Of a stretch of 20,000 nucleotides of DNA, positions 1 to 20,000 are shown piece by piece (positions within the stretch are counted from its first letter, which is position 1; every line of letters starts with the position of its first letter). The stretch lies in IMG/VR virus record IMGVR_UViG_3300044540_000317; one strand, given 5' to 3'. The notes below the pieces were generated by a model. That model was given only the letters and a program-made list of their open reading frames with translations. It was not told where the DNA came from and did no database searches. This DNA is from an uncultured virus (IMG/VR IMGVR_UViG_3300044540_000317). Its lineage: Duplodnaviria > Heunggongvirae > Uroviricota > Caudoviricetes. Both the position numbers and the translations under genes were made by a program.

Positions 1-1451
1 ACCGTTGCCGTTTCTCCGTAAAGGCCGTCCGAGGATTGGAACAAGTCGAATGTGTAGCTGGTCCCCGCGGTCAACCCCGTCAGGGTCGCCGTCGTGCCAT
101 CCACTGCTGCGCTACGAGTCCCCGCAAAGCGAACCAGGACGCCAGCGGAAGGGCTATCCCACGCCAATGTCACGGTGGAGCGAGTCACGTCGACAACGCG
201 GACGCCGGCTGGCCCGGTGACTGGTCGTGGCGCAGCGATAGGGGCGAGGAAGATGGAGTTCGCGGAAATTGTCGTGCCGGAGAGCGGGCGCAGCGGTCCG
301 TCGTGCAGGCCGCCGGACTGTGCCGCGGCAAGGAGCTGCTGCTGCACGGCGGACGGCGTCAACGCGGGGTTCTCAGCGAGGAGAAGGGCTGCCATTCCTG
401 CGACCAACGGACTGGCGAACGATGTTCCGTTCGCTGCTCCATGCCCGCCTGTGGCGATCGCGACGGGGACGGCGGTCCCAGGGGCGAAGCCGTCGACGCA
501 CTGGCCGCCGTTCGAGAACGACGATCGGGCGTCTTGGCCGTCAATAGCAGCTCGCTCGAACGCGCCCACCGTCAAGATTGCGGGCACGCGTGCGGGGGTG
601 TTGATGCACGCTTCGACGACGCTTGTCGCCGTGGAGTCGTTGCCGGCCGCGGCCACGACGGTCAGGCCGGCATCGTGGAGCGCTGTGACGCCGCTGTCGA
701 GAAGCGCAGCTGCGGAGCTCGTGCCGGACGCATCCTGGGCGGCGAGCGAGAAGTTGACTACGGCGGGAGTACCAGAAGGGTGGTTGGCGAGGATCCAGTT
801 AATGCCAGAGAGGACCGAACTGGTCGTCCCTCCGCCGGTGCAGTCAAGAACCCGTACGGGGACGATTGTCGCGCTCTTCGCCACTCCGTTCCGTATGCCA
901 GCCGCAGCAGATGCGACAGCCGTGCCATGTCCGTCGCAGTCGTTCCATCCTTGAGTCGCGCCGAATGCATCAAATCCGGAGATGACACGGCCGGCGACAT
1001 CCACATGGAGGTTGTTCACTCCCGTGTCGACAACGTAGACCCTCACCCCCGACCCGGCAGACGCTGGATACCAGTACTGTCGGTGGAGGGCGCCATCGGT
1101 TCCGCCGACCGGTTTAGTTTGGTCGATGCGGTCCAGCGCCCAGCCGGGTTCGGTTTGAGTGTCGGTGGTGCTGACCGGGATGTCGAGAGCAACATCGATC
1201 CCGGGAAGCTTGTCGAGGGCGGCTGCCTCTGATGCGCTCAGATCGGCCGCGGCCGCGTCGACTTCCTCGAGGATTTCGCCGGACTCGCCAACTCGGTCGA
1301 GGGCTGCTTCAACCGCGGCGGGGGAATCGCCGGTGACGAGGTACCCCGCTTCGGCCTGTGTTGTTGCGGCCGCAGGGCTTGTGAGACTGACGATGAGCGT
1401 AGCGGTCGTGACGATACTCGCCAGAACGATCCGGGTGGGTGTGTGAGCCAA
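1..1451 (-). CDS. Secreted S8 (subtilisin/proteinase K-like) serine protease with C-terminal fibronectin type III-like domain; 3' end lies outside the window
   Basis: Manual translation of the minus strand. TTG at 1451 follows AAAGAGAGAGG. Signal-peptide-like LAHTPTRIVLASIVTTATLIVSLTSPAAA, then WALDRIDQ, VYVVDTG (Asp, ~1020-1040), DCDGHGTAVAS (His, ~910-940), VVAAAGN, NGTSFASPLVAG (Ser, ~395-432), then VTRSTVTLAWD...TATLTGLTAGTSYTF (FN3-like). No stop before position 1. Confidence 0.93.
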   Translation of the reverse strand, partial: MAHTPTRIVLASIVTTATLIVSLTSPAAATTQAEAGYLVTGDSPAAVEAALDRVGESGEILEEVDAAAADLSASEAAALDKLPGIDVALDIPVSTTDTQTEPGWALDRIDQTKPVGGTDGALHRQYWYPASAGSGVRVYVVDTGVNNLHVDVAGRVISGFDAFGATQGWNDCDGHGTAVASAAAGIRNGVAKSATIVPVRVLDCTGGGTTSSVLSGINWILANHPSGTPAVVNFSLAAQDASGTSSAAALLDSGVTALHDAGLTVVAAAGNDSTATSVVEACINTPARVPAILTVGAFERAAIDGQDARSSFSNGGQCVDGFAPGTAVPVAIATGGHGAANGTSFASPLVAGMAALLLAENPALTPSAVQQQLLAAAQSGGLHDGPLRPLSGTTISANSIFLAPIAAPRPVTGPAGVRVVDVTRSTVTLAWDSPSAGVLVRFAGTRSAAVDGTTATLTGLTAGTSYTFDLFQSSDGLYGETAT

Positions 1452-1622
1452 GGGGCGTGGCCTCTCTCTTTGGGGTCCGGTGGTGCGAGTGTGTCGTCAT
1501 CTGACGGGTGCCTCAGGCGATCAGTGCGACATGGGGGATATCGGCGTCTAGTGATCGTTTCGAGGTATGCCTATGCGCTAACGGAACGTTCCCGGATGTC
1601 GGTAGCGGGCCGCTTCGATGTT

Positions 1623-1644
1623 AGGATAGTCCCACTGTACGAAA
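1623..1644 (-). promoter_or_regulatory. Repeated promoter motif, copy A (TTTCGT-ACAGTGGGAC-TATCCT), upstream of the protease
   Basis: Same CGTACAG core and spacing to a TANNNT box as copies B and C. It overlaps a plus-strand TAGGAT at 1622-1627. Confidence 0.5.
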
Positions 1645-1652
1645 GGGCTTGC

Positions 1653-2153
1653 ATGATCGAACGTATCCGCGACGACCTGCGGGTCCTGCGCGTTCTCGCC
1701 GACAACAACATTTCCCCGACCGACGCGGCCCTTTCCGGGCTTTGGCGCCACTTCGGGGACATCGAACTGGTCCTACCGCTCCCTGTTATGTCGCTCACGC
1801 CATCTCGCCAGCATGCGCTTTCTCGCGCGATCCTTGCCGAAATGGATGCCGCCTTCATTCGCCTCGCCGAGGTTGAAGCGCAGTTCGGCGAAGCGCCGAC
1901 GACGGGCTCTCTCGCCGATGTCGTCAACCAGATGTGGCGTGAATATGCGGGCACGTGGGCTGAAGTCATCAACGCCGGAATGGTTCACATTCCCACAGAA
2001 ATTCGGCCGCAGGTGGCCGCGCAGCTACTCGCAGACCTGCGTGCCGCATTCGGGGACGAGGATGCCGCGACCCGCCTGCGGGAAGACACAACACTGCGGA
2101 TGTCTATTCGCCGTTCGGGCCTCGACCCGGACGCGCTGCTCGCCGACATGTAG
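1653..2153 (+). CDS. Hypothetical protein, ~166 aa
   Basis: In-frame ATG at 1653 after GAAAGGG within ORF 1443..2153; TAGGAT at 1622-1627 upstream; protein-like helical composition; no family recognised. Confidence 0.7.
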   Translation: MIERIRDDLRVLRVLADNNISPTDAALSGLWRHFGDIELVLPLPVMSLTPSRQHALSRAILAEMDAAFIRLAEVEAQFGEAPTTGSLADVVNQMWREYAGTWAEVINAGMVHIPTEIRPQVAAQLLADLRAAFGDEDAATRLREDTTLRMSIRRSGLDPDALLADM

Positions 2154-2167
2154 ATGTCGTGCAGCCC

Positions 2168-3004
2168 CTACCGGAACGACAGCGGCTCAATGCCGCGGAC
2201 AGTACCGGACTCGAGAGCGGGAAGCCTGACGAGCACATAGTCGCCGGCGACGTCACGGTCATGCTGTCCATCAACAAACGCGAGGTCAAACACGGGAACT
2301 GTCACTGGCCGCCCGTTCGCCCGGATACGCGCAACGGACCCTCGTCGTACCGCCTGCGCGACTTCACGCACTGCGTACCCAGTGAATATCGCCATTCCTA
2401 CTTTCACCGCCGCGGGAGCGACCACCGACGCTTCCGCCATCTGCTTCACAGCGGTCGTCATCGCCCGACGTCGCCACAACCACCCCTCATCGTCACTATA
2501 CGGACCCACGCAGCGCCCGGATGGGCCATCCGGGTAGAACGACGCCTCCCACGCGCGCGCAAAGAGCCACCGCAATGCTCTCCGCCCCGCATCCAGGTCA
2601 GCGGGGCCTCCGGCTGCGAGGGGTAGCTCGGCGAGCGCTGCGTCGACGTCGACAGTCTTCGGCCAGACCGGCTCTTTCGGATGCCACGCCCGGACCGGCC
2701 GCGCACCCAGTACCGGCGCCGGGGCCGTCTGCGCTCGCAGCAGTGCCCGCGCCTCTGCTTCCGCTTCGCGCGCTGCGCGCCCCTTCTCCGCCCCAGCCCG
2801 CAGCGCAGCAGCACGTTCCCAGTCCCGAGCCTTCTCGGCGGCGGCGAGGTCGCCGTCGACGCGATCAGCGCCCTCGTCTGTCGCAGCGTAAGCCGCTGCC
2901 GCAGCGGTCAAGGAGTCCAGATCTGCTGCCGACCGCATGAGTCCGCACGCGGCAGCGAGCGCACCCTCATGCCGGGCGCGGAGTCGCTGAACATGCCCGG
3001 ACAT
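2168..3004 (-). CDS. Hypothetical protein, ~278 aa, with Ala-rich helical N-terminal half
   Basis: C-terminal part of ORF 2168..3367. ATG 3004 (or GTG 3028) avoids overlap with dnaG; start uncertain. Confidence 0.65.
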   Translation of the reverse strand: MSGHVQRLRARHEGALAAACGLMRSAADLDSLTAAAAAYAATDEGADRVDGDLAAAEKARDWERAAALRAGAEKGRAAREAEAEARALLRAQTAPAPVLGARPVRAWHPKEPVWPKTVDVDAALAELPLAAGGPADLDAGRRALRWLFARAWEASFYPDGPSGRCVGPYSDDEGWLWRRRAMTTAVKQMAEASVVAPAAVKVGMAIFTGYAVREVAQAVRRGSVARIRANGRPVTVPVFDLAFVDGQHDRDVAGDYVLVRLPALESGTVRGIEPLSFR

Positions 3005-3143
3005 CCCCGGGCTGGGGCTACTGGTCACGCACCGTCCATCGGACCTCGCCGCCGGTGACCGTCCCGGCCGAGCCTCTACCGTCAAACAGGTGAACTCCGG
3101 CTCTCTCGACCGCCGACCGGCACTGAGCTCCGATGGTCCACTC

Positions 3144-4994
3144 ATGTCCCGCGGCCGCATCCACCCCGAGTCGGTCGCTGCCGTCCGCGAGAAGACCGAC
3201 ATTGAAGCCGTCATTTCCGACCGGGTGACGTTGCGCCGCACGGGCGCAAATCTGACCGGCCTGTGCCCGTTCCACGACGACTCGTCCCCGAGCTTCTCCG
3301 TCTCCCCCGACAAGGGCCTGTGGACCTGCTTCGGCTGCGGTCTCGGCGGGGATGTCATCTCCTTCATTCAGCAAGCGGAAGGGCTTCCGTTCGTCGAAGC
3401 TGTCGAAAGCCTCGCCGACCGGTTCTCGATCGAGCTCAGGTACCTTGACGCCGGCGACGGGTACGTCGCACCGCCGCCCGGGCAACGCCGCCGCCTCGCC
3501 GCCGCGAACGCTGCCGCTGTCGCATTCTTCCGCTCCCACCTCTCCGACCCTGACGCCGAGGTGGGTCGCCGCTACCTCGGCGAACGCGCCATCGACGCTG
3601 CGACCGCCGCCGGCTACGAAGTCGGATGGGCGCCCAACGCCCGCGACGCGCTCCTGAGCCACCTCAAAGGCGACGGGTTCACCGTCGAGGAGATCGTCCT
3701 CGCGGGCCTCGCCGTCCAGAATGACGAAGGTCGCATCTACGACCGTTTCCGCGGGCGCCTGGTCTGGCCGATTCGAGACCTGACCGGCGATGTCGTCGGG
3801 TTCGGGGCGCGAAAGCTCCGAGAAGACGACCAGGGCCCGAAGTGGCTCAACACGCCAGACACTCCCCTGTACCGCAAGTCGGAGGTTCTTTACGGCATCG
3901 ACCGGGCCCGGAAGGACATCGCGACGTCGAAGACTGTCGTCGTCGTCGAGGGGTACGGCGACGTCATGGCATGCCACCTGTCCGGCATTGCGACTGCGGT
4001 CGCCACGTGCGGCACAGCCTTCGGTGACGGCCACATCCGCATCGTGCGTCGCCTCATGCGCGACGACGACGCCTACACGGGCAAGGTCATCTTCACGTTC
4101 GACGGCGACGCCGCCGGCCAGAAAGCGGCACTGCGCGCGTTCCGCGACAACGCTAAGTTCACCGCGCAGACCTACGTCGCCGTCGCCCCCGACGGGATGG
4201 ACCCGCTCGACCTGCGCCTCGCCCGTGGCGAGCAAGCCGTCCGCGACCTCATCGCCGCCGCGGTCCCCCTTGTCGAGTTCGTTCTGCGCACCACTCTCAA
4301 CGACCACGATCTGAGCGTCACCGAAGGTCGCGTCACCGCACTTCGGGCGACAGCGCCGATCGTCGCCGGCATTCGGGACTCCGCCCTGCGGACCGAATAC
4401 ATCCGTCGACTGTCGGGTTGGTTGTCTCTCCCCGACCACACCGTCCTGTCCGCCGTGTCCGCCGCGGAACGCAACGCAGCCCGCGACGACCGCCACGCAC
4501 CCCCGACCGATCCTGCCGAAGCCGCCCCGCGCGCGTGGCGGCCCGACCCCGCCGACGAGACCCTCGCCGTCGAACGGGAAGCCGCCAAGTGCCTGCTGCA
4601 GGTGCCTGCCGCCGTCGGCGACTGGTGGGGGAAGCTCGAGGGCACTATGTTCACGGCGAAGGCGTACCGCGGCGTGTACTCACTGGCGACCCGCGCGCTC
4701 GCCGAGGAACTGCCCGCCGACGCGCGCCTGCACCGCATCCGCGACCTCGCAGCGGACAACGTCGACGTCGCAGCGTTCATCAACGAGCTCGCCATCGAGC
4801 CGCTCCGCGCCGGAGGCGCACCCGATGACGCGTACGCTCCCGACGTCATCCGCCGCCTGATCGACCAGGACTTGGCCCGTCAGCTGGCGGAAGTTCGAGG
4901 GCGTTTCGCGGACGCGAACCCAGACGAGCAGTCTGCGCTTCTCGCATCGACGGTGGCGCTTGAGGCGCGTCGCCGTGAACTTTCGCGCCGCTGA
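3144..4994 (+). CDS. dnaG: DNA primase DnaG, 616 aa
   Basis: CHC2 zinc finger (GLCPFHDDSSPSF...CFGCG), YDRFRGRLVWPI, GFGARKL, PKWLNTPDT, TOPRIM motifs VVVEGYGDV and FTFDGDAAGQKAA, GMDP, and a helical C-terminus consistent with a helicase-binding region. Confidence 0.97.
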   Translation: MSRGRIHPESVAAVREKTDIEAVISDRVTLRRTGANLTGLCPFHDDSSPSFSVSPDKGLWTCFGCGLGGDVISFIQQAEGLPFVEAVESLADRFSIELRYLDAGDGYVAPPPGQRRRLAAANAAAVAFFRSHLSDPDAEVGRRYLGERAIDAATAAGYEVGWAPNARDALLSHLKGDGFTVEEIVLAGLAVQNDEGRIYDRFRGRLVWPIRDLTGDVVGFGARKLREDDQGPKWLNTPDTPLYRKSEVLYGIDRARKDIATSKTVVVVEGYGDVMACHLSGIATAVATCGTAFGDGHIRIVRRLMRDDDAYTGKVIFTFDGDAAGQKAALRAFRDNAKFTAQTYVAVAPDGMDPLDLRLARGEQAVRDLIAAAVPLVEFVLRTTLNDHDLSVTEGRVTALRATAPIVAGIRDSALRTEYIRRLSGWLSLPDHTVLSAVSAAERNAARDDRHAPPTDPAEAAPRAWRPDPADETLAVEREAAKCLLQVPAAVGDWWGKLEGTMFTAKAYRGVYSLATRALAEELPADARLHRIRDLAADNVDVAAFINELAIEPLRAGGAPDDAYAPDVIRRLIDQDLARQLAEVRGRFADANPDEQSALLASTVALEARRRELSRR

Positions 4995-5003
4995 CGAAAC
5001 TCA

Positions 5004-5019
5004 CTGCGCGGCCGCGCAG
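5004..5019. terminator. 16-bp perfect palindrome CTGCGCGGCCGCGCAG between convergent dnaG and nurA
   Basis: Seen directly, starting 10 nt after the dnaG stop; terminator role is inferred. Confidence 0.4.
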
Positions 5020-5074
5020 CGTTAGGCCGCCTGCCGCATGGCCGTCCGCGGCAAGGGGGGCCGGCAGGGCCGGA

Positions 5075-6190
5075 CTACGTCCGGTAGCCCTCGGCAAGCA
5101 ACGTCCGGTAGGTCTCCGCGCGCTGCGGCGGCAGCTCAGCGATCATGCGCGCTCGCAACGCCTTCGCGCCCGCGGAGATGCTCTTCACCTCGCTGTCGAC
5201 GGCGTACTGACAGAACGGCTCGAGGAGATGCGGCGCGGACGTGTCTGCGTTCAGGACTCCGGCGAGGTACGTCGCGTCTGCGACAGCTTCTCGCTCGGCG
5301 GATAGGAACTCGAATCGGATGACGGTGTGCGCTCCGACCGGTTTGAAGTAGGTGGTGTACAGCTTGCCGCGTTCGGCGAGATTTCCGAGCTCGCCGCTGA
5401 CGGCCGCGAGCGCATCGACGGCCCTCTTCACATCGCCACCAGAACGCGACTCGTTCACGGTCCGTGCTGCTGCTTCGGTCAGAACTCGAGGTGCGAGCAG
5501 CTCGCCCGGCCGTAGGACCTGCGTGGCCAGAACACGGTCCGCCGCAGTGACCTGCACGTTGAACCGGGCGGCGTAGTCGGCGGCGAACTTCGACGCGGAG
5601 TCGCTCTTCGTCAACGCGACCAAACCGCGGCGCGGGCGGTCGAGCAGCGTACGCAGCGCCCCGGCGGCGTCGAGCTCCAGCGCGAGTTTCGCGGCCGCGG
5701 CGCGGATCTCCTGCCGCTTAGCGAACAGTCCCGCCTCGAGCCCGATCAGCGGGGTGAGCAGCGATCCGTCGAGCGCGACGAGGTCATGCGGCGCCGTCGC
5801 GGCGACGCGCAGCTCCGCGGACGCCATTGCGGTCTGCACGAGCGCGTCGGTCCCGTCGGCGTGCTGGATCGCGTGGGCCCACACGAACGGTTCGACTGGG
5901 AGCTTCTCGTCGGTGAACCGGGCATCCTTCGCCGCAGCTGCAGCGAACAGCAGGTCCATCGCGTACGTCTGCTCACGGATCCGGGCGCCATCCACAGCGC
6001 ACATCGAACGCGGAAGGTCGAGGTCGGCGGCGGCTGGAATCTTCGCGATGCCGCCATCCTCGAGCAGGCCGGCGCGAATGCGATCGCGGGCGTCCACGAC
6101 CGAACCCATCGCCGTGTCGACGGTCGCAGCGAGCGCACCCGCAAGGTCAACGAGCTTGGCGGTGATAGACGTCTGTTCCGGGGTGGTCAC
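5075..6190 (-). CDS. nurA: NurA-family nuclease (RNase H-like fold), 371 aa
   Basis: Motif series CAVDGA, LVALDGSL, LVALTKS and LLEPFCQYAVDSEVK follows the NurA pattern (DG, DG, K, C-terminal P-x-x-x-x-A-x-D/H-x-x-x-K). GTG start after AGAGGAG. Confidence 0.8.
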   Translation of the reverse strand: MTTPEQTSITAKLVDLAGALAATVDTAMGSVVDARDRIRAGLLEDGGIAKIPAAADLDLPRSMCAVDGARIREQTYAMDLLFAAAAAKDARFTDEKLPVEPFVWAHAIQHADGTDALVQTAMASAELRVAATAPHDLVALDGSLLTPLIGLEAGLFAKRQEIRAAAAKLALELDAAGALRTLLDRPRRGLVALTKSDSASKFAADYAARFNVQVTAADRVLATQVLRPGELLAPRVLTEAAARTVNESRSGGDVKRAVDALAAVSGELGNLAERGKLYTTYFKPVGAHTVIRFEFLSAEREAVADATYLAGVLNADTSAPHLLEPFCQYAVDSEVKSISAGAKALRARMIAELPPQRAETYRTLLAEGYRT

Positions 6191-6354
6191 GTGTAGCGCT
6201 CCTCTGGCTTGCTCGTTCCAGCGTATCGGCGCCGACCGGCGCCCCTTCCCGACCGCACGGGGGCCCTGTGCGGGGCTGCGCCCAGTCCGCCGGGCCAGGA
6301 AGCCGATGGCGGAGGCGACTTCCGCGCCGCCCAGACGAGAACAGGAACCGCATC

Positions 6355-7713
6355 GTGCTCCGACGTCAGCGTCCCGCGGTAGCGGCCGCAGCCACTGCGG
6401 GAATTCTGGCTCTCCTCGCGACCGCGGTGTGGTTCGGCCTTGAGCCGACGCCGCCAGCGCCGCCCGCCTTCGCCGAGCCGCAACACCGCCAGCCGGTTGT
6501 CACTCCCGCAGCGACAGCCGTCGCGGCGCTCGTTGACGCCTTCACCCCTCCTGCCGGCCAGGAGCCGACTTCGCCGGCATCCCGCATCACGCCCGCAGCT
6601 GACCGGTGTGCCCTTCCATTGACTTCCGCCGCTGCTGTCCGAATCGCCGGGTACTCCTCAGCGAAAGGGTCCGAGACTGCTGTCGCCGTACGTGCATACC
6701 CGGCCGGATTGGGTGCCGAAGCCTCGACGGCTGTACGCGACGAGCTCCTCAACTGCCCCGGAGCTTCCCTGCTGGATGATGACCTCGGGTTCGGCGCCGA
6801 GTCGTACCTCATAGCCCTCCCCGGCACTCGAAGCAGTCCTGAACCGGTCCTGGTCGCGGTGGTCCGCGCCGGCGACGTCGTTGGAATGCTCACCGCCTCC
6901 CAGCAGGCGCCGGACCGCGTTACAACCGTTGTACGGACCTGGTTCGAAGCGTGGACTCCGGTGATGACTGTCGACATCTGCCCACAGCAGGCAACAACGG
7001 TCATCGATGCGACACGCAACCCCTCCCACCCGGACTATGCGGGCGGCTGGGTCCGCCGGGAGACCGTCACCCTCGACGGCGCGCGCGAATCGTCTGCCGA
7101 CATCGCCGGACGCATACTGCTACGCCAGGCGGCAGGGTTCGACGACGCAATCCCGCTGCCGACAGCGCCCCTCCCCGACCCCGCAGTCGCCCCGCTGCCC
7201 GACTTCCCCGCCGAGCTCACAGTCGTGCTCCCCGCGGACCGTCCACTGCGGCCGGAAGCTCCCCGCTACCCGCAACCTCCGACCACGGCGGTCACGGAAC
7301 CTATCGTTGCGAAAGATCCGGTCGGCCCTGGATGCGGATGGGCGTTCACCGGGCTGACCGCGCCTGACGCCGTCGAGCAGACACCTCCTCGAACTGCGGC
7401 GCAGAAGCGCATCGCCGCCGTCGCTGAGCTCGTCGAGGCGCGAGCCGCATGGTGGGTGGCCCGCTACGAATACGCCGTCGCGCACCGCCAGTTCGTGGCG
7501 GACGCGAAAGCCTGGAACGCCTGGCAGGCTCAGGCAACAACGACCATCGCGACAGCCTGGTGGAAGGCGTACGACGACGCATACCGCAGCTACCTCGAAG
7601 CGTCCGTGACGTACATCGCCGACTTCGCCGACTGGGAGGGATGTTCGCGCGACTGCGGTCCGGCCCCTACCTCACCCGTCCCGCCGGAGCAGCCGAAACT
7701 GCCACGCCCCTAA
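6355..7713 (+). CDS. Secreted or membrane-anchored Pro-rich protein, ~452 aa
   Basis: GTG 6355 after CAGGAA; basic N-terminus followed by hydrophobic AVAAAATAGILALLATAVWFGL; several Cys; aromatic-rich helical C-terminus. Confidence 0.7.
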   Translation: MLRRQRPAVAAAATAGILALLATAVWFGLEPTPPAPPAFAEPQHRQPVVTPAATAVAALVDAFTPPAGQEPTSPASRITPAADRCALPLTSAAAVRIAGYSSAKGSETAVAVRAYPAGLGAEASTAVRDELLNCPGASLLDDDLGFGAESYLIALPGTRSSPEPVLVAVVRAGDVVGMLTASQQAPDRVTTVVRTWFEAWTPVMTVDICPQQATTVIDATRNPSHPDYAGGWVRRETVTLDGARESSADIAGRILLRQAAGFDDAIPLPTAPLPDPAVAPLPDFPAELTVVLPADRPLRPEAPRYPQPPTTAVTEPIVAKDPVGPGCGWAFTGLTAPDAVEQTPPRTAAQKRIAAVAELVEARAAWWVARYEYAVAHRQFVADAKAWNAWQAQATTTIATAWWKAYDDAYRSYLEASVTYIADFADWEGCSRDCGPAPTSPVPPEQPKLPRP

Positions 7714-7726
7714 GCAGGCGGGCGGG

Positions 7727-8500
7727 TCACAGAGCGGTCAGCTCGGTCACCCAGTCTGCGACTTCGGCTGATACGGCCGTGTCGAGCTTCGCGAGAGTCA
7801 ATGTGATGAGCAGGCCCCTGCCGGCGTAAACGAGGACGCGCGCCTCGACAGTGAACGTGCCAGTTTGAGTGAACGTGGCTACACCACGGTCATCGATGAC
7901 AGGTGTTGCAGCATCTCTGCCGGACACGGCCAGAGTCTCCCCGACGATGTCGAGGACGTCCTGGTCGTACACGGACGCGAGCGGTCCCAGATCGGTGACG
8001 GTCACGATAGGCGGAGGGGTCTGCGCGGGCGCCTCGGTCACCCGGTCGGCCGGCTCTGTAGGAGTTGCGGTCGGCTCGGCCCGCAGCGTGAACGCGAGGT
8101 CGGCACCGGATGCCGCGGAGGTCTTCCAGGTAGACGGCACCGGAATGCTCATCCCGGTCGGGAGGGTGACCGGGATGAGGGTGACTTCCGGTTCCGGCGA
8201 CGCTGTCGGCTCCTCGACGGGCACCCCCGACGAGGCCGGCGACGGCGATGCCGGAGCTGGTGCGGGCACTGTCGACTGGGGCGAGGACAGGCTCAGGGCG
8301 GCGAACAGCACGAACGCAACGCCGACAAGCAGCATGCTTGCGGCGGCCAAGCGACGCCCGTTCGGGTGCGGGTGCTGCAACAGCGACGTGCGAGCTGTCT
8401 GCGACGCGGCCCGTCCGGTTCGGGTGATGTACGCACTGGCCATGCGAGTGGCGCGCGCTGCTCGCGCGCGTACGGTTCTCAGAAGTGGCCGCAGCTTCAC
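7727..8500 (-). CDS. Single-pass membrane protein with Pro/Ser/Thr linker, ~257 aa
   Basis: GTG at 8500 overlaps the upstream stop (GTGA coupling); TM segment MLLVGVAFVLFAALSL; C-terminal beta-rich domain. Confidence 0.65.
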   Translation of the reverse strand: MKLRPLLRTVRARAARATRMASAYITRTGRAASQTARTSLLQHPHPNGRRLAAASMLLVGVAFVLFAALSLSSPQSTVPAPAPASPSPASSGVPVEEPTASPEPEVTLIPVTLPTGMSIPVPSTWKTSAASGADLAFTLRAEPTATPTEPADRVTEAPAQTPPPIVTVTDLGPLASVYDQDVLDIVGETLAVSGRDAATPVIDDRGVATFTQTGTFTVEARVLVYAGRGLLITLTLAKLDTAVSAEVADWVTELTAL

Positions 8501-9003
8501 CGTCCGGACATCGGCTCCGGGCGGGGTTCGCCGAGCTCGAGGATGCTCCGCAACCAAGTGGCGGTGTCATCATCGGGATCGTCGATAGAGACACTCCCGC
8601 CCGGCAGGGCGGTGGCTGCGACTCGGAGGACCCCTAGCAAGGAGCTGACCGCGACTGTGCGAACTTCCTTTCCAGCCCGGTCCGGCTCAGGCCTCGTATA
8701 GATGACTCCCACGCAGGTTCGTCCGCGCGGCAGTGCCTGGCGCACCAGCCGCGCGACCTCCGCGCCGGCGTCGCGCGCGCCGCTCTCGAGAACGAGAGTC
8801 CGCCGAGGGCGGTAATGGCGGGCAGCGTCAGCCGAGATCCCCGGCCCCGTGCCGAGAATGGTGACGTACAGCTCGCCGCGATCGTCGAAACACAGGACCG
8901 TTTCGGCGCACATCCCATCCCGTTCGCGGGACTGGACGGCCTGCGCGTGAACGAGGTCGGCGGTACGGCGGAACCAGCCCGCGTCAGCAGTCATGGCCTC
9001 CAC
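8497..9003 (-). CDS. Hypothetical protein, ~165-168 aa
   Basis: ORF fills the gap and is coupled to the downstream gene; TACCGT lies at the GTG start; an alternative ATG at 8994 follows GGAGG. Confidence 0.6.
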   Translation of the reverse strand: MEAMTADAGWFRRTADLVHAQAVQSRERDGMCAETVLCFDDRGELYVTILGTGPGISADAARHYRPRRTLVLESGARDAGAEVARLVRQALPRGRTCVGVIYTRPEPDRAGKEVRTVAVSSLLGVLRVAATALPGGSVSIDDPDDDTATWLRSILELGEPRPEPMSGR

Positions 9004-9065
9004 GGTAGGGAACCGGTACCGCGGTCAGCGACAGGTCGGGCTCTGCGTAGCATTCGGCGGGACGG

Positions 9066-9101
9066 GCAAGGCCCGCCAGGGTGGACCGTGGCGGGCCTTG
9101 C
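9066..9101 (-). terminator. 13-bp stem hairpin downstream of the PTH2 gene
   Basis: GCAAGGCCCGCCA (9066-9078) pairs with TGGCGGGCCTTGC (9089-9101); 10-nt loop. Confidence 0.7.
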
Positions 9102-9153
9102 GGGGCTGGGGTCGCCCTTCATTTACGTAGTGCTGAACCGTATCGGCGTCCGG

Positions 9154-9852
9154 TCACGACCAGCGAGCGATGGCGGTAACGGTTCCGGGCGCGATCTCGG
9201 TGAAGCCGGCATCCTCGACCCGGACCGGCGCGAGGTCGACCAGGGTGCGCCAGCGCCACGGTTCGGGGTGCTCAACCGCAACCGGGTATCCGTCTGCAGC
9301 CCAGCGGTCGCGTCGACGGGCCGGCATTGCGGCGAGCGCGATTTGGGCGGCATGGCCCGCCGCAGCAGCCGCTTTCCCGAGCGAAAGGTGCGGGTCGGTG
9401 CTGATCGACACGACCAGGGGCCCGCTCGCGATCGGGGCCATTATCTCCGGGCCGAGGACGACTGGTTCCGAACCGGTCAGCTGCAGTCGGCGGATGCTGG
9501 ACGGGATCTCGTTAACTGCGGTGGGGACCAGTGCGCGAACTGTCGCGCCGCCATGTGCGGAGACGGTGGCAATCAGGCCGGGTGCAGCGTCTACCTTCTC
9601 GAAGTCGGTGGCGGTCCGCGCACGGCGGGCATGCTTGCGGATCCGGCCGGCGGTCCACCGGACGATCGCGTCATGCCACTCCCCGCCGGGCTGGGAGCGC
9701 GGGTCGGTCAGGACGTGAACTACGGCGGTCGCAGCGGCGGAGCAGACGGCAGCGCGCGACGGAGTATCGCTGTTGCGCGGCATCCACGCGATCAGCTGCA
9801 TCGCCCACGGGCTCTCGCCGTCCGGGTCGACGTGGCGGGCATCTTCGCTCAC
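9154..9852 (-). CDS. PTH2-family peptidyl-tRNA hydrolase, actinobacterial type, ~232 aa
   Basis: WTAGRIRKHARRAR, LSLGKAAAAAGHAAQ, VEDAGFTEIAPGTVT; GTG 9852 after GAGG, just downstream of the preceding stop. Confidence 0.88.
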   Translation of the reverse strand: MSEDARHVDPDGESPWAMQLIAWMPRNSDTPSRAAVCSAAATAVVHVLTDPRSQPGGEWHDAIVRWTAGRIRKHARRARTATDFEKVDAAPGLIATVSAHGGATVRALVPTAVNEIPSSIRRLQLTGSEPVVLGPEIMAPIASGPLVVSISTDPHLSLGKAAAAAGHAAQIALAAMPARRRDRWAADGYPVAVEHPEPWRWRTLVDLAPVRVEDAGFTEIAPGTVTAIARWS

Positions 9853-9859
9853 GAGCACC

Positions 9860-10162
9860 TCACTGGTCCTGGCCGATGTCGAACAGGGACATGTCCGGCC
9901 CTGCGTCTGCGTCGTTGGCGGGAATCGCGAGAGGGATGTCCGCCCCGGCAGGGTCTGGGGCCTCGGTCCACTCCGAATATGTCGTGGTGACGGTTCGGAT
10001 CCGCATGATCGGCCGGGAGCCGAGCTGCACGTGCGCCTCGTAGCGGTGCCATGCGAACGCAGCATCGTCGAGGACGCCGGTCGGCACGAGCGACCCGTCG
10101 TTGCGATAGGCCCAGACCTCGTATTCGGTCCGGGTCGTGCTCCGGTCTGCGGTCATGGTCAT
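9860..10162 (-). CDS. Small hypothetical protein, ~100 aa
   Basis: ATGA overlap with the upstream HAD gene; packed into the operon. Confidence 0.7.
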   Translation of the reverse strand: MTMTADRSTTRTEYEVWAYRNDGSLVPTGVLDDAAFAWHRYEAHVQLGSRPIMRIRTVTTTYSEWTEAPDPAGADIPLAIPANDADAGPDMSLFDIGQDQ

Positions 10163-10743
10163 GCTCCCGATGGGTCAAGGTGGGCGGCGATGCGAGTGAC
10201 ATCGTTGAACGTCAGGCCGACAGCAGGGTCCGTCGCAATCAGCAGGCCGGGACTTGCTGGGAACGCTGACGCGTCGTCGGCGCCCGGCGTCAGACCCGCC
10301 ATGGCGATGGCTTCGTCGTCGACCCATGCGTACGGGCGCGGATGCGCAGCGAGATGTGTTCGAAGCGCGACATGCTTCCAGGTTGCGGGGATGGCTCCGC
10401 GGTAGCGGGGAGGCTGCTTCGCGAGGACGAACCCGCCGGCGAGTCGACCGTCGAAAGCTTTCTCAACCAGCGCACGCGCGTTCGGGCCCCACGTGGTCAA
10501 CCAGCCCAAGCCGACCCGGCCGGAGGCGACGAGCTCGTCAAGTGCGTCGATGACGATGTCGTCGAAGTCGATGCGGTATTTCGCTCCGTGCGCGGTCCGC
10601 ACTAGCCGCGACGACAGGCCGGCCGGCGGCGCGAGGTCGGGGTCGTCGAAGACGTTAAGGACCCCGTCGACGTCGAGGGCGAGCAGCGGCAGGCCAGTCG
10701 GAATGTCGGAGGGGCCAAGGAGCACCGGTCGGGTCGCGGTCAT
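10159..10743 (-). CDS. HAD-superfamily protein of the Swiss-Army-Knife RNA-repair (HAD_SAK) type, 194 aa
   Basis: LLALDVDGVLN (motif I), WLTTW (motif II), WK (motif III), AWVDDE (motif IV); ATG 10743 overlaps the upstream stop (ATGA). Confidence 0.87.
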   Translation of the reverse strand: MTATRPVLLGPSDIPTGLPLLALDVDGVLNVFDDPDLAPPAGLSSRLVRTAHGAKYRIDFDDIVIDALDELVASGRVGLGWLTTWGPNARALVEKAFDGRLAGGFVLAKQPPRYRGAIPATWKHVALRTHLAAHPRPYAWVDDEAIAMAGLTPGADDASAFPASPGLLIATDPAVGLTFNDVTRIAAHLDPSGA

Positions 10744-11264
10744 CGGCGGCGCTCCGTGCTCTTGACGATAGTGCCCTCGGGTACATCGAGGACGAGCTCG
10801 GCGGAGTACCCGCATGAGGGGGAGGTGCGTACGGTTCGGATCCAGTCGGGCAGATCTTCGCCCTCTTCGGCCGGCGCGACTCCGATCGCCCACGTGCCGC
10901 CGGCTTTCGTGTAGAGGGCTGTGACGACTAGGGCGCTGCCGTCTGGGGCGGTCAGGACGAGCTCGAGGCCGCCAGCGGGGGTGTTGTACTCGTCGCTGAT
11001 TGCTCCTTCGAGCTCGACAAGGTCGTCGCTGGCGCCGTAGACGCGCAGCTCGCGACGACCGGACAACACACGCCCGATCTCGTCGGCGGCGAGCCGATCG
11101 AGCAGGGCGCGGACCTGACAGGTCCCCCATTTCGCGCCGCAGCCACATTCCGCGTTCTGGTCATGCGCCTCATCGCCGGCGGTCGGATAGACCCGCTGAT
11201 GGTCGACATAGAGCGCCGCTCGCAACGCGACGGCGTCGCGAGCTTCGAAGTTGGGGGCAGTCAT
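10740..11264 (-). CDS. Phage-type hypothetical protein, 174 aa
   Basis: ATG 11264; His/Cys cluster (HQ...CGCGAKWGTC), followed by VYGASDDLVELEGAISDE, a motif I recall from phage hypothetical proteins (not verified). Confidence 0.7.
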   Translation of the reverse strand: MTAPNFEARDAVALRAALYVDHQRVYPTAGDEAHDQNAECGCGAKWGTCQVRALLDRLAADEIGRVLSGRRELRVYGASDDLVELEGAISDEYNTPAGGLELVLTAPDGSALVVTALYTKAGGTWAIGVAPAEEGEDLPDWIRTVRTSPSCGYSAELVLDVPEGTIVKSTERRR

Positions 11265-11281
11265 GGCGCGGACGGTTCTCT

Positions 11282-11554
11282 CTACGGGGTCGACGGTCGG
11301 TCGACGATGTCGGTCAGGTTCTCGGGCTTGGGTGCGAAGCCCGCCAGGAGCATCGGCCAAATGACCGGCAGGGTGCACGCCTCGCCCTCTCCGTGGGTGG
11401 AGTTCGCGACCGCTATCGCGGCGAGGCAGTGCGCCTCCTCGTGCGTGTCGCTGCGCTTCTGGGCGCGACCGAGGAGCCATTCCGCGGCCGCGAAGAACAG
11501 CTTTCCGACTATCCGGTCGGCCAGCGGCAGGTCCGGGCGGGCTGCGTGCGTCAT
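11282..11554 (-). CDS. Small hypothetical protein, 90 aa
   Basis: ATGA overlap with the upstream small gene; operon packing. Confidence 0.55.
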   Translation of the reverse strand: MTHAARPDLPLADRIVGKLFFAAAEWLLGRAQKRSDTHEEAHCLAAIAVANSTHGEGEACTLPVIWPMLLAGFAPKPENLTDIVDRPSTP

Positions 11555-11721
11555 CGAGTGGTCTTCCGGGCGCTTTCCCGTGCCTCGTATGCGGCCAGGC
11601 GCGCCATCCCTTCGCGGTGCGCGGCGCGGATGTACCAGCCGAGAGTCGCGACTCCCATGATGAGAATGGCGGGCAGGACGAAACCGCGGGTAAGGAAGTC
11701 GAGCACGGTCAGTGCTTCCAT
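11551..11721 (-). CDS. Small single-TM protein, 56 aa
   Basis: ATG 11721 after GAAAGGGGG; hydrophobic FVLPAILIMGVATLGWYI; first gene after promoter copy B. Confidence 0.65.
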   Translation of the reverse strand: MEALTVLDFLTRGFVLPAILIMGVATLGWYIRAAHREGMARLAAYEARESARKTTR

Positions 11722-11745
11722 GAATGCCCCCTTTCGGACACTCAC

Positions 11746-11767
11746 AGTATAGGCCCCCTGTACGACA
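11746..11767 (-). promoter_or_regulatory. Repeated promoter motif, copy B (TGTCGT-ACAGGGGGCC-TATACT)
   Basis: TATACT -10 box 25 nt upstream of ATG 11721; 22/27 identity with copy C over 11744-11770. Confidence 0.75.
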
Positions 11768-11834
11768 TTGCGGCAGTCCTCTGCGCGTTCGTTAGGGCTT
11801 CAGGAGCCATAACTGCCCGAGGAAGGTGCCCCTG

Positions 11835-13274
11835 ATGACTGCACGCGAGGAGATCATCGACGGCGGCCGCAAGATCGTCCTGCGCCGCGACAACGGCGAG
11901 CTTGCCGGCTCCCGCTCGATCGCCGGCAAGTCCGGCATCGCCGCACCGGTAGCGTCAGCCCCTGTCGCGTTCCCCGGAGCTCTCGGCATCGTCGACTCGA
12001 CCCAGCTCGACGAAGCGGAGGTGTTCCTCAACCTCATTCACCACAGCGACATGCCTGCCGTCGACGAGGACTTCGATGCAGTGGAGCATCGAGCAGCATG
12101 GCTCGAGAAGCTCCCCGAACCGCTCCAGGTCGGGTACCTCACGATGCGGACCCTGCCAACCAGCCTGGGCGAGGATCAGGCGCAGTACGTCTTCACGGCG
12201 CTACGCAACAGCGTCAAGCGCTGGGATCCGGCGCCCGTGGAGCCGACGGACCAGGAGTGGGAGACATACCTCGCGGAGACGGCAGCCAAGCTCGCCGACC
12301 CGGAGAACATGATGACTCCCGAGGCTCGTGCGGATGCGCTCGCACGTCTCGGCGCCCTGTCGATCGGTCCGAAGCCGGACGGTCCGACGTTCGCCGTCAT
12401 GGTCAACGCACCCAAGCGGGCCTGGCAGGCCAAGTTCGCCCTCGATCAGCAGGCCCTACAGATCGCATCCTGGGTCGACGCAGACGAGTACGAAGTGAAG
12501 CGGATGGTCACCCGGTTCCGCAGCGAGTACTACGCGCTCGCCGACGCCGGCACGCCGCCTGAGATCGATCCGAAGTATCACTCCGCGTGGAAGCGAACCG
12601 ACTGGTACTCCCCGAAGGACGCCGCGACCGCCTACTCGCATTGGAAGGCGGAGAACCCCGAGCTCTATCTCAACCCGGAGGAACCCCGCCGATTCGTCGC
12701 CCTTGACCTCGAAACGACCGGCCTGTCGACTCGCGACTCGGACATTATCGAGGTCGGCCTGGTCGAGTACGACGCGAAGGGTCGCGAGATCGGCAGTTGG
12801 AACCAGCTTGTTCGCCCGCCGGCGCAGCCGGACGGCTCGATCAGCGTCGGGGACGAGAAGGTCCAGTCGGTGCACAAGATCTCCGTCGAGGACGTCATCA
12901 ACCAGCCGACGTTCGACCAGATCCTTCCCGAGTTGCATAAGCGCCTCGTGGGGGCGACCGTCATTGGCCATAACCTCGCGTTCGACACCCGTCACCTGCG
13001 CACCAACTTCCGCTCCTACGCCCCCGACGGGGATCGTGAGCTGTCGAAGGCTCCTTGGAAGGGTGAGGCGGACACGCTGTTCCACGCCGCACGACACATG
13101 GACGGCTTGGAGAACAACAAGCTGCAGACCGTGTCCCAGTCTCTCGGGATCTCGTACACCAACGGGCACCGGGCCGAGCATGACGCCCGCGCGGCCGGCG
13201 AGGTGTTCTTCGCCCTGCGTAAGCAGATTAAGCGCCGCCAGGCCGCTGCGATCGCGGCGGCAGGTCAACGATAA
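11835..13274 (+). CDS. DEDDh (DnaQ-like) 3'-5' exonuclease with ~285-aa uncharacterised N-terminal region, 479 aa
   Basis: ExoI FVALDLETTGL...IIEVG, ExoII IGHNLAFD, ExoIII HRAEHDA; GAGGAAGG upstream of ATG 11835. Confidence 0.92.
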   Translation: MTAREEIIDGGRKIVLRRDNGELAGSRSIAGKSGIAAPVASAPVAFPGALGIVDSTQLDEAEVFLNLIHHSDMPAVDEDFDAVEHRAAWLEKLPEPLQVGYLTMRTLPTSLGEDQAQYVFTALRNSVKRWDPAPVEPTDQEWETYLAETAAKLADPENMMTPEARADALARLGALSIGPKPDGPTFAVMVNAPKRAWQAKFALDQQALQIASWVDADEYEVKRMVTRFRSEYYALADAGTPPEIDPKYHSAWKRTDWYSPKDAATAYSHWKAENPELYLNPEEPRRFVALDLETTGLSTRDSDIIEVGLVEYDAKGREIGSWNQLVRPPAQPDGSISVGDEKVQSVHKISVEDVINQPTFDQILPELHKRLVGATVIGHNLAFDTRHLRTNFRSYAPDGDRELSKAPWKGEADTLFHAARHMDGLENNKLQTVSQSLGISYTNGHRAEHDARAAGEVFFALRKQIKRRQAAAIAAAGQR

Positions 13275-13358
13275 CGGTCCTACGCCTGCCGGAAGCCCTC
13301 CTGCGTGACGGCTTCCGCGGGACTGCGCCAGCCAGCTCTGCCAGCGGTTGGACGTGGA

Positions 13359-13396
13359 AGCACCCCGCCGCCCGGGGACTCGGACGGCGGGGTGCT
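13359..13396. terminator. Hairpin between the convergent exonuclease and amidotransferase genes
   Basis: AGCACCCCGCCG (13359-13370) pairs with CGGCGGGGTGCT (13385-13396). Confidence 0.7.
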
Positions 13397-13411
13397 GGCT
13401 TGGTGTGGCCG

Positions 13412-14161
13412 CTACGCGACGCTGAGGGCGCGACGCTCCACGTCGGTCAGCGCACGGCGTTCCTGCTTGCCGAAGGAGATCCTTTCGATGATGTTGCCGT
13501 CGAGGACGCGGAGGTAGACCCCTTCATCTTCTTCCCATACCTTCGTCAGCGTCGTTCCGACGCCGGCGGCGCCGCGAGTCAGCGCGGAGCGGGTGGAGGC
13601 GAACAGTAACGACCCGCCGAGGGTGCGGCCGAGCACGAGGGGGCTGTACGACACACGCGCCAGGTGCAGGATGCGGGCGTCTTCGGCGTCGTACCAGGCG
13701 ACGGCGGCGGAGCCGCGCAGCAGCGCCAGGCTGTCCGTCGCAGGTAGGCCGGAATGAAGCAGGGTGGCGAAGATCGCTTCGGTGTCGACCTGCGCGATGC
13801 GTTTGTTTGCGCCGATCAGGTCGAACAGCTCGTCGTCGTTGTAGATGACGCCGTTGTGGATGCCGACGATGCCGCCAACGTCGACGGGGTGGTTGTTGTC
13901 GTTGTTCGCTGCCTTGCCCTGGGTGGCCCAGCGGGTGTGGCCGATGAAGGTCGGGGCGGTTGCGGGGACGTGCTCGCCTTGGACGTAGGTGCTCGCGGGG
14001 ATGGCGGCTTTCGAGACCCAGGTCTGGCCGTCGTCGGACAGCCAGGCGGTGCCTGTGGCGTGGCGGCCCCGGTCTTCGATGCCGAGCAGCATCTGGGTGG
14101 CGAGCGCAGTTGCGTCGATGGGTTCGGTGGGGTTGAGGCTGGCGCCTGCGATGCCGCACAT
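13412..14161 (-). CDS. Stand-alone class II (Ntn) glutamine amidotransferase, 249 aa
   Basis: N-terminal MCGIAG with catalytic Cys, EDRGRHATG, GHTRWATQG, NNHP, HNGVIYN, VDTE; GGAGG RBS; no fused SIS, PRTase or asparagine synthase domain. Confidence 0.93.
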   Translation of the reverse strand: MCGIAGASLNPTEPIDATALATQMLLGIEDRGRHATGTAWLSDDGQTWVSKAAIPASTYVQGEHVPATAPTFIGHTRWATQGKAANNDNNHPVDVGGIVGIHNGVIYNDDELFDLIGANKRIAQVDTEAIFATLLHSGLPATDSLALLRGSAAVAWYDAEDARILHLARVSYSPLVLGRTLGGSLLFASTRSALTRGAAGVGTTLTKVWEEDEGVYLRVLDGNIIERISFGKQERRALTDVERRALSVA

Positions 14162-14224
14162 GGGGCACCTCCGGTTCTCTTGTCATCTTGCTTCTTCGGC
14201 CAGTCCCGACCGAAGTACGTAAAC

Positions 14225-14246
14225 AGTATAGCATCCCTGTACGGCA
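14225..14246 (-). promoter_or_regulatory. Repeated promoter motif, copy C (TGCCGT-ACAGGGATGC-TATACT), upstream of the amidotransferase
   Basis: TATACT -10 box; near-identical to copy B. Confidence 0.75.
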
Positions 14247-14337
14247 ATGTGTAGTGCCGGCAGGTCCGCTCCGCCTGACGCTTCGCACACGCATCGGGAA
14301 GGCCGCCCGCCACCCGACGGTTCACCCATAGGGGAAC

Positions 14338-14365
14338 TTGCGCATACCGAGAACCACGCTAGAGT
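14338..14365 (+). promoter_or_regulatory. Putative housekeeping-type promoter for the sigma gene (TTGCGC-N16-TAGAGT)
   Basis: Both hexamers seen directly, upstream of the GAGGAG RBS and GTG 14391. Confidence 0.45.
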
Positions 14366-14390
14366 CAAATTGACACACCGAGGAGCGAGA

Positions 14391-15173
14391 GTGAAGACGA
14401 CGACAGCAGTCGCCGCCGCGCGCGACACGCCAGGTCCAGCCCGACGACCAACCGGCCCAGCCGACGGCACCGCCGTCGCAACCGGCTTCGGCGGTGCGCC
14501 GCTCACGCCCCTGCACCAGCGCTCAGCCGACGCCATTATCGCCGACTACGGGTTCCTCGTTGACGCTGTCCTGCGCCGCCTACCCCCGCCCGCGCTGCAC
14601 GGCCGCGTCGCCGACATCGACGATCTCCGACAAGAGGGGCTCATCGCCCTACTCGATGCGGCCCGCACCTACAACCCCGCTGCCGGCGCAGCGTTCCCGA
14701 CCTACGCCCGCGTCTGCGTCCTCAACGCCATCCGCATGGTCCTGCGCAAACTCGACGTAGTCCCCTCACAGGTAAGGCGCGACCTGCGCACCGTCCGCGC
14801 AGCAGAGGACCGCCTTGCGCAGACGGGCGACAGCGTCGACGCTTTGCCGGCAACGACCGGTTTGACCGTCAGCCAGATTCGGCACGCACGCCATTGGCAG
14901 CACCTCGCCACCACCGTCGAGCTCGACGAAAGCTCCCCCGCCTCTCATCCTTCACCGGAACAGGCGGTCCTGGCGGCGGAGGAAGCACGGGAGCTGCGCG
15001 CCGCCATTGCCGCACTACCGGAACGGCATCGACGCGTTCTACTCAGCCGCCTGGTCCATGAGACCCCCGTCCGAACACTCGCCGCCGCCGAAGGTCTATC
15101 CCCGGCACGCATCAGCCAGTTGACCACATCAGCCATCCAGGCGCTGGAACAGATCGTCCGACCGACCCCATAA
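14391..15173 (+). CDS. Sigma-70 family, group 3 (FliA/WhiG-like) RNA polymerase sigma factor, ~260 aa
   Basis: Region 2 DIDDLRQEGLIALLDAARTYNPAAGAAFPTYA; LRKLDVVPSQVR resembles FliA LDWVPRSVR; region 4 AIAALPERHRRVL...GLSPARISQL. Confidence 0.9.
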   Translation: MKTTTAVAAARDTPGPARRPTGPADGTAVATGFGGAPLTPLHQRSADAIIADYGFLVDAVLRRLPPPALHGRVADIDDLRQEGLIALLDAARTYNPAAGAAFPTYARVCVLNAIRMVLRKLDVVPSQVRRDLRTVRAAEDRLAQTGDSVDALPATTGLTVSQIRHARHWQHLATTVELDESSPASHPSPEQAVLAAEEARELRAAIAALPERHRRVLLSRLVHETPVRTLAAAEGLSPARISQLTTSAIQALEQIVRPTP

Positions 15174-15221
15174 AGCGCTGACCGTCGGCCGTGGAACATA
15201 ACGCCGGCCGCAAGGGGGGTA

Positions 15222-15797
15222 TCAGCGAGACAACAAGCGGCGGAAGAAGCTCCGGCGCGGCACCAGCTCGTTGCCCGCGGCCCCTTGGGCGTCGGCGGCA
15301 TCCTCAGCCGAACCGTCAGCCCACACGTCCTCCTGCTGGGCCGCTTCCCACGCGAGCAGCAACGCCTCACGCTCCGCCGGCGTCTGGGTCACCATCAGCC
15401 AGAAGACCGACGCGATAACCACGACGATCGCGCCCATGAACGCGTTCCCCAGGTCATGGAACGCGCCGACGATCAGCATTGCCACCATCCATAAACCGGC
15501 CGCAGTGAAGGCGACCCGTCGACGCAGAAGAAGCGGCCAGCGTTCCCGAACGTTGAGCCGCGCATGCCAGGCGTCGTTCAGGGCGGACCACCAGACCACG
15601 TAGCCGGCCAGGAACCACGAAAGGCCCCCGAGCGACCCGGCGATCACCATTACGAGCTCGACCGCATGCAGCGCCAGGCCGACAGCGACGAGCGCGACAC
15701 CTGCCGCGGCGAGGATTCCGGCGAGCGCCTTCGCGCTGCGCCCGGCGAGGATCTGCCGGTCCGCCCAGCCTCGAAAGCTGTCAAGGAGCTGGTTCAT
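15222..15797 (-). CDS. Integral membrane protein with about four TM helices, 191 aa
   Basis: ATG 15797 after GGAAAGGGA; four hydrophobic segments; acidic tail ending in basic RRSFFRRLLSR. Confidence 0.8.
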   Translation of the reverse strand: MNQLLDSFRGWADRQILAGRSAKALAGILAAAGVALVAVGLALHAVELVMVIAGSLGGLSWFLAGYVVWWSALNDAWHARLNVRERWPLLLRRRVAFTAAGLWMVAMLIVGAFHDLGNAFMGAIVVVIASVFWLMVTQTPAEREALLLAWEAAQQEDVWADGSAEDAADAQGAAGNELVPRRSFFRRLLSR

Positions 15798-16066
15798 TGG
15801 GGTCCCTTTCCGGGTTCGGACGTGCACGAGCACCATCGGCGCACCGACTGGCTGCCGAGGCGGACAGCGAGCGAGAGCCCCCGCCGGTCGGCGCATCTGC
15901 GGCCATTTGGCGCCGCCATAGCCGCCCGAGGGGCAGACTCGAGTGCCTCCTCGTCGCGACAGGGACCGCCCGCCGAGCCAACGGCGACGCTGGCCGATAC
16001 AGAAAGGCAAGACACGCGAGCCGTAGGGATACTGAGCACGCGCCCACCCACGCAGGAGAACAAGAC

Positions 16067-16615
16067 ATGACTATCCAGCTGCTCAAGAACAACTCAGAAG
16101 CCGACGGTCCGGTCATCGCACCGATTAAGGCCGACGGCAGCGGCTTCCCCCTCGGCATGTACTACAACGGCTACGCCGACGTCGCCTTCGCCGACACCTA
16201 CGCAGAGCTTCTCGACATCCTCATGCCCGGCTATGCCGCGGACGACGAAGCCGCCCAGATCGCCCGCCGCATCACGCTCGCCGCCAACGTCGCCGCACAA
16301 ACCCAGGCCAGCGTCATGTACGACGCCGACCGCTCCGACTTCACCGACGCCGAGTGGGAAGCCCTCACCACCCCGCGCACGATGAAACAGCCGACAGTTC
16401 TGTGGTGGACCCACGAGGTCCCCCTCGTCGTGTACGAGACGGCATACGAGCCGTACACCGACGTCCCCCGTCCCGCATCCGCCCAGGCAGACGGCGCCGC
16501 CGACGCACCGAACCTGTGGTGGATTCGGAACGTCGAAGAAGAGGACTTTCTCATCAGCCTGCACGAAGTCGGCTACATCCGACTCATGCAGAACCTCACC
16601 ATCACCGAAGACTGA
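16067..16615 (+). CDS. Acidic hypothetical protein, 182 aa
   Basis: ATG 16067 after CAGGAG; strong C/G third-position bias; followed by a terminator. Confidence 0.85.
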   Translation: MTIQLLKNNSEADGPVIAPIKADGSGFPLGMYYNGYADVAFADTYAELLDILMPGYAADDEAAQIARRITLAANVAAQTQASVMYDADRSDFTDAEWEALTTPRTMKQPTVLWWTHEVPLVVYETAYEPYTDVPRPASAQADGAADAPNLWWIRNVEEEDFLISLHEVGYIRLMQNLTITED

Positions 16616-16636
16616 TCCCGGCGCCACCACCGGCCG

Positions 16637-16676
16637 CGAAGGCCCCGCACGCGCTCGAGCGCCGGCGGGGCCTTCG
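16637..16676 (+). terminator. Intrinsic terminator
   Basis: CGAAGGCCCCGC pairs with GCGGGGCCTTCG (12-bp stem), followed by TGCTTTCT. Confidence 0.8.
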
Positions 16677-16780
16677 TGCTTTCTCGCGGCGGGCGCCTAC
16701 GCCACCAGCCGCCGGCTCGTTAGGGACCCCGTTGGACGGAACGACCGTCCCGCGCAGCCCTAAACGTCGCCGAGGTCCCC

Positions 16781-19369
16781 ATGTCCTGCCGCACCACCCC
16801 CGCCGGATCTGCCTTCACCTCCTACGCGCGCCTCACCGCCGGGGCGGGCATGTCTGACGTCGCAACCCTCTCGGCCTTCCACCAGCTCCGCCGAGAATGG
16901 CAGCAACAGCCCTCCACCGACCACGCCGCTAACCTCGTCACCCCGGACGCGTACCGCAACTACGTCCAAGCAGCGATCGAACAGGTCCGAGCAGATCAAA
17001 GCCTCACCGAGGCTCGCCGCGCCTCCCTCCTTGCTCGCCTCGAAGAAGCAGCCAACGCCGACCCGCTACCCGACCAAGCAACCGTCTACGCCCTATCCCG
17101 CATCCACGCCTACGTCGGCTCGCAAGCGACCCACCGCGGCCGGTTCCTCAACGACTACATCGCCGCCACTGGCGCGACCGCCGACGAAGCCGCCGCCAGG
17201 TTCCGAGAGCTCGAGCACGGCATCGACCGCGCCCGCGACGCCGCAGACCCCGACACGTACACGCCCGAGAACATCCTCGCCGCCACCAACGCCGGCCTCG
17301 GCACCGAAGCGGGAACCGTTCACGCGTTCGTCACCCTCCGCGCAGAAGCGGCAGCCGCCCGCCGCAGCGCCGACAGCGCCCGCCCGCCCCGCGTCGCCCT
17401 GACCCCGAACGTGAACGACCTCGCGTACAACGGGCTCCGCGTCACCGGCTACGGTCACGACCCCCGCACCCGCCACTTCGAAGTCGAGGTCGAGAACGTC
17501 GACACCGGCGAGCGCACCATCCGCTCGTACCGCGCCATCGACGACTGGCACGTCAGTCAGATGACGAACACCGACGGGCCCGGCATGACCGAGTACTGGG
17601 CCCAAAACATTCGCGGACGATCCTGGTACCGATACGGCAGCCGCGAGCAAGCCGAACATGCCCGCCTCGCACCTCGCTGCCCCGCCTGCGGCCAGTGGGC
17701 AACTTTCGGGCACACCTGCCCCGTCGAGCAGGTCGGCGACATCCAGCGGTTCGAGCTCGGCCTCTACCGGACCCGCACCTCCATCCAGAACCTCACCCTC
17801 CCCGTCGTATCCCCCACGACCGGTGAGACCGTCCAGGCCGACATTAGCCTCCGCCTGCCGCTCGTCGCGGAGATGCGTCGCGTCACCGACGACCGCACCC
17901 TCATCCTCTCAGGCGTCAACGAGTACGTCTTCCTGTCCGGCGCCGGCACCGGCGACATCGGCTGCGCCCGCGTCACCGGCGACCTCGCCCTGGTCCGCAA
18001 CCCCGACACCGGCGATATCACCGTCAACAACCAGCTTCGCTGCGCATGCGGCCGGTTCGCCGCCGACCGGCAACCCTGCGACCACATCCGCGCCTACATC
18101 GTCGCGGCCCAGCACCGCATCAACCCGCCGAGCCGGTCGCGCGCGCCCCGCAACGAAGAAGAGCGCATCGCCGCCGCAGCCGCCGCGCAGGCCGCCGCCG
18201 AAGCGGCAGCCGCCACGGACTGGACCCGCAACGAGGAGACTCTCGCCGAAGCGCGCCGCACCTGGAACGCCGACGCGGAAGTCATCTACTCCGAGAACTT
18301 CGACGCGTTCCGGGACGACTACGCCGCCGCCGAAGCCGCGCTCGCGGCCCGCGAAGCAGGTGACAAGCGCGCCCCGCTGCCGTACCTGCGCGAGAACGCT
18401 CTCGGCGGCCTCGCCGCGCCCGGCAGCGGGCAGGCGTTCGGTGTCGAGATCGAGTACGACTTCCCACCCAGCATGGACTACGTCCAGCGCGCCCACACGA
18501 ACCAGCGGATCGCTCAGCAGCTCCACGCCGCGGGCCTGACCAGCGCACCCCGCATGCTGCAGTACCACGCATCCCAGCGCCGCGGGTTCACCGACTCTCA
18601 CACCGACGCGGACGGGAACGGCACCTGGTCCCTCGAGCATGACGGGTCCGTCGCCGGCGAGCTCGTCCCGCCCGCGATGTACGACACCCCCGAGACGTGG
18701 GAGAAGCTCGAGACCGCGTGCCGAATCCTGCGCGAGAACGGCGCGATCGCCTCAACCAAGGTCGGCGGACACATCCACGTCGGCACCGGCTTCTACAGCG
18801 GCGACGCCCGCAAGTACAGCGAGCTCGTCAACCTGATGAACCAGCACGAAGACATCATGTTCCGCCTCGGCCAGAACCCCGAACGCGGCCGGCACCGCCA
18901 GGGCCTCTACACCGCGCCGCTCCACGAAGCACCCGCGACGGGGTTCGCCGACATCACTGAGATGCGCACCTGGCGCGCCAGCGCCCGCACCCGCACCCTC
19001 AACCTCGGACACGTCAACGGCAGCAGCAGCGACCACCCCGAGTTCCGCCTCTTCGACGGAACCCTCGACCCGGCAACCATTCAGGCGCAGGTGAAGCTGG
19101 CCGTCACCATGACGCACGCAGCAGCACGCATTGCCGACTCCGGCGGCACCAGCCGCCGTAAAGAGAAGATCGGGTCGCACGCCGCCCGCGCCCGCGCCGC
19201 CGGCCGCCGCACCCGCCGGCTGACCGACGAGGAACTCGCCGCCGACACCACCACCTTCCGGTCCTTCATGGACACCCTGTTCACCCGGCGGGAGGACAAG
19301 GCCCACATCACCACCCTGTTCGCAGCAACGAAATGGGTCACCCCGACCGGCGCGAACACGCGCCACTGA
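16781..19369 (+). CDS. Multidomain COOH-NH2 ligase (Amidoligase_2-type) with KTSC-like, Zn-ribbon and SWIM modules, 862 aa
   Basis: Ligase motifs FGVEIEY, HDGSVAGELVPP, VGGHIHVG, EFRLFDGTLD; SWIM CACGRFAADRQPCDH; Zn ribbon CPACGQWATFGHTC; KTSC-like GYGHDPRTRHFEVEV...RSY (the weakest call); GAGG RBS. Confidence 0.88.
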   Translation: MSCRTTPAGSAFTSYARLTAGAGMSDVATLSAFHQLRREWQQQPSTDHAANLVTPDAYRNYVQAAIEQVRADQSLTEARRASLLARLEEAANADPLPDQATVYALSRIHAYVGSQATHRGRFLNDYIAATGATADEAAARFRELEHGIDRARDAADPDTYTPENILAATNAGLGTEAGTVHAFVTLRAEAAAARRSADSARPPRVALTPNVNDLAYNGLRVTGYGHDPRTRHFEVEVENVDTGERTIRSYRAIDDWHVSQMTNTDGPGMTEYWAQNIRGRSWYRYGSREQAEHARLAPRCPACGQWATFGHTCPVEQVGDIQRFELGLYRTRTSIQNLTLPVVSPTTGETVQADISLRLPLVAEMRRVTDDRTLILSGVNEYVFLSGAGTGDIGCARVTGDLALVRNPDTGDITVNNQLRCACGRFAADRQPCDHIRAYIVAAQHRINPPSRSRAPRNEEERIAAAAAAQAAAEAAAATDWTRNEETLAEARRTWNADAEVIYSENFDAFRDDYAAAEAALAAREAGDKRAPLPYLRENALGGLAAPGSGQAFGVEIEYDFPPSMDYVQRAHTNQRIAQQLHAAGLTSAPRMLQYHASQRRGFTDSHTDADGNGTWSLEHDGSVAGELVPPAMYDTPETWEKLETACRILRENGAIASTKVGGHIHVGTGFYSGDARKYSELVNLMNQHEDIMFRLGQNPERGRHRQGLYTAPLHEAPATGFADITEMRTWRASARTRTLNLGHVNGSSSDHPEFRLFDGTLDPATIQAQVKLAVTMTHAAARIADSGGTSRRKEKIGSHAARARAAGRRTRRLTDEELAADTTTFRSFMDTLFTRREDKAHITTLFAATKWVTPTGANTRH

Positions 19370-19382
19370 CCCCGACCTGCGC

Positions 19383-19437
19383 CGTCCACGCCGGAGCCCC
19401 GCACCGATCGAGTAGGTGCGGGGCTCCGGCGTGGACG
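19383..19437. terminator. 23-bp perfect inverted repeat, likely a bidirectional terminator
   Basis: CGTCCACGCCGGAGCCCCGCACC (19383-19405) pairs with GGTGCGGGGCTCCGGCGTGGACG (19415-19437); 9-nt loop; lies between convergent genes. Confidence 0.85.
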
Positions 19438-19476
19438 AGCCAGGGACGGCTCCGAACGCGTTGGGGCGCTATGCCG

Positions 19477-19680
19477 TCAACTCACCGACGCGAGCGCGAC
19501 CGTCGCAACCGTGCCCAGCAGGGCCGTGGCGACCGTCGCGACAACAACGATGAACAACGCAGCGAGCGCCGCAGACGCAGCCAGCTCCCGCGCCGTCGCA
19601 CCGACGGGCTCCTCCACATCCTCGAAACGGGCCCGCAGAACCGTCTCAACCTCGGCCGTGGGAGTGGGGATCTGAGTCAT
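19477..19680 (-). CDS. Small membrane protein, 67 aa
   Basis: ATG 19680 after GGAAGGA; long C-terminal hydrophobic stretch. Confidence 0.6.
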   Translation of the reverse strand: MTQIPTPTAEVETVLRARFEDVEEPVGATARELAASAALAALFIVVVATVATALLGTVATVALASVS

Positions 19681-19823
19681 GCAACGTCCTTCCGGGAACC
19701 TGACGCGGTCAGCGAACAACAAGCCGTCAACGAACGCTCAGCACACCGGCCGGCGCCGACAGCCGCGCACACTATCGGCGCTGCACGGCTCCGCGATCCA
19801 ACGCCGCCGCCGATGACCCGCCC

Positions 19824-20000
19824 ATGACCTCCCAGACTGCTTCCGTGACCGTCTCCACCGACGGGTCCTGCCTGCGCAACCCGGGCGGACCGTCCGGGTG
19901 GGCGTGGTACGTCGACGAGGACTGCCACAGCTCCGGCGGTTTCGCGTCCGGAACCAACCAGCAAGCCGAGCTCATGGCCGTCCTCGCTGCGCTGCGCCAA
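19824..20000 (+). CDS. rnhA: Ribonuclease HI, N-terminal part (continues beyond the window)
   Basis: Manual translation: MTSQTASVTVSTDGSCLRNPGGPSGWAWYVDEDCHSSGGFASGTNQQAELMAVLAALRQ, showing the DGS..NPG and TNxxAEL catalytic motifs; not in the ORF track. Confidence 0.92.
   Translation, partial: MTSQTASVTVSTDGSCLRNPGGPSGWAWYVDEDCHSSGGFASGTNQQAELMAVLAALRQ

Follow-up and report, generated by a model that had tools for sequence, protein, structure and literature searches.

The locus encodes a multi-domain amidoligase

The window, meaning the whole 20,000-nucleotide stretch analysed, carries on its plus strand a gene for a protein of 862 amino acids, P0001, with a gene for a small acidic protein, P0075, directly upstream. 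A third gene, P0109, lies on the opposite strand. These genes and the parts of P0001 are as follows.

13412..14161, minus strand: P0109, stand-alone class-II glutamine amidotransferase (GAT-II)-like Ntn hydrolase, starting MCGIAG (Pfam, PHROG, translation)
16067..16615, plus strand: P0075, acidic partner gene, 182 aa, directly upstream of the ligase gene (homologues, charge, linkage)
16638..16675, plus strand: GC-rich hairpin between partner and ligase genes, possible terminator or attenuator (sequence, RNA fold)
16781..19369, plus strand: P0001 gene, multi-domain amidoligase, 862 aa (ORF list, translation, ATG start)
16781..17380, plus strand: N-module, all-helical domain, residues 1 to about 200 (model helices, phmmer, conservation)
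17396..17656, plus strand: modelled KTSC-fold domain, residues 206-292 (VIA-align, Foldseek, Pfam in relatives)
17669..17728, plus strand: zinc ribbon or knuckle, C300-x2-C303 ... H311-x-C313 (conservation, weak Pfam match)
17735..18121, plus strand: beta-sheet domain ending in a predicted SWIM finger, C421-x-C423 ... C433-x-H435, the finger at about 18017-18121 (conservation, model, Pfam match in a homologue)
18122..18421, plus strand: conserved helical connector, residues 448-547 (model helices, family conservation)
18422..19366, plus strand: Amidoligase_2 catalytic domain, residues 548-862, predicted glutamine-synthetase / carboxylate-amine ligase fold (Pfam, PHROG, VIA-align, BFVD)

P0001 is a conserved, confidently modelled multi-domain protein, far beyond what chance would give. 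We collected 55 full-length or near-full-length homologues with 38-50% identity, and its AlphaFold2 model has a mean pLDDT of 90.9. Codon composition in the open reading frame is uneven, with GC3 at 0.88 versus GC2 at 0.54. The start is confirmed because 52 of the 55 aligned homologues share an M-[S/T/V]-C-R start in the same column; two of the others are truncated and one differs. Conservation was read from this 55-sequence alignment (A1) and from a set of 66 sequences obtained by adding 11 more distant relatives. The protein consists of a glutamine-synthetase-like ligase, four small recognition modules and, at the N-terminus, a domain not named before. A characterised enzyme with this architecture was not found in the literature and databases that we searched; the sequence-only reading had likewise known of none.

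The catalytic domain has a glutamine-synthetase-like fold

The C-terminal region matched Pfam Amidoligase_2 (PF12224; E 2.8e-10, 40.9 bits against a cut-off of 22, residues 551-775), as did 54 of the 55 family members, and it also matched PHROG 2443 (E 5.6e-13). Its best fold match in VIA-align was YbdK (1tt4_A; Z 13.9, rmsd 4.1 Å over 245 residues), followed by 1r8g (Z 13.8), glutamine synthetase (GS; about 13), plant glutamate-cysteine ligase (GCL; 13.0), the pupylation enzymes Dop (12.2) and PafA (10.6), and gamma-glutamylmethylamide synthetase (11.8). The matches to YbdK, GS, GCL and Dop/PafA at Z 10.6-13.9 span residues 548-851. Foldseek returned a GS match at E 7e-4, and 33 phage amidoligase-type models matched in BFVD at E<=1e-3.

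All four carboxylate-amine ligase motifs proposed earlier were located where they had been placed: E556-x-E558 (18446-18454), D621-G-S-x-x-x-E627, H664-x-H666 (from 18770) and E754-x-R756 (from 19040). E556, E558, E619, D621, E627, H664, E754 and R756 are invariant in 55/55 sequences, and H666 is at least 90% conserved. We take these motifs to map onto the metal and ATP ligands of GS. On motifs and modelled fold, the P0001 C-terminus is a true Amidoligase_2 / glutamine-synthetase-fold ligase, predicted to form amides in an ATP-dependent manner. In the literature searched, no substrate or activity was found for any Amidoligase_2 member.

Three small modules and a helical connector precede the ligase

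The KTSC-like stretch suggested from sequence was confirmed at the level of the fold. Residues 206-292 adopt a KTSC fold in the model, matching 7x8c_A at Z 7.9 (rmsd 1.9 Å, 68/69 residues; the next row at Z 5.1) and at Z 8.2 within the whole-protein model. 4rgi was the top Foldseek match (probability 1.00, TM 0.74). Pfam KTSC (PF13619) gave no match in P0001 itself at E<=1; 11 of 55 family members matched at E<=0.1 (best 9.7e-6), and many more distant relatives carrying the N-module exceed the 25-bit cut-off at the same place after that module (P0137, 69.3; P0142, 76.1).

The zinc ribbon predicted earlier also stood, with C300, C303, H311 and C313, together with G304, Q305 and P314, invariant in 66/66 sequences; Zn_ribbon_LapB matches weakly (E 0.047). 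The SWIM finger held in part. Its signature CxCxnCxH (C421-x-C423-x9-C433-x-H435) is invariant in 66/66, and in the model the first Cys pair sits at the end of a beta-hairpin and C-x-H at the start of a helix. P0001 itself scored 13.6 bits against Pfam SWIM (PF04434), below the 19.6 cut-off, and 3/55 family members matched at E<=0.1. Three relatives exceed the cut-off (P0114, 23.6; P0115, 20.0; P0065, 19.8); the beta+SWIM unit occurs twice in P0114, whose match corresponds to P0001 residues 419-441. The beta+SWIM region (model residues 119-251) had no clear match to a solved fold, the best being unrelated proteins at Z 5.1. The SWIM identity is thus predicted from the signature and the homologue's Pfam match.

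The connector forms helices at 459-477, 485-494 and 507-522 in the model. It is retained in shorter plasmid forms, and plasmid homologues align from about residue 490. Mean identity is 54% in the ligase domain, 49% in the connector, 27% in KTSC and 24% in beta+SWIM, the last two being the fastest-diverging parts of the family by alignment. The sequence-only reading would have fallen had the model lacked a KTSC or SWIM fold or had the N-terminal modules varied among homologues. Neither outcome was seen: KTSC has its clear fold match, and the modules are conserved among homologues in the alignments of both 55 and 66 sequences.

The N-terminal domain is shared with other enzymes

The helical N-terminus noted earlier is helical in the model, but had been overlooked as a distinct module common to other enzyme types. 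A phmmer search of 1.84 billion representatives found 107 cluster representatives carrying it, nearly all with the match within 10 residues of the start. M1, C3, R4, S10, H34, R86 and P97 are near-universal; over 108 sequences C3 is conserved in 104/104, R4 in 102/104 and H34 in 105/108. No Pfam family covering the region was matched in P0001 or in the relatives scanned. The module also fronts AIG2-type gamma-glutamyl cyclotransferases (five GGACT proteins have it), RimK-like ATP-grasp ligases, one ArdC-N/metallopeptidase and one 5'-nucleotidase (NT5C deoxynucleotidase). Judged from these alignments, the N-terminal 190 or so residues are a separate module common to several enzyme types, not a linker. 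It says little about chemistry, because the 5'-nucleotidase and ArdC-N fusions are not peptide-bond enzymes.

The gene neighbourhood points to a reversible mark

Homologues of the partner P0075 (n=34) are about 180 aa long and strongly acidic (median pI 4.1, net charge -15 to -26), and none contains a Pfam domain. The protein is conserved throughout, but the last 4-8 residues differ in sequence and length from one homologue to the next. In 9 instances its gene lies immediately 5' of an amidoligase gene. Beside the partner gene in the window, an RBS-like AGGAGA was noted before the ATG. The hairpin between partner and ligase genes folds at -41.3 kcal/mol (z -2.78 versus shuffles) and was not among the calls of a consensus terminator scan.

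P0109 matched Pfam GATase_6 (E 4.5e-20) and PHROG 14519 (E 2.6e-48). Its Cys2 nucleophile is visible in the translation, and it has no synthase partner domain. GAT-II genes with Cys2 lie near an amidoligase gene in five loci (the window, L001, L004, L006 and L011) and on contig C2 of G001, the metagenome-assembled genome with the closest full-length copies. Genes for AIG2/GGACT enzymes are linked to amidoligases in four loci. The window's own GAT-II gene lies 2.6 kb from the ligase on the opposite strand with a sigma-factor gene between, and since it is so distant and the hairpin splits partner from ligase, operon coupling looks looser here than elsewhere. The gene context of acidic partner, GAT-II and N-module AIG2 cyclotransferases, which had not entered the sequence-only reading, points to a reversible gamma-glutamyl-type amide mark. 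A search of PADLOC-DB v2 with the ligase, partner, GAT-II and GGACT fusion (P0001, P0075, P0109 and P0074) matched no defence family at E<=1e-3.

Comparison with known systems

Predicted phage and plasmid Amidoligase_2 proteins paired with a GAT-II-like thiol peptidase or an AIG2 cyclotransferase were reportedly described by Iyer, Abhiman, Burroughs and Aravind (Mol Biosyst, 2009). P0001 resembles these pairs in catalytic family, in GATase_6 and AIG2/GGACT linkage and in plasmid or phage occurrence. Most of the listed forms from phages and Clostridium measure about 250-630 aa, and their alignment is confined to P0001 residues 530-860 or so; relative to these minimal forms P0001 adds the N-module, KTSC, ribbon, beta+SWIM and helical connector, and its system adds the acidic partner gene and an AIG2 enzyme with the same N-module. 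The passages available on amidoligase-GATase pairing describe it as recurrent in phages and its function as experimentally open.

Further relatives are the SWIM-amidoligases found on linear plasmids of actinomycetes (Streptomyces, Kutzneria, Embleya, Nonomuraea), where their sole annotation is 'amidoligase family protein'. They are 34-40% identical to P0001 from the ribbon or SWIM region through the C-terminus, and their loci contain the same partner, GAT-II-like and GGCT genes. Unlike P0001, they lack the N-module and KTSC, with matches beginning at P0001 residue 279 or later, and form tandem arrays of 2-4 paralogues beside DUF4417, ParB-N and transfer genes.

YbdK/GCS2, GS and GCL are the best structural matches (245-255 residues, 9-13% identity) and conserve the acidic and histidine motifs; they act on free small molecules and lack the recognition modules of P0001. 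PafA and Dop share the superfamily fold at about 10% identity to each. The likeness to them lies in a proposed writer and eraser of a gamma-glutamyl isopeptide on proteins, and the difference in the eraser: pupylation uses a ligase paralogue, whereas an Ntn hydrolase and an AIG2 cyclotransferase would do this in the P0001 system. Specific kinship with PafA/Dop was rejected, as both rank under YbdK and GS. Pup is a small tag protein with a conserved C-terminal Gly-Gly-Gln/Glu. The partner, the only conserved small neighbour, was considered as a Pup-like tag and rejected on its length, its conservation throughout and its variable C-terminus.

Polyvalent proteins of phages and conjugative elements are described as multi-domain proteins from invasive elements (Iyer et al., J Bacteriol 2017, PMC5512222). 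On that description P0001 is similarly multi-domain, and one N-module protein joins ArdC-N to a metallopeptidase; unlike them, P0001 has a single catalytic domain. The text of PMC5512222 contains neither 'amidoligase' nor 'KTSC', and mentions SWIM only for SWI2/SNF2 ATPases.

Proposed function and alternatives

From the folds, motifs, conservation and gene linkage observed we infer a chemistry, a kind of target, roles for the partner and N-module, and a setting in conflict. Tentatively, and at rather less than an even chance, we propose that P0001 forms gamma-glutamyl/isopeptide bonds in a targeted and reversible way, as part of a conflict in which a large replicon opposes its host. As a member of the Amidoligase_2 branch of the glutamine-synthetase superfamily, P0001 would be a carboxylate-amine ligase driven by ATP, and its KTSC domain, zinc ribbon and beta domain with SWIM finger would direct it to a specific macromolecule. 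Its likeliest chemistry would be a gamma-glutamyl-type or isopeptide amide, formed via an acyl-phosphate on a protein or other amine-bearing polymer. The GAT-II Ntn hydrolase and AIG2-type gamma-glutamyl cyclotransferases would remove or process this mark, and the acidic protein of about 180 aa encoded upstream may be the ligase's subunit, regulator or substrate. The N-module (Cys3/Arg4/His34) would serve as a common handle that localises, delivers or regulates the enzymes carrying it. Such a system, found on large replicons and plasmids, would most likely act in establishment or host conflict. In favour of this proposal are the fold and invariant motifs of the ligase, the KTSC fold, the invariant ribbon and SWIM ligands, the low identity of KTSC and beta+SWIM and the doubling of the latter in P0114, the linked GAT-II and AIG2/GGACT genes, the GGACT and RimK-like enzymes headed by the N-module, the recurring partner gene, the plasmid neighbours of the relatives and the ArdC-N fusion. 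Counting against it are the failure to find an activity for any Amidoligase_2 member, the variable C-terminus of the partner, the looser coupling in the window and the empty PADLOC-DB search.

The target could instead be nucleic acid. On this account, which we consider unlikely, KTSC, ribbon and SWIM would bind DNA or RNA and the ligase would decorate a pre-modified base or amidate a carboxylated one; the adduct would be an amino acid or polyamine, the replicon DNA would thereby withstand host nucleases, and GAT-II would supply or remove the amide. The ligase gene does lie amid DNA-metabolism genes, which in the window and on contig C1 of G001 encode DnaG, a NurA-like protein, a DEDDh exonuclease protein, thymidylate kinase, NucS and RecG. 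N-module proteins with NT5C and with ArdC-N, plasmid relatives adjoining dcm or N6 methylase and ParB-N genes, and phage amidoligase-GATase pairs, called common in the passages available, fit it as well. So does the description of KTSC as 'RNA-binding' in one paper and 'DNA-binding' in another; neither passage reports an experiment, and the earlier statement that KTSC binding of single-stranded nucleic acid is established was too strong. Against nucleic acid as target, none of the KTSC, ribbon and SWIM parts is basic, their pI being neutral to acidic (5.6-6.9; KTSC, 5.55), and Pfam scans of the window and contig C1 found no kinase or transferase genes of base hypermodification. To our knowledge AIG2/GGACT enzymes act on gamma-glutamyl amines, and we know of none with a nucleic-acid substrate. 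P0001 may be recruited or triggered by nucleic acid, but the gene context lends this no direct support.

Equally, the product could be a small molecule or peptide, such as a gamma-glutamyl amine, a dipeptide-like metabolite or a modified cell-wall precursor, with the N-terminal modules only oligomerising or regulating the enzyme. The top structural matches are small-molecule ligases (YbdK, GS, GCL and gamma-glutamylmethylamide synthetase), and GAT-II enzymes classically provide ammonia from glutamine. Phage amidoligase-GATase pairs have been suggested, in the passages available, to modify the cell wall or produce secondary metabolites. We nonetheless think a synthetase improbable. It would be unusual for a metabolite synthetase to carry some 550 residues of conserved, zinc-bearing modules of the recognition type, and these evolve more quickly than the catalytic domain and have been duplicated or lost among paralogues. 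The GAT-II stands alone, and the protein-acting Dop and PafA match nearly as well as the small-molecule ligases.

A broader and distinctly speculative scheme, which we rate as quite unlikely, starts from the N-module. It would define a cassette system by which large replicons deliver or activate a toolbox of enzymes (targeted amidoligase, ATP-grasp ligase, gamma-glutamyl cyclotransferase, ArdC-type peptidase and nucleotidase), Cys3-Arg4...His34 being a catalytic dyad, metal hook or covalent-attachment site that needs a free N-terminus. The KTSC-ribbon-SWIM amidoligase would be the writer, and the N-module cyclotransferase the eraser, of a new reversible gamma-glutamyl-type mark on host or replicon macromolecules.

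Distribution and replicon setting

The closest full-length context is contig C1 of G001, which carries DnaE, gyrase, ClpP/ClpC, RecG, NucS and a tmRNA, and additionally encodes Dam, GmrSD_C, YqaJ/RecE-like, MazF and repressor genes. A Pfam family was lacking in 40 of its 76 scanned ORFs, and neither the scanned ORFs nor the window showed capsid, portal or conjugation genes. Contigs bearing P0001 homologues reach 260-812 kb. G001 encodes 4 ligase paralogues and 7 N-module proteins. None of 40 relatives of this genome carries the ligase gene, and a scan with three peptide patterns found full-length copies on only one contig among 185,579 species genomes. Shorter nested forms (SWIM+ligase or ribbon+beta+SWIM+ligase) occur on actinomycete plasmids in tandem arrays of 2-4 paralogues, and on Streptomyces and C. 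perfringens plasmids relatives adjoin DUF4417, ParB-N, replication-relaxation, DNA methylase and lytic transglycosylase genes.

Contig C1 could be the chromosome of an unsampled organism rather than a mobile element, which would weaken the conflict reading. P0001 might then be a routine housekeeping enzyme encoded on the chromosome of a bacterial lineage not yet sampled, serving for instance a Pup-like or cofactor pathway with no tie to mobile elements or conflict. We hold this to be very unlikely: the cell-type replication, repair and protease genes and tmRNA of C1, the length of the homologue contigs and the missing capsid, portal and conjugation genes favour it, but the many C1 ORFs with no Pfam family, the multiple paralogues per replicon, the absence from the 40 relatives of G001, the single contig in the three-pattern scan of species genomes, the plasmid-borne shorter forms and the Dam, GmrSD_C, YqaJ/RecE-like, MazF and repressor genes of C1 speak against it.

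Implications

The N-module is conserved, matches no Pfam family and fronts five or more types of enzyme in large replicons that are poorly understood. Knowing its function, be it delivery, docking or N-terminal chemistry, would explain how these replicons deploy their enzymes. Should the cassette scheme be true, it would amount to signalling or sabotage of a pupylation-like kind that works outside the Pup pathway. According to the passages available, phages and plasmids commonly carry Amidoligase_2 genes in a pair with GAT-II or AIG2, and the P0001 family offers an entry point to them. It has handles that the minimal phage forms lack, namely fast-diverging, shuffled recognition modules, a dedicated acidic partner and putative erasers sharing the N-module. 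The KTSC-SWIM region could lead to the target and so open up the whole Amidoligase_2 family.

The ligase gene and its catalytic domain

P0001 is an intact GS-fold ligase. Its gene, ORF 16781-19369 on the plus strand, is the longest open frame of its region, starts with ATG and encodes 862 aa with coding-type codon bias (GC3 0.88 vs GC2 0.54) in a window of 62-71% G+C. Among 5.8 billion clustered proteins, a word-indexed search found 72 relatives of P0001, about 55 of which showed 38-50% identity, almost all across 96-100% of their length. The homologue alignment A1 was built from these 55. M-[S/T/V]-C-R opens 52 of them at the same column, with two truncated and one different, and the start codon is therefore secure.

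The ligase, ribbon and SWIM motifs listed in the sequence-only reading of this DNA were each confirmed in the translation:

18446-18454, plus strand: ligase motif E556-x-E558
P0001 residues 621-627: ligase motif D621-G-S-V-A-G-E627
From 18770, plus strand: ligase motif H664-x-H666
From 19040, plus strand: ligase motif E754-x-R756
P0001 residues 300-313: ribbon C300-x2-C303...H311-x-C313
P0001 residues 421-435: SWIM-type signature C421-x-C423-x9-C433-x-H435

The ligase motifs and the four ligands each of the ribbon and SWIM finger were invariant in A1 (55/55), with H666 present in at least 90%, and the ribbon and SWIM ligands remained invariant when 11 remoter relatives were included (66/66).

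Pfam placed Amidoligase_2 at residues 551-775 (40.9 bits, cut-off 22) and PHROGs matched the 'amidoligase enzyme' family (E 5.6e-13); an NCBIfam scan returned no family. The AlphaFold2 model built on A1 had a mean pLDDT of 90.9 and a pTM of 0.65, and its residues 548-851 superposed on carboxylate-amine ligases.

Structural matches to the P0001 catalytic domain
YbdK 1tt4_A: Z 13.9
YbdK 1r8g: Z 13.8
Glutamine synthetases: Z ~13
Plant glutamate-cysteine ligase: Z 13.0
Dop: Z 12.2
PafA: Z 10.6

In BFVD, 33 phage amidoligase-type models matched this domain at E<=1e-3, and a scan of viral contigs found four loci, each matching the catalytic domain alone. The A1 profile had no significant match among PDB sequences, the best (E 0.031) being unrelated and the KTSC protein 4rgi reaching E 1.5.

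KTSC, ribbon and SWIM modules

Small zinc-bearing modules and a KTSC fold stand ahead of the ligase. Pfam found no KTSC domain in P0001 itself, a weak rubredoxin-type ribbon match and a SWIM score of 13.6 bits, below the cut-off of 19.6. Residues 206-292 superposed on the KTSC protein 7x8c_A with Z 7.9 (rmsd 1.9 Å, 68/69 residues; next match 5.1), and the KTSC score was Z 8.2 within the whole-P0001 model. A second model, of residues 201-460, had a pLDDT of 92.2. In Foldseek the first and third matches were the KTSC proteins 4rgi (probability 1.00) and 7x8c (0.99). Pfam detected KTSC in 11 of the 55 A1 members at E<=0.1, and above its cut-off in many remoter relatives. SWIM likewise exceeded its cut-off in the relatives P0114 (23.6 bits), P0115 (20.0) and P0065 (19.8), the P0114 match mapping to P0001 residues 419-441. 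The earlier assignments of ligase, KTSC, ribbon and SWIM therefore hold, that of SWIM by its signature and by the relatives whose scores pass the cut-off. The KTSC and SWIM of P0001 are divergent versions missed by single-sequence Pfam.

These two parts diverge faster than the rest: mean identity was 27% for KTSC and 24% for beta+SWIM, against 54% for the ligase, 50% for the ribbon and 43% for the N-module (residues 1 to about 200). The small modules were also duplicated or lost from paralogue to paralogue. In P0114 the beta-domain+SWIM unit occurs twice in tandem, both copies aligning to P0001 residues ~340-455. P0065 carries an additional SWIM copy with no alignment to P0001. The beta+SWIM fold had no clear solved relative, with a best Z of 5.1 (VIA-wide) and non-KTSC Foldseek matches at E >=0.13.

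The sequence-only reading had proposed that nucleic acid recruits or triggers the enzyme. The KTSC, ribbon and SWIM parts have a pI of 5.6-6.9 and are not basic, and in the literature consulted the KTSC-nucleic-acid link is an assertion only. Together these points are weak but real evidence against such a trigger.

An N-terminal module shared with other enzymes

The helical N-terminus noted earlier is a separate module found across enzyme types. At E<=1e-3, a phmmer search with residues 1-200 matched 107 of 1.84 billion cluster representatives. The match begins at residue 1 in 93/107 and, in nearly all, no further than ten residues from the protein start. All 107 were scanned with Pfam in three batches (10 A1 members, 61 and 36).

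Domains found with the N-module among the 107 representatives
Amidoligase_2, often with KTSC, sometimes SWIM: 65 or 66
GGACT / AIG2-like gamma-glutamyl cyclotransferase: 4, plus P0074 at locus L002
RimK-type ATP-grasp: 2, scoring at the cut-off and just under it
ArdC-N with M78 / DUF6782 metallopeptidase: 1
NT5C 5'-nucleotidase: 1
KTSC only: 5
No Pfam family: 28, many short and possibly fragments

Conservation was counted over 108 sequences, with totals differing per column. The most N-terminal positions were M1 (100/104), C3 (104/104), R4 (102/104) and S10 (97/104), followed by H34 (105/108), R86 (101/108) and P97 (97/105). The Cys fixed at position 3 and the His at 34 suggest a role that hangs on the N-terminus itself, perhaps as a signal, at a metal site or in chemistry. 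With the whole-P0001 model as structure query, the N-module was absent among the best 50 matches, a result with no bearing on the module's own fold. A protein-atlas search with residues 1-200 and with the acidic partner described below gave no usable feature matches, and the structures, low-confidence Atlas models, reached TM <=0.38.

An acidic partner and linked gamma-glutamyl enzymes

The following features lie 5' of the ligase gene:

16067-16615, plus strand: partner ORF (P0075), 182 aa, directly 5' of the ligase, with an AGGAGA ribosome-binding site
16638-16675: hairpin between the partner and ligase genes, -41.3 kcal/mol, z -2.78
13412-14161, minus strand: stand-alone GATase_6 (the GAT-II protein P0109), starting MCGIAG, with Ntn Cys2

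For the partner, 34 relatives were found, about 180 aa long and without a Pfam domain; the family is very acidic, with a median pI of 4.1 and a net charge of -15 to -26. It is conserved end to end apart from a variable C-terminus, which rules out a Pup-like tag. A relative lies directly 5' of an amidoligase gene in nine instances: the window, L001, L004, L006, L005 twice and, in the metagenome-assembled genome G001, contig C1 twice and contig C2. When the partner (alignment A3) and P0001 residues 300-862 (A1) were modelled as a complex, both runs scored 0.00 and gave no verdict.

GAT-II relatives occurred near amidoligase genes at L001, L004, L006 and L011 and on contig C2, and AIG2/GGCT genes were linked to amidoligase at L001, L002, L004 and L006. 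The enzymes linked to the ligase are an Ntn hydrolase and gamma-glutamyl cyclotransferases with which it shares the N-module. Linkage of this kind matches the Pfam description of PF12224 and, reportedly, that given by Iyer et al. 2009. LUZ24-like and OM43 phages carry the same amidoligase-GATase(-ATP-grasp) pairing, the function of which is said to await exploration. As a predicted and uncharacterised system, the catalytic family with its GAT-II/AIG2 linkage is already known.

The literature searched, that outside Iyer et al. 2009, contained neither this architecture nor a characterised member, in agreement with the sequence-only reading. Within the same scope, four features appear to be undescribed: the full architecture of N-module, KTSC, ribbon, beta-SWIM and ligase; the acidic partner; the N-module that these proteins share, its Cys3/His34 pair included; and the spread of that module across at least five enzyme types.

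Plasmid relatives and the replicon

Unlike P0001, its relatives from linear plasmids of actinomycetes have neither the N-module nor KTSC, and their matches begin at residue 279 or beyond. They stand in tandem, 2-4 paralogues to an array, with DUF4417, ParB-N, replication-relaxation, FtsK-like ATPase, lytic transglycosylase and N6-methylase genes as neighbours. A minimal amidoligase on a C. perfringens plasmid likewise lies 3' of DUF4417, near dcm. DUF4417 was immediately 5' of the amidoligase gene or array at L001, L004, L005, L006, L009 and L042. This linkage spans actinomycete and Clostridium perfringens plasmids, two phyla, often with ParB-N and a DNA methylase close by.

No near-identical DNA to the window was found in plasmid and phage collections, and a metagenome scan gave only nine short loci, two covering P0001 from residue 1. 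Homologues of the ligase lie on contigs of 124-393 kb and larger. Besides DnaG and a sigma-70 factor, the window encodes:

3-1451, minus strand: S8 peptidase (Peptidase_S8 E 1.6e-34) with C-terminal fn3, open at the window edge
5075-6190, minus strand: NurA-like protein (Pfam E 1.1e-4), sharing 41% identity with its syntenic counterpart in L002
11826-13274, plus strand: 482-aa protein, with an unassigned N-terminal part of ~280 aa ahead of a DEDDh/RNase_T exonuclease domain at the C-terminus

The exonuclease protein shared 47% identity with its syntenic counterpart, which lies close to the amidoligase of L002, and matched the PADLOC candidate model PDC-S48 (E 1.7e-34); no PADLOC defence model matched the ligase, the partner, GAT-II or the GGACT fusion P0074. 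The ORF beside the NurA-like gene (6268-7713, plus strand) had no family match, and no HerA partner was found in the window. Two overlapping candidate ORFs on the minus strand (10740-11480 and 9154-11148) are uncertain gene calls with weak, patchy matches to PHROG 10666 of unknown function (E 1.9e-18), PTH2 (6e-6) and HAD_SAK_2 (2.5e-7). At 15001-20000 the plus strand had a GC skew of -0.10 to -0.24 and an AT skew of +0.19 to +0.29, a strand bias much stronger than that of the first 14 kb.

The NurA-like and exonuclease genes are syntenic between the window and contig C1 of G001. This genome, labelled Polynucleobacter, includes two 42% G+C contigs, C1 (91.6 kb; L019-L023) and C2 (50 kb; L039-L041), with four amidoligase genes and seven N-module ORFs between them. 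Contig C1 encodes ClpP (two copies), ClpC/B, DnaE, GyrA/B, DnaG, RadA, RecG, NucS, a HerA-like ATPase, Tmk, RNase HII, RecX, a sigma-70 factor, prepilin peptidase, Dam, GmrSD_C, a YqaJ/RecE-like protein, MazF, a DnaC-like loader and a repressor. Genes for a tmRNA (tag ANSKTEFALAA) and a single tRNA-Met are also there, and of the 76 C1 ORFs scanned with Pfam, 40 had no family. As the window does in its S8 peptidase, C1 encodes fn3 domains, here in large fn3/PKD proteins and in a pilin-like protein.

PHROGs found no structural genes in 26 window ORFs and 58 C1 ORFs, the latter including no capsid or portal family; the matches were to replication, protease, sigma and GATase families only. A prophage or phage origin of the window is thus not supported by PHROGs. 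Candidates for the replicon are a giant extrachromosomal element, a huge phage and a piece of an unsampled organism that was binned wrongly.

A possible role in marking macromolecules

We tentatively propose that the ligase marks a macromolecule. The enzyme would turn a carboxylate into an acyl phosphate and couple it to a macromolecular amine, the variable modules would pick the target macromolecule, GAT-II and GGACT enzymes would undo or process the mark, and the acidic partner would work with the ligase. Taken whole, this reading is possible but short of probable. Two alternatives are each unlikely, and equally so: that the product is a modified nucleic-acid base, or that the enzyme synthesises a small molecule or cell-wall precursor. 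Service in a chromosomal housekeeping pathway is very improbable; among relatives of G001, none of 40 carried the amidoligase gene. For the proposed macromolecule-marking ligase we infer a mobile or conflict setting, mainly from its relatives on plasmids, the arrays of paralogues and the N-module protein of ArdC type.
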